Source of the DNA: a virus
Lineage: Duplodnaviria; Heunggongvirae; Uroviricota; Caudoviricetes
IMG/VR virus record: IMGVR_UViG_2711768002_000004
Reading direction: 5' to 3' (one strand)
Length of the DNA: 39,841 nt
Of this stretch, positions 1 through 39,841 are shown piece by piece (positions within the stretch are counted from its first letter, which is position 1; each line of letters begins with the position of its first letter). The notes under the pieces are model-generated. The model was not told the origin of the DNA. It saw only the letters and a list, made by a program, of their open reading frames with translations, and did not search any database. Position numbers and translations under genes: made by a program.

Positions 1-153
1 TATACAGCAATGTCGCCAACGTTGTACTCGTTGTGCCAGCCCGGTTTCAGATACACACCATATTTTCCAGTCCGCGCATGGAAACAGTATTCACCATCGT
101 TTCCTGTCATCACATCAGCAACAGTGTGCATCACCACTTCCGGGGTGTTTACC
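1..153 (-). other. Flanking DNA outside the IS66-family element; minus strand carries an open frame of about 50 codons running off the window start (possible IS-disrupted gene fragment)
   Basis: Minus-strand frame translates without stops as NTPEVVMHTVADVMTGNDGEYCFHARTGKYGVYLKPGWHNEYNVGDIAV; lies outside the GTAAGCG motif at 154 that I take as the IS terminus. Could be chance. Confidence 0.25.
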
Positions 154-560
154 GTAAGCGTGCAGCAAGAACCGTATTGACGGGAATGTGTTATTCAGTC
201 GGCAGTGCTACGCGCCAGGGGAGCAGTTCGCCGACCCGGTTTATCGGCCAGTCGGCTATGACGTCAAGGACATAGCGGAGGTAGCTTTCTGGCTCCACTC
301 CGTTCAGTTTGCACGTCCCGATCAGGCTGTACAGCAGCGCTCCCCGCTCTCCTCCATGATCCGAACCGAAGAACAGGTAGTTTTTGCGGCCCAGACTGAC
401 CATCCGCAACGCATTTTCAGCGATGTTATTGTCCGCCTCAGCCCAGCCATCATCTGCATAGTACGTCAGCGCCGGCCACTGGTTCAGGGCGTATGCGAAC
501 GCTTTCGCCAGTTCTGAGTGTCGCGACAGGGTTTTCATCTTTTCACGCAGCCAGCTTTCC
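154..560 (-). mobile_element. IS66-family insertion sequence, right-hand portion (terminal repeat region plus 3' part of tnpC), cut by the N gap
   Basis: tnpC C-terminal reading frame at 191-560; GTAAGCG motif at 154-160, which I recall as the typical IS66-family terminus (from memory, not verified). Confidence 0.65.
191..560 (-). CDS. tnpC: IS66-family transposase TnpC, C-terminal fragment (frame stays open up to the gap)
   Basis: Translation MKTLSRHSELAKAFAYALNQW...DNNIAENALR...GRKNYLFFGSDHGGERGALLYSLIGTCKLNGVEPESYLRYVLDVIADWPINRVGELLPW matches the conserved C-terminus of IS66 TnpC as I recall it; N-terminal ~400 aa absent from the window. Confidence 0.85.
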
Positions 561-682
561 NNNNNNNNNNNNNNNNNNNNNNNNNNNNNNNNNNNNNNNN
601 NNNNNNNNNNNNNNNNNNNNNNNNNNNNNNNNNNNNNNNNNNNNNNNNNNNNNNNNNNNNNNNNNNNNNNNNNNNNNNNNNN
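561..682. other. Assembly gap (run of 122 N)
   Basis: Directly visible. Both the prophage right end and the tnpC N-terminal ~1.2 kb are missing, so true size is probably larger than 122 nt. Confidence 1.
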
Positions 683-690
683 TTAAGCGT

Positions 691-1428
691 TCATTCACTC
701 TCTTTCAAACCAGTTTTAACTGTTTGTGGTTTTGGGTAAGGCTGGACTTTGAATAGCTTTGTGTTAAGGCGTTTTCTGGCTCTCTTGTCCAGAAACCGGA
801 TGTAACGAAACTGACGGAATTTATGAACACTGGCTCTGTCGATATTAGCCCGCAGATGTTCACCTCGCTGTCCTCCTCGTTTGATTGCATTCTTGCAAAT
901 CTCGTGATACCACTCGCCATCAAGTTCATAGAATGTTGTTTCATGACTGCCTACATAATCAAAATTGCTTGCCTGGTACACGACACCAAGACAGCCACAA
1001 CGCTCATCTGCAAACGACTGAACCCACTGCACCTGCGGATAAAGTTGTCTGATTAGTTTGAGCGCGTAACTGATTGCCCTTGATTCGGAGTTTCTCGGCA
1101 TACAGTCATGCAGCCATAACCGGTTAAGCTCCATATATTCGCGGTTCTGCGTGCCAGTTACGACGCGTGCACCATTGTTTGGATTAAGGGCATAACCCCA
1201 TTGCATTACGCCAACCAGCTCCCGTTCTGAAAATATGCCCAGATGAAGGTAGGAATTATTTACGAAACGATGGCTGTAATGTTTATTGACGACGACCAGC
1301 CGGGCCAGCCAGCAACTTATTGTCTCAACCCGTAACTCACGGGAGCCATAACCGACGATATTGTCGTTATAGTGAATAAGTTCAGGCGTGCTGATGATAC
1401 GGGATGTAACTTGCTTTCTGTTCCCCAC
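691..1428 (-). CDS. mom: Mom-like DNA modification protein (start uncertain; GTG at 1428 with AAGGAAA upstream proposed)
   Basis: Long ORF 691-1623 overlaps com in another frame; gene position and the com overlap mirror Mu com-mom. No in-frame ATG downstream of com until far inside the ORF, so an alternative start is inferred. Confidence 0.65.
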
Positions 1429-1582
1429 GACAGGATTTCCTTGTGTATGTGGGGTGCTCTGTGGCGCTCTGAGATGTGATTTGATTGAGGGTTTTACAGC
1501 GCGGACATTTAACTTCCAGATAACTGAAGCTGGCTCGTGCCAGTAGCTTGTTACAATGTCGGCACCGTATGTTTCGATACAT
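1382..1582 (-). CDS. com: Com-like zinc-finger translational activator of mom
   Basis: [34 protein letters not shown]... has the CxxC-(17)-CxxC zinc finger and N-terminal pattern of Mu Com. Start moved to ATG at 1582 (AGGAGG 10 nt upstream); the ORF track start at 1627 is a TTG. Confidence 0.8.
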
Positions 1583-1624
1583 GGCCGCATAACCTCCTGC
1601 TTTGTTGTTGATATCTTTATCACT

Positions 1625-1720
1625 CAATCGATCGACAAAAACGATCGATTTGATTTATTTAATTGATACAACAAATAACACGAAATGTCATTAGCGAAAA
1701 TTTATGAGTTTGATCACTAA
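1625..1720 (-). promoter_or_regulatory. Putative com/mom promoter-regulatory region with clustered GATC (Dam) sites
   Basis: GATC at 1630-1633 and 1643-1646 (13 bp apart) and 1712-1715 in an AT-rich region just upstream of com; in Mu the mom promoter is controlled through upstream Dam sites and OxyR. Confidence 0.4.
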
Positions 1721-1838
1721 TTTTAAACGGTGCTGTAACGCATAAGTGCTGAATGATTGTACATTTGAATACCGCAAAGCAAACAAATCAACTAATTTAT
1801 AGAAGTCAATTGGTTAATTGCCAGCGTAAGAGGCTGCT

Positions 1839-2132
1839 ATGGACAATCATGTAACGACGAGAAATCGAAAAATGATTGAAAATGCGGAAATCTATAATGA
1901 TTATTTTTCCGATTATTCAGATGCCTGCAAATACAGTTCGAGTGCGGGAGAGTTCATATGCTTCAACTTTTTTATTAAATCTTATGTTTTTCCTCCACAG
2001 CAAGAAGATGGAGGTGTGCCACCTCCTGAAATCACTTTGCACCGTATAGCCTCCGTCTCAATGATGGAGCAACAGGCTAATGAGCTGTATAGCATTCTGG
2101 GAACGATTCTACAAAAGCGTGAATCGGACTAA
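1839..2132 (+). CDS. Hypothetical protein (97 aa), plus strand, divergent from com
   Basis: ORF with AAGAGG 7 nt upstream of ATG; AT-rich; no recognisable motif. Confidence 0.3.
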   Translation: MDNHVTTRNRKMIENAEIYNDYFSDYSDACKYSSSAGEFICFNFFIKSYVFPPQQEDGGVPPPEITLHRIASVSMMEQQANELYSILGTILQKRESD

Positions 2133-2299
2133 TGATACCGGTTCATTTGCCTGCCCGGATGGGGAAGCAGGATTGACTGCTCCATAAGCAGCTATATTTC
2201 TGAATACGAAATACTATCCAGCGATTACATATGGCTGGATAGCGGCAAAGATGTTTTCATTAGTGTCAAACCGGCAGAGGACACCACCGGTTTGTATTG

Positions 2300-2554
2300 T
2301 TACATCATGGTACTGTCAGTTCCGGGCTGAGCCGGGTCTGGTTGCTCTGGCTGCGCGTCGGTTTTCGGCTCATTATCAGCATCACTGGCCGCAACTGCTG
2401 GCCCAATAAGTTTTGCCAGCACTTCATCAACGTAAGTGTCGATTTGTGCCTCAAAATCCTTGCGGACCTGCGCTTTCAGCAACTTATTTACTTCACCGGA
2501 ATACAGTGCCTGTTTTACCAGGTCTTCAGTGACGGTGCCTTTAATTTCTGGCAT
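2300..2554 (-). CDS. Hypothetical protein (84 aa), acidic/Pro-rich C-terminus
   Basis: ORF with strong AAGGAGG Shine-Dalgarno upstream of ATG at 2554; part of the cargo locus between gin and com. Confidence 0.55.
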   Translation of the reverse strand: MPEIKGTVTEDLVKQALYSGEVNKLLKAQVRKDFEAQIDTYVDEVLAKLIGPAVAASDADNEPKTDAQPEQPDPAQPGTDSTMM

Positions 2555-2589
2555 GTATATCCTCCTTATGCGGGAATAAAGCCCTGCAA

Positions 2590-2772
2590 TCAGGGCTGGG
2601 TCGGGTCTTTTGGGAGCGGAGTTACCTGCGCTGTTTTACTGAGTTTTTCAGCTGCTGCGTCCTCAATTTTGCGGCGAACATAATTTCTGATGGCCTTATA
2701 ACCACCACTCACCAGATATAACGCACATACTGCCGTGCAGAAATACAATAAAATAAGCTGTAAAAATGTCAT
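2590..2772 (-). CDS. Small membrane protein (60 aa, one predicted TM helix)
   Basis: MTFLQLILLYFCTAVCALYLVSGGYKAIRNYVRRK...; start moved to ATG at 2772 preceded by GGGAGGG. Confidence 0.55.
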   Translation of the reverse strand: MTFLQLILLYFCTAVCALYLVSGGYKAIRNYVRRKIEDAAAEKLSKTAQVTPLPKDPTQP

Positions 2773-2787
2773 TATCCCTCCCAATTA

Positions 2788-2814
2788 TTGACATGGTGTT
2801 GACACCGGTAATAT
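2788..2814 (+). promoter_or_regulatory. Candidate sigma70-like promoter / direct TTGACA repeat
   Basis: TTGACA at 2788-2793 and 2799-2804, TAATAT at 2809-2814 (15-bp spacer from the first hexamer). Suboptimal spacing; could equally be a regulator binding site. Confidence 0.3.
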
Positions 2815-2868
2815 CTGTTAGGTAAAAAGGTGCACTGCATTTTTTGCTTTGGATATAACGATCTTTTT

Positions 2869-2910
2869 GCCGCCGGTTTCTTGTTTTCCCTTACCGGCGG
2901 CATTTTTTTA
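2869..2910 (+). terminator. Rho-independent terminator (9-bp GC stem, 15-nt loop, 7-U tail on plus strand)
   Basis: GCCGCCGGT...ACCGGCGGC followed by ATTTTTTT; lies 7 bp beyond the esterase stop. On the minus strand the hairpin is followed by AAAAAG, so only plus-strand termination looks canonical. Confidence 0.6.
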
Positions 2911-2916
2911 TCCTGC

Positions 2917-4971
2917 TTACGCGTTATTCACTTCCACCACGATACTGTCAATCAGTACCGGGTAAGTCGCATTTTTAGTGATATCGGTCACGCGCAACTT
3001 GTCTGCCGTAAACGTGCCGACCGGAGACTGCGACAGCATGAATGGTGTCCCGTCCTTACCATCAATGACCGGCGTCACCTCAATACTGTTGTTACCGGCA
3101 AAACGGAAGCCCAGCGTATGCCATTCGTTATTAAATGCGCCGAATGACCCCAGCTTCGTGTTCTGCGCCGTGTTTCCTTTGTGATACATCACGTTAAGGT
3201 CTGTGGCATCGCTCTGTACGTAGAACGATGCCAGCAGGTTATGACCGGCATTTCCTTCCAGAGTAACCCCTTGCGGCAGGGCAGAAACCGGCCAGTACAG
3301 CGCCAGTGCGTACTGATTAGCCGTAAGCGCGCCATCGAGTTTAAAACGACAACTGACAAGACCACCTTTACCCAGCAGGTCCGCACCATTACCAGCATCA
3401 TGCTCAAGGTACCAGGGGGCTCTTCCTGTTTCCTTGGTCAGTTTCATTGCCTTACCCCCGCTGGCTCCGGCATCATCCACGATTTGAGCCTTGCCACCTC
3501 CGGCAGCCCAACCCTGTGGTGTCAACCGTCCTTCAGACTCAGATGCCCGGTAAGCAAATAGCGTACTCATCGTCGTGGTGTCTGCGGGTGGCGTGGACGG
3601 TTTTGATGGTGTATCAGGTGACGGCTTCTCATCCGGTGGTGTCACGGTCTGCCCACGCATCAGTTCAGCCGTGCGCCCTGCATGGAGCATAATAGCTGAG
3701 GCCAGACGGTCTGAAATGACGCCCCTGCGTGCCCATGAGCTGAAATGGCTGTCACGCTGTGTCGAAACAAAACTGCCCTGGGTTCGGGATGCTGCACCGT
3801 AATACCCGACAGCCACAATATCCGGGTCTTCCGCCGGAGCATTCGTTGGCGTGCTCTGTCCATTCTCATCCGTCAGGAACGGTACAAAGAAAATTTTCTG
3901 TGCTTCCTTGCCTTTGTAGCCACCGTATACTGCCTCATATTTATCGGTGCCAGCGTTTTTCCAGTAATACGTGGTATCACCGCAAATCCACGGCACCGTG
4001 GTGGCATTTCCACTCACGCACTGCGCAGCAAGCGGAGCCAGGTCAGTTCTGAACTGCTGAACCATGGCCGTGAATAAACTATTATGCTGCTGGCTTCCTG
4101 AGGCAAGGTCTGCCTCTCCCTGCATCCAGACCACAGCCAGAAGTTTGTTTTTCGGGTTTTTCGCCAGCGCGACTTTGGTGCGGCTTACCAGGTCCTGATA
4201 CAGAGGTTTACCGGCCCCCCAGCGTGAAGAATCAGCGGAAGCACCGCTGGCCTCACTGAATGAGCCGTCGGCTCCAGTGGTGAATGCTGACCCGCCACGA
4301 CAACAGGGCACCAGAAGTATCCCGGCATTCTGTGGGATATAGGGAAGCAGTTTTTTGGCAATATGCAACCCCTGACCGACAGTCCCGTACTGGCCTTTTG
4401 CCAGATCAGCTTTCGGGTGGTTTATCCCGCTCATATCCTGAACATCATGCAGGCAGTGGTCTGCCGGAATGATGTCGTTGTATGTACACGACGTACCGTT
4501 GGGCGTTACCGTACTGCGGCGTGCCAGTTGCTTAATGCGTGGGTCCGGGCGGTCAAACGAATCCGGTAACGGCAGCCCCTCGCCGTAGGCCATGCCATTT
4601 GACTGACCCGCGAGAATGACAACAAAGTAATATTCCGGCTCTGAACTGCTGCCATTCGTGCTACCGGAAGGCCCGGCGTTATCCGGTGCATTCCAGTCGG
4701 AGGGCGTGAGCGTTCCGGCCACGTCAGATGTGATTGGAATGATGCCAGTCACGCCTGAACTGGTGATTTCTGCACTGGGATTACCGGATACCGGCATTAC
4801 CCATAATGGCTCTTTCGTGCTGAAGCGGATCACGCAGTCTGCGAAGGTGATCCCCCCTTTATTACCCGAAGGGCGGAAAGGGCTTTCAATAAATGCCACC
4901 GTGCCACCGGCAACCTTGACTGAAAACTCTCCGGGCATGGCGGAGAGCATTTTCCACTTGGAGTCTGACAT
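2917..4971 (-). CDS. Large cargo protein (684 aa) with SGNH / sialate-O-acetylesterase-like (DUF303-type) esterase motifs; putative carbohydrate O-acetyl esterase
   Basis: Motifs YFVVILAGQSNGMAYGEG (GQSN block) and AVVWMQGEAD (QGE block) recalled as typical of the family; Ser/Thr/Pro-rich linker and Gly-rich C-terminal ~250 aa. Sits where Mu has no gene (between gin and com). Confidence 0.6.
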   Translation of the reverse strand: MSDSKWKMLSAMPGEFSVKVAGGTVAFIESPFRPSGNKGGITFADCVIRFSTKEPLWVMPVSGNPSAEITSSGVTGIIPITSDVAGTLTPSDWNAPDNAGPSGSTNGSSSEPEYYFVVILAGQSNGMAYGEGLPLPDSFDRPDPRIKQLARRSTVTPNGTSCTYNDIIPADHCLHDVQDMSGINHPKADLAKGQYGTVGQGLHIAKKLLPYIPQNAGILLVPCCRGGSAFTTGADGSFSEASGASADSSRWGAGKPLYQDLVSRTKVALAKNPKNKLLAVVWMQGEADLASGSQQHNSLFTAMVQQFRTDLAPLAAQCVSGNATTVPWICGDTTYYWKNAGTDKYEAVYGGYKGKEAQKIFFVPFLTDENGQSTPTNAPAEDPDIVAVGYYGAASRTQGSFVSTQRDSHFSSWARRGVISDRLASAIMLHAGRTAELMRGQTVTPPDEKPSPDTPSKPSTPPADTTTMSTLFAYRASESEGRLTPQGWAAGGGKAQIVDDAGASGGKAMKLTKETGRAPWYLEHDAGNGADLLGKGGLVSCRFKLDGALTANQYALALYWPVSALPQGVTLEGNAGHNLLASFYVQSDATDLNVMYHKGNTAQNTKLGSFGAFNNEWHTLGFRFAGNNSIEVTPVIDGKDGTPFMLSQSPVGTFTADKLRVTDITKNATYPVLIDSIVVEVNNA

Positions 4972-5056
4972 CGTCTTTTCTGCCTGTTTCTGAATTAAAC
5001 AGAGTCAGAATAGCGACCGCTGAAAAATATGTGTTTTGCGGAAATTCAAAAAAGCG

Positions 5057-5629
5057 TCACGGTACTTTTGGTGACGGAGCTGGTGAGGCAGGAAAATAAC
5101 GATAAAGGGTGGAAAGGCCAATATCAAATATCAGTGCGATTTGTTTACGGGACTCGCCATTAGCCAGCAAACGGGCGATTTGCTCCCGCTCTTTCTCTGT
5201 CAGTTTCTGAGGTCTGCCGCCATGACGCCCCTGAGCACGGGCAGCAGCAAGACCCGCGCGTGTACGTTCAATAATGAGTTCCCGCTCCATTTCCGCCAGC
5301 GCGCCCATTATATGGAAAAAGAAACGTCCCATGGGAGTGGATGTATCAATATTGTCCGTAATGCTGCGGAAGTTAACGCCGCGTTGCCGGAGTTCTTCTG
5401 TTAAAAGGACAAGGTGCTGCATACTGCGTCCAAGGCGATCCAGTTTCCAGACCAGCAGGGTATCCCCTGGCCGGAGTCGCTTTAATGCGCGTTTAAGTCC
5501 GGGACGCTCCCTTGTCTTACCGCTTATTCTGTCTTCGAAAAACAGCTCACATCCTGCACATTCCAGCGCATTTCTTTGTAGCGCCGTATTCTGGTCATTT
5601 GTTGACACCCTGATATACCCAATCAGCAT
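5057..5629 (-). CDS. gin: Serine recombinase DNA invertase (Gin/Hin/Pin/Cin family)
   Basis: MLIGYIRVSTNDQNTALQ...VWKLDRLGRSMQHL...MGRFFFHIMGALAEMERELIIERT...STLYRYF: catalytic Ser region and C-terminal HTH of the Gin family; adjacent to the invertible tail-fibre segment. Confidence 0.9.
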   Translation of the reverse strand: MLIGYIRVSTNDQNTALQRNALECAGCELFFEDRISGKTRERPGLKRALKRLRPGDTLLVWKLDRLGRSMQHLVLLTEELRQRGVNFRSITDNIDTSTPMGRFFFHIMGALAEMERELIIERTRAGLAAARAQGRHGGRPQKLTEKEREQIARLLANGESRKQIALIFDIGLSTLYRYFPASPAPSPKVP

Positions 5630-5694
5630 ACGATTTCCTTATTATAAAAAGCCGGAATTGTCGCATGAGGAATAAAACAGAGTTAATCCTGGCT

Positions 5695-5720
5695 TTCCTG
5701 AAAACCTCGGTTTACGGGAA
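5695..5720. other. gix-like recombination site (left)
   Basis: TTCCTGAAAACC-TC-GGTTTACGGGAA resembles the Mu gix 26-bp site as recalled (TTCCTGTAAACC GA GGTTTTGGATAA); sits at the outer edge of the inverted repeat. Confidence 0.6.
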
Positions 5721-5830
5721 ACGGTAAACAGGGCGGCGAATGCTCTGCCATCGGACGGCACCGCCGTTGCCGCGAATAGACTCGCCACCCCAAGAAATAT
5801 TAATGGGGTTCCCTTTGACGGGACGCAGGA
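5703..5830. repeat. Inverted repeat, left copy, of the tail-fibre crossover region
   Basis: Reverse complement of 6902-7028 is near-identical to 5703-5778 (one mismatch seen) and to 5798-5830, with a diverged ~20-bp stretch between; compared by hand. Confidence 0.85.
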
Positions 5831-6068
5831 CATAAACATCACTTCTGGTATAACACAGCAGGATGCGGATTCCCGATATATCCAGGATATCAGGCTGGGA
5901 GCAGAGAACAGGCAGGTAATGTACGGTGGGGCATATTACTCTGCGTACGGTAATGTTATGGCAGGCCTGCAGATTGACAGTAAAGTTGATGCTTCAAACG
6001 ATTTTATAGCATTCAGACCCCTGCAAAAATTAGTCGGAGGTACATGGATTACGGTATCTCAGTTATAA
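5709..6068 (+). CDS. Alternative tail-fibre C-terminal coding segment (S'-like), currently in the silent orientation (no own start codon)
   Basis: Plus-strand frame reads ...[46 protein letters not shown]...FRPLQKLVGGTWITVSQL*; the first ~40 aa repeat the tail-fibre constant region, the tip is distinct but related to the expressed tip. Confidence 0.65.
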   Translation, partial: GLRETVNRAANALPSDGTAVAANRLATPRNINGVPFDGTQDINITSGITQQDADSRYIQDIRLGAENRQVMYGGAYYSAYGNVMAGLQIDSKVDASNDFIAFRPLQKLVGGTWITVSQL

Positions 6069-6119
6069 ATAGTCAGTAAATAATATATTTTAAAACAGAT
6101 TTATTTCCAGGAGGATTTT

Positions 6120-6641
6120 ATGGAACTAAAAAATATAACCCGTTATTATCCTGAAAATATGCCATATGGTAATAATGTTCAGTATTTCCAGAGTGAAGAT
6201 GGTAAGGATTTCTACGAATCCCTGCCATTATTCACCAAAAAATATAAACTTTGCATAACACCTGACAGCGGCGTTATCTGCTCAATATCACAGGACGCCT
6301 CGGCGCTGTATCCTGCGGGGTTTTCTGTGGTTGAGGTCGATGAACTCCCTGAAGGCACGGATATTTCAGGAAACTGGAAGTTTGATAATGGCATAATCTC
6401 CCGTATTCCGGTTAACTACGCAAGAAAACTGGAAGCAATGCGCCAGTCATATCTTAATCAGGCATATGAAAAAATTAATGACTGGAGAACGGAGCTACAA
6501 CTGGGCACCATCAGCGATGAAGACAGAGCAGCACTTACCCAATGGATGGCATACATCAGTCAGGTGAAGAAAATGGAACTACCCGCCATTAAAACAGAAG
6601 CTGAATTTAACGCCATTAAATGGCCTGAGCAGCCACAGTAA
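6120..6641 (+). CDS. Tail fibre assembly protein (Tfa / Mu U-like chaperone), co-oriented with the silent fibre tip
   Basis: 173 aa, AT-rich gene directly downstream of the alternative fibre segment; C-terminal ...DEDRAALTQWMAYISQVKKMEL resembles Tfa proteins. Functional guess from context and memory. Confidence 0.7.
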   Translation: MELKNITRYYPENMPYGNNVQYFQSEDGKDFYESLPLFTKKYKLCITPDSGVICSISQDASALYPAGFSVVEVDELPEGTDISGNWKFDNGIISRIPVNYARKLEAMRQSYLNQAYEKINDWRTELQLGTISDEDRAALTQWMAYISQVKKMELPAIKTEAEFNAIKWPEQPQ

Positions 6642-6672
6642 TAAAGAAGGCCGGAAGGCCTTCTGAATATCA

Positions 6673-7554
6673 TTATATACTTGCAGCCGTCACCCATGCT
6701 CCATTTAACAGATACTGCAACGGCCGGTAATACACGCCGCCGACGTTATCTGCCGTATTCTTACCGACATCCTGTACTTTAATTCCGGTAAGAACATTGC
6801 CGCCCCCCAGATTCAGATCCCAGCTTTCCCATGTTCCGGGCATATGTGCGGTCACCGACCCCAGTCTTATGGCGGTTACTGTTCCTGATGAGATAGTGAT
6901 ATCCTGCGTCCCGTCAAAGGGAACACCATTAATTGTGTGGGCATTTGCCAGCCTGTTCGCGGCAACGGCGGTGCCGTCCGATGGCAGGGCATTCGCCGCC
7001 CTGTTTACCGTTTCCCGTAAACCGACGTTATCGATAAAAGCCCCTTTATCCGGAATGTCTGCGCCGTTCTGCTCCCTGCGCAGGTAACGGTTATCACCTT
7101 CGCTTTTGCTGTAAACATCCAGATTATTACGGGCGGTTCCCTTATTCTCCAGGTCGGCGAGATTCTGATCCTTCGCCAGGGCATTAACGTCAGCGGGACC
7201 AAGACTGTTTTTTGTGGCAAGCGTCCCCAGACCAAGATAACCACGGGCCAGACGCTGGGCCTCCGCACCGGCATCAGCAATTTCTTTCAGGTTATTTTTC
7301 CGGGAAAAGGCATTCGCAGCGATAATGGCTTTAATGGACAGCGTAAGCTGGTTTAACTGCGCCTTATCCGGCTGAATACTGGCTTCAGCCAGAATATTCA
7401 GCAGTTCGGCCTGGAGAATATTCAGCCAGTCCTGACCAATCCAGCTGATACCTTTTTGTCCGTCACCTTCGGTAAACCAGGTGGTGGTATTACTCTGCGC
7501 CGGTGCCAGCGCAGGCATATTCGCCACGCCGGAATTATTATCAACATGAAACAT
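6673..7554 (-). CDS. Tail fibre protein (Mu S-like; constant N-terminal part plus currently expressed variable tip)
   Basis: Follows the baseplate genes; contains the crossover-region peptide [23 protein letters not shown]...[12 protein letters not shown] that is repeated in inverted orientation at 5709-5830. Confidence 0.8.
6902..7028. repeat. Inverted repeat, right copy (inside the tail-fibre gene)
   Basis: See left copy; hand comparison of reverse complement. Confidence 0.85.
7012..7037. other. gix-like recombination site (right)
   Basis: TTCCCGTAAACC-GA-CGTTATCGATAA; inverted relative to the left site. Confidence 0.6.
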
Positions 7555-8114
7555 TAAATAGTCTCCTCTTCATGGCTGTTTGCATAAACGTAAATAAACG
7601 TCTGCCATGCAGGCTTATAACGGTTCAGAATACATTCCAGCGCACCGCCTTCATAAATACGCAGCGGCGTGAGAATATCATCCAGCACATTCATATTCCG
7701 GTAGCCGGTTTCACTGTTAATCGTGACAATACTGACCCACTGCGAATCCGGTGAGGGCTGAATGTCAATCTGATAACCAAACTCCGCCGCAAACCGGATA
7801 TAAAATTCACGGTTCAGCGAGGGCTTCATCCGGTATTTATTTCCGGCATAACGCTGTCGCTCCGTGAGGGTGGCTCCGGCCATATCACACTCGGGAAGCC
7901 CGAGATAACGCTCCCAGTCTTCCAGCAGCAGGCGCGACGTGTCAGGGAAACGCTCGGCAAGCAGCTGTTTACCCGTCCAGGATACACGCGCTGTCGAATG
8001 ACTGAGGCCCAGACATAATGATGCCAGTACGGATGACGGACGCTTGTCCCATGCCAGCCCGTCAGGCAGTAACTGCAACAGGGCGCGCTGATGCGGGGTC
8101 AGGGTTACAGCCAT
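7554..8114 (-). CDS. Tail/baseplate protein (Mu gp48-like, P2 gpI-like)
   Basis: 186 aa; position between the baseplate J-like gene and the tail fibre; start overlaps the downstream gene. Confidence 0.65.
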
Positions 8115-9187
8115 GTGATTTCTCCTACCGTCAGCAGCTCACTGTCTCCCGCCTGAACTGACGTCAGCGGACTGCGCACTTCAAAATCCTCCAGATTTTT
8201 CACCCCTGCCACCGCCCGCCAGAAAGACGACGGCAGAACCAGACCGCCGGGCCGGGATTCGTTATACAACAGGTCGGTCAGCGCCTGTTTTACGGCCGCC
8301 TGATTCTCCGGTGTTTTCGGGATGATCCTGATGCTGAAGGGCACCGGCTTATTGGTCAGTTTAAACACGGTCACCGTCGGCCCCAGAGGCTGTCCGACAG
8401 GCTGGCCGGTCGCCGGATCATCATGACTGCGGATATAATCCGCCACCCGCTGAACATCACCGTCACCGGGGAAAATATCCGGGTTATTATCCTGAACAAA
8501 CGTTACCCCCACGCTGCCCGCCTGCGGCCATTCCGGGCGGCACCATGCCCGCGTCACGCCCGGCACTTCACGCGCCCAGCGTTCAAAATCATACTGCGTG
8601 CCGCCGGACGGTGGATTCTGCACCCGGAAAACCAGACGGGAAAGCAGCTCCGGCACGGTTTCCACATCCGCACCACCGGTGATCCCCGTTCCGGTCACCG
8701 TGGCCGTCTGGTTGATCCCCGCCTGCGGTGTGATAAATGTCAGTTTTGTCCCTGCCGGGGCATTCCCCGCACGACCGGCACTTTCGGCTTCCACACTGAC
8801 ATTCAGCGTACCGGCCTTACCGGTCAGGGAGGTGGTGATACGGTAAACCACGCCATCACTTCGCTGGAGAAGCACACCTTCCTTGATCCCCGCATCCGTG
8901 GTCAGCATCAGCTGAACCGGCCCGTCCCCCCGAGAGGCAGGCTTACGCATGACGCCCCAGAATGCACAGTGTTTCAGCAGTTCGGCTTCATCGGCTTCGG
9001 TCGGGATGATCTGACGCGCAATCCAGGCCAGATGCTCATGCTCCTGAGCAGATAACCCTGCCTGAGCGTAAGCAATGGCATTCAGGGTGGTTTCATTCAC
9101 ACCCGGCTGCGAGCCGGGCAGGCGCTGGCTGATATCCTGCTGTGTCTGCGTGATTAACTGTGCCAGCGGTAAAGGCTGATAAGGCAT
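8105..9187 (-). CDS. Baseplate J-like protein (Mu gp47-like)
   Basis: 360 aa; position and size; translationally coupled to neighbours. Confidence 0.75.
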   Translation of the reverse strand: MPYQPLPLAQLITQTQQDISQRLPGSQPGVNETTLNAIAYAQAGLSAQEHEHLAWIARQIIPTEADEAELLKHCAFWGVMRKPASRGDGPVQLMLTTDAGIKEGVLLQRSDGVVYRITTSLTGKAGTLNVSVEAESAGRAGNAPAGTKLTFITPQAGINQTATVTGTGITGGADVETVPELLSRLVFRVQNPPSGGTQYDFERWAREVPGVTRAWCRPEWPQAGSVGVTFVQDNNPDIFPGDGDVQRVADYIRSHDDPATGQPVGQPLGPTVTVFKLTNKPVPFSIRIIPKTPENQAAVKQALTDLLYNESRPGGLVLPSSFWRAVAGVKNLEDFEVRSPLTSVQAGDSELLTVGEITWL

Positions 9188-9624
9188 TACTCCCCCTTAA
9201 GATCAGCATAAAAAATCATGGGCCTCACTGAACCATCAGGCAGGGTTATGCGCACCGAAAGCGCCAGCCGCGCGTGTCCCACACGTTCTGCATGACAGAC
9301 CACGGATGACGCCACGCCATCCTGACTGAGCCAGCCCAGCGCCTCATCCGCGTAAGCACGGGCACGGCTTATCACCGAGGCCAGCGTTTTTTCCCGGCTG
9401 AGAAGCCACAGACGGGAGCCAATGGGGCGCGGGCGAAAACTGTCTCCCCACCATCCCCGGCGGTCGCGCGTACCGTCAGGGATTTCATCCGATGCCAGCG
9501 CCCGGCGGTCAGTAAACAGCGAAATCAGAACGGCCGTCAGCAGACTGTCATCCGTCAGCAAGTCGGCACCGTTCAGTTGCAGCGAACCGCACCCCTGATC
9601 CCATACAATTGCAATATCAGCCAT
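9187..9624 (-). CDS. Baseplate protein (Mu gp46-like, GPW/gp25 lysozyme-like family)
   Basis: Start re-picked at ATG 9624 (MADIAIVWDQG...), which overlaps the stop of the upstream gene; the ORF track extension to 9768 is an in-frame run-on. Confidence 0.7.
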   Translation of the reverse strand: MADIAIVWDQGCGSLQLNGADLLTDDSLLTAVLISLFTDRRALASDEIPDGTRDRRGWWGDSFRPRPIGSRLWLLSREKTLASVISRARAYADEALGWLSQDGVASSVVCHAERVGHARLALSVRITLPDGSVRPMIFYADLKGE

Positions 9625-10231
9625 TCTCCGGCGCTCCTGTCTTACTGCCTTTGCCGTTATCCTGATGCACATGGCCGGAATAGGTGATCCCGGCAATAAC
9701 GGCATCAGACATCGTGAACAGCCCGTCTGATTTACCTGTACCATCAAGCACGAAATTACCCTTAACATGCAGGTTTTTATCCACCGTCACATTGCCCGTA
9801 AAGGTGGCCTCCGGCGTATCCACCCGCATCCCCTCATCGGCGTAAATCTCCAGCATTTTGCATGTCACAATAATGCGACCATCCTTTGTTAACCGTATCC
9901 GGTGCCCCTCATGGTGATACACCCCCGTATCTCCGGCTGTGAGTCCGGTCGGGCGGCTGCGCCGGTCTTCCACCACAAGCACCACAGTCTGATCCCGCTG
10001 TCCGCCCAGACAGGCAAAAAAGGTTTCCGCACCCGGCAGGGGAACGCTGATCTGCCCGTACTGCTGGGGACGCTCCACATCATCAAAGGTTTCGCCGTCC
10101 ATGCCGGTGAGCTGCACATTCTGCATTTTCAGTTCGTCATGTGTGCCGGTCAGAACGCCCCGGCCAAACAACAGGCGAATACCGCGCGTTACCGGGGCAA
10201 TCAGGCGGCTGAACACTTCATCATTCATCAA
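9617..10231 (-). CDS. Baseplate spike / assembly protein V (Mu gp45-like)
   Basis: 204 aa; position between the baseplate hub and the gp46-like gene. Confidence 0.7.
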   Translation of the reverse strand: MMNDEVFSRLIAPVTRGIRLLFGRGVLTGTHDELKMQNVQLTGMDGETFDDVERPQQYGQISVPLPGAETFFACLGGQRDQTVVLVVEDRRSRPTGLTAGDTGVYHHEGHRIRLTKDGRIIVTCKMLEIYADEGMRVDTPEATFTGNVTVDKNLHVKGNFVLDGTGKSDGLFTMSDAVIAGITYSGHVHQDNGKGSKTGAPENG

Positions 10232-11345
10232 AGCTGATCCCCTGTTTTTTCATCTGCTGGCGAATAAAGGCATCAACATCGTCACCGGAACCACCCCGGC
10301 CCTTACTGTCCGGCTCTGCCGGAACGATAAAGCCGTCACGCGGTGCCAGTACCAGCCGGGTGACTTCCCCGTTATGTTCATCAAGTAAAAACTCCACCTG
10401 ACAGACCAGCAGTTCAGTCTGTTCTATACCGAAACGCAGGGCTGAAACACCGGTCAGCAGATTGACATCCCATAACCGGCCATCATCCCGGAACCAGCCA
10501 CGCACGGTGGCAGAAAACCGTTCTGAACGGGCAATCGCACGGCGCATTTCACGCAGGGCACGCTGCCGTGCACCGGTGGTGTCTGTCTGTTGATCGGCGA
10601 GGATGATTTTCGACCGGTAGCGGCCGATCTGCTCATCACTGATGACGCCCACAGGTGCTGCCAGACGGGCGGCGGATTCGCTGTCTCCCCGTTTGCCACC
10701 ACCGCGCCCGTGTCCCCGGACACGGTATTCGCTGTATCGTCCTCGCCAGTCCGTGTTGTAATCGGCATCAAGCAGGTTATCTCCCAGCACCAGTCTGTCC
10801 GTCTGCTGGCTTCCTGCCTGGGTGAACACCAGATCGCCGTCAGCATTACTGGTCACCAGCACCCCGCGATGCCGGGCAGCACGGGTCAGCGCATCCGCCA
10901 CGGTTTCTGAGTTTTCCAGCGTAAAAGAGCTGAAGGGGCGTGCAGCCGTGTCGTCGTTAACCTGCCAGCGCACGGCTATCCCGAAGGGCGCACATAAATC
11001 TGCGGCAATCTGTGCCAGCGTCCGGTTGCGCCACTGGCTGCCGGGATGGATGGCGGCACAGTCCACCAGGTCGCCGGTTTTATCCCGACCGCTGATGCTG
11101 ATCTGATGACGGGTTGCACTGATCCGCTGACTGACCTGATCCAGCCAGCCACTGATGACCGTCTGCCCGTTAATTCTGAGCGTCAGGGACTGACCGGTTC
11201 GCAGGGCTGAGGGGATGCGCTCACCGGGCAGCATCAGCCCCAGTTCAAACGACCCGGCCAGATGCTCCAGCGAGCGACGGACGCTGACCGTCAGCCAGCC
11301 GGAAAAAATACTGCCACCGATATACAGTTCAATCCTGCTGCTCAC
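10221..11345 (-). CDS. Baseplate hub / tail protein (Mu gp44-like, P2 gpD-like)
   Basis: 374 aa; MSSRIELYIGGSIFSGWL... ; position after the DNA circulation gene. Confidence 0.7.
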   Translation of the reverse strand: MSSRIELYIGGSIFSGWLTVSVRRSLEHLAGSFELGLMLPGERIPSALRTGQSLTLRINGQTVISGWLDQVSQRISATRHQISISGRDKTGDLVDCAAIHPGSQWRNRTLAQIAADLCAPFGIAVRWQVNDDTAARPFSSFTLENSETVADALTRAARHRGVLVTSNADGDLVFTQAGSQQTDRLVLGDNLLDADYNTDWRGRYSEYRVRGHGRGGGKRGDSESAARLAAPVGVISDEQIGRYRSKIILADQQTDTTGARQRALREMRRAIARSERFSATVRGWFRDDGRLWDVNLLTGVSALRFGIEQTELLVCQVEFLLDEHNGEVTRLVLAPRDGFIVPAEPDSKGRGGSGDDVDAFIRQQMKKQGISFDE

Positions 11346-12687
11346 TGATCACCTCCACGCTGCGGCCACCCGGAACAAAAACCGGATCGGGGATATTGTT
11401 TCTGCGGACAAAATACTGCCAGCGACTGCTGTTGCCGGTGGCACGGTACAGCGTGACCAGTGCCGGTTCGGTGGTGCGAACCATGACCTGAAAAGCACCG
11501 GGAAGATGCACGCTCCGTGTGGTTAAATCTTCTGTCAGCGCAAGCCCTGCATCACGTAATGCAAGGGCAGTCCCGGTATAGCCCTGTGCGGACAGATCCA
11601 GCACCTGTTGTTCCATGGCATCGCTCAAATCCCGGTTGATACGCTGCACATCAGCAGAACTTTCCAGCCAGGCCAGTCCGCCCGAACGGTCAGTATCCTG
11701 AACGTGCGTCGTATTCTGCCGGATGACCTGATCCAGCAGTTTTCCGAGCGTCTGTGCCTGCGACACCAGGGTTGCACTCTGCATCACGCTCCGCAGCAGA
11801 CGGATATTTTTCTGTGCCGCAGGCGTCAGGCCAATCAGGCGCTGTGGATCATCCTGTTCGCTGAGGGTGTAACGCAGGGAGGAAAGTGTGCGGTACAGCT
11901 GCGGCATGGCCTGCTCTGCCATGCTGTCACGGTTTGTGGTCAGGCTGCCGGACGGCGTTCCGGCTTTTCCGGTCAGAGACAGGGAAGGATCGCCGGGCAG
12001 CCCGGTCAGCACGGCAAACATTCCGGCCAGCGATTCAGCCATGCGACGGGGCGCATTAATCAGGGCGGCGGCATTGCCTTTCAGGGCAGTAAAACTGGCC
12101 GTAAAGGCACTGATATCCTGCACAATCCCCATCCCCGAAACGGCATTCTCCAGTGCATCAATCTTATCGCTGATGGTGTCGGTCATGGCCTGTACATCAT
12201 GCAGACCGTCTGAAATCACCGTCCAGCCGTCTGAAAGCGTGTTAAACAGCTGATTCATTGCTGAGCCGCTTTTCTGCTCCAGCGCAGCTGCCGTATCTTC
12301 TGCCACCGCAGGGGCGGTATCGTCACTGGCGGGGATCACGTTGATCGTGAACTCAACCGTTCCCTGCTCGCTGGCGTTATAACGGCTTTCAAAGCTGTTT
12401 ATCAGCACGTTTAACGTGCCGTAATCCGGGTGCATCAGTTCACCGGCACCGGGTGCACGCAGCGCATCACGCAGGCGGCTTCGCTGTGTCTGAAGATCGT
12501 CTCCGGTCACCAGAACCGTGAATGTGAACTCCGGGAGTTTTGGCCCCAGATCATCCGCACCGCCGCTTTCACGCAGTGGGTATTCACGGCGCACAATGTT
12601 ACGTCCGCCCCGTTCCCGCTGCTCCTGATAAACCAGGAACGGTACGCCACGAAAGGAGCCACGCCCCGGCGTGTCAGTAGAGGCCAT
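11329..12687 (-). CDS. DNA circulation protein (Mu gp43-like)
   Basis: 452 aa directly downstream of the tape measure gene. Confidence 0.7.
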   Translation of the reverse strand: MASTDTPGRGSFRGVPFLVYQEQRERGGRNIVRREYPLRESGGADDLGPKLPEFTFTVLVTGDDLQTQRSRLRDALRAPGAGELMHPDYGTLNVLINSFESRYNASEQGTVEFTINVIPASDDTAPAVAEDTAAALEQKSGSAMNQLFNTLSDGWTVISDGLHDVQAMTDTISDKIDALENAVSGMGIVQDISAFTASFTALKGNAAALINAPRRMAESLAGMFAVLTGLPGDPSLSLTGKAGTPSGSLTTNRDSMAEQAMPQLYRTLSSLRYTLSEQDDPQRLIGLTPAAQKNIRLLRSVMQSATLVSQAQTLGKLLDQVIRQNTTHVQDTDRSGGLAWLESSADVQRINRDLSDAMEQQVLDLSAQGYTGTALALRDAGLALTEDLTTRSVHLPGAFQVMVRTTEPALVTLYRATGNSSRWQYFVRRNNIPDPVFVPGGRSVEVISEQQD

Positions 12688-14731
12688 AGTTCCCTCCGTT
12701 CCAGACGTTCACATCCAGGCCATGCTGTGCGGTATCATCCACATCAATACTGCGCGCCCGCCAGCCTTCAGGGGCAACAAGCTCCACCCGTGCGGCGGTT
12801 TTCGCGGTGGCCTGTCCGCCGTTTTCGTCACTGCCGCCACGCAGTTTCTGCCAGGCCTGCGTCAGCCAGCCCCCCAGATAATCACCGAGATAGCTGCCCA
12901 CCGTGGAACCAATGGCAACCCCGACCGGACCGGCAGCCGCCCCCAGCGCGCCACCGGCGATACTTCCGGCAAGGGAACCCACGGCACCGGCTTTATCGGC
13001 TGCACTGGCGCTGCTGTCCAGCAGTACAGGAGCCGCCATGGCACCGGCCCACAGGGCACCACCACCCAGCCGACCGGCACCACGGAACAGCCCGGCAAAA
13101 CGCCCCAGCCCCATGCGGTTTCCGGCCGCCGTTAGCAGACCACCGGCACGGCTCATCATACGACCGAAGAAGCCCTGTTTACCGGCACTCTCCGCCAGTT
13201 GCTCACCGGCAGTCACGACGGTCGTGACACCCCGTCCACGTCCGGGGCCGCGTTTTTTACGGCCGCGCACGGTTTTGCCGTCACCGCTGACCACCACATC
13301 CCCGCCACCTGAGGCCAGGCCACCCGCAGGCCAATTGGTGACCAGCACGGGCTGAACGGCAGCCGGATTTACCCCGGTAAGGAAATTCAGGAACCGGCCA
13401 GCGCGTCCGGGCTGCGTTCCCGGTACAGTGGTCTGCGGTTTGCGGAAGGGCGACGTCAGCACGGAGGTCATCGCCATGCCATAGCGTAAGGGGGTTGCGC
13501 CGAGACGTAATGCCCCCGTCCCCGCAAACCTGAGCACCTTCAGCGCACGGGAGGCGAGATACATATACATCAGGTACTTTGCGGCGGTCTGCGCACCCTG
13601 ACCAATGCGATCCAGCGCATCGCCATAACCGGCGTCGCGCAGTGCCTGAAGCGTTTCCCTGACTTTCTGAATGACCCGGTAAAAGCCGGTCGCAGCGTCT
13701 CTGGCATACTCAAATCCCTGATTCAGGGCTGAGGCCGTCTGTGTGGCCAGCTTATCCTGTAAGCCGCTTTTCTGTGCCGCATCAGCATAATCCAGAAAGC
13801 CTTTCAGGCTCTTTTTCAGGCTGTCAAACGGTCCCTTTGCCATCACCTCGCGGGCAAATCCGTCCCAGACATCGCCCATCATGGACGTCATTCCCGTCCA
13901 GGAATTCATGGCGTTTTTCTGGGCACCTTTTGCCTGTTCGGCCATCACCTGAAATAACAGGCGAATGCTGTCCGGTCCCAGTTTTCCTTTCTCGCCTTTC
14001 TCACGGATGATCTTCTGGTTTACACCCAGCTTATCGGCCAGCAACTGGTAAACGTTAATCCCGTATCCGGTCAGAATATTGGCGTCCGCTGCCTGGATAC
14101 TCTGGCGGGCAAACATCTGTTTGAGTTGCAGGGACGCACCCTGTGCATCTGACAGTGACCAGCCGTGATAGCCGCCCTGATCCTGAAGCATGGTAATAAA
14201 GCGACGGGCTTCCCTGTCACTCATACCGAACCCGCGACTGGAGGCGTATTCCTGCATAACCCCCGCCAGCCCCCAGGTGGTGTCTTTGGCGTTCTGTACC
14301 GCCCAGGCTTTCACTGCTTCCGTTTTTGCCGTATCGCCATGATTAATGGCGTTGAGACGCAGAATATAGTTCTCCATCTCTGCGGCCGGGCGGATAAAGG
14401 CTTTATTAAACCCGTAGACCGCAGCCCCTCCCGCCAGCATCCCGTAAAGGTTGCTTATCCGCCCGATGGTGCCGGTAATGCTGCCCTGAAGGCGGTCAAA
14501 ATCTGACGTCACCGTGCGGATACTGCCACGAACACCGGCAAGCGTTCGCTGCATACGGGAGCCGACAAGTTCTGTCTCCTGACCGGCACGACGTGCTGCA
14601 TTTCCAAGACCACCCAGCCCCGTCCTGCCGGAACGGGAGAATGCCCCCAGCTCCTGTGACCACTGGCGGGATTTGGCAGAAATATTGCCGAGTAAATCGA
14701 CAATCAGGGAGGCTTTCAGGTTTTTTGCCAT
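12674..14731 (-). CDS. Tail tape measure protein
   Basis: 685 aa, Ala/Gly-rich with long Gly-rich C-terminal stretch; follows the chaperone/tube/sheath genes. Confidence 0.8.
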   Translation of the reverse strand: MAKNLKASLIVDLLGNISAKSRQWSQELGAFSRSGRTGLGGLGNAARRAGQETELVGSRMQRTLAGVRGSIRTVTSDFDRLQGSITGTIGRISNLYGMLAGGAAVYGFNKAFIRPAAEMENYILRLNAINHGDTAKTEAVKAWAVQNAKDTTWGLAGVMQEYASSRGFGMSDREARRFITMLQDQGGYHGWSLSDAQGASLQLKQMFARQSIQAADANILTGYGINVYQLLADKLGVNQKIIREKGEKGKLGPDSIRLLFQVMAEQAKGAQKNAMNSWTGMTSMMGDVWDGFAREVMAKGPFDSLKKSLKGFLDYADAAQKSGLQDKLATQTASALNQGFEYARDAATGFYRVIQKVRETLQALRDAGYGDALDRIGQGAQTAAKYLMYMYLASRALKVLRFAGTGALRLGATPLRYGMAMTSVLTSPFRKPQTTVPGTQPGRAGRFLNFLTGVNPAAVQPVLVTNWPAGGLASGGGDVVVSGDGKTVRGRKKRGPGRGRGVTTVVTAGEQLAESAGKQGFFGRMMSRAGGLLTAAGNRMGLGRFAGLFRGAGRLGGGALWAGAMAAPVLLDSSASAADKAGAVGSLAGSIAGGALGAAAGPVGVAIGSTVGSYLGDYLGGWLTQAWQKLRGGSDENGGQATAKTAARVELVAPEGWRARSIDVDDTAQHGLDVNVWNGGNYGLY

Positions 14732-14858
14732 GGGTTACTGCTTCGTTCTGAGAATTTTTTCGGTCTGTCGGCAGTGCCGGTAAAGCTGCGATAAGGGGAG
14801 GTTAAGCGCCCACTCCGGGCCGCTTTTTGTCACCATCCCCAGCACAATTGCGGCTTCT

Positions 14859-15335
14859 TCAATCTGATCCCGGCACTGCATCTGGTCGCCCCCGTTCAGC
14901 GACCAGCTTTCCGGCCATCGCGGAATCAAGCAGGCTTACTGCCGCCATCAGTCGGGAGAGATCGCGCTCGCTGAGCTGTCCTATCTGACGCGGAGACAAT
15001 GGCCCCTCAATCTGGCCGACAGCGGCAATCTGACGGCGCAGCAGCGCAATGCCGCGCAGTGCCGGTGAGGCCACAAGAACCGGACCGTTTCGGGTTTCCA
15101 TAAGACGCTCGGCCTCGCTCTCCGCATCAATGCTGTCTTTTGCCGTCAGTTCGCGGAAGGTGACGCGGTATTCACGGGATTCCCCGAACGGCAGACCGTC
15201 GAGCAGATCCACATAGCCGTTCGCCAGTTGTTCAGCCAGCCCGGCGGTGCGGGGATCGCCGTCTTCAAGTGCATCCCGGATAGCCTCCATCACGGCCTCG
15301 TCAGAAACCGCCGTTTTTTTCTTACGTGTGCTCAT
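14859..15335 (-). CDS. Tail assembly chaperone (Mu gp41-like); a possible +1 frame extension is the ORF at 14735-14929
   Basis: 158 aa acidic protein between the tube and tape measure genes; a second ORF in another frame overlaps its 3' end. Frameshift is an inference, no slippery site identified. Confidence 0.5.
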   Translation of the reverse strand: MSTRKKKTAVSDEAVMEAIRDALEDGDPRTAGLAEQLANGYVDLLDGLPFGESREYRVTFRELTAKDSIDAESEAERLMETRNGPVLVASPALRGIALLRRQIAAVGQIEGPLSPRQIGQLSERDLSRLMAAVSLLDSAMAGKLVAERGRPDAVPGSD

Positions 15336-15349
15336 TACATTTTTCCTGA

Positions 15350-15715
15350 TTACTGGACACGGGTACTGGTGGCGCTGGCGAACTTCGCGGAGATATCACC
15401 ACCACCGTCAAGCGAGGCCGGTTCACTGCTCCAGGCCTTCGTCATCATGTGGACTTCACCGGTATCGGCCACGAACTCAATCGTGACCGCAGTCCAGGTG
15501 TTGATTTCATCGGCAGCCGGTGAACCTTCTCCGCCCGCCGGGAATTTACAGTCCAGCGTCGCCTCACGGGGTTTCTCGCGATAGCCGTAAACTTTCGCGC
15601 CTTTCACCACTTCACGCTCAAAGCCGGACGGGGAGAACGTGGCCCCCTCAAGGGTGTCGTACTCCTGCCCGTTCACACGGATGGTGGCCGTGCCCTGATA
15701 CTGTTTTCCGCTCAT
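15350..15715 (-). CDS. Tail tube protein (Mu M-like)
   Basis: 121 aa immediately downstream of the sheath gene. Confidence 0.7.
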   Translation of the reverse strand: MSGKQYQGTATIRVNGQEYDTLEGATFSPSGFEREVVKGAKVYGYREKPREATLDCKFPAGGEGSPAADEINTWTAVTIEFVADTGEVHMMTKAWSSEPASLDGGGDISAKFASATSTRVQ

Positions 15716-15723
15716 GCCTTACC

Positions 15724-17226
15724 TCACAAAATGAAACGGATCTGCGCGGCCATGAAGCGGAACTGGTTAACCAGATCCGGTGTACACATCACATCCAGAC
15801 GGTTACGGTCTTTTGTGTTGCGCTCCACGAGCAGATTCTTTTTAAAGGTGTCCAGATTTTCGACCAGTCCCAGATCCACCCATTCTTCCCCCAGCGAAAT
15901 TAACTGAAGTTTCATGATCTCCGGTGTCACGATATTCTGACCGGCACGAACGGGCGTCCCGTCATCAGCCAGTTTATGGCGCGGAAAACGCTGCGTGATA
16001 AAGGTGCGCAGGGAATAACGCAGATATGACAGGGTGTAGATGGTTTCCACATCCAGATAGCTGGGATCGATTTCGCCGTATGCATTCTGACGGTACATCG
16101 TCACCTGACGTTCAATCTGCACCACATCCGCGGCCGCGACGGTCACCGTGGACATGCCGGTATAAAGCAGGCTGTTTCGCTCTTCCCGCGTCAGACGATC
16201 CGGTGCTTCAGGTGCCATACGGGCAGGCAGCGCCAGTGTCTGTAATGGTCGGGCCGGATCCGTTGACAGGGAGGGCGCACAGACCGCACAAATGGAGGCA
16301 GCCCAGACATAATCCGGCTCTGGTGCTTTAGGAATAGAAGTGCAGGTAAACAGGAAGTCATTACGGGATTCACCAAAACTGGTTGCCGTACCGAAGGTGC
16401 CGGTATGCGCCATCCAGACCATACCGTCCGACATTTTTACCGGTCCCCAGCGTTTCAGCAGTTCATCCGCCAGAATTTTGAGATTTGCCGCATCCTTATA
16501 GGGCATGACGATGTAGTTGTACTGACGATTCCCCATCCCTGAGACGCTACGGGTGATATCGGGGTTTGTTGCCTTCTGTGTTGGCGCGACGAGCTCCAGC
16601 GTAAGACCGGCCGGTGTAGTTTCACCGTCATAATAGTTCACCCGTAAATCATGAGCTGAGCATTCACCGATAAAGCGGGCGTTAACCCCCATGCTGCCTT
16701 TAAGTCCTTCAGCATTATCACCACTGACTTCAGCTGCGATAGCAGTGAATGGCGCATCAGTGTCAGCGTTAATGACCTTAGCCAGCTCTTCCACAAGCTC
16801 TTTACCTTTTTTCCCCTTACTGACGGGCAGGAGGTAACGGCGACCGCCGATGTAAACACTTAACACCCCGTCTGCCAATGCTGTTCCAATGATATTCATC
16901 ACGCATGCCCTGGACTGACCTGTTCCAGCCCCCTGTGCAATGGCATATAACTCTGTGTCAGGGTTAATGGCGATAAATTCCTCTACCATCAGTGCAATCA
17001 TGGAACCTCGCCCCCAGAGTTCTCTTGCTTGTGAAGCTCGGGTAATACGTACTGGTACATCAAGCTGACCGCGCCCCTGAATGGTAGTGTCTTTCATTGC
17101 AGCCTGACCAAACAACAGTACCGCCTGACGCTGTGGTGGAGTGCCGGTCACGGCCATTGAATTATTGATTTCAATCTGTACCAGCGGAATGCGATTGTTA
17201 TCGCCGATATAATCAAAGTTAATCAT
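15724..17226 (-). CDS. Contractile tail sheath protein (Mu L-like)
   Basis: 500 aa; size and position. Confidence 0.85.
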   Translation of the reverse strand: MINFDYIGDNNRIPLVQIEINNSMAVTGTPPQRQAVLLFGQAAMKDTTIQGRGQLDVPVRITRASQARELWGRGSMIALMVEEFIAINPDTELYAIAQGAGTGQSRACVMNIIGTALADGVLSVYIGGRRYLLPVSKGKKGKELVEELAKVINADTDAPFTAIAAEVSGDNAEGLKGSMGVNARFIGECSAHDLRVNYYDGETTPAGLTLELVAPTQKATNPDITRSVSGMGNRQYNYIVMPYKDAANLKILADELLKRWGPVKMSDGMVWMAHTGTFGTATSFGESRNDFLFTCTSIPKAPEPDYVWAASICAVCAPSLSTDPARPLQTLALPARMAPEAPDRLTREERNSLLYTGMSTVTVAAADVVQIERQVTMYRQNAYGEIDPSYLDVETIYTLSYLRYSLRTFITQRFPRHKLADDGTPVRAGQNIVTPEIMKLQLISLGEEWVDLGLVENLDTFKKNLLVERNTKDRNRLDVMCTPDLVNQFRFMAAQIRFIL

Positions 17227-17504
17227 CAGGACGTCCCCTTATCTGATGCTGCGGTTTTTTCAGCCACCGCCGCAGTTTTTTCTGCTACCGCTCCCGCTGG
17301 TTTTGCCGCCGCGCCGGTATTAGCAGTTGTGGCAGCCGGGGCAGGCTCCGCCGTTTTATCCACCACAATGACGTCGCCATCATTAAGACGGCGGCACCAG
17401 AACGGAGTGAAGGGTTTCTCTTCCCCGTCCTGAGAGAGCGGAGTCATCGTGTCGGGATCGCGGATCAGGCATCCCGGCGCAGGTTTAATAAAAATGGTTG
17501 TCAT
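17226..17504 (-). CDS. Hypothetical tail/head completion protein (Mu gp38 position)
   Basis: 92 aa, Ala-rich C-terminus; translationally coupled to the sheath gene. Confidence 0.5.
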   Translation of the reverse strand: MTTIFIKPAPGCLIRDPDTMTPLSQDGEEKPFTPFWCRRLNDGDVIVVDKTAEPAPAATTANTGAAAKPAGAVAEKTAAVAEKTAASDKGTS

Positions 17505-17507
17505 CTG

Positions 17508-18071
17508 TTATTCCTCTGACAGTCCGGCGTTTTCACCGGCGGCAGTTGCACCAGGCAGACGGATGTGTGCCTTAAATTCCGGCGTGCCTTCCGGTTCGGT
17601 AAAGGTTTCGTAATGGCGCAGGAAATCATCCAGCGAGCTGATATCCGTCAGCGGGTCGATCATTTCCTCGCATGAGAAATACAGGGCGTACATCACGGCA
17701 CCGCTGCCTGCCTGCGTTTCGGTGTAACCGTTGACCGCCTTTTCAAAGTAAAGCGGTGAGGTTTTTTCTGCTCTGAAGCCGTCCAGCACGGTAATCAGGC
17801 GGGCCACAATCTGATAAAGCCCGGGACGGCTGACCTCACGGCCATTGAGCATGTCGCCGATGACGTAGAACACCCAGTGACTGACCAGACGCCCACGGGT
17901 ACGCCCTTCACCGGCACCCAGCCAGGCAACATAGATAGCCGGGGCGTTAATCAGCATGGTGCGCAGTACGCTGTCGCTCCAGTCGCCGGGATGTGTGTCA
18001 ACAGACACCAGTTCATTCCCGAAATACTCACGGATACGGGCGATGTACGCCTGCTCGGTTTCCGTAATCAT
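17508..18071 (-). CDS. Mu gp37-like protein
   Basis: 187 aa; position. Confidence 0.55.
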   Translation of the reverse strand: MITETEQAYIARIREYFGNELVSVDTHPGDWSDSVLRTMLINAPAIYVAWLGAGEGRTRGRLVSHWVFYVIGDMLNGREVSRPGLYQIVARLITVLDGFRAEKTSPLYFEKAVNGYTETQAGSGAVMYALYFSCEEMIDPLTDISSLDDFLRHYETFTEPEGTPEFKAHIRLPGATAAGENAGLSEE

Positions 18072-18487
18072 ATAAAGCCCTTCTGGTTGCGCCCGAACAC
18101 CGCCGCATCAGACTGCACCTGCGGTAAATCCCCGGATTCAGGGGCCGCACCGTCTGTATCCACGCCGACCGGCACGTTACCGTTCATGACATCTTTCAGC
18201 CAGGCCAGCGCCTCACGGTAACGGTCACGCGCCTGATCGGATGCCCGCTGATCGCACAGGTAATAAAAGGCAATCGTGCAGCAATGCTGAACAAGGACCG
18301 CCGGAACCACCGCCAGCGGCAGCGTGTAACGGGAAGACAGATAGCTGTCGATAAGGGCAGACGCGTCCGTCAGTGCCCGGTTCAGCTTGCGCGTGTCCGG
18401 TTCATCCGAACGGGGCACGGCCAGTAATGGCCTGAGCAAATCCTCGCGGTAACGTGCCCGCATATCGGTTTCGGTGGCGTAATTCAT
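18068..18487 (-). CDS. Mu gp36-like protein
   Basis: 139 aa; position. Confidence 0.55.
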   Translation of the reverse strand: MNYATETDMRARYREDLLRPLLAVPRSDEPDTRKLNRALTDASALIDSYLSSRYTLPLAVVPAVLVQHCCTIAFYYLCDQRASDQARDRYREALAWLKDVMNGNVPVGVDTDGAAPESGDLPQVQSDAAVFGRNQKGFI

Positions 18488-18843
18488 GCGCGCGCCTTTT
18501 TCGCCTGTCTGGCGTTATTGCCGGTCTTTTTCCGGGGAGCATCCTGTACGGTTTCGGCTTCGGCTAAATCTGCACCGGTCTCTGCATGAACCACACCCGC
18601 CACGGCTCCCGCATCATCACCAGGCGTCTGTAGTATTCGTACAGTGAGGCATGGCTCCGCTTCCAGTCGGGCAAGCTGCTCCGGGGTGACGTCAACCTGC
18701 TGGCGTCCCCGCATGAACAGGAACCCCGCACGACGAAAATGCGTACGACTGCAACGCACTTCTGCCAGTACCGTGACAGGACTGTCACCACTGACCTGAA
18801 GGCCTGAATCATCTGTTGCTGCCACAGTGTGATGTTCATTCAT
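18484..18843 (-). CDS. Hypothetical head-associated protein (Mu gp35 position)
   Basis: 119 aa; GGAGGG upstream of ATG at 18843. Confidence 0.5.
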   Translation of the reverse strand: MNEHHTVAATDDSGLQVSGDSPVTVLAEVRCSRTHFRRAGFLFMRGRQQVDVTPEQLARLEAEPCLTVRILQTPGDDAGAVAGVVHAETGADLAEAETVQDAPRKKTGNNARQAKKARA

Positions 18844-18886
18844 ATTTGCCCTCCGCAGGGGCCGGGCCGTAAGCCCGGCTCACCGT

Positions 18887-19834
18887 TTACAGATAATCCG
18901 CGACAACCAGCTCCAGCTTGCCCTTCATCTCGTTAGAGACTGTGGCGTTACCGTCTGCGAACAGCTCGCGCTCCAGCAGCTGCACCGCCTGTTTTTCCAG
19001 CGAGGTGGGGACAACAATATGGGTGGGTTTGATGCCGAGTTTGCGGCCACCGTCAGCCTTAAAGTCACGCATGGCTGACCAGCCGTGCCACAGCGCATCC
19101 AGCGTCAGCGGTGACTGCATCATGTAGGCCATCTGCCAGAAGCCGTAGCCCACATTGCGACGGGCGGAAGCACCGAACACAAACTCGTTATCAGTAAACG
19201 CACGGCCTTCATCGACTTTTGTCTGGGCAACCAGTTCGGCTTTGCGGCGATCCTGATAAATCAGCGGTTTTACCGCGCGGGAGCAGTCAAGCAGATACCA
19301 GGCCGGGCCGCTGTAATCCGCCTGTGCACCGACAGAGCCGGTTTTTGCCACAAACATATTGCTGACCATCTGTGCATCACCGGAGCCATCCACTTTGGGG
19401 TAAACAGGGTGTTCGGTATCAAAGAAGTTCTGGCCGTCATAGCAGGCCGCATTCAGACCATCACGCAGTGCAGCAAAGACCAGTTCATCCGGTTGTGCCG
19501 CAGCGGCACGACCCATTTCCTGGAATAACGGGGAGTAGATGCCGAGATTGTCGTCTTCAAAGTCATCGCGGCTAATGGCAACGGTGCCTTCAAAGGTTTT
19601 GTTCACGATGGCGTAGCCATAGGCTTTCATCTTCTCGATGACGCGGGAGCCGATCCACTCACGGAACTGCGGGAACTGCCCCAGCCAGCCGTAGGTGTTG
19701 GATTTCGAGGTGGACGGCACGGTCATCGCAATTTTCTGGTACTGCGACGGAGCCATGGACATCCCGGCCTGAAAATCAGAACGGTAGCCCGTCATCAGGG
19801 CGGTGATCATCGCCGGTGTAATCGGGGTAGGCAT
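18887..19834 (-). CDS. Major head (capsid) subunit (Mu T-like)
   Basis: 315 aa; follows the protease/scaffold gene. Confidence 0.8.
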   Translation of the reverse strand: MPTPITPAMITALMTGYRSDFQAGMSMAPSQYQKIAMTVPSTSKSNTYGWLGQFPQFREWIGSRVIEKMKAYGYAIVNKTFEGTVAISRDDFEDDNLGIYSPLFQEMGRAAAAQPDELVFAALRDGLNAACYDGQNFFDTEHPVYPKVDGSGDAQMVSNMFVAKTGSVGAQADYSGPAWYLLDCSRAVKPLIYQDRRKAELVAQTKVDEGRAFTDNEFVFGASARRNVGYGFWQMAYMMQSPLTLDALWHGWSAMRDFKADGGRKLGIKPTHIVVPTSLEKQAVQLLERELFADGNATVSNEMKGKLELVVADYL

Positions 19835-20967
19835 TATTGCATTTCCTCTTTCATTTTCAGGAACTCGGCTTCGGTTTTACCCAACAGACGTGCGGCGGCG
19901 ATATCTTCAGCCGACAGCACAGCGGTGGCGGTCTTTTTATCCGGCACGGTTACGGTGTCGGTCTGAAGAGTGGTCAGAGCCGCAACCGGCTGGCGGGCGT
20001 CAAGCTGTGCAGAAAGTGCCGCGACGCCAATCTGTTGTCCGAGTCCTTCCATGTATCCGCGTTCGCTTTTGAAAATGCGTCCTTCGGACTCGGCCTTATC
20101 CAGCAACTGCTCCAGCGTGGTGCTGCCGTGTTGTGCCGACAGCGCGGCATATTCGGTACGCAGGGCGTTATACGTCTCAACGGGCACATATTTCGTCAGA
20201 TCAATAGTGCCGCCAGTTGGTGTGCCTTTTGCGGTTTCCAGTTCTGCCGACAGGCTGGCAACCTGCGTTTTCAGGGTGTCGTGCGCATCCGCACGGGTTT
20301 TGATCCCGGTAAGGGCAGACAGCGCCGCCGTGCCCAGTTCCGGTGTAAATTCGTCACCGTCAGCCACGGTCAGACCGAGCGCCGTCAGCAACTGGCGTAA
20401 TTGCTCATTCATGGGGGATTGCTCCTGAGAAGGGGAAACGACATAGAGATCATCAGCACTGAGTGCCGCGACAGGGTTCATACCCGTAATACCCGGATCA
20501 TTCGTCAGGGAAGCCATGCGCAACAGGTAGGGTTCCCCGGTGTCAGCGAAATAATGCATATATGCAGACAGATAGGCATATTCACGGTCATCAATATGTT
20601 TTTGTGCCTGTGGTGTCCATTCAGGTTTAATGAAAATCCCCTGACCCTCACGCCATTCGATGTTTTCCGGCTTAACCCATCCTGCAGCAATAGCCTTGAA
20701 TCCGTTTTTCTGCGCATTCACGGAGTGATGGTCATAATCAATCAGTAACGGCTGATGCAGGGCGGAAAGCCCGGCTTTCATCCGGTTACAGGCGGATTCG
20801 TTAATCAGCCAGCCTTCAGTCGGTTTTTCCGGGCGACCGTCACGGGCCTTTACCCGACCGGCTGGCAGTAACTGACACCATCCGTCGCCGGATGCAGTCA
20901 GCGAAGCTGAAAGCACGGCTAAACCGGAGGGGCGATTTGCGTCTTTTGGGTGATTTTCTGTCTTCAT
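19834..20967 (-). CDS. Head maturation protease / scaffold (Mu I-like; scaffold Z probably an in-frame internal start)
   Basis: 377 aa; Ala/Leu-rich coiled C-terminal half typical of scaffold; position. Confidence 0.75.
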   Translation of the reverse strand: MKTENHPKDANRPSGLAVLSASLTASGDGWCQLLPAGRVKARDGRPEKPTEGWLINESACNRMKAGLSALHQPLLIDYDHHSVNAQKNGFKAIAAGWVKPENIEWREGQGIFIKPEWTPQAQKHIDDREYAYLSAYMHYFADTGEPYLLRMASLTNDPGITGMNPVAALSADDLYVVSPSQEQSPMNEQLRQLLTALGLTVADGDEFTPELGTAALSALTGIKTRADAHDTLKTQVASLSAELETAKGTPTGGTIDLTKYVPVETYNALRTEYAALSAQHGSTTLEQLLDKAESEGRIFKSERGYMEGLGQQIGVAALSAQLDARQPVAALTTLQTDTVTVPDKKTATAVLSAEDIAAARLLGKTEAEFLKMKEEMQ

Positions 20968-21144
20968 ACCGGCAGCATAAGCCGGGTATTTTTGGGGCTG
21001 GTTTTGCGGGACTTCAGAAAGTGCTGACAGGGGGGGAATGAGAAAGGCGCTTCACGCAGATTTTAAAGCCCGTTAAATACAGGTTAGAAAATCACGACAC
21101 GCGCCTGAAGGGGGTAAGGTAATACGTTTGCATACCTTAAACCA

Positions 21145-21618
21145 TTACGGCGTTTCTGTGGCCTTTTTAAAGCGTTTTCTGATTTCGTCCATGATCTCCT
21201 GTTCTGCCACCTGATCAAAGCCCATATACGGACGTGCGCCAATGGCCGCCGGTCCCGGTGGCATACCAGGCAGGCCACCCCACTGATGAATGGCTGCATA
21301 AGGTTCATTTGATCCAATCAGCGCCCAGGTATCGCCATAATCCGTGGTCAGGCGGCGGGCCAGATCGCCGTTCAGCGTCAGGATTTTGCCGGGCGTGTAT
21401 CCCTTACGGGTACGCCACTCACGGTAAGGATCTGACCAGTCATGCCAGCGTTCACCATCCGGCTCTTTTTCCTGCTCAAACGCCATTTCTGACGATGACA
21501 GAAGACTCGCCGCCACACTGCGGGCCAGGTCTTTTCCGCCGCCCACAAACTGAAGCCGGGCAAACACTCGCTGGAGACGCGTAACGTCAACAACGACAGC
21601 TGCATCAATGGATGACAT
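21145..21618 (-). CDS. Virion morphogenesis protein (Mu G-like)
   Basis: 157 aa; position between F-like and I-like genes. Confidence 0.65.
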   Translation of the reverse strand: MSSIDAAVVVDVTRLQRVFARLQFVGGGKDLARSVAASLLSSSEMAFEQEKEPDGERWHDWSDPYREWRTRKGYTPGKILTLNGDLARRLTTDYGDTWALIGSNEPYAAIHQWGGLPGMPPGPAAIGARPYMGFDQVAEQEIMDEIRKRFKKATETP

Positions 21619-21739
21619 ATTGCCTCCGCATAAAGGATGAATATAAAATAAACAGGCGGTCAGTGTACGCTTAACTGGTAAAGTCGGTGCCTGCCTCCGG
21701 GTGGATCATGTATGCGGGTTCGACCCCCGCCACTGACCG

Positions 21740-23071
21740 TTAATCAATTTGTCCTTCCAGCACCTCAAGCATTCCGCCCCGGATATCCGATTTCAGCTTA
21801 TCCATATTGATAACCCGGTAAGCATTCACAATCACATCCAGTTTGTCGGGCTGACGTTTCAGACTGTACGGTGCATTAACGGCAATCTGCACACTGCCAT
21901 CCTGATTTTCCACGATATACATCAGATTGTTGTGCCGTTTGTCCCACAGTACCGCTTTTGGCCTTGCCAGCATTGCCGGTAAGCGCCCGAAGTCCTCCGG
22001 CGTCAGAGCGATGCCGTCATTCTGATGTTTCACACTGTCCGCATGGAGCACATTTTTACCGCTCATCGCCAGCAGGCGGGCCGGTGGCGTTCCCGTCCGG
22101 CTTTCCACTGCCTGCGCAATGCTTTCAGTCATAAAGCCCAGCGTGCGGATATCGTTACCACCTCGCCGGGTCTGCATGATGTTTTTTGCCCAGATGCGGA
22201 ACGCCAGCTGCCGCTCCGGGCTGTTGTTCATCTCCTGAACCACCATTTCCCGTAACGCCGGGCTTTTCACCTCGATCAGTTTGCGGATCAGCGCCTGGTC
22301 TGTGCCGAACGCTGCCGAGCCGGGGTTATATGACCAGCCCACATCCGGTGTCATGGTTCTGGCGCCATCTGAATATGTGGTCACCGGCATTTCTCTGACT
22401 TCTCCGGTCTGTTTATCCACGCCAGCCTCAACATTGCGGGTGGAGAGATGATCCTCACCGGATGAAACGGATAACCCCATTGCATCCAGACGGGCCTGAG
22501 ACAATGGCCGCACACGGCAGCGGCAGTTCCAGCCATTGGGCGGGTAGTGTGTTTTCCAGAACGGATCGTCATAGCGGAATACCAGACCGTTAAGGGCGGA
22601 ATGCGACGGGCGGGTACGGCTGTCCATGACCGCCACATACTGCCAGAACGGATGCGTGTCCGTGTTGTTCATCATCTGCGTGTAACGCCCGGCATTGTAA
22701 GCCACACGGGTGTTCACGTTGTAAATCAGCGCCAGACGACGGGGACTGCCCTGCTGCACTTCTTCCGCGTTACCGTCGCTGTCCACCACAATCTGCTTTC
22801 CCCACCATCCCAGCTTTTGCAGGCGTGGCGTCAGTGTGCGGATAAATTCTTTCTGTGAAATCCCCTCATCAATGGCCCGCTGCACTTCGGCCTGTAATGT
22901 GGTTACCACATCCAGCCGTGCCGTTTTTGCTGCCGTGAATGAGCGGGCATGAACATCCGCGTCTGTTTCGAACCAGTTCCAGCTGATATGCGCCCCTTTG
23001 GCGCGGAAGTATGCCACCGTCTCTTTTGAGGGAAGCGTGGCGGCATAACCTAAATCAATCCCCTGAGCCAT
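21740..23071 (-). CDS. Head morphogenesis protein (Mu F-like)
   Basis: 443 aa; contains NGWNCRCRV motif I recall from the Mu F family; follows the portal gene. Confidence 0.8.
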   Translation of the reverse strand: MAQGIDLGYAATLPSKETVAYFRAKGAHISWNWFETDADVHARSFTAAKTARLDVVTTLQAEVQRAIDEGISQKEFIRTLTPRLQKLGWWGKQIVVDSDGNAEEVQQGSPRRLALIYNVNTRVAYNAGRYTQMMNNTDTHPFWQYVAVMDSRTRPSHSALNGLVFRYDDPFWKTHYPPNGWNCRCRVRPLSQARLDAMGLSVSSGEDHLSTRNVEAGVDKQTGEVREMPVTTYSDGARTMTPDVGWSYNPGSAAFGTDQALIRKLIEVKSPALREMVVQEMNNSPERQLAFRIWAKNIMQTRRGGNDIRTLGFMTESIAQAVESRTGTPPARLLAMSGKNVLHADSVKHQNDGIALTPEDFGRLPAMLARPKAVLWDKRHNNLMYIVENQDGSVQIAVNAPYSLKRQPDKLDVIVNAYRVINMDKLKSDIRGGMLEVLEGQID

Positions 23072-24644
23072 CCAGCATCCCCTTCATTTCCGCAGCAAAC
23101 ATGGCATCACTGAGCAGCGTCATCAGGCGGGAATCATCCATTTCACGGTAAAGGGCAGGCAGGTCTGCCAGTGCCTCCGCCAGCCCCCGCGTTCTGATGA
23201 CATCAATGACCGGCTCCAGCACCGGATCGATGGCCTCCTGTAAGCGGCGGGCAGGCACCGCGTCCCCCATGTCGTCCAGTTCATCACGCGGCGTGTTTTT
23301 CGCTTCCGGCAGTCGGGCTGAAAGCGCCGTCTGTTCTGTCTTTTCCTGTTTTTCCGGTAGCGTTTCCCTGTCAGGCATGGCCGGTTCATTACTGCTCTGA
23401 CGGACACGGAATATGGCTTCACCGGGCGTGGGCTGTGGAATACCGGTCTGATCCCGTACCCAGGGATCAGGAATATCCATCCCCGCACTGAGTTGCATCA
23501 CCGCACTGGCTATTTTGGTGATATCCCCCGGTTCTTTGGTCTGGAAACAGATACGCGGCAGGCGACGGATATCAATGGCGTGGGCGGTGTTCAGGGCATA
23601 CAGCGGATACACCAGATCGCGGTTCAGGGTTGCAGCCAGCTGGCGTAAATCAGAATCCCTGATTTCCCGGCGCACCTCGTTATGCACCTCACCCAGCGAG
23701 CGCGCGCCTTTGTCTCCGGCTTCTGTGGTCAGCGTGCCGCCGAGTATTGCTTTGGAGATGGAACGCTCACCCCACGAAATCATGGTTTCAAACGGATCGG
23801 CCTGACCGTTCGCTGCCGCCTGAAACTCCAGCGACATCCCGGCCGGGATGATCCCGCCTGTACGTCGCCCGATATCCATCACCGCCCGCATCAGGGCACT
23901 TTTCTGCTCCGGTGTTGCCCCGGACGGGTATTTCCCGACCTTCATTGGCAGGCCGTACACCTCCAGAAATTCCGCCAGATCGCGCACGGAATAGTTTTTG
24001 AAAATGAACGGCCAGATAAGCGTTCTGACAAGCCCCGTCGCACCACCGTAGCCGGTGCGTGAACGCGACTGATGCACTATCCAGCCAAAGGGCTGAAACG
24101 CCACCCCGGCATGGCTGCCGTCACGCAGCCGCAGTTCGCTCAAATCATCCGGGTTAAGGCAGAAATGCCCGCTGTCACGCCAGCGGATGGCGCGGATGAT
24201 GTGCATTTTACCGAGCATCCCGTGCTCAATTTCCATGCAGGAATAGCCCTTCAGGATGGCATCCGTGGCGTCAAACAGCATGGCATCAAACCAGTCTGCG
24301 GAATGCAGATATTCGTCGAGCATTTCCGCGTCCTTTTTCTCATTCGCGCTGGCGTTCGGTGGCGGCTCAATACTCCATGGCACCCCCTGAATGGCAAGAC
24401 GTCGCTTGCCCAGCTCCGCAAAAAGGTGGGTGTCCTTTTCTTCAATATCAGCGGCCAGATCGGACTGGGCAATCAGATCGCCACGTTCAGCCCCGCGAAG
24501 GCACTGCGCCGCCCGGTTCGGGGTGATACCCGAAGCCGGATGTTCAATATAACGGCTGGCAATCTGCGGAATATCCAGCGCGGCACTCTGCATCTCCGGG
24601 TCAAAGGAGAAAGGTTTTCCGTCAGTATCAATGATGCGTCCCAC
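23055..24644 (-). CDS. Portal protein (Mu gp29/H-like)
   Basis: 529 aa directly downstream of the large terminase. Confidence 0.8.
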   Translation of the reverse strand: MGRIIDTDGKPFSFDPEMQSAALDIPQIASRYIEHPASGITPNRAAQCLRGAERGDLIAQSDLAADIEEKDTHLFAELGKRRLAIQGVPWSIEPPPNASANEKKDAEMLDEYLHSADWFDAMLFDATDAILKGYSCMEIEHGMLGKMHIIRAIRWRDSGHFCLNPDDLSELRLRDGSHAGVAFQPFGWIVHQSRSRTGYGGATGLVRTLIWPFIFKNYSVRDLAEFLEVYGLPMKVGKYPSGATPEQKSALMRAVMDIGRRTGGIIPAGMSLEFQAAANGQADPFETMISWGERSISKAILGGTLTTEAGDKGARSLGEVHNEVRREIRDSDLRQLAATLNRDLVYPLYALNTAHAIDIRRLPRICFQTKEPGDITKIASAVMQLSAGMDIPDPWVRDQTGIPQPTPGEAIFRVRQSSNEPAMPDRETLPEKQEKTEQTALSARLPEAKNTPRDELDDMGDAVPARRLQEAIDPVLEPVIDVIRTRGLAEALADLPALYREMDDSRLMTLLSDAMFAAEMKGMLDGSGD

Positions 24645-26311
24645 TACCAGCCCCCCCGATCAAATTCATGATATGCCTCATCGTCATCACGATAACCGCC
24701 CTCCATTGCCCGCGACCGCTCCTGTAGCGCCTGACAGGCTGATTCATCCAGGATGAAGCCCTCCATGTATGACGCCCGGTTTGCCATACAGAGCGCCACG
24801 GCAAAATCACCATGGCGGCGGGCGTTCGCAGCCGTTGCGTTCTGGTCCTTCGTGCGCCCCTTGTCGATTTGCGGGATACCATTCACTACCTTCACATGGC
24901 GCAAATCATCAAGCGTGGTCTGATGGCGGGCGACGAGGATATTCTGATCTTCAAACTCGGCTTTCAGTTTTGGCATCCACTCGCCGTACCACTTCGGCGA
25001 CAACATCACGCAGTCGATGATGTCCGGGCCAAAGGCCAGCAGTGCGGCCTCTGCCAGATAGCCGCCGTTACCGGTGGCGTCGAACGCCGCACCGACCAGC
25101 GCCGGAACGCGGGTCAGGATGTACATCATCACCTGTTCCTGCTGGGCATACGGCAGGTTGCGCAGCTCCACGCGAAACACCTCGCGCTTTGCCAGGGATT
25201 CGGTGATTTCCAGCAGCACAAAGCAGGACAGGTCACCGGTGCGGGCAAAGTCTTCCCCGAAGCTGAAGCGGGAACGGGGATTTAATTTCTCTAAAAGCGG
25301 TTTTAAATGTTCTTCACACCAGGTTAAAACTTCCGATTCACGCAGCCATGCGGCACGGCTGATGAAGTTGTCCGGGGCTTCAAACGTCAGAATCGGGATG
25401 TCGCGGATCATCGCCATTTCAATAAGCGCGTGGGGGATATAGGCACCGCCGGATTTTTTCGGGATACAGCCGTATTCCTCGTCGGCATCCTCACGGGTCG
25501 GGGCGTTTTTGTAGAGATCATCACGCCATTTCTGCTCGCTTTCCGGTGACCATTCCTGATCGGTGACGTAACAGATACGACGGTACAGCCCGTCCGCAAT
25601 GGCATCATCCAGGGTTATGCGGTGGACGCTGTAATCCTTGCGCCCCTCGCGGGCTTCCTGAATGTACTGATTAAACAGATTATCGACGCCGTTATGCGTG
25701 GAGATAATACGCACGCGCGCGCCCCACATAGTGAGCGCCATTGCCGCCTTGAGAAGCTCATCCAGTGACTCGTGGAACGCGGCTTCATCAATCACCACAT
25801 CCCCCTGAAGGCCGCGCAGGTTTGACGGACGGGAAGACAATGCCTGAATTTTGAATCCACTGTTCGGAAAGCGGATCATGTAGGTCAAAATTTCTTCTTT
25901 TTTATCCCGATCCCAGAATGTCTGCTCATACACATCAGCATCTGCCAGCTGGTTAAAGGCACGGGAGAACAGCGCGCAGGCAGAAATATATTCCAGCGCC
26001 ATCTCCTGCTTTGATCCCACATAAAACACATTGCGGCCACCACGACGCTTCGGTTTTGCAGCAGTAATGACGTTACGCCCGGCTTCCGCCCAGGTAAGAC
26101 CGGTGCGGCGGGATTTCTCCGCGATGCAGACCTGACTTTCATCTGCAAACCAGCGGGCCTGATAATCCAGAAACACCGGCATATCACCGGGCAAATCAAG
26201 GCTGTCCGGCACATCCACGCCCAGCAGGGCTTTTTCACCTGACAGATCAATTTTGCGGGGAGGCGTCATTTGCATCAGTGAAGGCGACGTTTCTCTGGCT
26301 TTGTTCATCAT
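24644..26311 (-). CDS. Terminase large subunit (Mu gp28-like)
   Basis: 555 aa; position and size; start overlaps the stop of the upstream small gene. Confidence 0.85.
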   Translation of the reverse strand: MMNKARETSPSLMQMTPPRKIDLSGEKALLGVDVPDSLDLPGDMPVFLDYQARWFADESQVCIAEKSRRTGLTWAEAGRNVITAAKPKRRGGRNVFYVGSKQEMALEYISACALFSRAFNQLADADVYEQTFWDRDKKEEILTYMIRFPNSGFKIQALSSRPSNLRGLQGDVVIDEAAFHESLDELLKAAMALTMWGARVRIISTHNGVDNLFNQYIQEAREGRKDYSVHRITLDDAIADGLYRRICYVTDQEWSPESEQKWRDDLYKNAPTREDADEEYGCIPKKSGGAYIPHALIEMAMIRDIPILTFEAPDNFISRAAWLRESEVLTWCEEHLKPLLEKLNPRSRFSFGEDFARTGDLSCFVLLEITESLAKREVFRVELRNLPYAQQEQVMMYILTRVPALVGAAFDATGNGGYLAEAALLAFGPDIIDCVMLSPKWYGEWMPKLKAEFEDQNILVARHQTTLDDLRHVKVVNGIPQIDKGRTKDQNATAANARRHGDFAVALCMANRASYMEGFILDESACQALQERSRAMEGGYRDDDEAYHEFDRGGW

Positions 26312-26556
26312 GCTTTACCTGTCAGAATGCTTTTGATTCGGGACTCAAGCTCTTCAGTCATCACGTCCACGCCGCTCAACTCATCAGTGGCAGCCTCTGC
26401 CAGCAGCGAATGCAGTTGTTCCAGGGATATTTCCCCGGCAATGCTGAGTTCAGTCAACTCACGACATACCTTTATGGTTTCAGGAGGTAACTGTGTTGCA
26501 AGACTGAATGCTTTCTGATGGGCACTGCTCATCAGTGAGCGGTTATCTGTTGCCAT
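26308..26556 (-). CDS. Small protein (82 aa) whose C-terminus repeats the C-terminal motif of the upstream gp27-like protein
   Basis: Strong GGAGGTG Shine-Dalgarno; ...TDELSGVDVMTEELESRIKSILTGKA versus upstream ...TDELRGVDGMSEQIEFRIRQMLLGKA. Confidence 0.55.
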   Translation of the reverse strand: MATDNRSLMSSAHQKAFSLATQLPPETIKVCRELTELSIAGEISLEQLHSLLAEAATDELSGVDVMTEELESRIKSILTGKA

Positions 26557-26566
26557 GATTCACCTC

Positions 26567-27148
26567 CTACGCCTTACCCAGCAGCATCTGCCTGATACGG
26601 AATTCGATCTGCTCGCTCATGCCATCCACGCCGCGCAACTCATCGGTGACCGCATTCGCCATCTCTTCAGCAAATGCGGCCCGGATTTCTTTTTCACGCT
26701 TAATGCTGCGCTCGGCGGCACTTTCTGCACGCTGTGCCGACAGGAGGATGTCCTTAATAAGGCGCATATCCACATCGCTGTCGCTGTTCAGGGATTCGGT
26801 GGCGGCACGCAGACGGCGGTACATCAGGGCACGGGACATCTCCAGAATCAGTGCCGTGGTTTCACCGGTCGGCTTATCCCCCAGTTCGGCCATCATGGCT
26901 TTTGTCTGCTCGCGTAAATCACGCAGATTACGGGCAATCAGCTCATTACGGGAGGCTTCCCGGCTGATGGCCGCCGGTGAGAGCTGCTGCTCTTCCGGCA
27001 GACCTGCTTCACGGATCAGACGGTTGATTTCCTCGCGGATCTGGACCTGCGTCAGACGTTTTTCACGCAGCATTTCCAGCAGCGGCTTACGGATGCTGTC
27101 GGGGAGCAAATCCACCTTGCGTACACGGCCACGCGCTGGCTTATCCAT
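26567..27148 (-). CDS. Mu gp27-like protein (putative terminase small subunit / DNA-binding)
   Basis: 193 aa, charged and helical, immediately upstream of the terminase; position as in Mu. Confidence 0.6.
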   Translation of the reverse strand: MDKPARGRVRKVDLLPDSIRKPLLEMLREKRLTQVQIREEINRLIREAGLPEEQQLSPAAISREASRNELIARNLRDLREQTKAMMAELGDKPTGETTALILEMSRALMYRRLRAATESLNSDSDVDMRLIKDILLSAQRAESAAERSIKREKEIRAAFAEEMANAVTDELRGVDGMSEQIEFRIRQMLLGKA

Positions 27149-27150
27149 CG

Positions 27151-27441
27151 TTACCCCCTTGCGCGTGGTTTCTTCACACCCGGAACGGTGGCGCGGCCTT
27201 CCGCCACATCCTGACCCCGGCCGGTCAGTTCAGCGATGAAATAACCGTTAACAAGCGTGCGCTTACGCACCAGTCCCTGCTCGGCAAGCCAGGCAATGTG
27301 GGTATGAACGGTGTCGCGGGACACGCGGTGACCGTAATCATCCAGGCAGTCCTGAAGCACGGATTCGCCCAGTTCGCCGTTGTAATCCGCCAGCGACCGC
27401 AGAATGACAAGACGCTGATCTTCAGTAATGAAATCACTCAT
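27151..27441 (-). CDS. Hypothetical protein (96 aa; Mu gp26 position)
   Basis: AAGGAAAAAA Shine-Dalgarno upstream of ATG. Confidence 0.5.
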   Translation of the reverse strand: MSDFITEDQRLVILRSLADYNGELGESVLQDCLDDYGHRVSRDTVHTHIAWLAEQGLVRKRTLVNGYFIAELTGRGQDVAEGRATVPGVKKPRARG

Positions 27442-27745
27442 TGTGTTTTTTCCTTACAGCCTGCTCCAGCAGCAGTTCGTTCTGATGGGAGACGGATTTC
27501 AGGGTGGCATTGGTGGCCTTAAGCTCACCGCGCAGGGTGGTGATTTCGATATTGAGTCTGTTCACCTCCTGCTGCGTGGGCAGGCCGGAAATCCGGCTCT
27601 CCACCCGCTCAACCCGGTCGGAGAGTTTTTCAAAGGCCTCGCGGGGGACAAAGGTTTTGCGCATCAGCGCCATGAAGATCCCCCCGGCTGTGGCCGTTGC
27701 CGACAGGATCGGCACGACATAATCTTTAACGATGCTGACCCACAT
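27434..27745 (-). CDS. Membrane protein with N-terminal TM helix and coiled coil (candidate lysis regulator; position of Mu gp25 'releasin')
   Basis: MWVSIVKDYVVPILSATATAGGIFMALM... then coiled-coil; GGAGG upstream of ATG. Function inferred from position only. Confidence 0.5.
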   Translation of the reverse strand: MWVSIVKDYVVPILSATATAGGIFMALMRKTFVPREAFEKLSDRVERVESRISGLPTQQEVNRLNIEITTLRGELKATNATLKSVSHQNELLLEQAVRKKHNE

Positions 27746-27953
27746 GACCGGCCTCCATGATGTTCTGGCAGTTCACACAACGGATGGCATCCGGCACGGC
27801 AACCAGACGGGCAGCCGGAATGTCACCCCCGCAGTCCGCGCATACACGCCTGCCCGGTGTCTCCGCCACCCGGCGCTTACGTGTCAGCCGGTCACAAAGG
27901 GCGCGTTCTGTTGCACGCTCCATGACTGCCTGAGCACAATCTGAATCATCCAT
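27726..27953 (-). CDS. TraR/DksA-family C4 zinc-finger protein
   Basis: ...CADCGGDIPAARLVAVPDAIRCVNCQ...; start re-picked at ATG 27953 (AAGGAAAAAGG upstream). Confidence 0.7.
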   Translation of the reverse strand: MDDSDCAQAVMERATERALCDRLTRKRRVAETPGRRVCADCGGDIPAARLVAVPDAIRCVNCQNIMEAGHVGQHR

Positions 27954-27963
27954 ACCTTTTTCC

Positions 27964-28335
27964 TTACTTCGTCTTTCCTGCCGGAACAGCAGTCGTTCCG
28001 GCCATATCAGTAAATTCATGCTGTCGCTGTGTCTCCAGACGGCGGATGCTGGCCTTGTCCACGTTGCAGTTTTTAATCACCGCCAGCAGTTGCAGGTTGT
28101 AAGTGACCGATGCACCAAACGTGAACGGCTGCGGCGCGGGAGGGACCAGGCAGTCAGCCAGCCATTCAGCGGGGATCGGCACCGGCTTCACCGGCACGTA
28201 TTTCACAGACGGCCCGCCGCACCCGGTCAGCCACATCATCAGGCACAGGCACAGCGGCAGCAGGCACCGTTGCCAGTGACCGGCGGACAATGCTCTGCTG
28301 TTCCTCGCTGTGCTGCATGTTCTGCTGTTTTTCAT
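27964..28335 (-). CDS. Outer-membrane spanin (o-spanin, Rz1-like lipoprotein), overlapping the i-spanin gene in another frame; start uncertain
   Basis: Hydrophobic stretch then lipobox-like LTGC followed by a Pro-rich sequence (PVKPVPIPAEW...PPAPQP); overlapped gene architecture typical of spanins. Confidence 0.5.
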   Translation of the reverse strand: MKNSRTCSTARNSRALSAGHWQRCLLPLCLCLMMWLTGCGGPSVKYVPVKPVPIPAEWLADCLVPPAPQPFTFGASVTYNLQLLAVIKNCNVDKASIRRLETQRQHEFTDMAGTTAVPAGKTK

Positions 28336-28516
28336 TCGTGGCCGCCTTGCTGATTTGTGAAATGAGTTGCAGGGTGCGTTGCTGGTTTGCCAGCACCAGA
28401 CGGGCTTCGTCCCGTTCACGCACAAGCACATGATTATTGTCCTCAAGGCGCTGCGTCTTCTGGTGCATTCCCCATACCACGGCAGCCAGCACGCTCATCA
28501 CCCCCAGCGCCGCCAT
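28166..28516 (-). CDS. Inner-membrane spanin (i-spanin, Rz-like)
   Basis: Start re-picked at ATG 28516 (GGAGG upstream): MAALGVMSVLAAVVWGM + coiled coil QKTQRLEDNNHVLVRERDEARLVLANQQRTLQLISQ. Confidence 0.55.
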   Translation of the reverse strand: MAALGVMSVLAAVVWGMHQKTQRLEDNNHVLVRERDEARLVLANQQRTLQLISQISKAATNEKQQNMQHSEEQQSIVRRSLATVPAAAVPVPDDVADRVRRAVCEIRAGEAGADPR

Positions 28517-28628
28517 ACAGCCTCCGGCAATCAGGGCCGGTAAGGGATTGTTCACCGCAGACACAGCACACCCCGCAGCAGCACAACGGCACACAGCAGC
28601 GCAATCATGAGCGGTCGCCAGAAGCGGT

Positions 28629-29129
28629 TCAGACTTTCGGCAAATCGTAACGACATAACCATTCATCCGCCGAACGGCGGGCCTCAAGACCGGGGAGTTT
28701 TACCCCCTTTGAATAAATCCAGCGGATATACTGCTTACAGGACGCGGGCATCTGCCCGGCATTGATAAGGCGCAGGAGCGTGGAGTTGCGAAAGTTCGTT
28801 TCACCGGCCCAGAAAATCCAGGAGGCCAGCGCCACCGTCTGACCACGGGTAAGCGGCACCTGAACATGACGATCGATAGCCGCAAAGGCCCATTTCATGT
28901 CCTTTTCCAGCAGCTCCAGACACTCTTCATCAGTTTTTGTCATCCCCGGTTTCACATCCGGGCCGGTATGGCCGTAACAGATGGTGGGGGTGCCGGTGGG
29001 ATCAATGTACGTGGTGTTTTCTTTCCCTTCCCAGTAGCCGGTGTAGTGCGTGGCAATGGTGAACGTCCCGGCTCCGGCCAGAACAAGGGCAATCAGCTTT
29101 TTACGCAGGGGTGCGGGGAGTTTTGGCAT
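28629..29129 (-). CDS. SAR-endolysin (lysozyme with N-terminal signal-anchor-release domain)
   Basis: N-terminal hydrophobic LIALVLAGAGTFTIA, then YWEGKENTTYIDPTGTPTICYGHTG (Glu-Asp-Thr catalytic spacing of T4/lambda-type lysozymes). Confidence 0.8.
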   Translation of the reverse strand: MPKLPAPLRKKLIALVLAGAGTFTIATHYTGYWEGKENTTYIDPTGTPTICYGHTGPDVKPGMTKTDEECLELLEKDMKWAFAAIDRHVQVPLTRGQTVALASWIFWAGETNFRNSTLLRLINAGQMPASCKQYIRWIYSKGVKLPGLEARRSADEWLCRYDLPKV

Positions 29130-29200
29130 TGTTACGCTGTCTCATGGTGTTCTCTGAGTCAGCGTAACCGTGAGGAAAAGGGGGCAGGATTTGCGGAATA

Positions 29201-29623
29201 TCAGAAAAGCCGTGGCTGCGTGCGTTCCTGATGCAGGCGACGCTGGTTGCGGATAACGGAGTAAATCTGCGTCTCTGACATCTGGTAGTGGCGGCGCAGG
29301 GTTTCAATTTTTTCGCCCTGGCTCCAGCGGGAAAAAATTTCATTATTGCGCAGTTCGGTGAAAAGGGATTCACCGACCGGGAGATAATAACCACGCCCGC
29401 CCATGTACCCGGCCTGTGCGGCTGCAACCTTACGGGCAAGCATTCCCGCCTGAGCAGGTTCAATCCCCTGACGGTGCAGTTCAGCACTGATCACATCAAC
29501 CAGGTCCCGCAGCGTGCCGGGCCAGTTCTTTTTCAGCTCATCATCAGGAATATCATCCAGACGGTCAATCAGCGCGTGCAGCTGTTCGCTGTCACCAAAC
29601 ATGCTCATCTGTGTTTCAGCCAT
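29201..29623 (-). CDS. Mor/C-family transcriptional activator (single copy; positioned like Mu C, directly upstream of the lysis genes)
   Basis: 140 aa; C-terminal ...GGRGYYLPVGESLFTELRNNEIFSRWSQGEKIETLRRHYQMSETQIYSVIRNQRR matches the Mor/C family pattern as recalled. Confidence 0.8.
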   Translation of the reverse strand: MAETQMSMFGDSEQLHALIDRLDDIPDDELKKNWPGTLRDLVDVISAELHRQGIEPAQAGMLARKVAAAQAGYMGGRGYYLPVGESLFTELRNNEIFSRWSQGEKIETLRRHYQMSETQIYSVIRNQRRLHQERTQPRLF

Positions 29624-29654
29624 ACCCGCCTCCGGTCATCATTACACAGGGCAA

Positions 29655-29687
29655 GTTTAAAATAAAAATCCCGCGCTGTGGCGGGAT
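29655..29687 (-). terminator. Rho-independent terminator ending the early operon (minus strand)
   Basis: Hairpin ATCCCGCC-ACAG-CGCGGGAT followed on the minus strand by TTTTTATTTT; sits between the GemA-like gene and the Mor/C gene. Confidence 0.55.
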
Positions 29688-29693
29688 TTGGGG

Positions 29694-30206
29694 TTAACGG
29701 GGGAATGATTTTTCATACAGCCTGCAAACACGCTCATAACTCATCACTGCACGTTCCGACATATCCAGGGCTGCCAGCATTTTGCGGCGGTGCCAGCGTT
29801 TGAGACGCTCCAGCACATCAGAGGCCAGCGCGGGTTGTTGCTCCAGCCACTGCCAGTTAGCCACACCTTCGCCGTCGTTCTGCGCGGCCGTCTGCGATTT
29901 CACCCAGCGGTTAAGGGCCGTTTCCCCGCCATCAGAGATAAATCCCTGCCGGTGCATCACTTTCCAGATGGCGCGAATTTTGGCGGTCACCGTACCCGGT
30001 TTTAAGGCCCGGTTAACCGGCTTCTGACGCACTTTAAAACCGCGTTTTTTGAAAACATCCAGCACGCGGGATAACTCACCGGGTGACATATCACGGCAAC
30101 TGGATTTGCCGGTGGCTGCCAGCAGCGCGGATGTATAGGTATCATGGTCAAGCTGTAGATCGCGTTTTGCGACATGTATTAAGGTAATCAGGGAAGCGCG
30201 ATTCAT
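29694..30206 (-). CDS. GemA-like protein (Mu gp16 / DUF1018-like)
   Basis: MNRASLITLIHVAKRDLQLDHDTYTSALLAATGKSSCRDMSPGELSRVLDVFKKRGF... resembles the gp16 family N-terminus as recalled. Confidence 0.55.
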   Translation of the reverse strand: MNRASLITLIHVAKRDLQLDHDTYTSALLAATGKSSCRDMSPGELSRVLDVFKKRGFKVRQKPVNRALKPGTVTAKIRAIWKVMHRQGFISDGGETALNRWVKSQTAAQNDGEGVANWQWLEQQPALASDVLERLKRWHRRKMLAALDMSERAVMSYERVCRLYEKSFPR

Positions 30207-30276
30207 TATCGTGGCTCCATAAAAAATGGGCGGTGTTACCGCACCGCCATGTCAATTAACATAAAAGGAAAAATCT

Positions 30277-30516
30277 ATGTCAGATATAAAAAATGCACTT
30301 GATGTTGCCGCATTCACAATGGCTGGAAATCTTATGGTAACCCTGTTCGATAAGGGGCTGATTTCCCGTGAGGAGGCAATACATATTATCAATCTCGCTC
30401 AAAAAAACTCTACCCCGGAAAATGCAGAAGATATCCAGGATGGCTCATATATTAATACCGACTGGCATTTCGACAATCTCCGGGCCTGTATGGGGATTAC
30501 CGCTGAAAAAGATTAA
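30277..30516 (+). CDS. Hypothetical protein (79 aa), plus strand, convergent with and overlapping the next gene by about 20 nt
   Basis: AAAGGAAAAA Shine-Dalgarno 6 nt upstream of ATG; AT-rich; the only well-supported plus-strand gene in the early region. Confidence 0.5.
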   Translation: MSDIKNALDVAAFTMAGNLMVTLFDKGLISREEAIHIINLAQKNSTPENAEDIQDGSYINTDWHFDNLRACMGITAEKD

Positions 30517-30784
30517 AAATTTTTGCATAATGTTCAGATGTAAGAATTGCTGAACCATCAACACCGAGCCTACGGCGAACGTATTCCTCGCGGGCTATTT
30601 TATTATCCAGAGATACAGCATCCTTAATCAGGTTAATCTCCCGCTCCATTATCAAAAGGGCTTCTCTGGCTGCAAGATTTTCTTTTATCGCATATTCGAT
30701 AATGTCCCGCATACGTTCAAGCATGCCGATTTTAGCCAGTTCTTCGTCGATAGATTTAGGCGCAAATTTGATTTCTTTTTCCAT
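30497..30784 (-). CDS. Hypothetical protein (95 aa, helical, charged)
   Basis: Start re-picked at ATG 30784 (GAGGA upstream; ORF track start is a GTG at 30799): MEKEIKFAPKSIDEELAKIGMLERMRDIIEYAIKENLAAREALLIMEREINLIKDAV... Confidence 0.5.
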   Translation of the reverse strand: MEKEIKFAPKSIDEELAKIGMLERMRDIIEYAIKENLAAREALLIMEREINLIKDAVSLDNKIAREEYVRRRLGVDGSAILTSEHYAKIFNLFQR

Positions 30785-30785
30785 A

Positions 30786-30929
30786 TTATTCATCCTCACA
30801 ATTTATACATGCAGTGTCGTCGCCCATATCGCAGTGGTTACATTTTATCTCACCACAATGTGGGCACTCTTTCAGATACTCCGGGTCCTCATTTCCACAG
30901 GTGGGACATTCAACAATTTGCTCATCCAT
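30786..30929 (-). CDS. Small zinc-ribbon protein (47 aa, four CxxC pairs); not in the ORF track because shorter than 60 aa
   Basis: Hand translation MDEQIVECPTCGNEDPEYLKECPHCGEIKCNHCDMGDDTACINCEDE*; ATG overlaps the stop of the upstream gene. Confidence 0.5.
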   Translation of the reverse strand: MDEQIVECPTCGNEDPEYLKECPHCGEIKCNHCDMGDDTACINCEDE

Positions 30930-31254
30930 TATGTATCCCCTGTAATTCCGGCAAGGCCGAAAGATGGCACCAGTGCGTCACCTGTCCGTCCTCATCTTCA
31001 AGGCAGGCTCCGGTTTCTTCATCAATAAAAAAGCCTTCATACCCCATATGGCCGATGCGCAGTTCCTGTTGGTCACCATACTGAACAATCAGCACGACAG
31101 CCTCCATATCAGGCGGAAATGCGTCATCCAGTGAATGCCAGGGATAACCGCGCAAATCCCCGAAATAAACGCCGGTCAGCGTTCCGCCACAGAGCGGCAT
31201 TCCGGCGGCACACACAAGAGGTTCATCTGATTCAACAAATAAGGTCGTTATCAT
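30922..31254 (-). CDS. Hypothetical protein (110 aa)
   Basis: ORF in the early operon, translationally coupled to neighbours. Confidence 0.5.
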   Translation of the reverse strand: MITTLFVESDEPLVCAAGMPLCGGTLTGVYFGDLRGYPWHSLDDAFPPDMEAVVLIVQYGDQQELRIGHMGYEGFFIDEETGACLEDEDGQVTHWCHLSALPELQGIHNG

Positions 31255-31802
31255 GGCGTTAACTCCCGTAATACAGCGTCCTCGGCAGTCCGGCGACGGT
31301 AATAAACTGCGTGAGCAGAATGTTCAGATATTCCAAACTTTTCGCCAATTTCCCGGAATGACAGACGGCGTGGGTAATCGGAATCACGCAGCTCACGTAT
31401 AAGACGTACATCATCATCAGATATGCGCGTGCCGGGGCGTAACTCTCCGCACTTTGTTAATCCAGCACCAATCATTCCTGCCCGACATCTGACAGAATCT
31501 TTATTACGTCCGAGATATTCTCCCATTTGCTGGCAGGTCATTGTTCTGGCATTTTTTCGAATAAACTTATCTTCATCAGGTGTAAATCTTGGGTGTTTAT
31601 ATTTCAGTAACTCCGGGTATGAACTGCGCAATACACCAGTCCGGTTATATACAGCCCAGACAGTTCTTTTTATTCTGGCAGCAATATCCTTAACCGGGGT
31701 GGATGAATAAAGCGCAATCAGCAGCGCATCTTCTTCAGGTGTCCACGGACGGACATGAGCGGGGGCGCGACCTTTTAGTCCCATGGGTTGTAATTTCATC
31801 AT
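31251..31802 (-). CDS. Putative DNA-binding protein with repeated helix-turn-helix-like units
   Basis: WTPEEDALLIALY...IAARIKRTVWAVYNR, FTPDEDKFIRKNAR...MGEYLGRNKDSVRCR, LSFREIGEKFGISEHSAHAVYYRR: three Myb/sigma-r4-like repeats by eye. Confidence 0.45.
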   Translation of the reverse strand: MMKLQPMGLKGRAPAHVRPWTPEEDALLIALYSSTPVKDIAARIKRTVWAVYNRTGVLRSSYPELLKYKHPRFTPDEDKFIRKNARTMTCQQMGEYLGRNKDSVRCRAGMIGAGLTKCGELRPGTRISDDDVRLIRELRDSDYPRRLSFREIGEKFGISEHSAHAVYYRRRTAEDAVLRELTP

Positions 31803-31805
31803 GCA

Positions 31806-32321
31806 TCACCCCCTGACTCGCTTTTCAGCAGCATAAAACTCATCAGACAGTATTTCGGTCATTTTCTGTTTTGCGGGTTTTACGCCGCACTGAAGGTAAA
31901 TCACATCGTCAACGCAGAACCACTTCACAGGGCCAAACAGGATTGCCGAGAAATCAATACCCAACCAGAACAACAGCGCATCGGTTCTGGCATACGTGAC
32001 GGGCGAATATTCACGCCACAGACTGTTCAGTTCATCAGAGGCAACACGCAGGGTTTTAGGGATACGTGATGTGCGCGGTGTGCAGCTCCAGCCATTCGAC
32101 GCAGTCGGTTTTCGCCATAAGTCGCGATGAAAAGGATATTTGTCCTCCGTAAAACGCAGTCCCTTAAAGTAAAATCCACTGATACCGGATACAAATACCG
32201 ACCGGCACGCAACATTCAGCACGGCCTCAAGGCGTTTTGCCTCATCCTTAACTTTCTGGCAGTCCTGCTGGTATTTTTGCCACGCAGCCAGCGCGGAAGG
32301 GTTTGATGTTTTAAAGAACAT
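31806..32321 (-). CDS. Hypothetical protein (171 aa)
   Basis: ORF in the early operon. Confidence 0.5.
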   Translation of the reverse strand: MFFKTSNPSALAAWQKYQQDCQKVKDEAKRLEAVLNVACRSVFVSGISGFYFKGLRFTEDKYPFHRDLWRKPTASNGWSCTPRTSRIPKTLRVASDELNSLWREYSPVTYARTDALLFWLGIDFSAILFGPVKWFCVDDVIYLQCGVKPAKQKMTEILSDEFYAAEKRVRG

Positions 32322-32854
32322 TACGCCACCTCCGCAGATATCCCGGCAGGCGCTGCTGTCCGGTCAACAATCAGGTAGCGCAGAACATGTTCAGTGATAT
32401 TCCAGCCGCTTAAACCGCAGATAATGACGCCCAGGCGTATGTCGATATACGCCATCACAAACTGGGGCACGCCTTCTTTCATGGCCTGCTCATCAACTTC
32501 AGCCACCACATAAACGGTTTCACAGGTCAGAACGCCCTGAGCAAATTCCCACGCCATCGACGGAATATCATGCCCCTCAATCCATGGCAGGGATTTTCTG
32601 AAGCCGCACCACTGAACATCATCAGCCGCAGATTCCTGGCTGCATTTGCGACGAACCGGCTGCACCGGGCGGGGACGCGGAATATCATAAAAACCGTTAC
32701 ATTCCGTCAGCACGCCTGCATCAACCGCATCACGCAGAAAATAAACCATGGAGGATGGCGGCATATTCATTTTTTCAGCCAGTACACCGCAGGTCAGGCG
32801 GCCATAAATACACAGCCAGTTTTTAACCCCTTCAAGCACTTTTGCATCAATCAT
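32321..32854 (-). CDS. Hypothetical protein (177 aa)
   Basis: ORF in the early operon downstream of gam. Confidence 0.5.
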   Translation of the reverse strand: MIDAKVLEGVKNWLCIYGRLTCGVLAEKMNMPPSSMVYFLRDAVDAGVLTECNGFYDIPRPRPVQPVRRKCSQESAADDVQWCGFRKSLPWIEGHDIPSMAWEFAQGVLTCETVYVVAEVDEQAMKEGVPQFVMAYIDIRLGVIICGLSGWNITEHVLRYLIVDRTAAPAGISAEVA

Positions 32855-32999
32855 GATTTATTTCCCCACCACATTATTAATGACGATATAAACGTATTTC
32901 ATATTTCTTAACCCTTATTTTCTGTTTTCAGGCGCAAGCAGTCCCCTGACGCGAGCGCCATAATTAAAATGAAGTGATATTTAATTGATTAATGCGGTG

Positions 33000-33530
33000 T
33001 TATTTATTCAGTCCGGCGTCCTGTTCAAAAGGCTCGACATAAAAACTTTCAGCGCCTTTATTCACCTTGATACCGGCAATGCCTTTCACAGCATCCGGCT
33101 CCGCCAGGACGGCTTCCTTGTTCACTTCCTCTTTCGTGCGGATGAAACGCTCAAGCCCCATACGGCGCAGCATTTCAATCACACCTTCCACATCACGGCT
33201 GACGCTGCATGATGGCGTTCCCAGCCGCCATGACACCGTTCCGGTGGTCAGATTGGCTGTTTTGGTTTTGCCGCCGTTCGTCAGCTCATCACGGTTGGTT
33301 TTGCACCAGTCCTGAATCCCTTTAAAAAGCACTTTGATTTGCTTTTTAAGATTTTCAATCTGCGGCGTATAACGGGCGGTGATTTCTGCCACTTCGTCAT
33401 TCATCGCCGTTTCCAGGCGCAGCGCCTCTCGCTGAATATCTCCCAGGGTGCGGATATCACGGCTGACTTCTTCCCGGGTCTGCGGTGCCGCCTCGGCTGC
33501 GGCCTTTAATTTTGTAACGCGTTTAGCCAT
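33000..33530 (-). CDS. gam: Gam-like host-nuclease inhibitor (DNA-end binding protein)
   Basis: MAKRVTKLKAAAEAAPQTREEVSRDIRTLGDIQREALRLETAMNDEVAEIT...NRDELTNGGKTKTANLTTGTVSWR...RFIRTKEEVNKEAVL...EPFEQ closely parallels Mu Gam as recalled. Confidence 0.85.
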   Translation of the reverse strand: MAKRVTKLKAAAEAAPQTREEVSRDIRTLGDIQREALRLETAMNDEVAEITARYTPQIENLKKQIKVLFKGIQDWCKTNRDELTNGGKTKTANLTTGTVSWRLGTPSCSVSRDVEGVIEMLRRMGLERFIRTKEEVNKEAVLAEPDAVKGIAGIKVNKGAESFYVEPFEQDAGLNK

Positions 33531-33541
33531 TTTGTTTTTCC

Positions 33542-33835
33542 TTATTGCAGTGTGCCTGATGCTTTATGCACGCGGTGGCGTTTAATGATGGCATCCGCTC
33601 CAAAAGACTGTGCAGATGCCTGAAATTCCGCTGAGAGAAACTGAATAATTGCAGGACTGTGATACTGGAGAATACTTGCATAAACGTCACAGAGTGACGT
33701 CGGCCTGTTATCCGTATCACGTTCTGTTTTCACATCCACTCCAATCTTTTCATGCACTTCAACACAGTCATTGCCTGCCAACTTTTCGTCATGCGAAACA
33801 TGATTAAATTCAAAAATAACGCGTACTTTGCTCAT
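33542..33835 (-). CDS. Hypothetical protein, paralog 2 of a tandem pair
   Basis: Start re-picked at internal Met (MSKVRVIFEFNHV...), immediately after the stop of the upstream paralog. Confidence 0.5.
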   Translation of the reverse strand: MSKVRVIFEFNHVSHDEKLAGNDCVEVHEKIGVDVKTERDTDNRPTSLCDVYASILQYHSPAIIQFLSAEFQASAQSFGADAIIKRHRVHKASGTLQ

Positions 33836-33839
33836 GGAA

Positions 33840-34112
33840 TTACCCCTGTTGATTAAATTCATTACCGTTAATAACCCCGGAAGCCATGCCTCTGTCTTTC
33901 ATGAATGCACTGGCTTTCATTGCCACAAACTCTGCGAAGTTTCTGCTTTCTGCCAGCATAACCACCCCAAAAATCATGGCGGGTCCATTATCTTTCTTCT
34001 TTATTCCGGTTGAACGTATATCCAGACTTACCCCTCTGTGCGTGCTGCCATCAGAGTTTTTGCAGATAACATCTTCCTTGTATTCGAAAATAATGCGTAC
34101 GACTTTACTCAT
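33840..34112 (-). CDS. Hypothetical protein, paralog 1 of a tandem pair
   Basis: MSKVVRIIFEYKED... shares its N-terminal pattern with the next gene. Confidence 0.5.
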   Translation of the reverse strand: MSKVVRIIFEYKEDVICKNSDGSTHRGVSLDIRSTGIKKKDNGPAMIFGVVMLAESRNFAEFVAMKASAFMKDRGMASGVINGNEFNQQG

Positions 34113-34390
34113 CCTCTGGTCCTCGTTCTGTTTGGATAACTGACCCGGCGTCTAACCTCACGGCAGAACCGAATCATGGCATTAAAGGCTTCTTCCTCCG
34201 TCACCGCTTCCGGTATCCCCGGAACCAGTAACTGCTCCTGTTCATCACGTCCATGACGCGCCATAACCTCAATCACATGCCGTACCGTGGCAGGCTTTCC
34301 GGCAACTATCGGCAATGCACCTTCCGGCAGGACGTAACCAAACTCAATAAGACCACTCGACCACGCCCATGCAATGAGATTTTTTTTCAC
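34109..34390 (-). CDS. Hypothetical protein (93 aa)
   Basis: ORF in the early operon. Confidence 0.5.
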   Translation of the reverse strand: MKKNLIAWAWSSGLIEFGYVLPEGALPIVAGKPATVRHVIEVMARHGRDEQEQLLVPGIPEAVTEEEAFNAMIRFCREVRRRVSYPNRTRTRG

Positions 34391-34391
34391 C

Positions 34392-34658
34392 TCACACCTC
34401 CCAGTAAACCGTGCAGCCGCTGATGCGGGTGGCCTTCACACGGCGGCGCAGGCCGTTGGTCTGTATGGTGATTTCAATTTCACCGGTTCCCTGCACGTTG
34501 CCTACCGGCGGCGTGGTTTTCAGTGCAAAACGTTGCGGATAGCGCTTACTGCGTTCCAGTACCGCACCGGCAAGTTCGGTCAGACGGCGCGCGCTGTTCA
34601 GGGAGTCGAATAAATTCATTTTGTTACCGCAGGATTGCATATTCATATAACACCTCAT
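34392..34658 (-). CDS. Hypothetical protein (88 aa; start uncertain)
   Basis: ORF in the early operon. Confidence 0.45.
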   Translation of the reverse strand: MRCYMNMQSCGNKMNLFDSLNSARRLTELAGAVLERSKRYPQRFALKTTPPVGNVQGTGEIEITIQTNGLRRRVKATRISGCTVYWEV

Positions 34659-34886
34659 TTAGCTGACTTGTTTCGCACCAACAGAACGGCATATTCCGCT
34701 GTAAACTTCTGTCGCACCTTCGCGATCAAGTCCGGCAGATATCACCATTCGTGTGCGGTCATTAAATTCAAAAAGTAAATCGCCACATTCTTTATTTTCG
34801 GCCAGTGAAATCACCTTCACGTTATCGAAATTAACCAGGTAAAAGCGTCCGTAAATATCAGGAATATTAAATACCGCCATAATCAC
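34659..34886 (-). CDS. Small early protein directly downstream of B (position of Mu kil)
   Basis: 75 aa; positional analogy only. Confidence 0.45.
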   Translation of the reverse strand: MIMAVFNIPDIYGRFYLVNFDNVKVISLAENKECGDLLFEFNDRTRMVISAGLDREGATEVYSGICRSVGAKQVS

Positions 34887-35824
34887 ACCTGTGAGAGTAA
34901 TTCAGGGTTGGTATAAACCTCTTTAAAGGCCGCATTAATATGTTTTTCTGTCAGCGCCGCGCCTTCACCGCTGGCGGTGAGCCACGCCTGGTTAAGCGTA
35001 TGTGTCAGAACGCGTAACGCTCCCGGCTTTTCAGCGATAGCCTGCATGACGGCCAGCTCGGCCTCACCACTGATCCCCCACGCCATGGCAATGGCCAGCA
35101 CATCCGCCTTTTTGGCCTTGCGAAGTTGTTTTGTACGGGCAAGACGGCTGAACAGGCGCGATAAATCATCAAAGGCGCGGCGTCCACCTTTAAACAATCC
35201 GCGCGGGTTACCAATAAGCACCATCCCGATCCCCGTGGCGTCCTGAATTGCCCGGAGTTGCTCCAGACCGTCAATACCAAGATGATCCGCCTCATCCACA
35301 ATCACCAGTCCACGCGTTCCCATCAGGCGACGGCGGATGGCGCGGGATAATGCCCCTTTGTTCGCGCGGGTGTAATCAATCCCCAGCGCATCGGCCAGCT
35401 CCAGCAGACACTCCGTGACGCTGGAGTGCGCGGGTGACAGGGTGATCATCCAGGTGTTTGGTTGCTCCTGGCAGTAATTACGGGCAGTGGCCGTTTTACC
35501 CACACCCGGTACGCCCACAATAACGTTAATACAGCCCATCAGGCGAACCGCCTGAAACAGTGCGCGCAGCTCCTGGACTGTCTGAGTTTCCACAAACTGC
35601 GGCGGTTCCGGCAGTGCGCTTTGTTTATTCCAGTTCTCATACCAGGAGCGCAGGGAAGCAGCCACAGCAGCGTTATCGCCTTTATATTTTCCCTTACGGA
35701 AAGCCGATAATGTGCCGTCGGAAATTCCCGCCTCTCTGGCGATGGCATACTGCGTCAGTACGCCGCCATCAATAAGTTCATCAATGGTCTTGATTACATC
35801 GTTAATATCGGTCATATTATTCAC
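34883..35824 (-). CDS. B: Transposition protein B (MuB-like ATP-dependent target DNA activator)
   Basis: 313 aa; P-loop VGVPGVGKTATARNY, DEADHLG, and end-to-end similarity to Mu B as recalled (PEPPQFVETQTV..., KPGALRVL...). Confidence 0.9.
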   Translation of the reverse strand: MNNMTDINDVIKTIDELIDGGVLTQYAIAREAGISDGTLSAFRKGKYKGDNAAVAASLRSWYENWNKQSALPEPPQFVETQTVQELRALFQAVRLMGCINVIVGVPGVGKTATARNYCQEQPNTWMITLSPAHSSVTECLLELADALGIDYTRANKGALSRAIRRRLMGTRGLVIVDEADHLGIDGLEQLRAIQDATGIGMVLIGNPRGLFKGGRRAFDDLSRLFSRLARTKQLRKAKKADVLAIAMAWGISGEAELAVMQAIAEKPGALRVLTHTLNQAWLTASGEGAALTEKHINAAFKEVYTNPELLSQV

Positions 35825-35897
35825 CTCGCTTGAGACAGCATTCTCCGAGACTGAAACCTCAAATAACCTGAGTCACCCCTCGGGTTATTTTTTTATT

Positions 35898-37985
35898 TCA
35901 GGCCAGCGGATCACTTTCTTTTAATTTCGCTTCGAGCAGTTGCAATCCCCGCTGGAAATTACGCTCGTATTCTTCATCAGGTTCATCGTCAGCGACCGGT
36001 TGCTGAACGGTCACCGTATTACCCACAGGGCGGTATATGTTTTCCAGCCAGGGCTCCTGCGGCTTGTGCTCCAGCACGTTGACAACCTCATCCTCGGCAT
36101 CACGGATTTTTTCCTCTGCGCGTTTACGCATGCCTTTAAGGCGCTGCTGCTGTTTGTAGTATTCCGCGCTGACAGGGAAGGCTTCGCGTTTATTGCCGTC
36201 CCATACCGCCTCGCAAATCACGCTGCCATCCGGGCGGCGCACGGTAATTCGTTCGGCATCATGAATGTCATAGCTGATAAGTACCTTACGGCCATGCTCG
36301 TCACGCAGCTCGGGCGCGTAGTAAATATTATTCAGCCAGCGTATTTCACAGCGTCTTACAGGGCGCTCCACCATCGGCCGGAACATATCCCGCAGTTCAA
36401 CATCGGACAGCCATTCAATTTCCGTGTCCTCTTCCGCCAGGCGTTTTTTTCTGAACTCCGCCGGGCTGTAATGTTTACCGTTCGGCTTCATGGGTAATTC
36501 ATCGTGCGGCCGGTTGTTGTACCACTCAACACCGTCACGAATGGCATCAATCAGTTCAGACCAGGACGGTAAATCACGCATCGCTGACTGCTGCCGGGCG
36601 TTCAGCCGTTTGCCCTGTTGCAGGGCACTGAATGCCGAGCGTAAATCGCGGTTGGTTTTACGTAACGTCTCGCGATCTGCTCCTTTCCCGAAATAGGTGC
36701 GGTATTTACGGGCTATGCGCATCGGTAATGTGCGGTTAAGCCGTTCGATAATGCCCCGTCCCTGCGGATTACCGGCAATCCCTGTCGGGTGATTAATCCC
36801 CAGTCGTGGCAGTATCCCCACAATCTCCTTATCCAGGACGTCGGCGGTTTCCCCGGAGCCATTATCCGAGTAATACAGAAACGGTTTGCCATGATGGCGA
36901 ATACCGTGCTGTATGGCACCGGCTACGGCGAAAACATTTTCAGCCAGGTCAAGGCTCCAGCCCACCACAAAGCGCGTGCCACCGTCGATAACAAAGGTCA
37001 CTTCCGGTGCGAATGGCCGCCCGTGAACCGGGTGCGCGCATTTCAGCTTCATGCCGTGACCGTCACCAATCCAGACATAATTCACCGGCATTCTGGACCA
37101 GTCGCGGCGCGTGAATCCCTCAAGCTGACGGTATTCACTGCCAGTTACCCGGCCTTTTTGTTTCACCACTTCCGGCAGTTTCTTCATTGCGCGGCGAATG
37201 GTGTCATAAGAGGGCATGATATCGAGCATATAAGGCTCATCAGCGTGCCGGTGCTGCCATTCAGCAACAAAATCCTCGTAAGCCTCGGTCATTGGTCGGC
37301 CGTTTGACTGGCGATACTGCGCCAGAAATTCGGGCAGCCAGTTAATATCTTCGGCTTTTATTTCCTGGCGTTTACCCGGTGCCAGTAAAAGCAGGCGTTC
37401 AGCGGCGTTCTGTGCCTTGTTAAAGGCCGCAATCCAGCGTTTCAGCGTGATTTCACTCAACGCGCGGCTGTTTCCCTTTTTGGCGTTCGCCGTCTCAACC
37501 ATTGCCACAATGCGCTCGTCCAGTTGTGATCGTGCCAGGCTGTTAACGAGGAACCGGATAGCTTTAGCGCAGCTGAAACCGGGTTGTTGCGTGAATTTCA
37601 GCACCTCACTGACGATCGCAATGCGTGCGTCTGCCACCTGGCGCTGGTTTTCAGTCAGGGCATTGAGGCGTTCGACCATCAGTTGTGGTGATCCGCGATA
37701 TGCCTCCACCGCATCAACCACGGCAGACGAGCGTCTGGCCTTTGTCACCACCGGAGCCGGTGATTCATCGGCTTTTTGCGTCATCAGTTGCAGGGCATAA
37801 CGTTCGCGTAATGCCTGCTGTGTCACTTCAGGTAAACAGTCAATGCTGTATTCAAAACCTTTAGCGCCTTTCTTGCGGCGTCTGCTGGTTTCGCTGGTTG
37901 CATACTTCCTGATTGAATAGCGAACGCCTTGCTCCGTTCCCGGCATCCCCGGTAATCCAACCAGTTCTTTAACTGAAGCAAACAT
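35898..37985 (-). CDS. A: DDE transposase (MuA-like)
   Basis: 695 aa; N-terminal VSPKE..LPG-like opening (ASVKELVGLPGMPGT) and position directly after ner. Confidence 0.9.
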   Translation of the reverse strand: MFASVKELVGLPGMPGTEQGVRYSIRKYATSETSRRRKKGAKGFEYSIDCLPEVTQQALRERYALQLMTQKADESPAPVVTKARRSSAVVDAVEAYRGSPQLMVERLNALTENQRQVADARIAIVSEVLKFTQQPGFSCAKAIRFLVNSLARSQLDERIVAMVETANAKKGNSRALSEITLKRWIAAFNKAQNAAERLLLLAPGKRQEIKAEDINWLPEFLAQYRQSNGRPMTEAYEDFVAEWQHRHADEPYMLDIMPSYDTIRRAMKKLPEVVKQKGRVTGSEYRQLEGFTRRDWSRMPVNYVWIGDGHGMKLKCAHPVHGRPFAPEVTFVIDGGTRFVVGWSLDLAENVFAVAGAIQHGIRHHGKPFLYYSDNGSGETADVLDKEIVGILPRLGINHPTGIAGNPQGRGIIERLNRTLPMRIARKYRTYFGKGADRETLRKTNRDLRSAFSALQQGKRLNARQQSAMRDLPSWSELIDAIRDGVEWYNNRPHDELPMKPNGKHYSPAEFRKKRLAEEDTEIEWLSDVELRDMFRPMVERPVRRCEIRWLNNIYYAPELRDEHGRKVLISYDIHDAERITVRRPDGSVICEAVWDGNKREAFPVSAEYYKQQQRLKGMRKRAEEKIRDAEDEVVNVLEHKPQEPWLENIYRPVGNTVTVQQPVADDEPDEEYERNFQRGLQLLEAKLKESDPLA

Positions 37986-37987
37986 AA

Positions 37988-38218
37988 TTACGCGACCTTA
38001 CGAATGTAGCGGCTGGGCCAAATCTCCTCGGGCGGCACCCCCAGGCATTCCGCGATAATCCCCTCATACTTGGGAACATGGCGGTATACCGCGTTGTACA
38101 GATTGTTCTGACCCACGCCAGCTTTACGGGCCAGCGCCCTCATGCTTCCTTCTCTGGCTCTGACTTCCCCCAAAATTCTTTGAGGATGCCAATCAGGCTT
38201 AACTTCATTTCTCGCCAT
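37988..38218 (-). CDS. ner: Ner-like DNA-binding early regulator
   Basis: 76 aa; ...DWHPQRILGEVRAREGSMRALARKAGVGQNNLYNAVYRHVPKYEGIIAECLGVPPEEIWPSRY matches Mu Ner pattern; stop is 2 nt before the A start. Confidence 0.85.
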   Translation of the reverse strand: MARNEVKPDWHPQRILGEVRAREGSMRALARKAGVGQNNLYNAVYRHVPKYEGIIAECLGVPPEEIWPSRYIRKVA

Positions 38219-38403
38219 GATTCATCTATCCTAAAAAGTTACGAAATTTGATAACTAAACTTAGTTATCAAGTTTGATATAAGTATTGATCCACTTCTGC
38301 TTCATGTAAAGCAAAAAAAACATCTTTCTTTTGTCTATTGTGGATCAATGGTTGCTGACAACACTAAAAGTTAATAATTTCAAATTGATAGGAAGAAAAG
38401 AAA
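38219..38403. promoter_or_regulatory. Divergent early control region (repressor / ner promoters and operators)
   Basis: 20-bp palindrome GATAACTAAACTTAGTTATC (38250-38269) flanked by TTTGATA repeats; 9-bp inverted repeat TTGATCCAC / GTGGATCAA (38286-38294 and 38340-38348), both containing GATC. Confidence 0.55.
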
Positions 38404-38949
38404 ATGAACAAGCAAACAACAACATCTCTTTCTTTTCCTGGTGGTAGAAAAGAAAGCATTGCTGAGCGTCTGAAAAGGCTGATTGGCTCCCGCAGCGTCA
38501 GAGCTGCAGCAAGAGATTGGGGGCTTTCATTTTCAACACTAAACAATTATCTGTCTCGTGGCACTGAGCCATCCTTAAGTGTCGCCCTTCAGATTGCGTC
38601 TATCGAAGGAGTAAGTGTTGAGTGGCTATGTGGATTCAGTGATGCATCACAAGTGAATCGGTGTGAGATCAAGGAAAATCAAGATGAAAGCAAGAAGATA
38701 ATTATGACGATTATCAGCGCACTTGATGAAAAAGACTTAGAGCAGCTATCGAAAAATTTGGTTCTGAATGGAGCCAAGTACTTAGCTCGGTTGTTAGAGC
38801 CTGAAAATCAAGATCTAATCCGCTTAGAAGGAAGGAAAAGAATAGCTGCATTACAGCTTGAAGGTATGTCTGACGAACGCGTCAGAGAGATTTTGGAAGA
38901 AACTGAGAGAAGTCGCAAATCTAACGCGGTAGAACCAAAAGCGGGTTAA
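38404..38949 (+). CDS. Prophage repressor, XRE/CI-type helix-turn-helix (functional analogue of Mu c)
   Basis: 181 aa; HTH ...SVRAAARDWGLSFSTLNNYLSRGTEPSLSVALQIASIEGVSVEWL; divergent from ner-A-B; no S24 peptidase motif seen. Confidence 0.75.
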   Translation: MNKQTTTSLSFPGGRKESIAERLKRLIGSRSVRAAARDWGLSFSTLNNYLSRGTEPSLSVALQIASIEGVSVEWLCGFSDASQVNRCEIKENQDESKKIIMTIISALDEKDLEQLSKNLVLNGAKYLARLLEPENQDLIRLEGRKRIAALQLEGMSDERVREILEETERSRKSNAVEPKAG

Positions 38950-39185
38950 TAGCATTAGCCCGCATTTTGCACTATATCGAGTATTTCGCATTGTTTGGAA
39001 CGCCTTAAAAGACTAAAACCACAGTATCAAATGAGTTGCCGATTTTATAATAAATGACTAATTATTGCACAATCGGTATCAAATAGACCTTATCCGCACA
39101 TCTAGCCATCACCTGTTTTATTTCAGTATCTTACAGGTGATTTCACCTCCTTTCACTAAACCCCTTGTCGGTATCAAATGATTCA
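38950..39185 (-). repeat. Prophage left end with three transposase-binding-like direct repeats
   Basis: (C)GGTATCAAAT at 39023-39032, 39074-39084 and 39169-39179; on the phage strand the element would begin 5'-TGAATCATTTGATACCG. Confidence 0.6.
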
Positions 39186-39506
39186 CCTGGTTATATGTCG
39201 CCAGTCGATACCTTCCAGCAGCATCGCCAGCTGCGCCTGTGTAAGGAACACTTTGCCATCACGGGCTGACGGCCAGGCGAAGCGCCCACGCTCCAGCCGT
39301 TTGGTCAGGAGGCACAGTCCGTCACTGGTGGACCACAGCAGTTTAACCTGACTGCCGCTGCGGCCCCGGAAAATGAAAACATGGCCGGACATGGGATCGT
39401 CTTTCAGCGCCGTCTGTACTTTCGCAGCCAGGCCGTTGAAGCCATTTCTCATATCGGTGATACCGGCAACCAGCCAAATTTTGATCCCGGAAGGTAACGG
39501 GATCAT
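39183..39506 (-). CDS. tnpB: IS66-family TnpB (orf2); 3' end apparently fused to the prophage terminus
   Basis: MIPLPSGIKIWLVAGITDMRNGFNGLAAKVQTALKDDPMSGHVFIFRGRSGSQVKLLWSTSDGLCLLTKRLERGRFAWP...; stop codon TGA (39185-39183) coincides with the putative TG terminus of the prophage. Confidence 0.85.
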   Translation of the reverse strand: MIPLPSGIKIWLVAGITDMRNGFNGLAAKVQTALKDDPMSGHVFIFRGRSGSQVKLLWSTSDGLCLLTKRLERGRFAWPSARDGKVFLTQAQLAMLLEGIDWRHITR

Positions 39507-39841
39507 CGCTTCAGTTCCTGTATCAGCAGAGTCAGGAGCTTTTCGCTGACATTGCCATTGAAGCGGAGCGTCCCGTGCCGGAACGTTACCTCACAGCTGA
39601 TACTGAGGGTTTTCGGGTCCTCTGCGAGCGATTCTGGCTGTTCGGCAGCTGCATCGAGAGTCACAGGAAGTAGCTGGGGGCTCTCTGAAGAAGGTAATAG
39701 CTGAGGTGTACTGGCAATAGCGGACACTACCATTTGTTCTTTTTTTAAGCAGCCATCTGATGATATTTTTCCCTGAAGGCTGCCGGGGAGATATTCCCCA
39801 GACGAGAGTGACGACGCTGACGATTGTAGAAAATCTCAATG
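39503..39841 (-). CDS. tnpA: IS66-family TnpA (orf1), partial; frame open to the window end
   Basis: Upstream of and overlapping tnpB; ...EKLLTLLIQELKR C-terminus; reading frame has no stop up to 39841. Confidence 0.55.

Follow-up and report, generated by a model that had tools for sequence, protein, structure and literature searches.

A run of 122 N between a Mu-like prophage and an IS66-family remnant is probably an under-sized scaffold gap

Results

Organization of the locus

The window, by which we mean the whole stretch of 39,841 nt that was analysed, contains only one stretch of letters other than A, C, G and T, a run of exactly 122 N at positions 561–682. It lies between the remains of an IS66-family element and one end of a Mu-like prophage. 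The features are as follows, with the evidence for each in brackets:

1–150, minus strand: 5' part of a tail-fibre gene (translation, matches to S. sonnei partial proteins, PF08400)
151–560, minus strand: last 410 nt of an IS66-family element, with tnpC at 191–560 and the IS terminus at 151–190 (identity to the complete element L004, Pfam)
561–682, no strand: scaffold gap of 122 N, predicted content 299 nt (gap-free contigs L055 and L057)
683–39195, minus strand: visible part of the Mu-like prophage (Pfam, identity to closed E. coli prophages)
39024–39178, minus strand: left-end copies of TTTGATAC at 39171–39178, 39076–39083 and 39024–39031 (motif positions)
39196–39199, no strand: TGTC, left-flank copy of the 4-bp target duplication (occupied versus empty site)
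39196–39701, minus strand: rest of the same IS66, namely tnpB without its last 37 nt and then the 3' part of tnpA (L004 2601–3106, Pfam TnpB_IS66)
39702–39841, no strand: IS600-like (IS3-family) element cutting tnpA (same junction in closed S. sonnei and in CP176614.1)

On the prophage side of the run, the stop codon of mom occupies positions 691–693 of the minus strand and is separated from the run by 8 nt (683–690), the spacing that the initial annotation had recorded. The 245-aa product matches the full Pfam Mom model (E = 8e-78), and the overlapping upstream ORF of 66 aa is identified by Pfam as Com. On the other side, positions 151–560 align at 99.0% identity with L004 936–1345, the final 410 nt of a complete element of the IS66 family, and 191–560 holds the C-terminal 122 codons of tnpC plus the stop, in line with the ~123 codons first counted there. 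The 115-aa ORF left of the gap contains the Pfam domains DDE_Tnp_IS66 and DDE_Tnp_IS66_C; it is no marker of the junction, as other Shigella with frameshifted copies of IS66 encode it too. Beyond the far end of the prophage the same element resumes at 39196–39701 (99.6% identity to L004 2601–3106), with a tnpB whose 107-aa product ends in phage-derived codons and a tnpA cut at 39701/39702 by the IS600-like element. This last junction is ancestral in S. sonnei, and IS600 replaces the left end of IS66. A complete IS66 has 1,255 bp between the two window flanks that are unseen in the window, which accounts for the initial annotation's estimate of about 1.2 kb of hidden tnpC.

The Mu-like prophage

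The prophage has a full length of 38,633 bp, of which 683–39195 (minus strand) is visible. Its genes include mom (691–1428), com (1382–1582), a Gin-like invertase (5057–5629), a MuB-like gene (34883–35824), the transposase (35898–37985), a ner-like gene (37988–38218) and, on the plus strand, the repressor (38404–38949), and Pfam also identified Mu-type baseplate, tail and head genes, Gam and Kil. The 695-aa transposase, encoded at the far end from mom, carries the domains HTH_Tnp_Mu_1 and Mu-transpos_C, and the MuB-like ATPase carries Phage-MuB_C and AAA_22. When compared with solved structures, the transposase sequence resembles MuA in no part other than the N-terminal DNA-binding domain (1tns, E = 7e-6).

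Positions 683–1700 are 100% identical in 13 of the closed E. coli genomes listed, and 1700–10700 is ~99.97% identical to a closed E. coli prophage, with strain 600029 differing at 3 positions. The type of Mu-like prophage found in O157 has been named Sp18 (PMC2669165).

Beside the Gin-like invertase gene we observed an invertible tail-fibre segment (5057–7554), as in the G segment of Mu. On its opposite strand lie an alternative fibre end, truncated on the 5' side, and a gene for tail-fibre assembly, and in the current orientation the 293-aa fibre gene is without an assembly gene of its own downstream. In the intergenic region between the repressor and ner, at 38313–38320, the window reads eight As and the complete genome CP176614.1 seven; this is the sole difference in 10.6 kb, and one record or the other may have been misread in sequencing.

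Sequence context in Shigella sonnei

The truncated TnpB of 107 aa is specific to the junction and was found on 108 contigs, named Shigella sonnei by their source, the listed accessions being mostly of the ENA style (CSE.../CSF...). One of these contigs is the complete genome CP176614.1, in which the left terminus of the phage is at 1,015,141 and the flank is identical to the window over all 646 nt. Exact-pattern scans of the genome and viral contig collections found no left junction, a similar scan of the viral contigs for a hypothetical junction of IS66 with the phage end found none, and the junction is carried by none of the closed E. coli genomes.

At the other extreme of the window, positions 1–150 (minus strand) correspond to approximately codons 28–77 of a lambdoid prophage tail-fibre gene whose N-terminus is cut off by IS66. 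The matches are S. sonnei partial proteins annotated as 'prophage tail fiber N-terminal domain', and the full gene encodes 388 aa in closed genomes. The window starts at most 3 nt from the point where many S. sonnei draft contigs end, so it is probably a whole scaffold made of two contigs.

The same neighbourhood has been the site of another insertion. In S. sonnei 53G (HE616528.1, L072 4519–8436) a related Mu-like prophage, with a 176-aa repressor and a 696-aa transposase, lies in the tail-fibre gene ~0.7 kb from the same IS66 remnant. Two S. sonnei lineages have thus acquired Mu-like phages independently within ~1.3 kb.

The gap interval in gap-free contigs

Starting from the 53-aa tail-fibre fragment of the window we reached a partial S. 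sonnei protein and, from it, the cluster member P0097 with its longest contig of 40 kb. This path led to gap-free S. sonnei contigs with the same insertion, namely DAEEAC010000028.1 (39,349 bp, with 6 similar places) and AAURMX010000193.1. The content of the gap was read in these two contigs, and seven further places were grouped as similar. From its 39,349 bp, the far end of DAEEAC010000028.1 was placed at the left terminus of the phage. Compared with the window, both contigs show one difference over 22–560, at position 491, and none over 683–9954. The latter range includes 3655A, a nucleotide that differs from all ten other phage copies examined and is thus a lineage-specific SNP; it falls in a third codon position, T in the window versus C elsewhere, and is synonymous under the standard code.

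Between the gap edges both contigs hold 299 nt, compared with the 122 N of the window. IS66 accounts for 175 of them, and the TGTC target duplication and a 120-nt phage end make up the rest. In order, tnpC continues for 52 nt to the deletion junction, its 5' end follows with 37 nt, and then come the 49-nt spacer, the final 37 nt of tnpB, TGTC and the phage end. In the sequence reconstructed from them, the right junction would read GGCTGTC joined to TATAGCGCGG. The hidden part of the IS thus amounts to 89 nt of tnpC, the 49-nt tnpB–tnpC spacer and, with the TGTC duplication counted in, 41 nt from the 3' end of tnpB, and these 179 nt are identical to the IS66-deletion locus without phage. When window 1–560, the 179 nt and window 39200–39841 are placed in a row, they reproduce, except for position 491, the uninterrupted locus of 4 of the 10 closed or large S. 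sonnei contigs retrieved. The order and orientation of the flanks are the same in both gap-free contigs and in this reconstructed empty site.

The initial annotation had taken the N run for a placeholder of a longer stretch that also hides the right end of the prophage; both proposals are supported by these contigs and by closed copies of the prophage, in which 120 further nt with three repeats of an end motif follow. It had also placed about 1.2 kb of tnpC in the gap, and there the contigs contradict it: only 89 nt of the gene are hidden, and 1,080 bp are deleted from the IS copy itself. Its description of the region as repeat-rich holds for the IS sequence common to other IS66 copies and for the short repeats of the phage end, and in no further sense.

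The IS66 copy and its tnpC deletion

The tnpC gene of this locus lacks exactly 1,080 bp (360 codons, in frame) between two 10-bp direct repeats, AGGCGCTGTT. The deletion junction reads GGCGCTGTT followed by TCAGCAGGAAG (also given as GGCGCTGTT followed by TCAGCAGG). In place of the intact tnpC product of about 510–530 aa by which IS66 is recognized, a protein of 152 aa is left, consisting of the first 17 and the last 135 residues of the transposase. It corresponds to UniProt Q3YYZ0 of S. sonnei Ss046 and is encoded on 674 contigs.

The same 1,080 bp are missing from this locus in each of the ten closed or large S. sonnei contigs that we retrieved. The tnpC deletion is older than the phage insertion, since a phage-free contig has it. 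In those ten contigs, which show the locus without the phage, the order is IS110, IS600, tnpA remnant, tnpB (115 aa), tnpC deletion allele (152 aa), tail fibre (388 aa), DUF4376 and ipaH.

Two kinds of assembly depart from this arrangement. In several drafts of S. sonnei the tail-fibre fragment is followed by a complete IS66 with a 512-aa tnpC and G at 491; either lineages truly vary here or the assembler was led through IS66 copies from elsewhere. Separately, CWZC01000017.1 (Sanger, 47.9 kb), which has the same phage junction and, by its length, extends ~8.4 kb past the phage right end, continues into a complete tnpA and not into IS600, probably through a different repeat path in that assembly.

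The nucleotide at position 491

Position 491 is G in the window, as it is in complete IS66 copies. Ten of ten closed or large S. sonnei loci have A there, and so do the two gap-free contigs with the phage. The G of the window is probably a consensus drawn from other IS66 copies, the alternatives being a private change or a conversion tract. The simplest reading would be that the IS part of the first contig took its consensus from those copies, and such an ambiguity among IS66 copies would also explain the break between the contigs.

The phage right end and the end motifs

The right end of the phage starts with TATAGCGCGG, and its 120 nt are identical in at least 11 independent insertions whose flanks all differ, the pattern by which the end of a Mu-like phage is recognized. 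Counted from the equivalent of window position 683, the terminus is exactly 120 nt further on, and the end reads TATAGCGCGGCGATTTTTTTGATACCG... Within the hidden right end, TTTGATAC occurs in three copies located 18, 40 and 75 nt from the terminus. At the visible left end, whose terminus reads ...CCTGGTTATA at 39195, copies of the same motif lie 18, 113 and 165 nt from the terminus and mirror the three of the right end. Over their outermost 30 nt, the two ends agree at 21 positions and form imperfect terminal inverted repeats. By analogy with the L1–L3/R1–R3 layout of Mu, we propose that the TTTGATAC copies are putative transposase-binding sites.

Protein records fix the right terminus independently. 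An ORF at window 543–698 (minus strand), with a GTG start at 698 in the 3' end of mom, reads across the phage end into host DNA, and 76 'hypothetical proteins' of 46–90 aa in the database match it. The 13 of these 76 sequences that we read all share ...KKSPRY and then diverge into the host, the next codon always starting with A. These phage–host fusion 'proteins' look like annotation artefacts.

Target duplications and terminal nucleotides

In four of four independent insertions the phage is flanked by 4-bp duplications (TGTC, CAGT, TGTT and CGTA). For TGTC the empty site is at hand: the tetranucleotide is present there once, and on both sides of the phage when the site is occupied. The right terminus is TATA and the left one TATA, or TGTA in one remnant, so that the 3' ends are TA, and CA in that remnant. 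The phage thus shows neither the 5-bp duplication nor the terminal 5'-TG...CA-3' that are hallmarks of Mu.

Discussion

The N run and its possible explanations

We consider it likely, with a probability of roughly 85%, that the N run is an under-sized scaffold gap over a simple phage insertion and that the real interval measures 299 nt. The window would be a scaffold of two contigs (1–560 and 683–39841) from a short-read assembly of an S. sonnei lineage, in which a 38.6-kb Mu-like phage would have entered, by one simple insertion, the 3' end of tnpB in a chromosomal IS66-family element. This IS copy would have been crippled beforehand, with its tnpA truncated by IS600 and its tnpC deprived of 1,080 bp between the AGGCGCTGTT repeats, and the N run would mark the spot where the assembler failed to link the IS remnant with the right end of the phage. 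The analysis shows the flanks, the sequence that sister assemblies carry in place of the gap, the earlier loss within tnpC and the site without the phage; we infer that the isolate of the window has the same 299 nt as those assemblies. The figure of 122 would then be the paired-end estimate of a scaffolder, set too small, and the break would have arisen because the IS part is common to other IS66 copies. On this explanation the right junction of CP176614.1, expected near 1,053,772, should read ...GCTTAGGCTGTC joined to TATAGCGCGG, followed outward by the tnpC deletion allele. Two observations count against this explanation, namely the G at 491 versus the A of the sister loci and the closeness of 122 N to 120 + 2.

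If the phage had instead entered a complete IS66, the gap would cover the 120-nt phage end and ~1.26 kb of IS66, ~1,379 nt in all. This would suit the 1,255 bp that are missing between the flanks relative to a complete IS66, as well as those S. sonnei drafts in which the tail fibre is joined to a 512-aa tnpC with the G491 that the window shares. We nevertheless hold it to be very improbable, given that the deletion is present in ten of ten closed or large S. sonnei loci and, together with the phage, in the two gap-free contigs. One contig has the deletion but no phage and shows that tnpC was shortened first. A second identical insertion or a gene conversion would be needed. As a matter of general knowledge, a 1.4-kb gap is unlikely to be bridged by short-insert pairs and sized at 122.

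The length of the N run could also be taken literally. The phage end would then be joined to tnpC with hardly anything between, at position 560 + 2, through a secondary deletion of 177 bp adjoining it, and 122 would be the 120-nt hidden phage end plus 2 nt. Mu-type elements can cause deletions next to the phage end. Against such an event, both gap-free contigs of this lineage have 299 nt in the interval and no sequence feature points to a deletion of this kind, and we find it hardly credible. The junction ORFs of 51 aa and 68 aa that a literal gap predicts were absent from the protein collection; the 51-aa ORF has seven possible forms, and exact look-ups gave no match to any of them, which weighs little. 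Least probable of all is a mis-scaffold of non-adjacent contigs or a deliberate mask of known sequence: repeated IS66 and phage-end sequences can mislead scaffolders and some stretches in sequence collections are masked, but order, orientation and both flanks agree exactly with the gap-free contigs and the empty site, and a literal mask would count 299 N and not 122.

The under-sized gap over a 299-nt interval is, in short, an ordinary scaffold gap at the junction of two kinds of mobile element that are well known already, and no novel reading of the gap itself has real support. The biological stakes are small: the gap is no evidence for an intact IS66 or one larger by 1.2 kb, nor for a phage-mediated deletion. 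What the analysis supplies is the probable closing sequence, with which the reconstructed scaffold would measure 40,018 nt, and a likely order of events in which IS66 entered the tail-fibre gene, IS600 then cut tnpA and tnpC lost 1,080 bp, and the Mu-like phage was finally inserted in one lineage. The junction of the phage with IS66 could serve as a marker of that lineage.

Comparison with known systems

The IS copy shares with the IS66 family the order tnpA–tnpB–tnpC, the domains TnpB_IS66, DDE_Tnp_IS66 and DDE_Tnp_IS66_C, and an identity of 99–99.6% to complete copies; ISSfl4 ORF3 is the name that one database source gives to a cluster member. The copy differs from complete ones by three defects: a tnpA cut by IS600, a tnpC minus 360 codons and a tnpB split by the phage.

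The type is the one called Sp18 in O157 Sakai. The Mu-like prophages of E. coli and Shigella are the same phage, with identical copies in many E. coli genomes and O157 copies that are ~95% identical. What sets the present copy apart is its site of insertion alone, which here is an IS66 remnant, at the 3' end of tnpB. A shallow search of the SfMu and Sp18 literature found no data on the ends or target duplications of this phage.

With the right end of Mu (attR, R1–R3), the end described here has in common that it adjoins com–mom and carries three close copies of a motif, matched on the left by one terminal and two distant copies. Imperfect inverted repeats (21 of 30) and an invariant terminus with varying flanks are shared as well. 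The motif, TTTGATAC[C/T], and the end sequence appear unlike those of Mu. Mu itself makes a 5-bp duplication and has CA at its 3' termini, whereas this phage has TA 3' termini and a duplication of 4 bp, features that agree with a transposase resembling MuA only in its N-terminal domain. We tentatively raise the possibility, which we think rather less than even, that a transposable phage widespread in E. coli and Shigella uses a chemistry other than that of Mu, by means of a transposase only remotely related to MuA. Were this true and undescribed, it would amount to a distinct strand-transfer geometry within the Mu-like phages.

Follow-up and report, generated by a model that had tools for sequence, protein, structure and literature searches.

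A com-mom module orthologous to that of phage Mu, with a predicted Mu-like translational control element and a divergent promoter region, at the right end of a Mu-like prophage

Background

Mom proteins are GNAT-fold enzymes, and N6-carbamoylmethyl-adenine shields phage DNA against many restriction enzymes. In phage Mu, Mom uses Gly-tRNA(Gly) as the donor of a glycine that it places on the N6 position of adenines in duplex DNA; a rearrangement then yields the carbamoylmethyl adduct (PMC13219725). According to the same 2026 study, residues R111, S124 and R151 of Mu Mom are essential, D149, H58, Y59, W48, Y159 and W181 are important, and activity further requires a helix-turn-helix (HTH)-like insertion, while the enzyme tolerates loss of the 10 N-terminal residues of its 241-aa annotation (PMC13219725).

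Expression of mom in Mu is controlled at two levels. At the level of translation, the mom start codon is a GUG located within the stem of a translation-inhibition structure; the target of the Com protein is AUGC-CUGCGA-GCAU, and the Com-binding motif obtained in vitro (SELEX) is CC(N)2-3GAG (PMC6483171). At the level of transcription, the Mu mom promoter is governed by Dam and OxyR (PMC3378877).

The DNA analysed here is a stretch of 39,841 nucleotides (IMG/VR record IMGVR_UViG_2711768002_000004), hereafter referred to as the window. A sequence-only reading of positions 691 to 1,720 had proposed that a Com-like zinc-finger gene overlaps the 5' end of an adenine-modifying, Mom-like gene, that three GATC sites upstream of com fit Dam-dependent control, and that mom lacks an ATG after com and so would use a non-ATG or structured start. 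We followed up these proposals by homology searches, RNA folding and comparison with related loci.

Results

Genomic context of the com-mom module

The module occupies the right end of a Mu-like prophage that is complete. In E. coli genomes that carry identical DNA, this prophage has transposase, AAA ATPase, Gam, Mor/C activator, lysis, head, tail and invertase genes, and the ORF map of the window is collinear with it. The gene order is the same as in Mu, where com-mom (Mup54, Mup55; NC_000929) likewise forms the last operon before the right end. In Mu, gin directly adjoins the mom promoter, whereas here 3.4 kb of cargo separates the invertase gene from com.

Over 1618 nt around com-mom, at least 13 complete genomes of E. 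coli match the window with 100% identity, and some match to the com-mom region was found in 233 of 5,426 genomes; insertion sites of the Mu-like prophages vary between E. coli strains. The module is thus already known, as identical DNA is annotated as Com and Mom in E. coli RefSeq (WP_014334043.1 and WP_000528246.1). These carry the names "Com family ..." and "Mom family adenine methylcarbamoylation protein", the newest Mom name being "tRNA(Gly)-dependent adenine aminoacyltransferase Mom". In the identical E. coli loci, PGAP annotates the same coding sequences (738 nt for mom and 201 nt for com), with the same boundaries and the same mom start. No sequence difference separates the RefSeq copies from ours; the two differ in that the right end abuts an IS66-family transposase fragment here and dcyD there. 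The coordinates of all features are compiled in Table 1.

Table 1. Features of the com-mom region, in window coordinates
Feature	Position	Strand	Description
mom coding sequence	691..1428	minus	245 aa; GTG start 1428-1426, TGA stop 693-691
com coding sequence	1382..1582	minus	66 aa, ATG start; zinc-ribbon translational activator by Pfam, PHROG and identity to Mu Com
com Shine-Dalgarno AGGAGG	1593..1598	minus	10 nt 5' of ATG 1582; read off the sequence
Predicted Com-binding hairpin GCGC-CACAGA-GCAC	1454..1467	minus	loop CC-N3-GAG; position homologous to the Mu Com target
Predicted translation-inhibition stem-loop	1423..1454	minus	CCCCAC (1454-1449) pairs with GUGGGG (1428-1423); from folds and homology
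Perfect 9-bp inverted repeat AATCGATCG-N7-CGATCGATT	1626..1650	none	carries GATC 1643 and GATC 1630
OxyR-like site	1631..1667	none	agrees with ATAGnTnnnAnCTAT-N7-ATAGnTnnnAnCTAT at 13 of its 20 specified positions
Third GATC	1712..1715	none	outside the block common to O157-type prophages; not homologous to Mu site 1
Candidate sigma-70 promoter ATGACA-17-TATCAA	1663..1691	minus	upstream of the GATC repeat

Mom and Com are full-length homologs of the Mu proteins

Both proteins matched their families far above chance. Mom matched Pfam PF25680 over the entire profile (positions 1-202 of 202; E 7.8e-78; 261.2 bits against a cut-off of 27.1) as well as the crystal structure of Mu Mom, deposited as "Methylcarbamoylase mom" (PDB 8BV8; E 2.4e-123), and Com matched PF10122, Zn_ribbon_Com (E 7.5e-13; 48.2 bits against a cut-off of 22.9). 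The PHROGs profiles agreed with Pfam for both proteins, the Com match being "gpCom control of modification"; a PDB sequence search with Com returned no match. When aligned with their Mu counterparts by BLASTP, Mom proved 78% identical (5e-140) and Com 45% identical. The Mom similarity covers the full length of the protein from GTG 1428 on, and Mom here carries a 12-aa C-terminal extension relative to Mu Mom.

The nine residues reported to matter for activity are all kept (W40, H50, Y51, R103, S116, D141, R143, Y151 and W173, corresponding respectively to W48, H58, Y59, R111, S124, D149, R151, Y159 and W181 in the 241-aa Mu numbering). The HTH-like insertion (Mu residues ~175-209) aligns without gaps, 28 of its 35 residues being identical. 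In Com, the zinc cysteines Cys7, 10, 26 and 29 correspond to Cys6, 9, 26 and 29 of the Mu protein. Given the 78% identity and the retention of every residue reported as important, Mom would be expected to modify adenines and to counter restriction. For the adenine modification named in the sequence-only reading, the chemistry is now known to be glycyl transfer from Gly-tRNA(Gly) (PMC13219725).

Start codons and overlap of com and mom

The proposed arrangement, a Com-like zinc-finger gene running into the 5' end of a Mom-like gene, was borne out by the Pfam matches to both products and by an overlap of 47 nt (1382..1428; 50 nt in Mu), in which the two genes are read in different frames. The com ORF, as called mechanically, begins at TTG 1627, and an ATG is found at 1582. 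Among the members of the family the Shine-Dalgarno sequence of com is invariant, except for a single variant (AGAAGG, in locus L046).

On the minus strand, mom is embedded in a longer ORF of 310 aa (691..1623) in a frame other than that of com; homology to Mom extends only from GTG 1428 on. Upstream of this codon the single in-frame ATG is at 1590, 2 nt past the com Shine-Dalgarno sequence, and the next one is Mom codon 75, so the earlier remark that no ATG is available for mom after com was correct. The GTG at 1428 is preceded, at a spacing of 7 nt, by a Shine-Dalgarno sequence, AAGGAAA (1442-1436), and in the BLASTP alignment it falls precisely at the N-terminus of the 231-aa form of Mu Mom (MGNRKQ versus MGKEKK). 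The alignment thus places the mom start at GTG 1428, the homolog of the experimentally supported GUG of Mu. Two longer products were considered and ruled out as Mom: the whole 310-aa ORF, as homology begins at GTG 1428, and a 299-aa product from ATG 1590, as this ATG is just 2 nt from the com Shine-Dalgarno sequence. The 65 codons upstream of GTG 1428 are an alternative frame of com, and the open frame is not kept in relatives. Since a GUG start within a stem is also what Mu uses, the non-ATG start is a known Mu arrangement and no peculiarity of this copy.

A predicted RNA control element at the com-mom junction

As in Mu, the GUG start would be paired within the 3' arm of a CCCAC/GUGGG stem, with the ribosome-binding site, here AAGGAAA, in its loop, and a predicted Com hairpin with a CC-N3-GAG loop stands immediately 5' of this stem. 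The structured start that had been anticipated is therefore found at the Mu-equivalent position. The loop closed by the stem measures 20 nt here against ~10 in Mu.

Folding of the junction gave a mixed outcome. The CCCCAC/GUGGGG stem appeared in both the minimum-free-energy and the centroid structures (RNAfold), with the same placement for Mu, while the folding energy of the junction was no better than that of shuffled sequence (z -0.5 to -1.1), a score that is uninformative for stems so short. The homologous 4-bp Com hairpin was absent from the RNAfold minimum-free-energy prediction. Its second stem pair is, unlike in Mu, a C.A mismatch, both here and in close relatives; one variant (L030) has GUGC, with U-A at the second pair and a perfect hairpin stem. 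A search of Rfam assigned neither the com-mom junction nor the leader to a family, the sole match being a chance one to IS102 (E 0.81).

The genomes of 19 species, together with 80 viral contigs, supplied Mom loci for comparison, and 12 distinct com-mom junctions entered the covariation alignment; the enterobacterial Mom loci that contain com share the same junction layout. Across these 12 junctions the hairpin loop retains CC-N3-GAG, in agreement with the SELEX motif, and each of the four hairpin pairs has undergone compensatory change. Of the cells in the alignment 93.8% are paired, and the stem variants include AUGC/GCAU, GCAC/GUGC, GCGU/ACGC and GUGC/GCAU. The observed covariation score was reached by none of 500 shuffles and collapsed in the slid-partner controls. 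For the inhibitory stem, the sequence is kept in 11 of the 12 relatives, the exception being an alignment shift. As the stem is sequence-invariant on account of double coding, covariation evidence comes from its outer pair alone, which is C-G in the window but U-A in Mu. The junction structure hence draws its support from homology and from the covariation seen between related sequences.

Nucleotide C1454 is both the closing base of the hairpin and the outer base of the inhibitory stem, and it covaries with both of its partners, G1467 in the hairpin and G1423 in the stem, albeit through few independent changes. Because this base is common to both helices, the helices would compete for it, which fits a model in which Com loosens the stem; the pattern suggests a mutually exclusive pairing switch at C1454 behind Com activation. 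In the proposed mechanism, com would be translated first, from ATG 1582, while the inhibitory stem-loop encloses the ribosome-binding site and start codon of mom; Com would then bind the adjacent hairpin (1467-1454) and open the stem as in Mu, allowing translation of mom from GUG 1428.

A different organisation was seen in Serratia and Yersinia phages that have mom but no com (L015-L018, L021 and L072-L105), whose Mom proteins are 66-70% identical to the present one. These loci lack com, the Com hairpin and the GUGGG stem, and have instead another conserved leader of ~110 nt before mom. In some of them a tRNA-Gly(UCC) gene stands beside mom.

A conserved GATC repeat upstream of com

GATC occurs at exactly the three positions upstream of com that had been pointed out earlier (1630-1633, 1643-1646 and 1712-1715), and at no other position between 362 and 2859. 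Density as such carries no signal: GATC is under-represented in the window as a whole (122 sites versus 153 expected), and the number of neighbouring pairs at most 13 nt apart (4 versus 4.7 expected) does not indicate significant clustering. The significance of the pair at 1630 and 1643 comes from its position and homology, together with its conservation in Mu and many relatives. Both sites fall within a perfect inverted repeat which, as in Mu, contains CGATCG and lies upstream of com, and which is homologous to AATCGATC-N9-GATCGATT of Mu, that is, to Mu GATC sites 2 and 3; there are two clustered GATC sites here and three in Mu. The repeat is invariant in the prophages of the window type, the O157 type and the CI5 type while the adjoining bases vary, and most enterobacterial com-mom loci have comparable pairs or triplets of GATC ahead of com.

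An OxyR-like site overlaps the repeat. Scored against ATAGnTnnnAnCTAT-N7-ATAGnTnnnAnCTAT, which we take to be the OxyR consensus, it attains 13 of 20 positions, equal to the best match over the three GATC sites of Mu, and just three sites in the window score 13 or more. The third GATC, at 1712, is absent from a sister lineage and sits in the spacer of a promoter-like match, TTTAAA-17-TAAATT (1727-1699); it is probably outside the conserved control element. Taken together, the homology of the repeat, its conservation and the OxyR score make Dam-dependent control plausible, on the basis of two GATC sites, and com-mom transcription is probably gated by Dam methylation at 1630 and 1643 within the OxyR-like site. 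The Dam-dependent control suggested by the sequence-only reading is thus supported for these two sites, which are homologous to Mu sites, and probably does not involve the one at 1712.

The promoter region differs from that of Mu

The C-binding sequence of Mu, GATTATGCCCCAATAACC, its T6 tract and its TAAGAT -10 element are all missing here. A search of the whole window that allowed up to 3 mismatches found no copy of the C-binding sequence, and alignment with Mu revealed no counterpart of the ~30 nt that carry the C site; neither a Mu-like T6 tract, nor a promoter with a 19-bp spacer, nor a T-run was found downstream of the repeat, where only 43 nt lead to the com ATG, versus ~70 in Mu. A search for TTAT-N6-ATAA returned one match (2566-2579), which is too near the DUF826 start codon and is compatible with chance. 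As a Mu-type C-activator site is absent, the transcriptional scheme known from Mu cannot be assumed to apply here unchanged. The prophage C homolog, encoded at 29201..29623, is just 40% identical to Mu C, so that a C site of different sequence is possible.

One arrangement, to which we attach a little less than an even chance, is that transcription has been rewired. Under this scheme com-mom would be read from the candidate sigma-70 promoter at 1691-1663, the OxyR-like, Dam-sensitive operator (about -12 to +25) would act as a repressor site or roadblock, and dependence on C would be reduced or exerted through a weak TTTCGCTAA motif (1699-1691). In its favour, no promoter-like element other than ATGACA-17-TATCAA is conserved at constant spacing across the three lineages (window-type, CI5-type and O157-type), the homology shared with Mu-like elements of the O157 type and with those borne by Stx phages ends at 1691, and the room downstream of the repeat is too small for a Mu-type promoter. 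The element scores 6.3 bits on a rough weight matrix, against 1.15 for Mu Pmom; several other AT-rich intergenic candidates score above it, however, and the matrix cannot distinguish between them. Moreover, its -10 hexamer lacks the conserved final T, and the TTTCGCTAA motif is missing from the O157-type lineage. A further point in favour is the pattern TTnCGCnAA-N22-TW, which also precedes the lysis and esterase genes and had 3 matches versus 0.82 expected, but this weak enrichment was reached by 4 of 100 shuffles. Distant relatives (L051-L053) argue for another location, as they have a good TATACT or TATAGT directly downstream of the GATC pair; by analogy a -10 element would be expected here in the stretch directly after the repeat, where the leader varies most. 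Finally, a promoter that did not depend on C would drive expression of a toxic gene in lysogens, and a fairly good constitutive promoter for such a gene would be hard to square with stable lysogeny.

Overall, the position of the promoter cannot be fixed from sequence. At either location, and unlike in Mu, the GATC operator would lie on the core promoter or immediately beside it, and not upstream of an activator site. That the mom operon has lost the upstream operator and C site of Mu, and has the Dam-sensitive OxyR-like repeat placed on the core promoter or early leader, is a possibility that we hold tentatively, and with somewhat less confidence than the rewired scheme just described.

Separately, the motif CCGCAAA is enriched (21 occurrences versus 9.2 expected) and precedes the lysis, head-protease and esterase genes. 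It was rejected as a shared late-promoter motif and is kept as a weak lead only: before com it is degenerate and, in the O157 type, missing, and the -10 positions that it implies would leave implausibly short leaders for two genes.

Discussion

Considered as a whole, the observations make it very probable that the window carries an intact ortholog of Mu com-mom, with an inhibitory stem that would be opened by Com and with probable gating by Dam at an OxyR-like site.

Two further explanations compete with this reading. It is improbable, in our judgement, that the module is part of a decaying prophage remnant, with frames still intact, expression and regulation lost, and the GATC repeat a functionless relic. 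Such decay would account for the absence of the Mu C-binding sequence, the foreign cargo that separates com from the invertase gene, and the mismatch in the Com hairpin. It is difficult to reconcile with the retention of every critical Mom residue and of two intact frames through a 47-nt double-coding overlap, with the complete Mu gene set across the prophage, and with the 100% identity shared by 13 or more unrelated E. coli genomes. Furthermore, the repeat, the ribosome-binding sites of com and mom, and the stem are invariant between diverged lineages while their flanks vary, which points to purifying selection. More improbable still is that the 1626-1650 repeat serves as an intrinsic terminator of plus-strand transcripts running into the prophage from outside, and not as a methylation-sensitive operator: a plus-strand scan did match it (9-bp stem, 7-nt loop, tail TGATTTATTT), but just 4 of the 9 stem pairs are G-C, the tail is interrupted, 3 such hits compare with 1.8 expected by chance, no plus-strand gene ends at the repeat, and the repeat is built of two CGATCG units just like that of Mu, in which the sites concerned form the Dam/OxyR element.

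For the intact com-mom ortholog, which remains our preferred reading, the amount of new biology is small, as the system is a textbook one and the exact sequence has already been annotated. Its value is modest and twofold. First, it provides a natural variant of the mom control region without the Mu C-binding site. Second, the comparative set backs the model of a Com hairpin and an inhibitory stem through covariation. If the mom promoter is indeed rewired, late timing would have to come from another C-type site, or from methylation state and silencing alone. As judged from its sequence, the module marks the prophage as one that would be able to hypermodify adenines and evade many restriction systems, which bears on the host range of E. 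coli phages.

Structure of the com-mom junction

Inspection of the junction between com and mom in the window showed that nucleotide 1454 closes two helices, namely the predicted Com hairpin, where it pairs with nucleotide 1467, and the inhibitory stem holding the mom GUG start, where its partner is nucleotide 1423. Across relatives this nucleotide covaries with both partners, the combinations being G-C-G (n = 7), A-U-A (n = 3), and wobble intermediates (n = 2). This pattern suggests that the two helices act as a pairing switch, the formation of one excluding the other. Situated 2 nt past the com Shine-Dalgarno sequence is an ATG in frame with mom, opening a 299-codon frame that runs through com into mom. 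This frame is probably incidental, since it is not kept in the O157-type lineage, where a stop codon lies 27 codons upstream of the GTG. In RefSeq, the PGAP product name for Com at identical Escherichia coli loci (L002 and L003) is 'Com family DNA-binding transcriptional regulator', in contrast to the characterised Mu Com, which is an RNA-binding translational activator.

Prophage right end and accessory genes

The features surrounding the module are compiled in the table below. The N run starts 9 nt past the mom stop codon and is 122 nt long, which agrees with the spacing between mom and the prophage right end where identical prophages occur in E. coli (in L003, about 124 nt). This agreement in length identifies the masked bases as the attachment sequence at the right end of the prophage. 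The IS66-family transposase sequence beyond it suggests that an IS66 element was the insertion target at this locus.

Features of the window outside com and mom
Feature	Position	Strand	Remark
IS66-family transposase, C-terminal part	191-538		Pfam DDE_Tnp_IS66 and IS66_C; beyond the N run
N run	561-682
ATG in mom frame	1588-1590
86-aa ORF	1872-2132	+	divergent from com
Cargo	2300-4971		between invertase gene and com
C-site-like palindrome	2566-2579
Motif ahead of cargo	5011-5043
Invertase gene	5057-5629
Motif ahead of lysis gene	29166-29198

The 86-aa ORF matched neither Pfam nor PHROG families. The same slot is occupied by a frameshifted 458-nt gene in O157 strain 2010C-3347 and by a 303-nt gene in strain CI5, so that the ORFs differ among sister prophages and the slot resembles a site of variable cassettes.

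The cargo, of about 3.4 kb, has no counterpart at this place in Mu. It encodes, in order, a 684-aa protein (sialate O-acetylesterase SASA domain and DUF6645), DUF1378, and DUF826, a gene set typical of lambdoid and Stx prophages. The motif TTCCGCAAA-N22-TA is found both ahead of the cargo and ahead of the prophage lysis gene; the cargo may thus be expressed as a late gene. The sole TTAT-N6-ATAA palindrome in the window, TTATGCGGGAATAA, is similar to the core of the Mu C site, TTATGCCCCAATAA; it is located between DUF1378 and DUF826, at 12 nt from where the latter starts. Its presence is compatible with chance, as 24 of 100 shuffles contain one.

Distant modules and com-less mom loci

The more distant com-mom modules (L009 and L020, from Symbiopectobacterium and Pantoea persica, L012-L014, L070, and L023) retain com together with a small hairpin whose loop reads C...GA. 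The mom ribosome-binding site is hidden in other ways there, for example by a GUCUCCG/CGGAGAC stem of 7 bp, the start codon being AUG. In the non-enterobacterial ones, GATC sites upstream of com are mostly missing.

Outside the window, Mom homologs without com (L015-L018, L021, and L072-L105) are 66-70% identical to the window Mom. Their mom leader, of about 110 nt, differs from that of com-containing loci; it is conserved and structured-looking, and corresponds to no Rfam family. Of the 34 com-less viral loci, 5 carry a tRNA-Gly(UCC) gene in the same orientation, at 110-200 nt upstream, and a Met-Leu-Gly(UCC) tRNA cluster lies directly downstream at the Serratia locus L017; among com-containing loci, none has tRNA-Gly. 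A term search of the 2026 Mom paper (PMC13219725) gave no reference to such a linkage. Given that the co-substrate of Mom is Gly-tRNA(Gly) (PMC13219725), the linkage of com-less mom to tRNA-Gly may be functional.

Follow-up and report, generated by a model that had tools for sequence, protein, structure and literature searches.

Prophage sialate O-acetylesterases of the NanS-p family are thought to help enterohemorrhagic Escherichia coli feed on the O-acetylated sialic acids of mucin. Family members from EDL933 and O104:H4 have esterase activity on Neu5,9Ac2, remove O-acetyl groups from mucin glycans and allow growth on Neu5,9Ac2 (PMC8065619; PMC5923452). In phage 933W, nanS-p is followed by DUF1378, DUF826 and holin S, with the trio located after stx; in a non-Stx lambdoid prophage, the order is Q, MTase, nanS-p, DUF1378, DUF826, holin. 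The chromosomal relative NanS (PDB 3PT5) carries the catalytic blocks 17-GQSNA, 120-RGGSAF, 178-MQGEFD and R-x-SHFS-303 (PMC10792757). For phage phi24B, a 2026 preprint reports that gp84 is present in purified virions as a capsid decoration bound at hexon centers through its DUF1737 domain, with the esterase part removed by processing (bioRxiv 10.64898/2026.04.10.717836).

A nanS-p-type gene and two companions between gin and com/mom

The DNA analyzed here, a 39,841-nucleotide stretch from a tailed phage (IMG/VR record IMGVR_UViG_2711768002_000004; hereafter the window), carries three co-directional genes of 684, 60 and 84 aa, all on the minus strand, that occupy about 3.4 kb between gin and com/mom (Table 1). 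The gin stop and the com start are 3474 bp apart, versus 94 bp in phage Mu (NC_000929), in agreement with an earlier note on this DNA that had described an insertion of this size with no counterpart in Mu. Because the Mu GATC cluster upstream of com aligns to window positions ~1626-1660, the DNA that is extra relative to Mu spans ~1661-5056. Identical DNA in other E. coli genomes carries the same three coding sequences in RefSeq annotation. A fourth open reading frame (1872..2132), on the opposite strand and beyond the region considered in the earlier note, also lies within the extra DNA.

Judged by its sequence, the 684-aa gene is a variant of the known NanS-p family and not a new kind of gene. 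Its product matches the Pfam models SASA (1.5e-13) and DUF6645 (7e-68) and, over residues 71-684, PHROG 143 (1.7e-296), and phmmer aligns residues 110-428 with the crystal structure of E. coli NanS (3PT5; E 1.8e-117) and, further along, residues 469-683 with the NanS-p C-terminal domain 6YP6 (E 7e-98); no NCBIfam model matches the esterase. The profile searches thus bear out the assignment of the GQSN (residues 122-125) and QGE (284-286) motifs to the SGNH/sialate O-acetylesterase type. The enzyme had been described as a polysaccharide O-acetyl esterase, which stands as far as the SASA/SGNH sialate O-acetylesterase class goes, but it belongs to a well-studied family and is not an uncharacterized enzyme. 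Four catalytic blocks, GQSNG (122-126, with S124), RGGSAF (225-230), MQGEAD (283-288) and RDSHFS (406-411, with H409), correspond to those of NanS and are kept in the 684-aa protein and in 120 homologues. Also conserved are four aromatic residues (Y554, Y559, Y584 and F654) that make up the sugar site proposed for the C-terminal domain (PMC10462455), and linker 2 is up to 100% identical to that of DUF1737-type proteins. From the 65% identity to NanS, we infer that this allele would act on O-acetylated sialic acids. No signal peptide was found in the 684-aa protein, and a full-length AlphaFold model had a mean pLDDT of 36.7 and no usable fold, because the alignment was shallow and its sequences too similar.

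The succession of N-terminal module, Ser/Thr/Pro linker, catalytic core, linker and C-terminal module had been read correctly but likened to a tail spike; it is instead the known three-domain layout of NanS-p, and the PHROG "tail" matches are weak and confined to the SGNH core.

The two small proteins also conform to their first description. The 60-aa product has one hydrophobic N-terminal transmembrane helix and a pI of 9.3, and is 53% identical to the open reading frame that follows nanS-p in 933W; the 84-aa product is acidic and 39% identical to the 933W open reading frame that precedes holin S. This last kinship was established by pairwise comparison and Pfam, since a tblastn search of DUF826 against phage genomes matched two Mu-like inserts and no others, missing 933W. 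The distance of these two widespread prophage genes from the lysis cassette in this phage argues that they work jointly with the esterase and not in lysis. Strong Shine-Dalgarno sequences precede both (GGGAGGG, AAGGAGG), as expected from the claim that all three genes have their own ribosome-binding sites, but the one before the 684-aa gene is only weak. A generic scan for sigma-70 promoters and terminators across positions 1300-5900 gave counts not above those of shuffled sequence, and a terminator-like hairpin at the end of gin (-6.6 kcal/mol, z -1.6; z -0.3 in locus L004) was rejected as no better than shuffles.

Table 1. Positions of the features of the gin-com/mom interval and its neighbors in the window
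Feature	Position	Strand	Basis or property
mom	691..1428	-	
com	1382..1582	-	
com-mom, downstream neighbor	691..1582	-	Pfam Zn_ribbon_Com and Mom; alignment of Mu Pmom upstream region
GATC cluster upstream of com	1626-1650		Alignment to Mu Pmom upstream region
Hairpin downstream of DUF826, probably marking the 3' end of the three-gene unit	2267..2294	-	-16.7 kcal/mol, z -4.1, 0/200 shuffles
DUF826 gene, 84 aa, acidic, pI 4.2	2300..2554	-	Pfam DUF826 6e-16; PHROG 311
DUF1378 gene, 60 aa from ATG (64 aa from upstream TTG), basic	2590..2772	-	Pfam DUF1378 1.2e-31; PHROG 494
Strong GC-rich hairpin between nanS-p and DUF1378, no U-run on minus strand	2868..2902	-	-19.7 kcal/mol, z -5.7, 0/200 shuffles
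nanS-p-type sialate O-acetylesterase gene, 684 aa, 72 kDa	2917..4971	-	Open reading frame; Pfam, PHROG and PDB matches
C-terminal lectin-like jelly-roll domain (DUF6645), residues 469-684	2920..3567	-	phmmer match to 6YP6
Pro/Ser/Thr-rich linker 2, residues ~431-468	3568..3681	-	Flanked on both sides by PDB-matched regions
SGNH/SASA catalytic domain, residues ~113-430	3682..4635	-	phmmer match to NanS 3PT5
Ser/Thr/Pro/Gly-rich linker 1, residues ~81-112; recombination junction with lambdoid nanS-p alleles	4636..4731	-	
N-terminal orphan domain in place of DUF1737, residues 1-~80; predicted to form a small, all-beta, cupin-like barrel	4732..4971	-	
Hairpin in presumed 5' leader, just before nanS-p start codon	4978..5010	-	CTGTTT-N7-AAACAG core; -9.6 kcal/mol, z -2.7; kept in both allelic types
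Late-promoter-like element TTTTTGAATTTCCGCAAAAC, 20-nt spacer, -10-like TATTCT	5007..5052	-	Best match in window
gin invertase, upstream neighbor	5057..5629	-	Pfam Resolvase and HTH_7

The N-terminal domain

[quoted passage not shown] This domain is 13-19% identical to DUF1737-type N-termini and is predicted (AF2) to be all-beta, versus a helix and three strands in DUF1737. DUF1737-type proteins are 84-93% identical to the 684-aa protein in the esterase and 81-93% in the C-terminal domain, and have an unrelated N-terminal domain; Mu-type proteins are 96-100% identical in the N-terminal domain but 81-100% elsewhere. At the nucleotide level, 87% identity to a non-Stx lambdoid prophage extends over window positions 4641..2639, beginning exactly at codon ~110, within a linker where AF2 pLDDT is below 50.

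The N-terminal domain was found solely in Mu-like prophages. A word-indexed protein search with the domain alone returned nothing but near-identical fragments, and an alignment scan of one genome per species yielded no confirmed locus. Exhaustive HMMER searching with residues 1-78 gave 9 matches, of which P0002 and P0003 are near-identical fragments of the same gene and P0126 is the sole genuine distant homologue. The other six are repeat-rich proteins (FN3, Kelch, SprB, CarboxypepD_reg) and were set aside as compositional or repeat artifacts. Fold searches with the domain model gave weak cupin-like matches at best, so no function was assigned from the fold. There is no paralogue of the domain among the prophage's own genes.

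The domain presumably serves as an attachment or oligomerization module specific to the type of phage. One possibility is that it is a new virion-anchoring module that replaces DUF1737 and shows the esterase on Mu-like particles, with DUF1378 and DUF826 as dedicated partners in processing, release or assembly. We hold this idea tentatively and lean against it. The N-terminal domain is only 60% identical between two allelic types that share ~93% nucleotide identity in their head genes, and so its variation does not follow that of the capsid protein; P2-like myoviruses also carry DUF1737-type NanS-p, which suggests that a matching N-terminal domain may not be needed for each type of particle. 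Were the domain nonetheless such an anchor, particle-borne editing of mucin sialic acids would be a general strategy in which unrelated temperate E. coli phages swap only the anchor. Display on the virion would then be a selected trait and not a mere consequence of release at lysis, and temperate phages would be linked to mucus ecology more generally.

A late-promoter-like element and the distribution of the cassette

Upstream of nanS-p lies an element that matches 15 of the 16 positions common to two other sites in the window, one in the C/lys gap (29207-) and one in the G/I gap (21020-), a score reached by 0/200 shuffles. A -10-like hexamer stands 20-21 nt downstream of the element at the compared sites. 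The genes flanking both gaps were identified by Pfam, and the gaps correspond to positions at which Mu has the late promoters Plys and PI (Margolin, Rao and Howe 1989). Outside nanS-p, the element is present solely at the Plys- and PI-equivalent positions, and the expected PP and Pmom positions showed no equivalent. The nanS-p site escaped a rigid 52-nt consensus built from the two reference late sites, since the spacing varies by 1 nt and the sites have no common spacer; it was recovered with the 20-nt upstream element. A position weight matrix that included the nanS-p site was circular and was discarded as evidence.

Each of 40 Mu-type loci has exactly one copy of the core TGAATTNNCGCAAAA, ~63-80 bp upstream of nanS-p in the loci checked; 7 other loci lack it. 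The element is kept in all 40 Mu-type loci although the two allelic types share only ~70% nucleotide identity. We regard TGAATTTCCGCAAAA upstream of nanS-p as a candidate C-responsive sequence, which by analogy with the late promoters would imply late, C-activated expression of the gene.

Among 5426 complete E. coli genomes, DNA for the window-type N-terminal domain was present in 28 and that of the Sp18 type in 205, with a Mu-like gpT head gene in 233. The cassette is thus found in roughly every Sp18-type Mu-like prophage of E. coli (~230/5426 complete genomes). The carrier prophages occupy different chromosomal sites, and gene order is kept in 30 of the 31 IMG/VR loci that are long enough. 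The same N-domain-esterase gene also follows gin in a divergent Mu-like prophage with baseplate proteins only 26-39% identical. The gene had been presented as cargo and not as a standard late gene of Mu-like phages; with its late-type element it largely is such a gene in the Sp18-type lineage, whereas Mu itself lacks it. About 4% of complete E. coli genomes, many O157:H7 strains among them, bear this extra nanS-p-type allele, which PCR or annotation schemes built around DUF1737 or the Stx-phage setting could overlook.

Possible roles and relation to known systems

We consider it probable that nanS-p, DUF1378 and DUF826 together form a late unit in an Sp18-type Mu-like prophage and that the enzyme is released at lysis and acts on host sialoglycans. 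We infer the timing of nanS-p expression, the role of the N-terminal domain and any role of DUF1378 and DUF826. As in NanS, the SGNH core would rely on Ser124, His409 and a main-chain carbonyl that stands in for the usual Asp, and would take 7-, 8- and 9-O-acetyl groups off sialic acids such as Neu5,9Ac2, while the C-terminal jelly-roll probably keeps the enzyme on sialoglycans such as mucin. Because it has no signal peptide and its promoter looks late, the enzyme is most likely made in lytic growth and set free when the cell lyses, possibly on the particle itself. Once released, it would remove O-acetyl groups from host sialoglycans, which would become accessible to sialidases and usable by surviving sibling lysogens; it may also help particles to move in or stick to mucus.

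The enzyme could instead modify a receptor: held by its N-terminal domain on the tail, baseplate or fibers, it would strip O-acetyl groups from bacterial surface polysaccharides (O-acetylated sialic-acid capsules, O-antigens) and aid adsorption. This idea has been raised for NanS-p in a review (PMC8065619), and several features of the locus fit it. The gene adjoins the tail-fiber/invertible-segment/gin block and diverges with it (67-79% nucleotide identity versus 92% in other structural genes), the promoter element is of late type, relatives have exchanged the C-terminal domain, with identity falling to 40%, a usual pattern in binding modules, and there are weak PHROG matches to SGNH-containing tail proteins. 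We nevertheless find such a role unlikely. Pfam and PHROG show no homology to tail-spike or fiber attachment domains, the N-terminal domain is not duplicated elsewhere in the prophage, and the protein body is an SGNH alpha/beta fold plus a jelly-roll, with neither a beta-helix nor trimeric fiber features. Moreover, the esterase and C-terminal domains are near-identical to those of lambdoid alleles, for which the documented substrates are free and mucin-bound O-acetyl sialic acids (PMC8065619), and the phi24B homologue sits on the capsid and not the tail (bioRxiv 10.64898/2026.04.10.717836).

That the gene is a metabolic moron expressed at a low level in the lysogen, for instance by read-through from gin, its product remaining cytoplasmic like NanS and allowing the host to grow on imported Neu5,9Ac2, strikes us as very improbable. 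It is co-directional with gin across a gap of just 85 bp, and the gin-end hairpin (-6.6 kcal/mol, z -1.6) is weak enough to make read-through possible, but relatives that have lost gin keep both the cassette and its upstream element, so read-through is not needed, and the conserved element is of the late-promoter type. NanS itself has no signal peptide, as its Ser19 lies so near the N-terminus that there is no room for one; the extra N- and C-terminal domains, however, would be superfluous in a cytoplasmic enzyme. Growth of EDL933 on Neu5,9Ac2 with nanS-p alleles (PMC8065619; PMC5923452) could equally stem from spontaneous induction in a few cells. We give hardly any credence to the view that the gene is a decaying passenger, a lambdoid fragment gained by horizontal transfer that at present has no function for the Mu-like phage. 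Although the esterase-to-DUF1378 segment is 87% identical in nucleotide sequence to lambdoid prophages and some carriers are degraded prophages, the open reading frames are intact, the catalytic residues are invariant in all homologues examined, order and promoter element are conserved in 40 loci, and the gene is retained in the divergent Mu-like prophage and present in the Sp18 lineage, which is predicted to be intact and is packaged (PMC2669165).

Two further suggestions of the earlier note are not borne out. Lysogenic conversion of the host surface sits poorly with a protein that has no signal peptide and a promoter that looks late. Superinfection exclusion finds no support in PADLOC, which gave no match for the esterase, DUF1378 or the plus-strand open reading frame and matched DUF826 only at E 0.008, not a meaningful hit.

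The closest described systems are the NanS-p enzymes of lambdoid phages. The SASA/SGNH and DUF6645 domains here have 65% identity to those of 933W and as much as 93% to those of non-Stx lambdoid alleles, and they share with 933W L0105/z1466 and phi24B vb_24B_21/gp84 the same SGNH block variants, aromatic sugar-site residues and kind of linker. A prophage gene followed by DUF1378 and DUF826, with putatively late-type expression, is common to both. The lambdoid proteins begin with DUF1737 and the one described here with an unrelated domain of ~80 aa; their genes lie between Q/stx (or a substitute) and holin, beside the lysis genes, whereas this one lies between gin and com/mom, ~24 kb from lysis genes (lysozyme gene, 28629..29129). 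Transcription there starts at a Q-antiterminated pR' and here would start at a putative promoter of the Mor/C-activated type, in a transposable Mu-like myovirus instead of a lambdoid phage. The Mu-like version is thus a natural domain swap, with the same esterase and lectin module joined to another N-terminal module, particle and late-gene regulator.

Chromosomal NanS (YjhS), a 9-O-acetyl-N-acetylneuraminate esterase, is ~65% identical across the catalytic domain and has the same Ser/His and atypical SGNH blocks, but it consists of a single domain (~326 aa), belongs to the nan regulon, lacks the N- and C-terminal modules and is not phage-borne. SGNH-esterase tail proteins and T4 Hoc-like decoration share with this locus the idea of a carbohydrate-active or -binding module on the particle, which is a possible association here; no kinship in sequence or fold was seen beyond the SGNH core. 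At its right end, phage Mu has the same flanking gene order, the GATC cluster and a Mor/C-family activator adjoining lys, yet in Mu and in D108-like and SfMu-like phages gin and com are separated by only ~94 bp, and an esterase is absent. The element described here differs in sequence from Mu's own C site; like a Mu-type late unit, the locus combines an activator-site-like element with a -10 hexamer, both common to the lys and I promoters.

The gin-com interval and its predicted esterase

The window holds a complete Mu-like prophage in reverse orientation. Its left end carries gin, com and mom, the opposite end the repressor and transposase genes, and the head and tail genes lie in between. 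The gin stop and the com start are separated by 3474 bp, versus 94 bp in phage Mu, which bears out the earlier note's statement that Mu lacks an insert here. The GATC cluster upstream of Mu com has its aligned counterpart at window ~1626-1660, so the DNA that is extra relative to Mu spans ~1661-5056. All three open reading frames that the note had placed between gin and com/mom were found on the minus strand where it had put them, and the extra DNA also holds a plus-strand ORF (from 1872) that its list did not include.

Features of the window around the gin-com interval
Feature	Coordinates	Strand	Details
Repressor, transposase A and B genes	about 35-39 kb
Mor/C-family activator gene	29201..29623
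gpT head gene	18887..19834
gin	5057..5629	-
Late-promoter-like element	5052..5007	-	TTTTTGAATTTCCGCAAAAC, 20 nt, TATTCT; upstream of esterase gene
Leader hairpin	4978..5010	-	core CTGTTT-N7-AAACAG; z -2.7
Esterase ORF (nanS-p)	2917..4971	-	684 aa
Hairpin after esterase gene			-19.7 kcal/mol, z -5.7
DUF1378 ORF	2590..2772	-	60 aa
DUF826 ORF	2300..2554	-	84 aa
Hairpin after DUF826			-16.7 kcal/mol, z -4.1
Plus-strand ORF	1839/1872..2132	+	86-97 aa
AT-rich region	1583..1838
Weak late-element copy	1690..1704	-	TAAATTTTCGCTAAT
GATC palindrome	1626..1650	-	ATCGATCG-N7-CGATCGAT
com	1382..1582	-
mom	691..1428	-
N run	561..682		122 N
IS66-family transposase fragment	191..538	-	C-terminal; Pfam 1e-20, 1.5e-17

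By sequence, the 684-aa protein is a member of the NanS-p family. Crystallized E. coli NanS/YjhS (3PT5) is matched by residues 110-428 (E 1.8e-117), and a solved phage NanS-p C-terminal domain (6YP6) by residues 469-683 (E 7e-98). Pfam assigns SASA and DUF6645 domains, and PHROG 143 covers residues 71-684 (1.7e-296). The GQSN and QGE motifs behind the earlier proposal of an SGNH or carbohydrate esterase-like protein lie at residues 122-125 and 284-286, and all four SGNH blocks are present: GQSNG (Ser124), RGGSAF, MQGEAD and RDSHFS (His409). Their counterparts in NanS, where a main-chain carbonyl stands in place of the usual Asp, are 17-GQSNA, 120-RGGSAF, 178-MQGEFD and R-x-SHFS-303 (PMC10792757). 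The four aromatic residues of the sugar site proposed for the NanS-p C-domain (PMC10462455) are also kept (Y554, Y559, Y584 and F654). The NanS-p proteins of EDL933 and O104:H4 have been shown to cleave Neu5,9Ac2, remove O-acetyl groups from mucin glycans and sustain growth on Neu5,9Ac2 (PMC8065619; PMC5923452). This published biochemistry, together with homology to NanS and NanS-p, strongly suggests that the window protein is an esterase, as had been proposed.

The N-terminus of lambdoid NanS-p consists of DUF1737, which in phi24B reportedly forms hexamers on the central capsid hexons, the esterase part then being cleaved off (bioRxiv 10.64898/2026.04.10.717836). Residues 1-112 of the window protein contain neither DUF1737 nor any other Pfam match, and their sole PHROG match has an E value of 0.02. 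Two architectures are seen among 1574 homologs: proteins of ~680-691 aa without PF08410 (DUF1737) that align over 98-100% of the query, and proteins of ~647-650 aa with PF08410 whose alignment is limited to the part beyond about residue 100. Over the N-domain (residues 1-~80), Mu-type proteins share 96-100% identity with the window protein, and over both the esterase and the C-domain 81-100%. For DUF1737-type proteins the values are 84-93% over the esterase, 81-93% over the C-domain and up to 100% over the second linker, with N-domains at random-level identity. DNA identity to a lambdoid prophage (87%) begins at window 4641 (codon ~110) and ends at 2639, inside DUF1378, which places the recombination junction with lambdoid nanS-p in the first linker. 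Among alleles of the Sp18 type, an E. coli Mu-like prophage lineage, four IMG/VR loci (L040-L043) encode a C-domain only 40-46% identical to that of window 2920..3567, and an N-domain ~60% identical. The lectin-like C-terminal module is shuffled independently in Sp18-type alleles, as has been described in Stx-phage NanS-p for its CTR types.

A putative late promoter and the flanking DNA

The late-promoter-like element ahead of the esterase gene, of which TGAATTTCCGCAAAA is part, has the same architecture as sites at 29207(-), between Mor/C-family activator and lysozyme genes, and at 21020(-), between genes G and I (all genes assigned by Pfam). We take these two sites to correspond to Plys and PI of Mu, C-dependent late promoters reportedly described by Margolin, Rao and Howe in 1989. 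When only the 16 positions common to both reference sites were scored, the nanS-p site matched 15, the best result in the window and one reached by 0/200 shuffles. All 40 Mu-type loci have exactly one copy of the core TGAATTNNCGCAAAA, placed about 63-80 bp ahead of the esterase gene in the loci checked, and seven further loci lack it (933W, P2-like, Mu, three lambdoid and the divergent Mu-like prophage L044). The element is conserved across two allelic types in surrounding DNA that is only about 70% identical, and relatives without gin retain it. Because no comparable element was found where PP or Pmom would be expected, it is from three sites that we infer a putative C-activated late promoter upstream of the esterase gene.

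Strong predicted hairpins follow the esterase gene and DUF826, and one at the gin end is not significant. A further hairpin, conserved across both allelic types, lies directly before the esterase start codon, in what is presumably the 5' leader, and could act on translation or stability.

Gene content between DUF826 and com varies, with other small ORFs in two relatives (L003 and L004). In the window, the plus-strand ORF encodes an acidic protein (pI 4.3); the GC content of this stretch is low (36-40%), and the AT-rich region adjoins it. This ORF is divergent from com and convergent with DUF826, and it matched no family in Pfam, PHROG, NCBIfam or PADLOC. In L004, an Sp18-type Mu-like phage within the Stx2c phage LC727881, a C-5 cytosine DNA methyltransferase gene (10420..11472; Pfam 2e-42) follows com in place of Mom; com itself is conserved (92% nt), and the DNA-modification gene behind it has been exchanged. 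In the window only ~45 bp separate the GATC palindrome from the com ATG downstream of it, much less than in Mu, and a weak copy of the late element is found upstream of the palindrome. The mom promoter arrangement may differ from that of Mu. Directly after the mom stop, a run of N hides the right end of the prophage and its junction, and past it lies a transposase fragment.

Distribution of the N-domain and the cassette

Across 1.8 billion representatives, exhaustive searching with HMMER identified a single genuine distant homolog of the N-domain, P0126, which is ~31% identical over the N-domain and ~40% over the aligned 146 residues and is likewise fused to a GQSN esterase. Its source is L044 (GCA_037428405.1), a very divergent Mu-like prophage whose baseplate proteins are 26-39% and Gin 66% identical to those of the window. 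The P0126 gene lies just downstream of gin, separated from it by two small ORFs (L044 9426..9910) that encode a 58-aa protein with a hydrophobic helix at its C-terminus and an 87-aa protein that weakly matches an Xre-like HTH. The N-domain loci in IMG/VR (n = 34) comprise two allelic types only, at 96-100% and 58-62% identity, and the domain was found in no other species among the species representatives scanned.

We surveyed 5426 complete E. coli genomes, counting totals separately for each N-domain type and the gpT gene. Window-type N-domain DNA was present in 28 genomes, the second type, taken to be the Sp18 type, in 205 (many O157:H7 among them), and the Mu-like gpT head gene in 233. Eleven gpT records fell at 80-90% identity, and the one inspected among them is a Mu-proper prophage in which com-mom comes directly after gin, without an esterase. 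The N-domain and the head gene are 14 kb apart in one E. coli record, the same spacing as in the window. Insertion sites differ among carriers (bcsA, elfC, xdhA and near flgL among others), as expected of a transposable phage. The Sp18 prophage is predicted intact, and packaging of its DNA is documented (PMC2669165). The gin-mom amplicon of SfMu is 1.5 kb, leaving no space for the cassette of esterase, DUF1378 and DUF826 genes. Taken together, the survey totals, the insertion sites and the comparison with Mu and SfMu indicate that the cassette is a fixed feature of the Sp18-type lineage, not sporadic cargo, and is absent from the Mu/D108/SfMu lineage.

Three relatives (L002, L005 and L006, from E. 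coli S1-CAM-01-A, M3 and CI5) have lost gin and part of the invertible tail-fiber segment (window ~5124-6098), and with it host-range switching, while retaining the cassette and its upstream element. In E. coli JKHS016 (L001), DNA identical to window 1600-5700 includes an intact cassette within a rearranged and degraded prophage, whose tail, tape-measure and protease genes are truncated and whose head block is inverted.

Proposed role and relation to known systems

The esterase, DUF1378 and DUF826 genes most likely form one late unit. The esterase, which has no signal peptide, would be produced alongside virion proteins and exit the cell at lysis. Once released, it would strip O-acetyl groups from the sialic acids of host glycans, guided by its lectin-like domain, to the benefit of sibling lysogens and possibly of particles too.

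The N-domain sits where lambdoid NanS-p has its capsid anchor and is confined to Mu-like phages; by analogy, it may be an anchor or oligomerization module for the Mu-like particle type. Several observations argue against a simple match to the capsid. The two N-domain types are 60% identical, versus about 93% nucleotide identity for head genes, and DUF1737-type alleles are present in P2-like myoviruses too. The G-segment/gin/esterase block also diverges as a whole, which fits a tail-fiber partner equally well.

The enzyme family, its domains and the small neighbor genes are already known, and RefSeq labels the esterase gene "sialate O-acetylesterase" or "DUF6645 domain-containing protein." What appears to be undescribed is the occurrence in a Mu-like prophage, the substituted domain at the N-terminus and the late-promoter element; in the literature searched, we found no joint mention of nanS-p and Mu-like, and scarcely any of the names DUF1378 and DUF826.

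The small genes (Pfam 1.2e-31 for DUF1378 and 6e-16 for DUF826) have counterparts in phage 933W, where nanS-p (L0105) is followed by DUF1378 and DUF826 (53% and 39% identical to those of the window) and then by holin S. In a non-Stx lambdoid prophage, the order is Q, methyltransferase, nanS-p, DUF1378, DUF826 and holin. The recurrence of the same trio in both identifies it as a portable cassette. In the window about 24 kb separate the cassette from the lysozyme gene, which argues for grouping DUF1378 and DUF826 with the esterase instead of with lysis.

Follow-up and report, generated by a model that had tools for sequence, protein, structure and literature searches.

Genomic setting of the unit

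The analysed window, 39,841 nt in length, corresponds to a complete Mu-like prophage. Its genes, among them transposase genes (34.9–38.0 kb), a gin-type invertase gene (5057–5629) and com/mom (691–1627), are encoded on the − strand. Between gin and com/mom sits a block of three further − strand genes, which encode a SASA/DUF6645 (NanS-p-like) carbohydrate esterase (2917–4971), a small DUF1378 membrane protein (2590–2772; ATG at 2772, with the ribosome binding site GGGAGG just upstream) and a DUF826 protein (2300–2554). A + strand ORF (1839–2132), annotated as a hypothetical protein at about 1872–2132, lies upstream of the unit described here. Lambdoid and Stx-type prophages have this block and its spacer too, in their late region immediately upstream of the gene for holin.

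The unit lies on the + strand in the spacer between the esterase gene, its convergent neighbour, and the DUF1378 gene, its divergent neighbour. An earlier reading made from the sequence only had placed it between these two genes and antisense to their intergenic region, and our gene map bears this out. The synteny and orientation of the unit are common to lambdoid and Mu-like prophages. Seven nucleotides separate the end of its U tail from the esterase stop codon, and the complementarity of the predicted RNA is confined to the untranslated spacer, from 63 to 137 nt upstream of the DUF1378 AUG and from 8 to 82 nt past the esterase stop.

Sequence anatomy

The tandem TTGACA repeat, the TAATAT element and the perfect 9-bp GC hairpin with a 7-U tail reported by the sequence-only reading are all present on the + strand. 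The two TTGACA hexamers are at 2788–2793 and 2799–2804, in a register of 11 bp, and TAATAT, which had been taken as the −10 element, is at 2809–2814. The hairpin occupies 2868–2902. Its 5′ arm GCCGCCGGT (2869–2877) and 3′ arm ACCGGCGGC (2893–2901) form 9 perfect pairs, or 10 if T2868–A2902 is counted, around a loop of 15 nt with the conserved core CUUGUUUUCCCU. Seven T residues (2903–2909) follow directly after A2902, and 2868–2909 as a whole has the form of a Rho-independent terminator. The hairpin begins 54 nt past TAATAT, not about 60 nt as had been given. The statement that the unit contains no ATG is correct for the transcribed part (2821–2910) and incorrect for 2788–2910, since an ATG (2793–2795) lies inside the first repeat.

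Chance does not explain the double TTGACA, the hairpin or the fold. TTGACA-N5-TTGACA with no more than one mismatch occurs once in the window against 0.13 expected, and at least one occurrence was found in 11 of 100 shuffled sequences. The hairpin is the sole instance, on both strands of the 39.8-kb window, of a perfect GC-rich stem that has 9 bp or more, a loop of no more than 20 nt and a T-rich tail, and only 1 of 200 shuffles gave any hairpin of that quality. Folding of the predicted 75-nt RNA gave −23 kcal/mol (z = −4.6).

A generic promoter and terminator scan called neither a promoter nor a hairpin on the + strand here. The scan requires a spacer of 16–18, A2 and T6 in the −10 hexamer, and a loop of 8 or less, and it passed over both elements because of these limits on spacer length, −10 composition and loop size. 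Two + strand ORFs overlapping the unit (2830–3147 and 2849–2965) were dismissed, since neither has a ribosome binding site and both read across the terminator.

On the − strand the hairpin is followed by the A-rich sequence AAAAAG and by no U run. The hairpin would therefore terminate transcription of the + strand only and leave the esterase transcript unterminated, which speaks against the proposal that the unit is a transcriptional insulator.

The order of elements in the predicted RNA matches the architecture of Hfq-dependent (class I type) sRNAs, with the U-rich tract UCUUUUU (2862–2868) directly 5′ of the terminator, the hairpin at 2868–2902 and U7 at 2903–2909. A U-rich stretch, a terminator and a U tail of at least six U are reportedly, from the work of Otaka in 2011 and of Ishikawa in 2012, the classical Hfq-binding module.

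Homology with EcOnc33

The tables of a catalogue of Hfq-crosslinked orphan RNAs from E. coli O157:H7 Sakai (Tree et al. 2014, Mol Cell 55:199, PMC4104026) include EcOnc33, whose northern probe is AAATGTCGTTATATCCAAAGCAAAACATGCAGGAC (Table S3C). The reverse complement of this probe matched exactly once in the Sakai Sp6 region examined (L005:3240–3274, − strand), between ECs_1527 (9-O-acetyl-neuraminic acid deacetylase) and ECs_1528 (DUF1378) and antisense to both. In Table S2 of the same catalogue, EcOnc33 has an Hfq CRAC peak in 5 of 5 passes, a predicted Rho-independent terminator, a large peak area and a northern band of about 71 nt, and its Hfq-peak signal is among the larger ones in the rows examined. 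These data belong to the O157 homologue, and they uphold the proposal of the sequence-only reading that a small RNA gene is present at this position.

BLAST of window 2780–2916 against the Sakai Sp6 locus gave 80.6% identity over 132 nt (E = 5e-25), and in the allele alignment the two are 81.5% identical over 168 aligned columns. The probe match and the homology together make the window unit a diverged allele of an experimentally detected small RNA, and by sequence, synteny, orientation and terminator the unit belongs to the EcOnc33 group. A covariance model built for EcOnc33 (R1) gave the window 87 bits, a score to be read with the window sequence being part of the training set. Both units lie between a NanS-p-type esterase gene and a DUF1378 gene, antisense, and they share (at about 81% identity) the −35 hexamer with N18 and TAAAAA, the 5′ CUGCAU..UUUUGCUUUGGAU, the stem GCCGCCGG/CCGGCGGC and the U tail.

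The two alleles differ in several respects. The window element is Mu-like, with the unit between gin and com/mom, whereas in Sakai it is in a lambdoid late region upstream of the holin gene. Position 7 of the 5′ region (U2841) is U in the window and G in Sakai. In the window the linker is 2 nt longer, the loop has 15 instead of 24 nt and a further U-A pair extends the stem, and only the window allele has both the first TTGACA and TAATAT in consensus form. EcOnc33 has no Rfam family, and RefSeq has nothing annotated at the locus. In the literature searched we found no functional study of EcOnc33 and none of any prophage sRNA acting on arcA.

Copies of the locus were found in 355 of 5,426 complete E. 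coli genomes (about 6.5%), of which 21 have the exact window allele and about 327 the O157-type allele. Strains with the exact window allele include JE86-ST05, FORC_069 and DLI.5a. A scan of viral contigs gave 42 loci, with only these two common alleles. Against phage genomes, megablast gave no match, and the matches of a more distant search were mostly to the esterase gene. An exact 18-mer scan of one genome per species gave 20 matches, all in unrelated taxa, and these are not homologues, as about 17 were expected by chance. At least for the exact core sequence, the family looks confined to prophages of Escherichia and Shigella.

Altogether, lambdoid and Mu-like prophages yielded 11 distinct alleles of the EcOnc33 type. 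The second TTGACA, the N18 spacer, TAAAAA (TAAAAC in the L076 allele), CTGCAT, TTTTGCTTT, GAT, both stem arms and the T run are kept across all 11, while differences occur in the linker joining the 5′ region to the stem and in the length of the loop (15–24 nt) around its conserved core. Among 9 alleles, variation is limited to 2 of the 20 columns of the 5′ region, compared with roughly 9 of 14 columns in the adjoining linker. This 5′ region, CUGCAUUUUUUGCUUUGGAU (2835–2854), predicted to be single-stranded, is the best-conserved part outside the stem in these alignments and is likely to be the seed. Position 7 of the putative seed is G, U or a 1-nt deletion in the other alleles. The 8 core pairs of the stem are 100% paired in the 9 alleles; a single G-C pair has become G-U, and compensatory changes are absent. 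Since the stem is practically invariant, covariation is uninformative here and lends no support to the hairpin.

Comparison with other known sRNAs

PasA and PasC are prophage sRNAs of EPEC (Pearl Mizrahi et al. 2021, PMC8550237; Zhu, Shabalina and Storz 2026 preprint, 10.64898/2026.05.13.724894), and their EHEC homologues are EcOnc51 and EcOnc52. Their genes also lie antisense between a sialic-acid esterase gene and lysis genes and end in a terminator with a U tract, and the 3′ end of PasC, like that of the window unit, abuts the esterase stop codon. The Mu-like window has no lysis genes, but DUF1378 and DUF826 are present. PasA and PasC are 79–85 nt long, with a large-loop GC terminator, a U tail and Hfq-dependent stability, and they have a TTGACA −35 element at the same distance from the 5′ CUGC as in the window. 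The RNA bodies and terminator stems, however, are unrelated in sequence to those of the window unit. With the E2348/69 PasA or PasC sequence as blastn query, which is the membership criterion of Zhu et al., blastn-short (word size 7) gave only chance matches of 9–14 nt elsewhere in the window and none at 2780–2916. The PasA seed GCCAGCACCU, which lies in the 5′ arm of its terminator, is absent from the window unit, whose stem is GCCGCCGGU. Conversely, the EcOnc33 model R1 did not recover PasA or PasC, and it scored no higher than 11 bits (E = 0.9), for the PasC-like unit nearby. The shared slot, orientation, promoter frame, size and architecture make PasA and PasC positional and architectural analogues of the window unit, and possibly the window unit is a very distant relative of them.

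At gathering thresholds, Rfam gave no match in the whole window. The only alignment at the locus in a permissive search of 1 kb was to Esr41 (RF02676; EcOnc14), with 22.2 bits (E = 0.13) against a gathering threshold of 102 and with most of the score coming from the terminator and U tail, and membership of this family was rejected. Esr41 resembles the window unit as an Hfq-dependent prophage-island sRNA of about 70 nt with a U-rich stretch and a GC terminator containing CGCCGGC, but it differs in genomic context. AgvB and AsxR (RF02702, RF02703) are also Hfq-binding sRNAs whose convergent genes lie in the same moron region of Stx-type prophages. They lie, however, 3′ of stx, on the opposite flank of the esterase gene, and are 51–60 nt long. 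The window does not contain their conserved 3′ core of about 42 nt (GUAUCUCAUGC..GCCCGAACCC), even with 3 mismatches allowed, and neither family gave an Rfam match, so a relationship with them was rejected as well.

Putative promoter elements and the 5′ end

TAATAT lies 15 nt past the first TTGACA and 4 nt past the second, so it has no canonical spacer with either hexamer. Among the other aligned alleles, the first TTGACA of the window is TTGATA or TTGGCA, or is removed by an 11-bp deletion (L076), and TAATAT is TAATAC or TAATGC in every other allele, without the final T. In contrast, TTGAC of the second hexamer is invariant, and its sixth base nearly so, in 12 of 12 aligned cassettes, which include PasA, PasC and the unrelated L071 unit. 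Hence, of the promoter proposed by the sequence-only reading, the second TTGACA is conserved, while the first TTGACA and TAATAT are not. The conserved hexamer (2799–2804) is followed after 18 nt by TAAAAA (2823–2828), a weak −10-like element, and this arrangement is kept across the alleles (TAAAAC in L076). Similar geometry occurs elsewhere, as TTGACT-N18-TAAAAA in L071 and with GAAAAA or CAGAAA in the PasA and PasC units, and a similar tandem, TTGATA-N5-TTGACA, precedes the PasC-like unit of E2348/69.

Six nucleotides past TAAAAA are A2834 and C2835, and a start there would be 30 nt past the −35 hexamer. A distance of 30 nt from the −35 hexamer to A2834 is the canonical one between a −35 element and the start site. 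The TTGACA-to-CUGC distance is equal in the window allele, PasA and PasC, and the window CUGC aligns with the 5′ ends (CUGCC) of PasA and PasC, which in EPEC E2348/69 come from RNA-seq coverage and northern size. The alignment of the cassettes thus favours the second TTGACA as the −35 element (P2), a start near 2834–2835 and an RNA of about 75 nt (2835–2909), predicted from homology, folding and the aligned 5′ CUGC. This is close to the EcOnc33 band of about 71 nt, and shorter than the 90 nt or so that had been proposed.

P2 combines a perfect −35 hexamer and an 18-nt spacer with a −10 element, TAAAAA, that has no T6. The upstream combination of the first TTGACA and TAATAT (P1) has good hexamers and a 15-nt spacer, and it may be an additional promoter peculiar to the window allele, with a start near 2821 and an RNA of about 89 nt. 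The predicted 5′ end accordingly has a range of about −14 to +2 nt around 2835. In the Sakai data seen, Hfq and CLASH reads extend to the equivalents of window 2826–2828, 6–9 nt upstream of the P2 start. For this comparison, the offset between the old and new Sakai records was exactly 141 nt at Sp6, from two CLASH reads of exact length, and about 136–139 at Sp5 and Sp9. Because reads reach this far, the true 5′ end may lie further upstream and the 71-nt species may result from processing. It has been suggested that mature PasA, too, may be cut from a longer precursor (Zhu et al., 10.64898/2026.05.13.724894).

Putative mode of action and candidate targets

We consider it probable, at roughly 0.7, that 2799–2909 on the + strand is a self-contained EcOnc33-type prophage sRNA gene which is expressed and acts in trans through its 5′ 20 nt. 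In the proposed mechanism, sigma-70 RNA polymerase would start near A2834/C2835 from TTGACA (2799–2804) and the weak TAAAAA element (2823–2828), and in the window allele a second start near 2821, from TTGACA (2788)-15-TAATAT, may add the form of about 89 nt. Transcription would stop at the GC hairpin and U7 (2868–2909), 7 nt before the convergent esterase stop codon. The product of about 75 nt would carry a single-stranded 5′ region followed by the U-rich tract, terminator and U tail of an Hfq-binding module. Made from the lysogen, this sRNA would use its conserved 5′ 20 nt to pair in trans with host mRNAs at their translation-initiation regions. The architecture of the Hfq module, the conservation of the 5′ 20 nt and the CLASH hybrids of the O157 homologue make Hfq-assisted trans repression of host mRNAs the most likely mode of action.

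The best-supported candidate target in the O157 data is arcA. In the RNase E CLASH data of O157 (Waters et al. 2017, Table EV7), the EcOnc33 interaction with the highest score is between CCUGCAUGUUUUGCUUUGGAU and AUUUAGGUAGCAAACAUGCAGACC, and the latter is a segment of ECs5359, which is arcA, covering its Shine-Dalgarno sequence and AUG. This hybrid, from which the arcA link is drawn, has 5 reads in that one supplementary table, appears in replicates and in both orientations, overlaps an Hfq site and has an FDR of 2.7e-4 (Waters et al. 2017). Pairing over the Shine-Dalgarno sequence and AUG of arcA would predict translational repression. A second hybrid in the CLASH rows examined also uses the 5′ region of EcOnc33 and maps inside dps (2 reads, FDR 0.0065). 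Most of the EcOnc33 rows examined are single reads involving the GC-rich stem, and these may be noise.

A duplex of about 19 bp is predicted with the arcA start region, at −22.4 kcal/mol for Sakai and −17.5 kcal/mol for the window allele. Shuffled 5′ regions gave a mean of about −12, and 0.8% (Sakai) and 2.2% (window) of them were as good. The U in place of G at seed position 7 unpairs C-1 of arcA, which costs about 5 kcal/mol. From these models arcA is a plausible target, with weaker pairing for the window allele.

Alternative explanations

The sequence-only reading had proposed a cis-antisense regulator. The sRNA would then pair with the esterase-DUF1378 spacer and bring about cleavage by RNase III or RNase E, or it would interfere through convergent transcription, which we consider unlikely, as we do the expected outcome that expression of the esterase and of the downstream small proteins would be uncoupled or reduced. 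In favour of this idea, the RNA is, by position alone, complementary to the sense spacer over its full length, and its gene converges on that of the esterase, with a 3′ end 7 nt from the stop codon. In EPEC, moreover, RIL-seq links PasA, which is in the same slot, to two esterase mRNAs (E2348C_0688 and E2348C_1246) at their 3′ ends. But the overlap touches no ribosome binding site or coding sequence. Lying 63–137 nt upstream of the DUF1378 AUG, it cannot mask the ribosome binding site, which leaves only cleavage of the duplex or transcriptional interference. The parts of the CLASH supplementary files covered by a text search contain no hybrid of EcOnc33 with ECs1527 or ECs1528, although they contain hybrids with core-genome mRNAs. 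The late operon is probably silent in uninduced cultures, so this absence is weak evidence, and a cis effect could occur at induction. Unrelated sRNA bodies (L071, PasA, PasC) also occupy the slot beside similar flanking genes, a pattern more in keeping with interchangeable cargo that acts in trans than with a device adapted to its own locus, and the conserved part of the RNA is the very 5′ 20 nt seen in trans hybrids. Pairing with the spacer would still be compatible with a trans role, to which a cis or near-cis role could be secondary.

It is highly unlikely, in our judgement, that the cassette is an inert passenger, which came with the esterase-DUF1378-DUF826 block from a lambdoid late region and is silent or without targets here. 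The whole block is about 85% identical to that of lambdoid prophages, with an intergenic region no better conserved than the coding flanks, the seed differs from that of Sakai at the position pairing with arcA, and the conserved −10 element is weak. Against this, the −35 element, stem and U tail are intact in 11 of 11 alleles despite substitutions in the linker, the window allele has gained matches to consensus (the first TTGACA, TAATAT and the extra U-A stem pair), and 21 complete genomes of unrelated origin retain this allele unchanged.

That the hairpin only stops + strand read-through, for example from the ORF at 1839–2132, and shields the esterase gene from antisense transcription, with the TTGACA repeat being a chance match or a protein-binding site instead of a promoter, agrees with the presence of that upstream ORF and with the consensus scan having called no promoter, but is scarcely tenable, since the same hairpin and upstream elements occur in lambdoid prophages with no upstream + strand gene, Sakai makes a discrete RNA of about 71 nt, and the −35 element is invariant at a fixed distance from the RNA 5′ end in four cassette types.

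A possible exchangeable sRNA slot

Prophage-encoded Hfq sRNAs, such as AgvB, AsxR, Esr41, the Pas sRNAs and StxS, rewire regulation in pathogenic E. coli. EcOnc33 is already known as a prophage sRNA of this kind, experimentally detected in O157. A modest addition to this is the divergent allele in a Mu-like prophage, with which the family reaches Mu-like prophages of non-O157 strains. Also new are the at least 11 alleles, which define a conserved promoter frame and putative seed, and the arcA lead, drawn from published CLASH supplementary data.

The proposed trans-acting EcOnc33-type sRNA gene may be combined with the findings on its neighbours into a wider reading, which we hold only tentatively and regard as doubtful in its full form. 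NanS-p-type esterase genes would be followed directly by a slot with exchangeable sRNAs, and the EcOnc33-type occupant of this slot would silence translation of arcA, and perhaps of dps. If so, a fixed promoter frame (of the form TTGACA-N18-[T/G/C]A[A/G]AAA), together with a terminator abutting the esterase stop codon, would hold at least four unrelated bodies (EcOnc33-type, L071-type, PasA and PasC), and the slot would move with the esterase block between lambdoid and Mu-like phages. The prophage would then retune the aerobic/anaerobic programme of its host through arcA, a global redox regulator, with the seed variants at position 7 (G, U or deletion) setting the strength of arcA repression.

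As for annotation, the 355 genomes found here mean that this position has an sRNA gene missing from the annotation in about 6.5% of complete E. coli genomes.

Transfer of the esterase-sRNA block

Our comparison showed that the esterase gene, the EcOnc33-type sRNA gene, DUF1378 and DUF826 form a block (2300–4971, minus strand; compared with L005, the Sakai Sp6 region, at 1249–3823) which is ~85% identical between lambdoid late regions and Mu-like prophages. In lambdoid late regions the block precedes the holin gene, and in Mu-like prophages it sits between gin and com/mom. The block has therefore been transferred as a single unit between unrelated phage types.

Placing the published EcOnc sRNAs on the current Sakai record, NC_002695.2, requires a coordinate shift. 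The coordinates given in Tree 2014 and Waters 2017 refer to an older Sakai record, and they are 141 nt lower than those of NC_002695.2 at Sp6 and about 136–139 nt lower at Sp5 and Sp9.

Other units in the same slot

The slot between the esterase gene and DUF1378 was found to be filled by a different sRNA-like cassette in other Mu-like prophages, as in the comparison loci L071 (3287–3431) and L077 (3356–3421), on the plus strand in both. This cassette, carried by E. coli JE86-ST02 and by Stx2c phage LC727881 within its Mu-like insert, has the promoter frame TTGACT-N18-TAAAAA, an unrelated body, and a terminator of its own (CCCGCCAGTCAA...TTGACCGGCGGG, then T7). The cassette was present in 22 out of 5426 complete E. 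coli genomes, and a search of it against Rfam gave no match. Both cassettes, the L071 type and the EcOnc33 type, were found in JE86-ST05, one each in two separate prophages.

In prophage PP2 of E. coli E2348/69 (comparison locus L003), a second, PasC-like unit (2465–2590, minus strand) lies directly 3′ of PasA. It has a TTGATA-N5-TTGACA tandem, GAAAAA, and a terminator consisting of GCCAGCG/CGCTGGC with a T-run, and the unit as a whole ends at the esterase stop codon. The "minor" PasA form of 236 nt has a 3′ end that coincides with this unit. Because its tandem −35-like repeat is similar to that of the window, the repeat may be a regulatory feature common to the two.

Terminator loop of the EcOnc33-type RNA

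The terminator loop (2878–2892, plus strand) has the core CUUGUUUUCCCU, which is C/U-rich, contains an anti-Shine-Dalgarno-like UCCC, and is kept in all EcOnc33-type alleles despite indels that alter the loop length. The core was also found in several CLASH hybrids, each represented by a single read. It might serve as a second surface for pairing or protein binding.

Other observations

A weak match to the EcOnc33 covariance model falls within the transposase region (37105–37187, plus strand; 17 bits, E = 0.02). The stem of the hairpin there is imperfect and its T tail is poor, and this is probably a chance match.

A fragment of an IS66-family transposase occupies 191–538 (minus strand). After it, a stretch of N at ~540–700 breaks the sequence beside the mom end of the prophage. 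In the Mom/Com region (691–1627, minus strand), the Mom ORF is 310 aa long from a GTG start, and the RefSeq annotation of the identical region gives ~235 aa. The Com gene of JE86-ST05 is flagged as frameshifted.

Follow-up and report, generated by a model that had tools for sequence, protein, structure and literature searches.

In the G segment of phage Mu and the C segment of P1, a constant 5′-part of the tail-fibre gene is located outside the invertible segment, and alternative 3′-parts are located inside the segment in opposite orientation. The P1 C and e14 P segments, flipped by the Gin-family invertases encoded by cin and pin, likewise provide alternative tail-fibre 3′-ends and have one tail fibre assembly (tfa) gene per orientation. 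The inverted repeats of P1 are longer and, as in the locus described here, encode fibre sequence common to both forms. Mu also has two Tfa genes, in the arrangement S-U/U′-S′, and the distal moiety of the Mu fibre is the part bound by Tfa (PMC9608196; PDB 5YVQ). Each tail-fibre chaperone is generally regarded as the cognate partner of one tip, so that host-range engineering of phages and tailocins normally moves fibre and Tfa together. An invertible host-specificity region, distinct from that of Mu, was noted in 2009 in the Sp18 prophage of Escherichia coli O157:H7 Sakai, which is packaged and makes Mu-like particles (PMC2669165). The locus described here belongs to the same prophage family, which is common and whose invertible region is thus already on record, and is a compact variant of a well-known kind of system.

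The window analysed, the whole 39.8-kb (39,841 nt) stretch of DNA, is a Mu-like E. coli prophage, whose left part carries mom/com and whose right part carries the transposase genes; its late genes are encoded by the minus strand. Within the late operon, a baseplate J/gp47-like gene (8105-9187, minus strand) and a Mu gp48-like gene (7554-8114, minus strand) precede the fibre gene, and are followed in minus-strand order by the fibre gene, the invertible segment, the serine recombinase gene and an esterase-like gene (684 aa). The order gp47, gp48, fibre, segment, gin and then com/mom is that of Mu, with the difference that an esterase/DUF1378/DUF826 cassette is located here between gin and com. 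The tail genes of the window and the structural genes of the prophage are intact, and the prophage that carries the segment is apparently intact. No tRNA gene was found in the window by ARAGORN, and none of the NCBIfam models is specific to the fibre, Tfa or the esterase. We put at about 97% the probability that the locus is a functional fibre switch of the Gin type that has a single chaperone gene.

An earlier note on this DNA had described a Gin-family invertase adjoining a ~1.3-kb segment that holds two short, related fibre tips, with inverted repeats at 5703-5830 and 6902-7028 that end in 26-bp gix-like sites with inverted TC/GA centres, and all of these features are present. The invertase gene (5057-5629, minus strand; 190 aa) is transcribed away from the segment, and its product has Pfam Resolvase (1.6e-51) and HTH_7 (4.9e-15) domains, the N-terminus MLIGYIRVS with the active-site Ser9, and 74% identity to Mu Gin over 184 aa. 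In the 5′-coding DNA, where invertase genes of this type have a Fis-dependent recombinational enhancer, the best block matches Mu gin at 47 of 60 positions, and a Fis-like 15-mer at +77 is common to the two genes as a sequence match only; the second Fis-like match of Mu gin is absent from this gene under a strict consensus. The invertase-proximal site (5695-5720; TTCCTGAAAACC-TC-GGTTTACGGGAA) and the fibre-proximal site (7012-7037; TTCCCGTAAACC-GA-CGTTATCGATAA) have inverted central dinucleotides, TC and GA, and identical inner half-sites, and their 19-nt core pattern has exactly two matches in the window, one per strand, and none in 100 shuffles. An alignment to known gix sites had been suggested as a check, and both sites align base-for-base with Mu gixL/gixR. 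At the fibre side, the sequence is TTATCCAAAACCTCGGTTTACAGGAA in Mu and TTATCGATAACGTCGGTTTACGGGAA in the window, and the bases that follow the site inside the segment, ACGGTAAACAGGGC, are conserved with Mu too. The inverted-repeat arms, computed as 5700-5848 and 6884-7032, each consist of two blocks, with 5700-5785 and 6947-7032 being 93% complementary over 86 nt, and 5799-5848 and 6884-6933 being 84% complementary over 50 nt. At about 150 bp they differ in length from the 34-bp repeats of Mu and SfMu (PMC4406740), and the left arm encodes the start common to both tips.

The fibre gene expressed in the present orientation (6673-7554, minus strand; 293 aa) combines a constant N-terminal part, encoded outside the segment (7026-7554, minus strand), with a variable part, tip A, encoded inside (6673-7023, minus strand). 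The constant part is 47% identical to residues 1-191 of Mu S and matches PDB 5YVQ_A at 9e-46 and phrog_1833 at 7e-141. Tip A is a homologue of the Mu S′ tip (E=2e-10), and the silent cassette on the opposite strand (5709-6068, plus strand; 119 codons plus stop), tip B, is a homologue of the Mu S tip (E=3e-13). The ends of both tips fit RPLQ-L--G-W-T, the C-terminal end of tip B being FRPLQKLVGGTWITVSQL, and the arrangement of constant and alternative parts is as in Mu G and P1 C. Between tip B and tfa there is an AT-rich 51-bp spacer with an AGGAGG ribosome-binding site (6069-6119, plus strand), in contrast to the equivalent S-U gap of Mu, which is 2 bp. On the other side of tfa, which converges with tip A, the two stop codons are separated by a G+C-rich hairpin (6645-6664) that is scored as a terminator of fibre transcription.

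The tfa gene (6120-6641, plus strand; 173 aa) is at present antisense to the fibre gene. Its product matches Caudo_TAP (PF02413) with 69.2 bits (cutoff 22.1; 4.8e-19), phrog_136 at 4.7e-56 and the Mu U chain, 5YVQ_B, at 4e-16, and on the basis of this homology to Caudo_TAP and Mu U is predicted to function in fibre trimerisation or folding. The gene follows tip B head-to-tail and faces tip A tail-to-tail. The earlier note had claimed a lone chaperone gene, co-oriented with the silent tip, and had pointed to a second chaperone gene on the minus strand as the finding that would contradict this. When an HMM built from four Tfa proteins was run on all six-frame ORFs of the 39.8-kb window, the ORF at 6084-6638 was the sole match (E=2e-74) and no second Tfa was found on either strand, the next best ORF having E>1. 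The RefSeq annotations of identical prophage copies likewise show one Tfa. The contrast with Mu that had been drawn holds in the same way, as Mu has two Tfa genes, one for each tip, whereas tip A is expressed here with no Tfa gene in sense orientation, and is referred to below as an orphan tip.

Inversion of 5709-7023 in silico leaves the fibre ORF open, now 296 aa and ending in tip B, with tfa following tip B directly and in sense orientation. When the window and flipped constructs were searched against 5,426 complete E. coli genomes, at a coverage of at least 80%, the window orientation was found in 20 records, 17 of them at an identity of at least 99%, and the flipped orientation in 6 records, of which 4 are single-piece matches at 99.7-99.9% identity. 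A single orientation in all reads, together with repeats that do not align to known gix sites, was the other finding that would have contradicted the earlier proposal; instead, the sites align to those of Mu, and complete E. coli genomes hold both orientations. Strains DLI.5a and TOE17 each have two copies of the prophage, one per orientation; assemblies of near-equal length, FORC_029 and FORC_069 versus NCCP 13983, have opposite orientations; and both are also seen in IMG/VR contigs. The state with the orphan tip expressed is the commoner in assemblies. Inverted repeats can confuse assemblers, and the orientations in the databases could in principle be artefacts of assembly at a segment that no longer inverts, but nothing specific to this locus points to this. 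We consider it exceedingly unlikely. The invertase has an intact ORF with Ser9, neither site is damaged, and complete genomes contain the flipped form at full length and in a single piece. In addition, both states are found side by side in two strains, and both orientations are seen for other cassette pairs (D|E and D|C, see below) as well. The evidence that the segment inverts in nature is indirect but strong.

The sites and inner flank, the recombinase, the fibre N-terminus and Tfa, the last with 28-32% identity to U/U′, all match Mu, as do both tips, which are homologous to the distal tips of S and S′; judged from these sequence relationships, the locus is a true homologue of the Mu G segment rather than a mere analogue. 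It differs in size, at 1.3 kb compared with about 3 kb for the G segment, in the length of the fibres, 293 and 296 aa compared with 504 aa for S, as the central shaft is missing, and in having one Tfa gene rather than one for each tip.

The prophage backbone is present in 236 of the 5,426 complete E. coli genomes (~4%), including the Sp18 prophage of O157 Sakai (L005), which has 80-90% nucleotide identity to the window over the same backbone and also has two tips, one tfa and an invertase. When every fetched locus was translated inward, starting at the conserved inner half-site, five classes of tip emerged, A to E. The five are homologues, both of each other and of the Mu S/S′ distal tips (E-values of 2e-6 or lower), with the class C tip 58% identical to the Mu S tip. 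Every locus of the family has one tfa, which points in the same direction as a tip of class B, C or E, and the opposite tip is always A or D. The combinations found are A|B, A|C, D|E and D|C, and both orientations were observed for A|B, D|E and D|C. Sp18-type prophages have D|E in place of the A|B of the window, and a Tfa that is 61% identical. The orphan tips are intact in all lineages and, with dN/dS values of 0.05-0.17 at dS up to 1.2, are under the strongest purifying selection in the locus; the values for tfa are 0.10-0.23. The one-chaperone layout is a trait conserved across the family, with orphan tips under strong purifying selection, and is neither the result of decay nor an oddity of this copy.

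Tip and Tfa classes do not correspond one to one. Tfa proteins of the class with 85-91% identity are found with tip B or with tip C, two tips that share no more than 32% identity, and those of the 61% class are found with tip E or C. The spacer between tip and tfa ranges from 51 to 121 bp across the family, and in the C-type spacer the tfa-proximal 60 bp are 0-10% divergent, compared with 15-20% at the third codon positions of tfa; recombination break-points may contribute to the conservation of these 60 bp (L092). Three loci (L003, L014 and L015), with related complete genomes in E. coli M1, M3, M18 and CI5, have one common deletion junction. The deletion took away the tip linked to tfa along with the greater part of the invertase gene, and so these loci are locked with the orphan tip. 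In these loci the antisense tfa is intact, with dN/dS values of 0.15-0.20 and an excess of synonymous changes (binomial p of at most 5e-4), and lineages locked with tip A persist and diverge. In E. coli, tfa adjoins tip A in all 26 records that have this tip.

The invertase recombines the two inverted gix-like sites and so flips the 1.3-kb segment, and the 5′-part of the fibre gene, which is constant and 175 codons long, is thereby fused to tip A, as at present, or to tip B. Since tips A and B are both members of the distal-domain family of Mu S/S′, inversion presumably switches the fibre between two receptor specificities. How the orphan tip then folds is less certain. In the reading that we prefer, and to which we give close to even odds, the single Tfa would be a generalist chaperone that serves both tips, with tfa co-transcribed with the late operon in the tip-B state, and transcribed in the tip-A state from an unrecognised promoter, either upstream of tfa in the segment or on the invertase side. 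The homology of the tips to the Tfa-binding fold of Mu argues for a shared Tfa, as does the reassortment of Tfa variants and tips, the class with 85-91% identity occurring with B and C and the 61% class with E and C. Tips resembling A and D are also found outside the family in five other contexts (L023, L046 in E. albertii, L047 in Succinivibrio, L049, and L048 in Citrobacter braakii), each then followed directly by a sense Tfa gene, which indicates that the A/D class is not intrinsically chaperone-free. The retention of tfa in the locked loci, its position beside tip A in 26 of 26 records and the long, conserved spacer likewise favour a Tfa used in both states. Prophage mosaicism does, however, weaken the arguments from the locked lineages and the spacer, as the divergence need not all post-date the deletion, and linkage alone could explain why tfa is always beside tip A. 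Also against a shared Tfa, a scan of 4900-7700 for sigma-70-like promoters gave no prediction on the strand of tfa, inspection of the spacers by eye revealed weak candidates only, and a short-word search found no motif above chance that the sequence upstream of tfa has in common with other parts of the prophage, among them the sequence upstream of com/mom.

The same lack of a predicted promoter for the antisense tfa gives some support to the main rival reading, in which an orphan tip, A or D, folds and trimerises without Tfa, the phage alternating between a bare fibre and one that is Tfa-assisted and perhaps Tfa-capped. Inversion would then alter the tip and, with it, whether the fibre has a chaperone or cap. 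We regard this as possible but doubtful. It would be in keeping with the terminator-like hairpin that ends the fibre transcript right after tip A, and with the available structures, as Mu S′ (8JU3) was deposited as a single chain and the PDB contains no U′ chain, in contrast to the structure of S, which includes U. The P2-like locus L073, which is unrelated, likewise combines an orphan tip with a silent cassette of tip plus Tfa. Orphan status is limited to classes A and D across the four cassette combinations, and these classes could be special, but common descent, with recombination in the flanks that the cassettes share allowing their exchange, can also account for this restriction of the slot. 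Folding without Tfa is, moreover, difficult to reconcile with the sense Tfa genes that directly follow A/D-like tips in the five other contexts, with a tip fold that is the Tfa-binding fold of Mu S/S′, and with the purifying selection on tfa in lineages locked with tip A. Alternatively, the orphan tip might rely on Tfa supplied in trans by other resident prophages. E. coli genomes usually have several tfa genes, and the Tfa of lambda can replace gp38 of T4. The C-terminal domains of Tfa proteins are also conserved across phages, as documented previously (PMC9608196) and in the alignment made here. Such a supply would, however, be unreliable after infection of a new host, and the retention of an antisense tfa in locked lineages would be left without explanation, and we judge this to be quite improbable. 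We give slightly less credence again to the tip-A orientation being a non-productive ‘off’ state or a remnant, with infectious particles made only with tip B and Tfa. The absence of a sense-oriented chaperone gene in this orientation would fit, but the orphan tips are intact in all lineages and under the strongest purifying selection in the locus, lineages locked with tip A persist and diverge, and the orphan tip is expressed in the majority of assemblies. Taken together, the options other than a shared Tfa and Tfa-independent folding account for only a small part of the probability.

If two or more divergent tips share one Tfa, or if one tip needs none, the rule of one cognate Tfa for each tip would be relaxed. 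A generalist Tfa, transcribed in either orientation from an unrecognised promoter, or a Tfa-free tip would in either case define a minimal 1.3-kb host-range switch. With the 0.57-kb invertase gene, the segment provides a compact two-state host-range module, whose layout is conserved and under selection in a prophage family that is common in E. coli, including O157:H7.

Single-Tfa arrangements are not confined to this family. By hand counts that are approximate, the 80 invertase-bearing loci inspected in IMG/VR include ~28 with two convergent Tfa genes, ~22 that belong to this family and ~12 with one Tfa and other tips. As these tallies indicate, invertible segments with one Tfa are not rare in nature; in the literature searched, we found no description of them, nor any paper on the single-chaperone asymmetry or on a missing second chaperone. 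The classical two-Tfa layout is also present in E. coli FDAARGOS_1059. The prophage in CP066032.1, for which Milman et al. (2023) confirmed inversion with long reads, was considered as a member of the one-Tfa family and rejected; it is a classical two-Tfa prophage of the Mu type, and that inversion does not, therefore, provide read-level support for the one-Tfa family. Specific to the family described here is an orphan tip with the fold of tips that, in Mu, are chaperone-dependent. The C. braakii and P2-like loci introduced above (L048 and L073) also have an invertase beside a multi-tip segment, one Tfa, and an expressed tip without a sense Tfa. The P2-like locus differs in having unrelated tip folds and hix-like sites. 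In C. braakii, the D-like tip is the one linked to Tfa, and there are three gix-like sites and three tips, so that this locus resembles a multiple-inversion system.

The switch, the 1.3-kb invertible tail-fibre segment with its adjoining invertase gene, is found in opposite orientations within single genomes. E. coli DLI.5a (NZ_CP103972.1) and E. coli TOE17 (NZ_CP069093.1) each carry two copies of the prophage, located at different sites, and in both strains the switches of the two copies are oppositely oriented. The prophage in these strains is transposable. In NZ_AP022815.1, the RefSeq entry for the silent tip (window 5694-6068) is a pseudogene ('incomplete; missing N-terminus'); the fibre that is expressed (window 6673-7554) is entered as a 'hypothetical protein'. 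Invertible cassettes are systematically mistaken for decay by automated annotation.

Derivatives in which the switch is locked are L003 (3065-4711), L014 and L015 (both at about 3340-4990) and the copies in E. coli M1, M3, M18 and CI5. A single deletion, common to these derivatives, took out the tip linked to tfa together with the invertase gene except for its final ~28 codons, leaving the fibre fixed on tip A, the tip expressed in the window, and the convergent tail fibre assembly gene, tfa, still intact. A perfect TATAAT is formed at the deletion junction and lies about 100 bp ahead of tfa. The sequence preceding tfa, designated the C-type spacer, was compared over 125 bp in L003, L014, L015 and five further loci (L002, L007, L089, L092 and L104). 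The tfa-proximal 60 bp are far more conserved than either the distal spacer or the third codon positions of tfa, and a palindrome, CTGAAATA-N5-TATTTCAG, is located about 65-85 bp upstream of tfa.

Segments with only one Tfa are also present elsewhere. The related Mu-like prophage of Citrobacter braakii ATCC 51113 (L048, 3590-7460) has three gix-like sites, at about 4238-4271, 4604-4681 and 6565-6642, with three alternative tips and one Tfa (229 aa), and the expressed fibre (472 aa) is without a sense-oriented Tfa. This locus looks like a small multiple-inversion system. An IMG/VR contig region with a P2-like tail module (L073, 3603-6588) contains a 1.68-kb segment bounded by hix-like repeats (TTCTTAAAAACCTTGGTTTGGGGGA), in which the expressed tip is without a Tfa and the silent cassette consists of a tip plus Tfa. 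The asymmetric logic is the same as in the window; the tip folds are unrelated.

The prophage's left end includes a run of 122 Ns (561-682), which masks the junction with host DNA. The copy in strain JE86-ST05 (L131) is 99.1% identical to the window and has annotated frameshifts in com and in the genes for circularisation, the tape measure, the tube and the sheath. In the window, every tail gene so annotated is open (11329-17231), and com also reads through. The RefSeq 'tRNA-OTHER' at 21664-21743 was not recovered by ARAGORN in the window. Between the invertase gene and com/mom (2300-4971, minus strand) are three genes, all on the minus strand. One (2917-4971) codes for a protein of 684 aa that combines a SASA carbohydrate-esterase domain with DUF6645 at its C terminus; the other two encode a DUF1378 protein (2590-2772) and a DUF826 protein (2300-2554). 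Phage Mu has no genes at the matching position. The trio resembles the region of Stx/lambdoid prophages that carries the NanS-p esterase, and in all relatives it is likewise conserved beside the switch.

Follow-up and report, generated by a model that had tools for sequence, protein, structure and literature searches.

Gene layout of the terminase region

The DNA analysed here (39,841 nt, referred to as the window) is an E. coli Mu-like prophage whose terminase genes lie on the minus strand. The first of these encodes a gp27-like small terminase subunit (TerS) of 193 aa (26567..27148), which matches Pfam PF11985 (Phage_Mu_Gp27, E=3e-33) over its full length, covers profile positions 1-173 of 173 and is therefore a member of that family. 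It also matches phrog_426, 'terminase small subunit' (E=2e-54). The gene is syntenic with Mu gene 27, which is annotated as the terminase small subunit, and it lies upstream of the genes for the large terminase subunit and the portal. The large subunit (TerL, 555 aa, 24644..26311, minus strand) matches phrog_2, 'terminase large subunit' (E=5e-43), is approximately 74% identical to Mu gp28 outside the N-terminus, and is followed by a Mu-type portal gene (PF06074).

Between TerS and TerL is a small ORF of 82 codons (orf82, 26308..26556, minus strand), probably a chimeric one, which encodes a protein of pI 4.7 and matches phrog_30922 (E=7e-52). PGAP annotates it as 'hypothetical protein' in E. 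coli genomes. It begins 10 nt after gp27 and overlaps TerL, the TerL start lying across its stop. The coordinates that the first-pass annotation gave for gp27 and orf82 are correct, as is its statement that each gene has its own strong ribosome-binding site: reading upstream of the start codons gives AAGGGGGTAACG-ATG for gp27 and TAGGAGGTGAATC-ATG for orf82. The Shine-Dalgarno of orf82, GGAGGT (26562..26567, minus strand), overlaps the gp27 stop codon, and the same TAGGAGGTGAATCATGGCAACAGA occurs in the related prophage L006 and in a prophage remnant, CI5.

The base composition of orf82 differs from that of its surroundings, with a GC content of 49% vs 58% in neighbouring genes (9 points below gp27). 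A promoter scan found no sigma-70-like promoter that would make orf82 an independent transcription unit, and a terminator scan found only weak terminator-like matches, three of the four antisense and none flanking orf82.

The TerL translation-initiation region, ACAGGTAAAGCATGATG (26306..26325, minus strand), lies in the last codons of orf82 and comprises an SD-like GGTAAAG together with the stop and start codons, which overlap. Mu and a related phage, L001, share this GGTAA[AG]GC-stop/ATG layout. Across Mu-like loci, the distance from gp27 stop to TerL start is -4 to 0 nt in 50/68, and nearly all small ORFs found between TerS and TerL likewise terminate on the TerL start. These layouts mark the TerS-TerL boundary of Mu-like phages as a place where genes are repeatedly inserted and where the succession of overlapping stops and starts leading to TerL nearly always survives. 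In L006, 120 nt of untranslated sequence precede TerL, so this family does not strictly require coupling into TerL.

A C-terminal tail shared by gp27 and orf82

The observation that started this analysis was that the 193-aa and 82-aa proteins both end in TDEL-GVD-M-E--E-RI---L-GKA, and this motif is correct as first written. The resident tail (tail A) is gp27 residues 163-193, MANAVTDELRGVDGMSEQIEFRIRQMLLGKA (26570..26662, minus strand), and its counterpart (tail B) is orf82 codons 52-82 (26311-26403, minus strand). Pairwise alignment, proposed along with the observation, shows that the similarity is significant: in a single BLASTP comparison, the two tails are identical at 18/31 residues and positive at 24/31, with no gaps (E=3e-10). 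gp27 also matches the family HMM of orf82, phrog_30922, at positions 51-82 (E=6e-8).

In the DNA, only the final ~95 nt of the two genes are similar; the copies are in register and their stops lie 259 nt apart. The 165 nt upstream of the tails show no gp27/orf82 similarity (score 17 vs 15.6 ± 2.3 for shuffled sequences), and duplication of an entire 259-nt unit was rejected, these 165 nt being no better than the shuffled null.

Tail B lies within the 3' part of orf82 (codons 48-82, 26311..26415, minus strand), which is homologous to the gp27 3' end of prophages that lack orf82 and carry another gp27 allele (C type, O157/Sp18-like). It has 18/84 mismatches to the C-type tail vs 27/84 to tail A and is thus closer to a foreign allele than to the TerS tail of its own prophage. 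The C-type tail is identical to tail A over the first 15 residues, while its last 13 residues have two differences to tail B and five to tail A. Its 3' half, LESRIKGILLGKA, fits the family consensus LE.RI..ILLGKA, leaving tail A as the odd one out. No exact donor of tail B turned up; among the sampled tails, the best match is only 79% identical.

The N-terminal part of orf82

The 5' part of orf82 (codons 1-34, 26454..26556, minus strand) shares its DNA with a 67-aa gene of L006 (orf67), which occupies the same TerS-TerL slot and has no tail. orf82 matches phrog_30922 over its full length (E=6.9e-52, residues 2-82 on profile positions 2-82), and orf67 matches positions 2-55 (E=3e-14). Tail-less genes of this type occupy the slot in related prophages, and the slot ORF of another locus, L045, gives a weak match (E=0.007). 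The first ~34-55 codons of orf82 thus belong to the phrog_30922 family of orphan small genes. Past codon 34, homology between orf82 and orf67 is marginal in protein (31/2000 shuffles reach the score) and not significant in DNA (278/2000).

This family, an 82-aa phage protein with no assigned function, is tiny. A word-indexed search of 5.8 billion proteins found 11 clusters, all from E. coli or metagenomes, and an exhaustive HMMER profile search through 1.84 billion representatives yielded no more than four close relatives or fragments. BLASTN with the unique 167 nt of orf82 gave no match among 50,697 phage records, and the only E. coli genomes that it hit were the 25 described below. orf82 has no Pfam match at E<=0.01, PF11985 included.

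AlphaFold2 predicts four helices for orf82 with medium confidence (mean pLDDT 70), and low confidence for the tail (pLDDT 49-66). Foldseek of this model against BFVD gave no match at E<=0.001, and PDB sequence searches with gp27 and orf82 returned only noise. Proteins that hijack or interfere with terminases (e.g., Rpp and Ppi) showed no relation to orf82 in Pfam, PHROGs (phrog_30922 aside), BFVD folds or PDB sequences.

Junction boundaries in related prophages

The first-pass annotation offered two readings of the shared motif, a duplicated terminase-interaction module or a mosaic junction, and suggested comparing this region between related phages. We made this comparison with L001, L006, CI5 and Mu, and it revealed mosaic boundaries. 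In BLASTN, the alignment of the window with L006 runs from 30300 down to 26454 (orf82 codon 34), breaks, and resumes at TerL codon ~17; homology to both L006 and CI5 restarts only at 26263. With L001, the alignment restarts at 26415, i.e., orf82 codon 48, and 109 nt of L001 (3819-3927) align to both tail copies. From codon 48 onwards, orf82 and the first 16 TerL codons match the gp27 3' end and TerL 5' end of prophages that lack orf82. Codons 35-47 match neither parent at the DNA level, so the left junction can be placed only within codons ~35-56.

The exchanged junction cassette also takes in the hypervariable first ~16 codons of TerL (26264..26311, minus strand). Beyond the first 16-20 residues, the TerL proteins of the three types share ~98% identity; within those residues they can barely be aligned. 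Both flanks of CI5 match the window at 97.6-97.9% identity, yet its junction cassette is a different one. Complete E. coli genomes essentially lack the L006-type cassette; among them, CI5 alone shares the TerL 5' end of that cassette. These boundaries bear out the mosaic-junction reading, with the 5' part of orf82 shared with the L006 slot gene and the 3' part, along with the TerL start, shared with an O157-type gp27/TerL.

Distribution and selective constraint

The duplication is found in 25/5426 complete E. coli genomes, and this recurrence excludes an assembly artefact. Among 230 E. coli genomes with this Mu-like prophage family, approximately 205 lack exactly the 259 nt and 25 carry orf82. 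We examined 16 copies (eight from IMG/VR contigs, seven from E. coli loci and that of the window) which represent nine distinct DNA variants, and the 82-codon ORF is intact in all of them. Some copies of orf82 begin with GTG. orf82 is a real but fairly ordinary feature.

gp27 is under strong purifying selection, with 2 non-synonymous and 42 synonymous segregating sites, vs 26 and 17 for orf82 (Fisher p=9e-9). The tails differ in the same way: 0/10 non-synonymous/synonymous sites in the gp27 tail (counted among eight prophages) vs 6/5 in the orf82 tail (Fisher p=0.012), so tail B evolves under relaxed constraint compared to tail A. The pN/pS of orf82 is about 0.4-0.5, and the estimate of ~0.47 is marginally below 1 (p=0.015). 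Pairwise values for DUF2730 and TerL were left out, being unreliable owing to indels and a frameshifted copy. With orf82 intact in 16/16 copies and a pN/pS of ~0.47, some selection may act on its protein, and a contribution of the tail to a function is possible.

Five residues (A, G, I, L and G) are invariant or near-invariant across 45 unique gp27 tails, and tail A has all of them. Tail B keeps A, I and one G but has lost the other two: it has V in place of a Gly that is invariant in 45/45 tails, and T in place of a Leu present in 43/45 (96%). orf82 also lacks the EIRAAFA motif that is invariant in gp27 tails and belongs to the C-terminal residues of PF11985.

Origin of orf82

We consider orf82 to be, probably, a chimeric accessory ORF derived from a mosaic junction between two E. 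coli Mu-like phage lineages. The second copy of the TerS tail was most likely left by recombination between related phages. One parent would have had gp27 with tail A, an orphan gene of the phrog_30922 family and TerL, as in L006 and CI5. The other would have had the standard Mu order, with the gp27 stop overlapping the TerL start, as in the C type. The exchange would have imported the second parent's gp27 3' end plus the first ~16 TerL codons. On the right, homologous recombination within the conserved PPRKIDL region of TerL may have resolved it; on the left, illegitimate or microhomology recombination inside the small gene may have done so. The product would be an in-frame fusion of the slot gene's N-terminal three-helix part to the last ~30 residues of a TerS.

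Within the copied piece lie the ribosome-binding site of TerL and the stop/start overlap. The imported DNA would have brought both of these, the former within the GGT-AAA-GCA codons of 'GKA', so a slot gene could have become fused to the last 30 codons of a TerS because the same DNA holds the start signals of TerL. Because the fusion holds them, ribosomes would still run into the TerL start, and this flow would be a reason for orf82 to stay open without strong amino-acid selection on the tail. The boundaries of homology, the polymorphic presence of orf82, the relaxed constraint and the lost invariant residues are direct observations; which way the event ran, translational coupling as what selection acts on, and late expression together with the terminase from the Mu-type lys operon are inferred.

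The direction could also be reversed, with gp27-orf82-TerL as the ancestral order in these E. coli prophages and the form lacking orf82 produced by homologous deletion between the tail repeats. What separates the two forms is indeed exactly one repeat period (259 nt, in register), and the C-type tail looks like the hybrid that such a deletion would leave, matching tail A in its first 15 residues and lying nearer tail B in its last 13. We nonetheless regard this as improbable. The gp27-TerL overlap is the rule across the family, Mu included (the 50/68 loci above), it is tail A and not the C-type 3' half that deviates from the family consensus, and protein identity between C and A in the 5' half is expected under purifying selection on gp27. 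Moreover, C and B differ at 18/84 nt vs only ~5% in adjoining TerL, and the source of tail B would be left unexplained. In-situ tandem duplication of the last ~260 nt of gp27, with the 5' two-thirds diverged past recognition, would account for significantly similar tails lying in register exactly one unit apart. However, the N-terminal part of orf82 has its own homologues in tail-less slot genes, tail B is nearer a foreign allele, and the GC content of orf82 is 9 points under that of gp27, making this origin very improbable.

A separate question is whether tail B still works as a free-standing, putative TerL-binding module, e.g., by tuning TerS:TerL stoichiometry, as an adaptor, or as a decoy against C-type terminases. 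The C-terminal 20-40 residues of TerS bind TerL in lambda and P22 (PMC9026076; PMC7672466). orf82 has a strong SD, sits inside the terminase operon with no internal promoter or terminator, keeps 18/31 tail residues, is unbroken in each of the 16 copies, has a pN/pS under 1, and ends in a tail nearer the foreign allele than its own TerS tail. Nevertheless, we think a working module unlikely: the invariant Gly and near-invariant Leu are gone from tail B, which is also far less constrained (6/5 vs 0/10) and modelled with low confidence (pLDDT 49-66), ~205/230 genomes of the family manage without orf82, and neither Pfam nor PHROGs links orf82 to any known packaging-interference protein. In a more specific form of this idea, which we find quite unlikely, orf82 would be a 'tail-only' terminase ligand—an acidic three-helix protein with a captured foreign TerS tail that might regulate packaging initiation of its own phage or poison co-resident C-type terminases. 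The duplicated-module reading is therefore upheld only in part: the copied piece is the extreme TerS C-terminus, but it is a foreign-like allele under relaxed constraint that lacks the Gly and Leu.

Comparison with known systems

Mu itself (genes 27 (D) and 28 (E), AF083977) shares the synteny of lysis genes, 25, 26, 27, 28 and portal, and its gp27 is a PF11985 member with a conserved tail motif, ELRG.DG.SE.LE.RI..LLGKA. Unlike in the window, where a 259-nt insertion carries orf82, Mu genes 27 and 28 are only 7 nt apart with no gene between them. Searches of the literature for Mu gp27/gp28, and for TerS tails in connection with translational coupling, yielded no paper that describes orf82 or the Mu TerS tail.

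Phage mosaicism and 'moron' genes, as described by Hendrix and Hatfull, include accessory-gene slots and mosaic-junction ORFs. orf82 resembles these as an orphan small protein of lower GC than its neighbours, present in some prophages and absent from others that share 90-98% identity with them elsewhere, the boundaries being sharp. It also appears to resemble other mosaic junctions in having one recombination end in conserved sequence and the other illegitimate. Its presence/absence pattern and deviant base composition are those of a moron, but a classical moron would also bring its own promoter and terminator, which orf82 lacks. It further differs in that it would be translated within the terminase operon and that its 3' third is paralogous to the 3' end of the gene before it, from which type of sequence it was copied.

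Among TerS proteins, the last ~30-40 aa of lambda gpNu1 and the last 22 aa of P22 gp3 are TerL-binding tails (PMC9026076, PMC7672466). The segment duplicated in orf82 is likewise the acidic, extreme C-terminal ~30 residues of a TerS, located just before TerL and predicted to form a short helix after a flexible linker. However, its sequence is unrelated to the Nu1 and gp3 tails, and in orf82 it sits on an unrelated three-helix protein with no DNA-binding or oligomerisation domain. The packaging-redirection proteins Rpp and Ppi of PICIs/SaPIs bind terminase subunits, and Rpp is a TerS homologue without the TerL-binding tail (PMC9026076). They offer a conceptual parallel for the ligand reading only, as small proteins that engage the terminase, in that reading via a TerS-related surface. 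There is no homology, tail-less Rpp is the opposite of orf82, and orf82 is encoded by a phage, not a satellite.

Significance

Read as a mosaic junction, orf82 would be a case, visible in fine detail, of a new ORF made by phage mosaicism. It also provides a natural, ready-made construct for asking whether the conserved Mu gp27 tail is a TerL-binding element. If its tail does still bind TerL, orf82 would be a phage-encoded competitor of the phage's own TerS, which would be the more interesting case.

Gene order

A complete Mu-like prophage occupies the minus strand of the window. Its genes begin with a repressor and transposases A and B, followed by GemA (29694-30206), Mor (29201-29623), lysozyme (28629-29129) and the spanins. 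Next come a TraR/DksA zinc-finger protein (27726-28019; 97 aa from the first ATG), a DUF2730 releasin-like protein (27434-27745), a gp26-like winged-helix protein (27151-27441), the gp27-like small terminase (TerS; 26567-27148), an 82-aa ORF (orf82; 26308-26556), the large terminase (TerL; 24644-26311) and a Mu-type portal (23055-24644), all on the minus strand. This is the order of Mu genes 22-29. AF083977, the record for Mu, labels genes 27 and 28 as the small and large terminase subunits; the two are separated by 7 nt, and no other gene intervenes.

In RefSeq, the homologue of the zinc-finger protein is given a length of 75 aa (228 nt). The 22 additional codons at the upstream end in the window, which overlap the spanin region, are therefore probably untranslated. 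Opposite gp27 and orf82 lie antisense ORFs of 206, 120 and 70 aa (26619-27239, 26555-26917 and 26278-26490, plus strand). None of the three has a family match, and the opposite genes are under strong purifying selection; we treat these antisense ORFs as mechanical artefacts of a high-GC coding strand.

The shared tail

The first-pass annotation had proposed that gp27 and orf82 share a C-terminal motif, and a proper alignment bears this out: gp27 residues 163-193 (tail A) and orf82 codons 52-82 (tail B) align without gaps, with 18/31 identical and 24/31 positive residues (E=3e-10, BLASTP, single comparison). Independently of BLASTP, gp27 matches positions 51-82 of the HMM for phrog_30922 (E=6e-8), the family to which orf82 belongs; orf82 is not a member of PF11985 (Phage_Mu_Gp27). 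In the DNA, the likeness extends over the final ~95 nt of each gene in exact register, and the stops are 259 nt apart. Ahead of this stretch, the other 165 nt of each 259-nt unit resemble each other no more than shuffled sequence does (score 17 vs a null of 15.6 +/- 2.3). Each gene also has a good Shine-Dalgarno (SD) sequence of its own, as first noticed.

An assembly artefact is ruled out, because the same arrangement occurs in IMG/VR contigs and in 25 of 5426 complete E. coli genomes, at 29-30 places and up to three times per genome. The 16 copies we read comprise nine distinct DNA variants, and all have the 82-codon ORF intact. Their start codon (window 26554-26556) is polymorphic, with GTG in 9/16 and ATG in the window and six others (copies compared include L012-L014, L016, L021, L023 and L027-L029).

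Four junction types

By “slot” we mean the interval between TerS and TerL, which takes four arrangements among close relatives. In the window type, gp27 with tail A (…SEQIEFRIRQMLLGKA) is followed by 10 nt including GGAGGT and then by orf82, whose stop, at the end of tail B, overlaps the TerL start. The metagenomic prophage L006 has the same tail-A gp27, SD and start (ATGGCAACAGATAAC…), a 67-aa small gene (orf67) without a TerS-like tail, a further 120 nt and a different TerL N-terminus. E. coli CI5 (L004) has a tail-A gp27, a nine-codon small-gene remnant (MATDWFSYE*) and the L006-type TerL start. The C type (e.g., L001) is the common form: the small gene is absent and gp27 ends in an overlap with the start of TerL. 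It is found in O157:H7, in other Shiga-toxin-producing E. coli and in a Mu-like element inserted in Stx phages LC727881 and LC727895.

BLASTN against the window locates the boundaries between these types. L006 aligns upstream over 30300-26454, through orf82 codon 34 (89.2%), and downstream from 26263, TerL codon ~17 (95.9%); CI5 aligns over 28119-26546 (97.6%) and from 26263 (97.9%); and L001 aligns over 30179-26571 (88.7%) and from 26415, orf82 codon 48 (94.65%), with 109 nt aligning twice, at tail A and tail B. TerL proteins of the three types are ~98% identical except for their first 16-20 residues, which are barely alignable, so the exchanged junction piece (the cassette) spans approximately 26264-26453. 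TerL codons 1-16 (26264-26311) are hypervariable (MMNKARETSPSLMQMT, MNNAEELSPLLTNTVS and MSKRTGEEKIKPDTGLIKLS) and are carried along with it. Since the CI5 flanks are 97.6-97.9% identical to the window and the cassette differs, the junction was remodelled recently relative to backbone divergence.

These boundaries trace the 5' part of orf82 to the slot gene of the L006 lineage. The 3' part of orf82 and TerL codons 1-16 are the end of gp27 and the beginning of TerL from a C-like lineage. As judged from the alignments, orf82 is a chimera of a slot gene and a C-like gp27 tail. The phrog_30922 HMM aligns orf67 up to position 55, directly before the TDEL motif (E=3e-14), and orf82 has 49% GC (48% in its N-part) vs 58% for gp26, gp27 and the portal gene. 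In the AlphaFold2 model, residues 3-60 form three helices (pLDDT 71-84) and residues 68-79 a terminal helix (pLDDT 49-66), with a low-confidence loop at SGVDVMT; the model thus shows a small domain plus an added tail.

A weaker relative of the N-part, without the tail, occupies the same slot in L045 (3090-3287, 65 aa; phrog_30922, E=0.007), a prophage whose gp27 is 72% identical. This ORF also matches positions 917-974 of phrog_220, “minor head protein and DNA pilot” (E=2.5e-5). It begins MQ.KYDWY, as does the 87-aa slot ORF of L044 (3090-3353), and gp27 is 72-73% identical in these two loci. No further relatives of the N-part emerged when 1.84 billion representatives were searched exhaustively with a profile, which makes this an orphan family.

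Selection on the copy

We counted segregating sites across eight orf82-bearing prophages. Non-synonymous and synonymous sites number 6 and 28 in gp26 (ratio per site 0.07), 2 and 42 in gp27 (0.01), 0 and 10 in tail A (ratio not applicable), 26 and 17 in orf82 (0.47), and 6 and 5 in tail B (0.37). Against neutrality, whole orf82 gives p=0.015; Fisher tests give p=9e-9 for orf82 vs gp27 and p=0.012 for tail B vs tail A. Among 45 unique gp27 tails, the last 31 residues include invariant or near-invariant A, G, I, L (96%) and G columns. In all copies of tail B, the Gly is replaced by V and the Leu by T, and the invariant EIRAAFA motif just upstream is missing. Together, the selection data and changed residues indicate that constraint on tail B is much weaker than, or different from, that on a working TerS tail.

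Frameshifts are annotated in TerL in one of three copies in JE86-ST05 (L012), and in gp26, gp27 and TerL in RM13322 (L018); these are either decaying prophage copies or assembly errors.

Proposed translational coupling

A gp27 homologue (30-99% identity) and TerL could both be located in 68 IMG/VR loci. In 50 of these, the distance from gp27 stop to TerL start is -4 to 0 nt (37 at -1, eight at -4 and five at 0). In the window type, L044, L045, L081, L082/83 and the CI5 mini-ORF, small slot ORFs touch or overlap the gp27 stop at one end and finish on the TerL start at the other, the exception being L006 with its 120-nt spacer. In the window, the codons for the tail-ending Gly-Lys-Ala form an SD-like GGTAAAG before TerL, and stop and start overlap (GCATGATG). 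The CI5 mini-ORF (L004 1565-1600) has a strong SD and a stop that sits immediately within the TerL start codons; the layout for coupling thus outlives deletion of the slot gene.

In Mu-like phages further removed from the window, the slot is taken by unrelated small ORFs (L081 3061-3383, L082 2093-2299, L083 3082-3288), all chained by overlapping stops and starts. One slot-ORF family in such phages encodes 63-68 aa (phrog_1761/5120, E down to 7.5e-31), and the L081 slot also holds a 43-aa predicted membrane peptide.

Origin and role of orf82

Over the last 84 nt, tail B has 27 mismatches to tail A and 18 to the C-type tail; over the 3' 48 nt, it has 20 and 11. By these counts, tail B was not copied from the resident tail. 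In the reverse direction, the orf-less C type would have arisen by deletion between the two tails, which would account for the exact 259-nt difference and for the hybrid look of the C tail. We disfavour this direction because, across the family, overlap of gp27 with TerL and a tail sequence of the C type are the norm.

The TerS of lambda and that of P22 bind TerL through their C-terminal 20-40 residues (PMC9026076; PMC7672466). Position and conservation make the gp27 tail the obvious candidate for this role, and our literature search found no experimental evidence of TerL binding by the Mu gp27 tail. Window-type phages pair a tail-A TerS with a “B-type” TerL N-terminus, yet they occur across hosts and continents, in multiple copies in some genomes. 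A strict specificity pair between the final 13 residues of the tail and the initial 16 of TerL is therefore unlikely. We consider it improbable that tail B still docks on TerL, with orf82 acting as a modulator or decoy, and as a terminase ligand orf82 stands a modest chance. Of the two initial readings, the mosaic junction is supported, while the duplicated interaction module is unproven and is weakened by the relaxed constraint on the copy.

We think it probable that orf82 is a recombination-made chimera, built on a slot gene and kept open mainly for translational coupling. The in-frame fusion would have persisted because it leads ribosomes to the start of TerL, which would keep the ORF open while its sequence drifts. 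The behaviour of orf82 is that of an accessory gene occupying a mosaic slot, although the lack of a promoter or terminator of its own sets it apart from classical morons. We found no description of its partial paralogy with TerS in the literature. orf82 is a new and well-resolved case of a known process, in which phage mosaicism gives rise to chimeric ORFs.

Follow-up and report, generated by a model that had tools for sequence, protein, structure and literature searches.

The genes at positions 27434-29129, on the minus strand, form the module for late lysis in what appears to be an intact Escherichia coli prophage of the Mu-like (transposable) kind. Lysis by this prophage most likely proceeds as in phage Mu, where the system is holin-less, a reading to which we assign a probability of about 0.75. 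The cassette is a further case of the Mu-type lysis already described by Chamblee et al. (2022, mBio, PMC9239132) and is ordinary apart from an ORF of 36 codons that has never been annotated. The window, by which we mean the whole 39,841-nt stretch of viral DNA analysed, also contains MuA- and MuB-like genes and genes encoding GemA, Mor and a Mu-type portal.

Organization of the lysis cassette

All five elements that an earlier note, made from the sequence alone, had reported for this region are present, in a compact operon with synteny and homology to Mu gp22-gp25. A Mor/C-family activator gene is followed by genes for the endolysin, the i-spanin, the o-spanin, a small zinc-ribbon protein, a DUF2730 protein, a winged-helix gp26, gp27 and the large terminase, the order of Mu genes 21-28, so that a C/Mor activator lies upstream, and a gp26-gp27-terminase block downstream, of both cassettes. 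The same note had asked for an alignment with Mu gp22-gp25. In pairwise BLAST comparisons with seven Mu proteins, the best match of each lysis protein was its Mu counterpart, with identities of 40% for the endolysin (gp22), 25% for the i-spanin (gp23), 41% for the o-spanin (gp23.1) and 33% for the DUF2730 protein (gp25); all four lysis proteins thus have homologues in Mu, at 25-41% identity. The two phages differ in that Mu genes 22 and 23 overlap directly, whereas the additional 36-codon ORF lies between their counterparts here, and in that the middle-operon genes 18-20 of Mu are missing here, with no counterpart of gp19 or gp20 found in the window, and there is a single Mor/C-type activator.

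The activator gene (29201-29623, minus strand; PF08765 Mor, E 7e-31; phrog_532 late transcriptional activator, E 1e-44) is directly upstream of the cassette and has no Mor/C-family paralogue in the window; as the sole activator of this type, and from its position, it is presumed to activate the late lysis promoter. A terminator-like hairpin (29689-29666) precedes it. Between this gene and the endolysin gene there are 71 nt (29130-29200, minus strand) at the position of Mu Plys, and by that equivalence the region would be the promoter from which the activator turns on a late transcript beginning with the endolysin. The region contains a partly conserved motif, CCGCAAAnCC...TTAC, found in 4 of 5 relatives, and no sigma-70 consensus, as would be expected of an activator-dependent promoter. 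At the other end, the gene for a winged-helix protein like Mu gp26 (27151-27441, minus strand; NF050184 VpaChn25_0724 family, E 3e-34; phrog_436), in the position of Mu gp26, overlaps the stop codon of the DUF2730 gene by 8 nt; it is included as context only and is not known to take part in lysis.

The endolysin

The first gene (28629-29129, minus strand) encodes a GH24 endolysin of 166 aa (PF00959, E 1e-36; phrog_7) in which the catalytic E-D-T motif noticed earlier is identified as the triad E34-x8-D43-x5-T49, within the GH24 domain. The hydrophobic N-terminus had been proposed to be of the SAR type, and judged by hydropathy and composition this is borne out. Residues 12-30 (LIALVLAGAGTFTIATHYT) form a weakly hydrophobic helix with a mean Kyte-Doolittle value of 1.39, where genuine transmembrane segments in the cassette (i-spanin and 36-codon ORF) score 2.2-2.5; 10 of the 19 residues are G, A, S or T, and K3, R9, K10 and K11 precede the helix. 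With these features the protein would behave as a SAR endolysin, exported by Sec and tethered, uncleaved and inactive, to the inner membrane through its SAR helix, which R9, K10 and K11, on the cytoplasmic side, may serve to keep in the membrane.

Homology to Mu gp22 begins at residue 1 (40% identity over 159 aa), and adjacent basic residues precede the SAR helix in both proteins (K6/K7 in Mu, RKK here). In Mu, K6/K7 confer dependence of gp22 on gp25, and a run of six glycines in the gp22 SAR helix is suspected to contribute to it (PMC9239132). The helix here has 2-3 glycines, as against six in gp22, and the cytoplasmic N-terminus, at 11 residues and with a charge of +4, is longer than that of Mu. 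Among solved structures the best match is PDB 3hde, which we take to be the SAR endolysin R21 of phage 21; the alignment covers residues 5-161, and so the N-terminus and SAR helix as well as the catalytic domain. Both proteins begin MP..LRK followed by a G/A-rich helix, and the SAR helix here resembles that of R21 more than that of gp22. R21 depends on a pinholin, S21, which drives its release by depolarising the membrane; no two-helix pinholin gene like that of phage 21 is present in the window.

The spanin pair

The i-spanin (28166-28564, minus strand; 132 aa; phrog_214 Rz-like spanin, E 3e-29), labelled hypothetical in RefSeq, has an N-terminal transmembrane segment (mean Kyte-Doolittle 2.22) and a helical periplasmic domain. 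Its true start is the GTG at 28564, at which relatives with an 84% identical endolysin have an aligned ATG. A longer i-spanin beginning at ATG 28666 or TTG 28687 was considered and rejected, as this ATG is ACG in many relatives and the additional upstream sequence translates into what looks like an out-of-frame product rich in Cys and Ala (pN/pS 1.87).

The o-spanin (27964-28335, minus strand; 123 aa; PF23793 LysC, E 4e-17; phrog_3001, E 8e-41) is a lipoprotein whose gene begins within the i-spanin gene in the +1 frame, overlaps it for 170 nt and continues for 202 nt beyond its end. Overlapping spanins in different frames, with an LTGC lipobox, had been described beforehand, and both features are confirmed (28335-27964 against 28564-28166, frame offset 1). 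The lipobox Cys39 is followed by Gly; nearly all relatives have a lipobox, and in none is the residue after Cys an Asp. The mature part of 85 aa contains 10 Pro, and in lipobox, mature length, proline content and gene overlap the o-spanin is like that of Mu. The basic signal peptide is unusually long (38 aa) and conserved in relatives, as is the start codon, ATG 28335; the start assigned in RefSeq (PGAP) is too late. An inner subunit with an N-terminal transmembrane helix and coiled coil, paired with a Pro-rich lipoprotein encoded in the +1 frame, is likewise the arrangement of lambda Rz/Rz1 and P2 LysB/LysC, from which this pair differs in the length of the o-spanin signal peptide and in having genes that overlap rather than one embedded in the other. 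Membership of these families argues strongly that the i-spanin, in the inner membrane, and the o-spanin, in the outer, would fuse the two membranes once the cell wall has been degraded.

A TraR-family protein in the late operon

The next gene, in the position of Mu gp24, encodes a C4 zinc-finger protein of 75 aa (27726-27953, minus strand; start ATG 27953) that scores well above the cut-offs for TIGR02419 (69.6 against 59.7 bits) and PF01258 (44.7 against 24.9 bits; E 1e-11). It aligns over its full length with F-plasmid TraR (PDB 5w1s, 6n57), with D2xxD5xA7 (D2-D3-S4-D5-C6-A7) placed on D3xxD6xA8 of TraR, and its zinc finger is C38xxC41-x17-C59xxC62. The DxxDxA motif and the C4 finger are functionally important in TraR-type proteins (PMC9239242). 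In size (75 aa, against 73 aa), DxxDxA motif, C4 finger and short C-terminal segment the protein resembles F-plasmid TraR and lambda Orf73, and like them it probably binds the secondary channel of the host RNA polymerase; it differs in the location of its gene within a late lysis/packaging operon, the characterised phage homologues being encoded in early/regulatory regions (PMC9239242).

The earlier note had regarded this gene as a TraR/DksA-type zinc finger embedded in the lysis cassette. The family assignment holds, but the gene is not an intrusion; a zinc ribbon adjoins DUF2730 in all 4 Mu-like lineages examined, Mu with its gp24 included. The protein is probably a constant companion of DUF2730 and not an effector of lysis. 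Mu gp24 retains only the zinc ribbon; Pfam does not detect it as TraR, a profile comparison aligns the zinc ribbon only (69% probability), and on these grounds we treat gp24 as a degenerate positional counterpart and not as a member of the TraR family.

The holin question and a 36-codon ORF

The earlier statement that there is no canonical holin is upheld, mainly by a hydropathy scan that covered every ORF of 30 aa or more and in which no other non-overlapped membrane protein was found in the late region, and also by family searches that gave no holin match among ~30 proteins compared with Pfam or among the cassette proteins compared with PHROGs and NCBIfam. Neither Mu nor this phage has a recognizable holin. 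Searching the window by tblastn with lambda S, S21, P2 Y and P1 LydA also returned nothing, a result to which we give little weight as these query sequences may be inexact. A plus-strand ORF of 108 aa with two hydrophobic segments (30702-31028) was dismissed as spurious; three minus-strand ORFs, lying end to end, cover it, and one of these encodes a clear Cys-rich zinc-ribbon protein.

The only small candidate with a transmembrane helix in the lysis cluster is the 36-codon ORF (MVMSLRFAESLNRFWRPLMIALLCAVVLLRGVLCLR; 28552-28662, minus strand), located between the endolysin and i-spanin genes and overlooked by the earlier note and by all gene callers; it is absent from the RefSeq annotation. The encoded peptide has a basic N-terminus followed by a single hydrophobic helix (mean Kyte-Doolittle 2.51) with an Arg inside the hydrophobic stretch. 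Its length is identical, and its frame and hydrophobicity are maintained, in 40 of 40 loci, these being the loci, from E. coli and Citrobacter genomes and from viral and metagenome contigs, that passed a length-constrained motif search. There are 24 distinct DNA versions among the 40, with no indels, and the ORF is kept even on contigs with a DUF2730 protein that is only 64% identical. The ORF overlaps the 3′-end of the endolysin gene by 34 nt and the start of the i-spanin gene by 13 nt, and this shared sequence, at the tail of the endolysin and at the ribosome-binding site and start of the i-spanin, explains part of its conservation. RNA structure was considered as a cause of the conservation at this junction and rejected, as the predicted fold is no better than those of shuffled sequences (z = +0.46).

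The hydrophobic core is preserved only in the ORF's own frame, in which pN/pS for the stretch is 0.56, compared with 1.87 in the i-spanin frame. Variable sites at codon positions 1, 2 and 3 number 11, 6 and 15 in 28 sequences, and 12, 9 and 15 in the 24 unique versions that include the most distant, with p about 0.1 in the latter case. The signal is in the right direction but not significant, and the coding status of the ORF is therefore regarded as probable; the evidence is suggestive, not conclusive, and the membrane peptide is probably translated. No family match was found in Pfam, PHROGs or NCBIfam, nor any match in an exhaustive HMMER search of 1.84 billion representative proteins. In a tblastn search of a phage collection, the ORF was matched only in two records of Stx phages with an inserted Mu-like phage.

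Such a peptide, predicted from the late lysis transcript between endolysin and spanins, the usual neighbourhood of a holin, with one strongly hydrophobic segment behind a basic N-terminus and with its length, frame and hydrophobicity maintained in the 40 loci, could be a lysis factor of a new kind, either a minimal trigger that depolarises the membrane or a timer on SAR-endolysin release, acting with or upstream of DUF2730. We regard this as a speculative suggestion, with odds clearly against it. Were the peptide a minimal holin, a pinholin-like depolariser or an antiholin-like timer that gates the endolysin, with DUF2730 assisting or doing something else, the holin-less reading itself would be wrong. 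The pinholin dependence of R21, the presumed nearest solved relative of the endolysin, is in keeping with this stronger version, as is the precedent of Lcc6, a small transmembrane protein unrelated to holins that a phage with a SAR endolysin requires for lysis (bioRxiv 10.1101/2024.01.23.576932). It is nevertheless unlikely. Mu lyses its host without any such ORF, the peptide matches no holin family, and at 36 aa, with an Arg in its hydrophobic stretch, it is to our knowledge shorter than all characterised holins. The codon-position signal falls short of significance, and the overlaps noted above account for some of the conservation. We therefore retain the Mu-like, holin-less reading, in which release of the endolysin would depend on the DUF2730 protein.

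The DUF2730 protein as a releasin homologue

The 103-aa protein that the earlier note had placed at the position of the Mu releasin (27434-27745, minus strand) is encoded four annotated genes downstream of the endolysin, five if the 36-codon ORF is counted, and its assignment is supported by synteny, by a BLASTP alignment of 94 aa with Mu gp25 at 33% identity and by a match to PF10805 (E 1e-22; 80.4 bits, cut-off 24.9) in which residues 6-97, including the transmembrane helix, align with profile positions 3-101 of 102. A tblastn search of the phage collection gave E 5e-10 to Mu. The transmembrane segment (residues 10-28, mean Kyte-Doolittle 1.8) is followed by M-R-K, a junction conserved as MR[KR] in relatives, with R29 invariant and K or R as the next residue. 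An N-terminal transmembrane helix followed by an R[RK] junction is common to this protein and gp25, which belongs to type I of the three DUF2730 groups, and the RK/RR junction motif of gp25 has been highlighted (PMC9239132). An AlphaFold2 model (mean pLDDT 72.6) has helices at residues 2-30, 35-52 and 58-102, which would correspond to a transmembrane helix at the N-terminus and a cytoplasmic domain made of two helices; by the positive-inside rule, the topology would be N-out, C-in.

[quoted passage not shown] By homology to gp25, the DUF2730 protein would similarly free the SAR helix from the bilayer, after which the endolysin would refold and degrade the cell wall. K10 and K11 ahead of the SAR helix provide the sequence prerequisite for such releasin dependence.

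Many SAR endolysins release spontaneously at a low rate, and self-release of this endolysin is the basis of a different reading in which DUF2730 has a non-lytic function, linked for example to gp26/gp27/terminase packaging or to the TraR-like protein. The DUF2730 gene is indeed always beside a zinc-ribbon gene and the gp26-gp27-terminase block, also in phages with soluble endolysins such as Klebsiella phage Kp4866-3, where it accompanies a non-SAR enzyme. Co-occurrence of DUF2730 proteins with soluble, non-SAR endolysins has been reported previously (PMC9239132) and suggests that proteins of this family may serve a different or wider function. In addition, the SAR helix here lacks the glycine run of gp22, and the cytoplasmic domain of the DUF2730 protein has a net charge of +3, unlike that of gp25 (-1), and so fits poorly with an 'acidic microenvironment' model. 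The sufficiency of gp22 and gp25 in Mu, the lysis delay without gene 25 and the activity of gp25 on unrelated SAR endolysins argue against this reading, as do the adjacent dibasic pair, the feature that made gp22 dependent on gp25, and the transmembrane helix and MR[KR] junction common to the DUF2730 protein and gp25. Spontaneous release with a non-lytic DUF2730 thus seems quite improbable, and release by a DUF2730 releasin remains the preferred explanation.

Distribution and integrity of the prophage lineage

An intact cassette, defined as at least 80% identical over at least 80% of its length, is present in 231 of 5426 complete E. coli genomes (about 4%), at different chromosomal sites, which fits recent transposition. 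Relatives include one Citrobacter genome and proteins labelled Salmonella and Serratia; a search of genome contigs with the endolysin recovered a single locus, in Citrobacter braakii. There is no cultured phage of this lineage in the phage collection searched, in which the only matches were regions described as an inserted Mu-like phage within Stx-phage records. This could be taken to indicate a decaying, non-inducible prophage with genes that are no longer lytic, but such decay is very improbable as no ORF of the cassette is disrupted, the flanking genes (transposase, MuB, portal, terminase, tail) retain their full length, the cassette recurs at differing sites in so many E. coli genomes, and substitutions in the endolysin tail are mostly at third codon positions (24 of 35).

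Implications for Mu-type lysis

The Mu releasin system was described in 2022 (Chamblee et al., PMC9239132), and the candidate models for its mechanism are a protease, charge neutralisation and a transient channel. The lineage described here is a natural variant in which such models can be tested, as its endolysin lacks a glycine run and has a longer, more basic tail, and its releasin domain is net basic. Its late operon also encodes a complete TraR-type protein bearing the motif that reprogramming of RNA polymerase requires. Existing annotations of these prophages call for correction of the late o-spanin start in RefSeq, of the 'hypothetical' i-spanin and of the missing 36-codon ORF. This ORF, alone among the elements, could alter the interpretation of this branch of 'holin-less' cassettes. 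If the peptide is a lysis factor, then a widespread Mu-like branch would not be truly holin-less, and the peptide, being very small and genetically tractable, would offer a means of studying the exit of SAR helices from the membrane.

The lysis cassette and its relationship to phage Mu

All the lysis-cassette elements listed in the earlier note were confirmed in the minus-strand region 27434-29129, and the gene order in and around it is that of genes 21-28 of phage Mu (AF083977), namely activator, endolysin, i-spanin, o-spanin, zinc-ribbon protein, DUF2730 protein, winged-helix gp26, gp27 and large terminase. When the lysis proteins were compared by BLAST with seven Mu proteins, the best match of each was its Mu counterpart, with 40% identity for the endolysin (gp22), 25% for the i-spanin (gp23) and 41% for the o-spanin (gp23.1). 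The 103-aa protein that had been placed at the position of the Mu releasin has gp25 as its best match (33% identity; E 1.6e-17 in this small database of seven). As documented for Mu (Chamblee et al., PMC9239132), gp22 is a SAR endolysin and gp23 and gp23.1 make up the spanin pair. There is no holin in Mu: DNP triggers no lysis, and gp19, gp20 and gp25 are non-lethal. Freeing gp22 requires the membrane-tethered DUF2730 protein gp25, the 'releasin', a dependence that comes from adjacent basic residues, K6 and K7 (PMC9239132).

The endolysin (166 aa; 28629-29129, minus strand; PF00959, E 1e-36) has an E34-x8-D43-x5-T49 triad and a weakly hydrophobic, G/A/S/T-rich N-terminal stretch, in agreement with its assignment as a SAR endolysin. 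The N-terminus reads MPKLPAPLRKK followed by LIALVLAGAGTFTIATHYT, a stretch in which 10 of 19 residues are G, A, S or T and the mean hydropathy is just 1.39; the true transmembrane helices of the i-spanin and of the small ORF described below have mean values of 2.2-2.5. Among solved structures, the closest relative is PDB 3hde (the phage 21 SAR endolysin R21), and the alignment extends from residue 5 through the hydrophobic N-terminus. Residues K10 and K11 (plus R9) directly precede the SAR helix and are the counterpart of K6/K7 in gp22. The SAR helix differs from that of gp22 in having no glycine run, and the cytoplasmic tail is longer, with a charge of +4, both of which are relevant to the release mechanism.

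The DUF2730 protein (103 aa; 27434-27745, minus strand) matches PF10805 (1e-22) over residues 6-97 and finds Mu gp25 by tblastn of a phage collection (E 5e-10). An AlphaFold2 model with helices at residues 2-30, 35-52 and 58-102 (mean pLDDT 72.6) fits the transmembrane helix and coiled-coil-like domain that had been read from the sequence. The N-terminal helix is followed by M-R-K, corresponding to the RR/RK junction motif of gp25 stressed by the authors of PMC9239132, and this junction is kept in eight aligned relatives. The cytoplasmic domain has a net charge of +3, in contrast to -1 in gp25, a difference that, for this lineage at least, speaks against a model based solely on an 'acidic microenvironment'.

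A single Mor/C-type gene is present in the window, a search of the window identified no counterparts of Mu gp18-20, and terminator-like hairpins are located ahead of GemA (30248-30229, minus strand) and between GemA and the activator (29689-29666, minus strand). Together, these features suggest a two-step regulatory cascade, simpler than the early/middle/late cascade of Mu.

Spanin genes and their translation starts

The predicted overlapping spanin pair was confirmed. The i-spanin gene (phrog_214, 3e-29) starts with GTG at 28564 on the minus strand, and the o-spanin gene (PF23793 LysC, 4e-17) starts within it, in the +1 frame, with ATG at 28335, overlaps it by 170 nt and continues for 202 nt past its end. 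The o-spanin has an LTGC lipobox, with Gly following the Cys, and a mature part of 85 aa with 10 prolines, numbers identical to those for Mu gp23.1. Defined mechanically, the i-spanin ORF opens at TTG 28687 and contains an ATG at 28666. Both were ruled out as starts: this ATG is ACG in many relatives, and the region upstream of GTG 28564 has a pN/pS of 1.87 in the i-spanin frame. GTG 28564 aligns with ATG in relatives that have an 84%-identical endolysin, and is also the RefSeq start. Translation of the o-spanin has to begin at ATG 28335. In all relatives that yielded an o-spanin, this Met is 38-39 residues ahead of the lipobox Cys; the RefSeq start, five residues before the Cys, was ruled out as the signal peptide would then be missing. 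At 38-39 residues, about 20 of them in a basic n-region, the signal peptide is unusually long, and relatives keep this length.

A TraR-type zinc-finger protein

The TraR-type gene starts with ATG at 27953 (minus strand), preceded by a strong AAGGA ribosome-binding site. Its assignment to the TraR/DksA family was confirmed, with PF01258 passed and a score of 69.6 bits for the TraR-specific TIGR02419 (cut-off 59.7). Alignment with F-plasmid TraR (PDB 5w1s, 6n57) extends over the full length of the protein and places D2xxD5xA7 on the D3xxD6xA8 motif of TraR; the protein also has a CxxC-x17-CxxC finger. In TraR and its phage homologues, including lambda Orf73, the motif and finger enable binding in the RNA-polymerase secondary channel and shutdown of ribosomal promoters (Gopalkrishnan et al., PMC9239242). 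Characterised phage TraR homologues have an early/regulatory location (PMC9239242), whereas this gene is in a late operon. The gene is not an intruder in the cassette: a DksA/TraR-type zinc-finger gene recurs beside DUF2730 in other phages, directly upstream of DUF2730 and gp26 in both Shewanella phage MuM16-2 and Klebsiella phage Kp4866-3. Mu gp24 has the same CxxC-x17-CxxC ribbon and aligns to the profile (hhalign, 69% probability) but has no DxxDxA motif and is undetected by Pfam, whereas the protein described here has both the motif and a Pfam match. As gp22 and gp25 are sufficient for Mu lysis (PMC9239132), the zinc-ribbon protein is unlikely to be a lysis effector.

Prophage setting and accessory regions

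The window contains a Mu-like transposable prophage that is nearly complete and lies on the minus strand. Repressor and Ner-like genes (~38-38.9 kb) are followed by a long ORF in the position of the MuA transposase (35898-37985), a MuB-like gene (34883-35824), Gam, Gp11-like and GemA genes, the Mor/C-family activator (29201-29623), the lysis cassette, gp26-, gp27- and large-terminase-like genes and then long head/tail-region ORFs, all on the minus strand. An invertase gene (5057-5629) and com/mom (1627-691) precede the right end of the prophage at ~683, which is adjoined by an N run at ~540-690. IS66-family pieces are present at both window ends, a transposase C-terminal fragment (191-538) recognised by eye at one, and an Orf2/TnpB gene (39183-39506) and probable Orf1 (39503-39733) at the other, and the prophage in this genome may be inserted inside an IS66 element. 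An 82-aa ORF (phrog_30922; 26308-26556, minus strand) separates the gp27-like small-terminase gene from the large-terminase gene. The final 32 residues of gp27 match phrog_30922 as well, so the ORF appears to have arisen by partial duplication of the gp27 C-terminus. A low-GC (44%) stretch at 30277-31254, between GemA and the early genes, has small ORFs with no family match, one of which (30786-30929) encodes a Cys-rich zinc-ribbon-like protein of 47 aa. The prophage of strain 102651, otherwise 99.6% identical, differs at the equivalent location and has a DUF2513 gene there, and this stretch appears to be a variable slot for accessory genes.

A three-gene module (2218-4971, minus strand) is located within the prophage between the invertase gene and com/mom. 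It encodes a 684-aa NanS-like esterase with SASA and DUF6645 domains (2917-4971), a DUF1378 protein with an N-terminal transmembrane helix (2590-2784; a 64-aa ORF, 60 aa from its ATG) and a DUF826 protein (2300-2554). In Stx/lambdoid phages, this trio is usually closely followed by the holin S gene; in the prophage, no holin gene follows it. The DUF1378 protein shares its architecture with Lcc6 of Shewanella LambdaSo, which has 65 aa and an N-terminal transmembrane helix and is essential to lysis (bioRxiv 10.1101/2024.01.23.576932).

Holin search and a conserved small ORF

No canonical holin had been seen in the cassette, and searches of ~30 proteins against Pfam, and of the cassette proteins against PHROGs and NCBIfam, also gave no holin family match. 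In a six-frame scan of the prophage for hydrophobic 19-residue windows in every ORF of at least 30 aa, the non-overlapped hits beyond the cassette proteins were only the accessory-region DUF1378 protein and a 36-codon ORF at 28662-28552 (minus strand). This small ORF spans the interval from the endolysin stop codon (28629) to the i-spanin start codon (28564), overlaps the two genes by 34 and 13 nt, respectively, and encodes MVMSLRFAESLNRFWRPLMIALLCAVVLLRGVLCLR, a peptide with a single hydrophobic helix. RefSeq annotation lacks it, and it has no matches in Pfam, PHROGs, NCBIfam or 1.84 billion representative proteins.

A length-fixed motif search, which could recover only 36-codon versions, identified the small ORF in 40 of 47 sequence sources (46 loci and the window), always with 36 codons. 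The carriers include a Citrobacter braakii locus, a contig with a protein labelled Serratia by NCBI and contigs with a DUF2730 protein just 64% identical. The seven sources with no match are Mu, one unrelated phage, two that end before the region, one that ends within it, one with a frameshift that fuses the small ORF to the endolysin and one error-ridden assembly. In the related contig L027 (IMGVR_UViG_2526164665_000023), a frameshift around 3826-4097 joins the endolysin frame to that of the small ORF, resulting in an endolysin with a C-terminal hydrophobic tail; this fusion may have arisen by sequencing error or may be naturally occurring.

There are no indels in the small ORF across 24 distinct DNA versions, while the i-spanin gene just downstream has a 6-nt indel. 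W-R-P, the hydrophobic core and R-G-x-L-W-L are kept, with the R and P codons changing synonymously, and the 12-codon core has a mean hydropathy of 2.6-3.6 in the small-ORF frame only. For the 20 non-overlapping codons, the small-ORF frame has the lowest pN/pS (0.56), compared with 0.79 for the endolysin frame and 1.87 for the i-spanin frame. The RNA folds no better than shuffled sequence, and a 64-nt non-coding spacer would be odd at this position as the other junctions in the operon are overlaps or gaps of ≤10 nt. Constraints from the endolysin tail, and from the ribosome-binding site and start of the i-spanin gene, account for part of the conservation, and the codon-position bias across all sequences is not significant (12/9/15 variable sites, p about 0.1). 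We place the probability that the small ORF is a translated gene at about 0.6. That the small membrane peptide serves as a minimal holin-like trigger or timer is unlikely; in Mu, genes 22 and 23 overlap directly and there is therefore no equivalent.

Proposed lysis pathway

From its position, the Mor/C-type activator would switch on a late transcript beginning at the endolysin gene, for which no sigma-70 consensus was found. Homology and sequence features predict that the endolysin would be exported, that its SAR helix and basic anchor would keep the enzyme inactive in the inner membrane, that the DUF2730 releasin would free it, resulting in cell wall degradation, and that the spanin complex would then fuse both membranes. 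DUF2730 is also found with soluble endolysins (PMC9239132; Klebsiella phage Kp4866-3), as expected if the endolysin released itself and DUF2730 had another job, an arrangement slightly less probable still than a holin-like small peptide. Of 5426 complete E. coli genomes, 231 carry the cassette region, with 80-100% identity; in the phage collection, it is present only as 'Mu-like phage inserted' in two Stx-phage records. That the cassette is an inactive relic is very improbable. The interpretation in the earlier note is supported. The cassette is a further example of a known, recently described kind of lysis system, and one that is common in E. coli. The sole new item of the cassette is the conserved, unannotated 36-codon membrane ORF.
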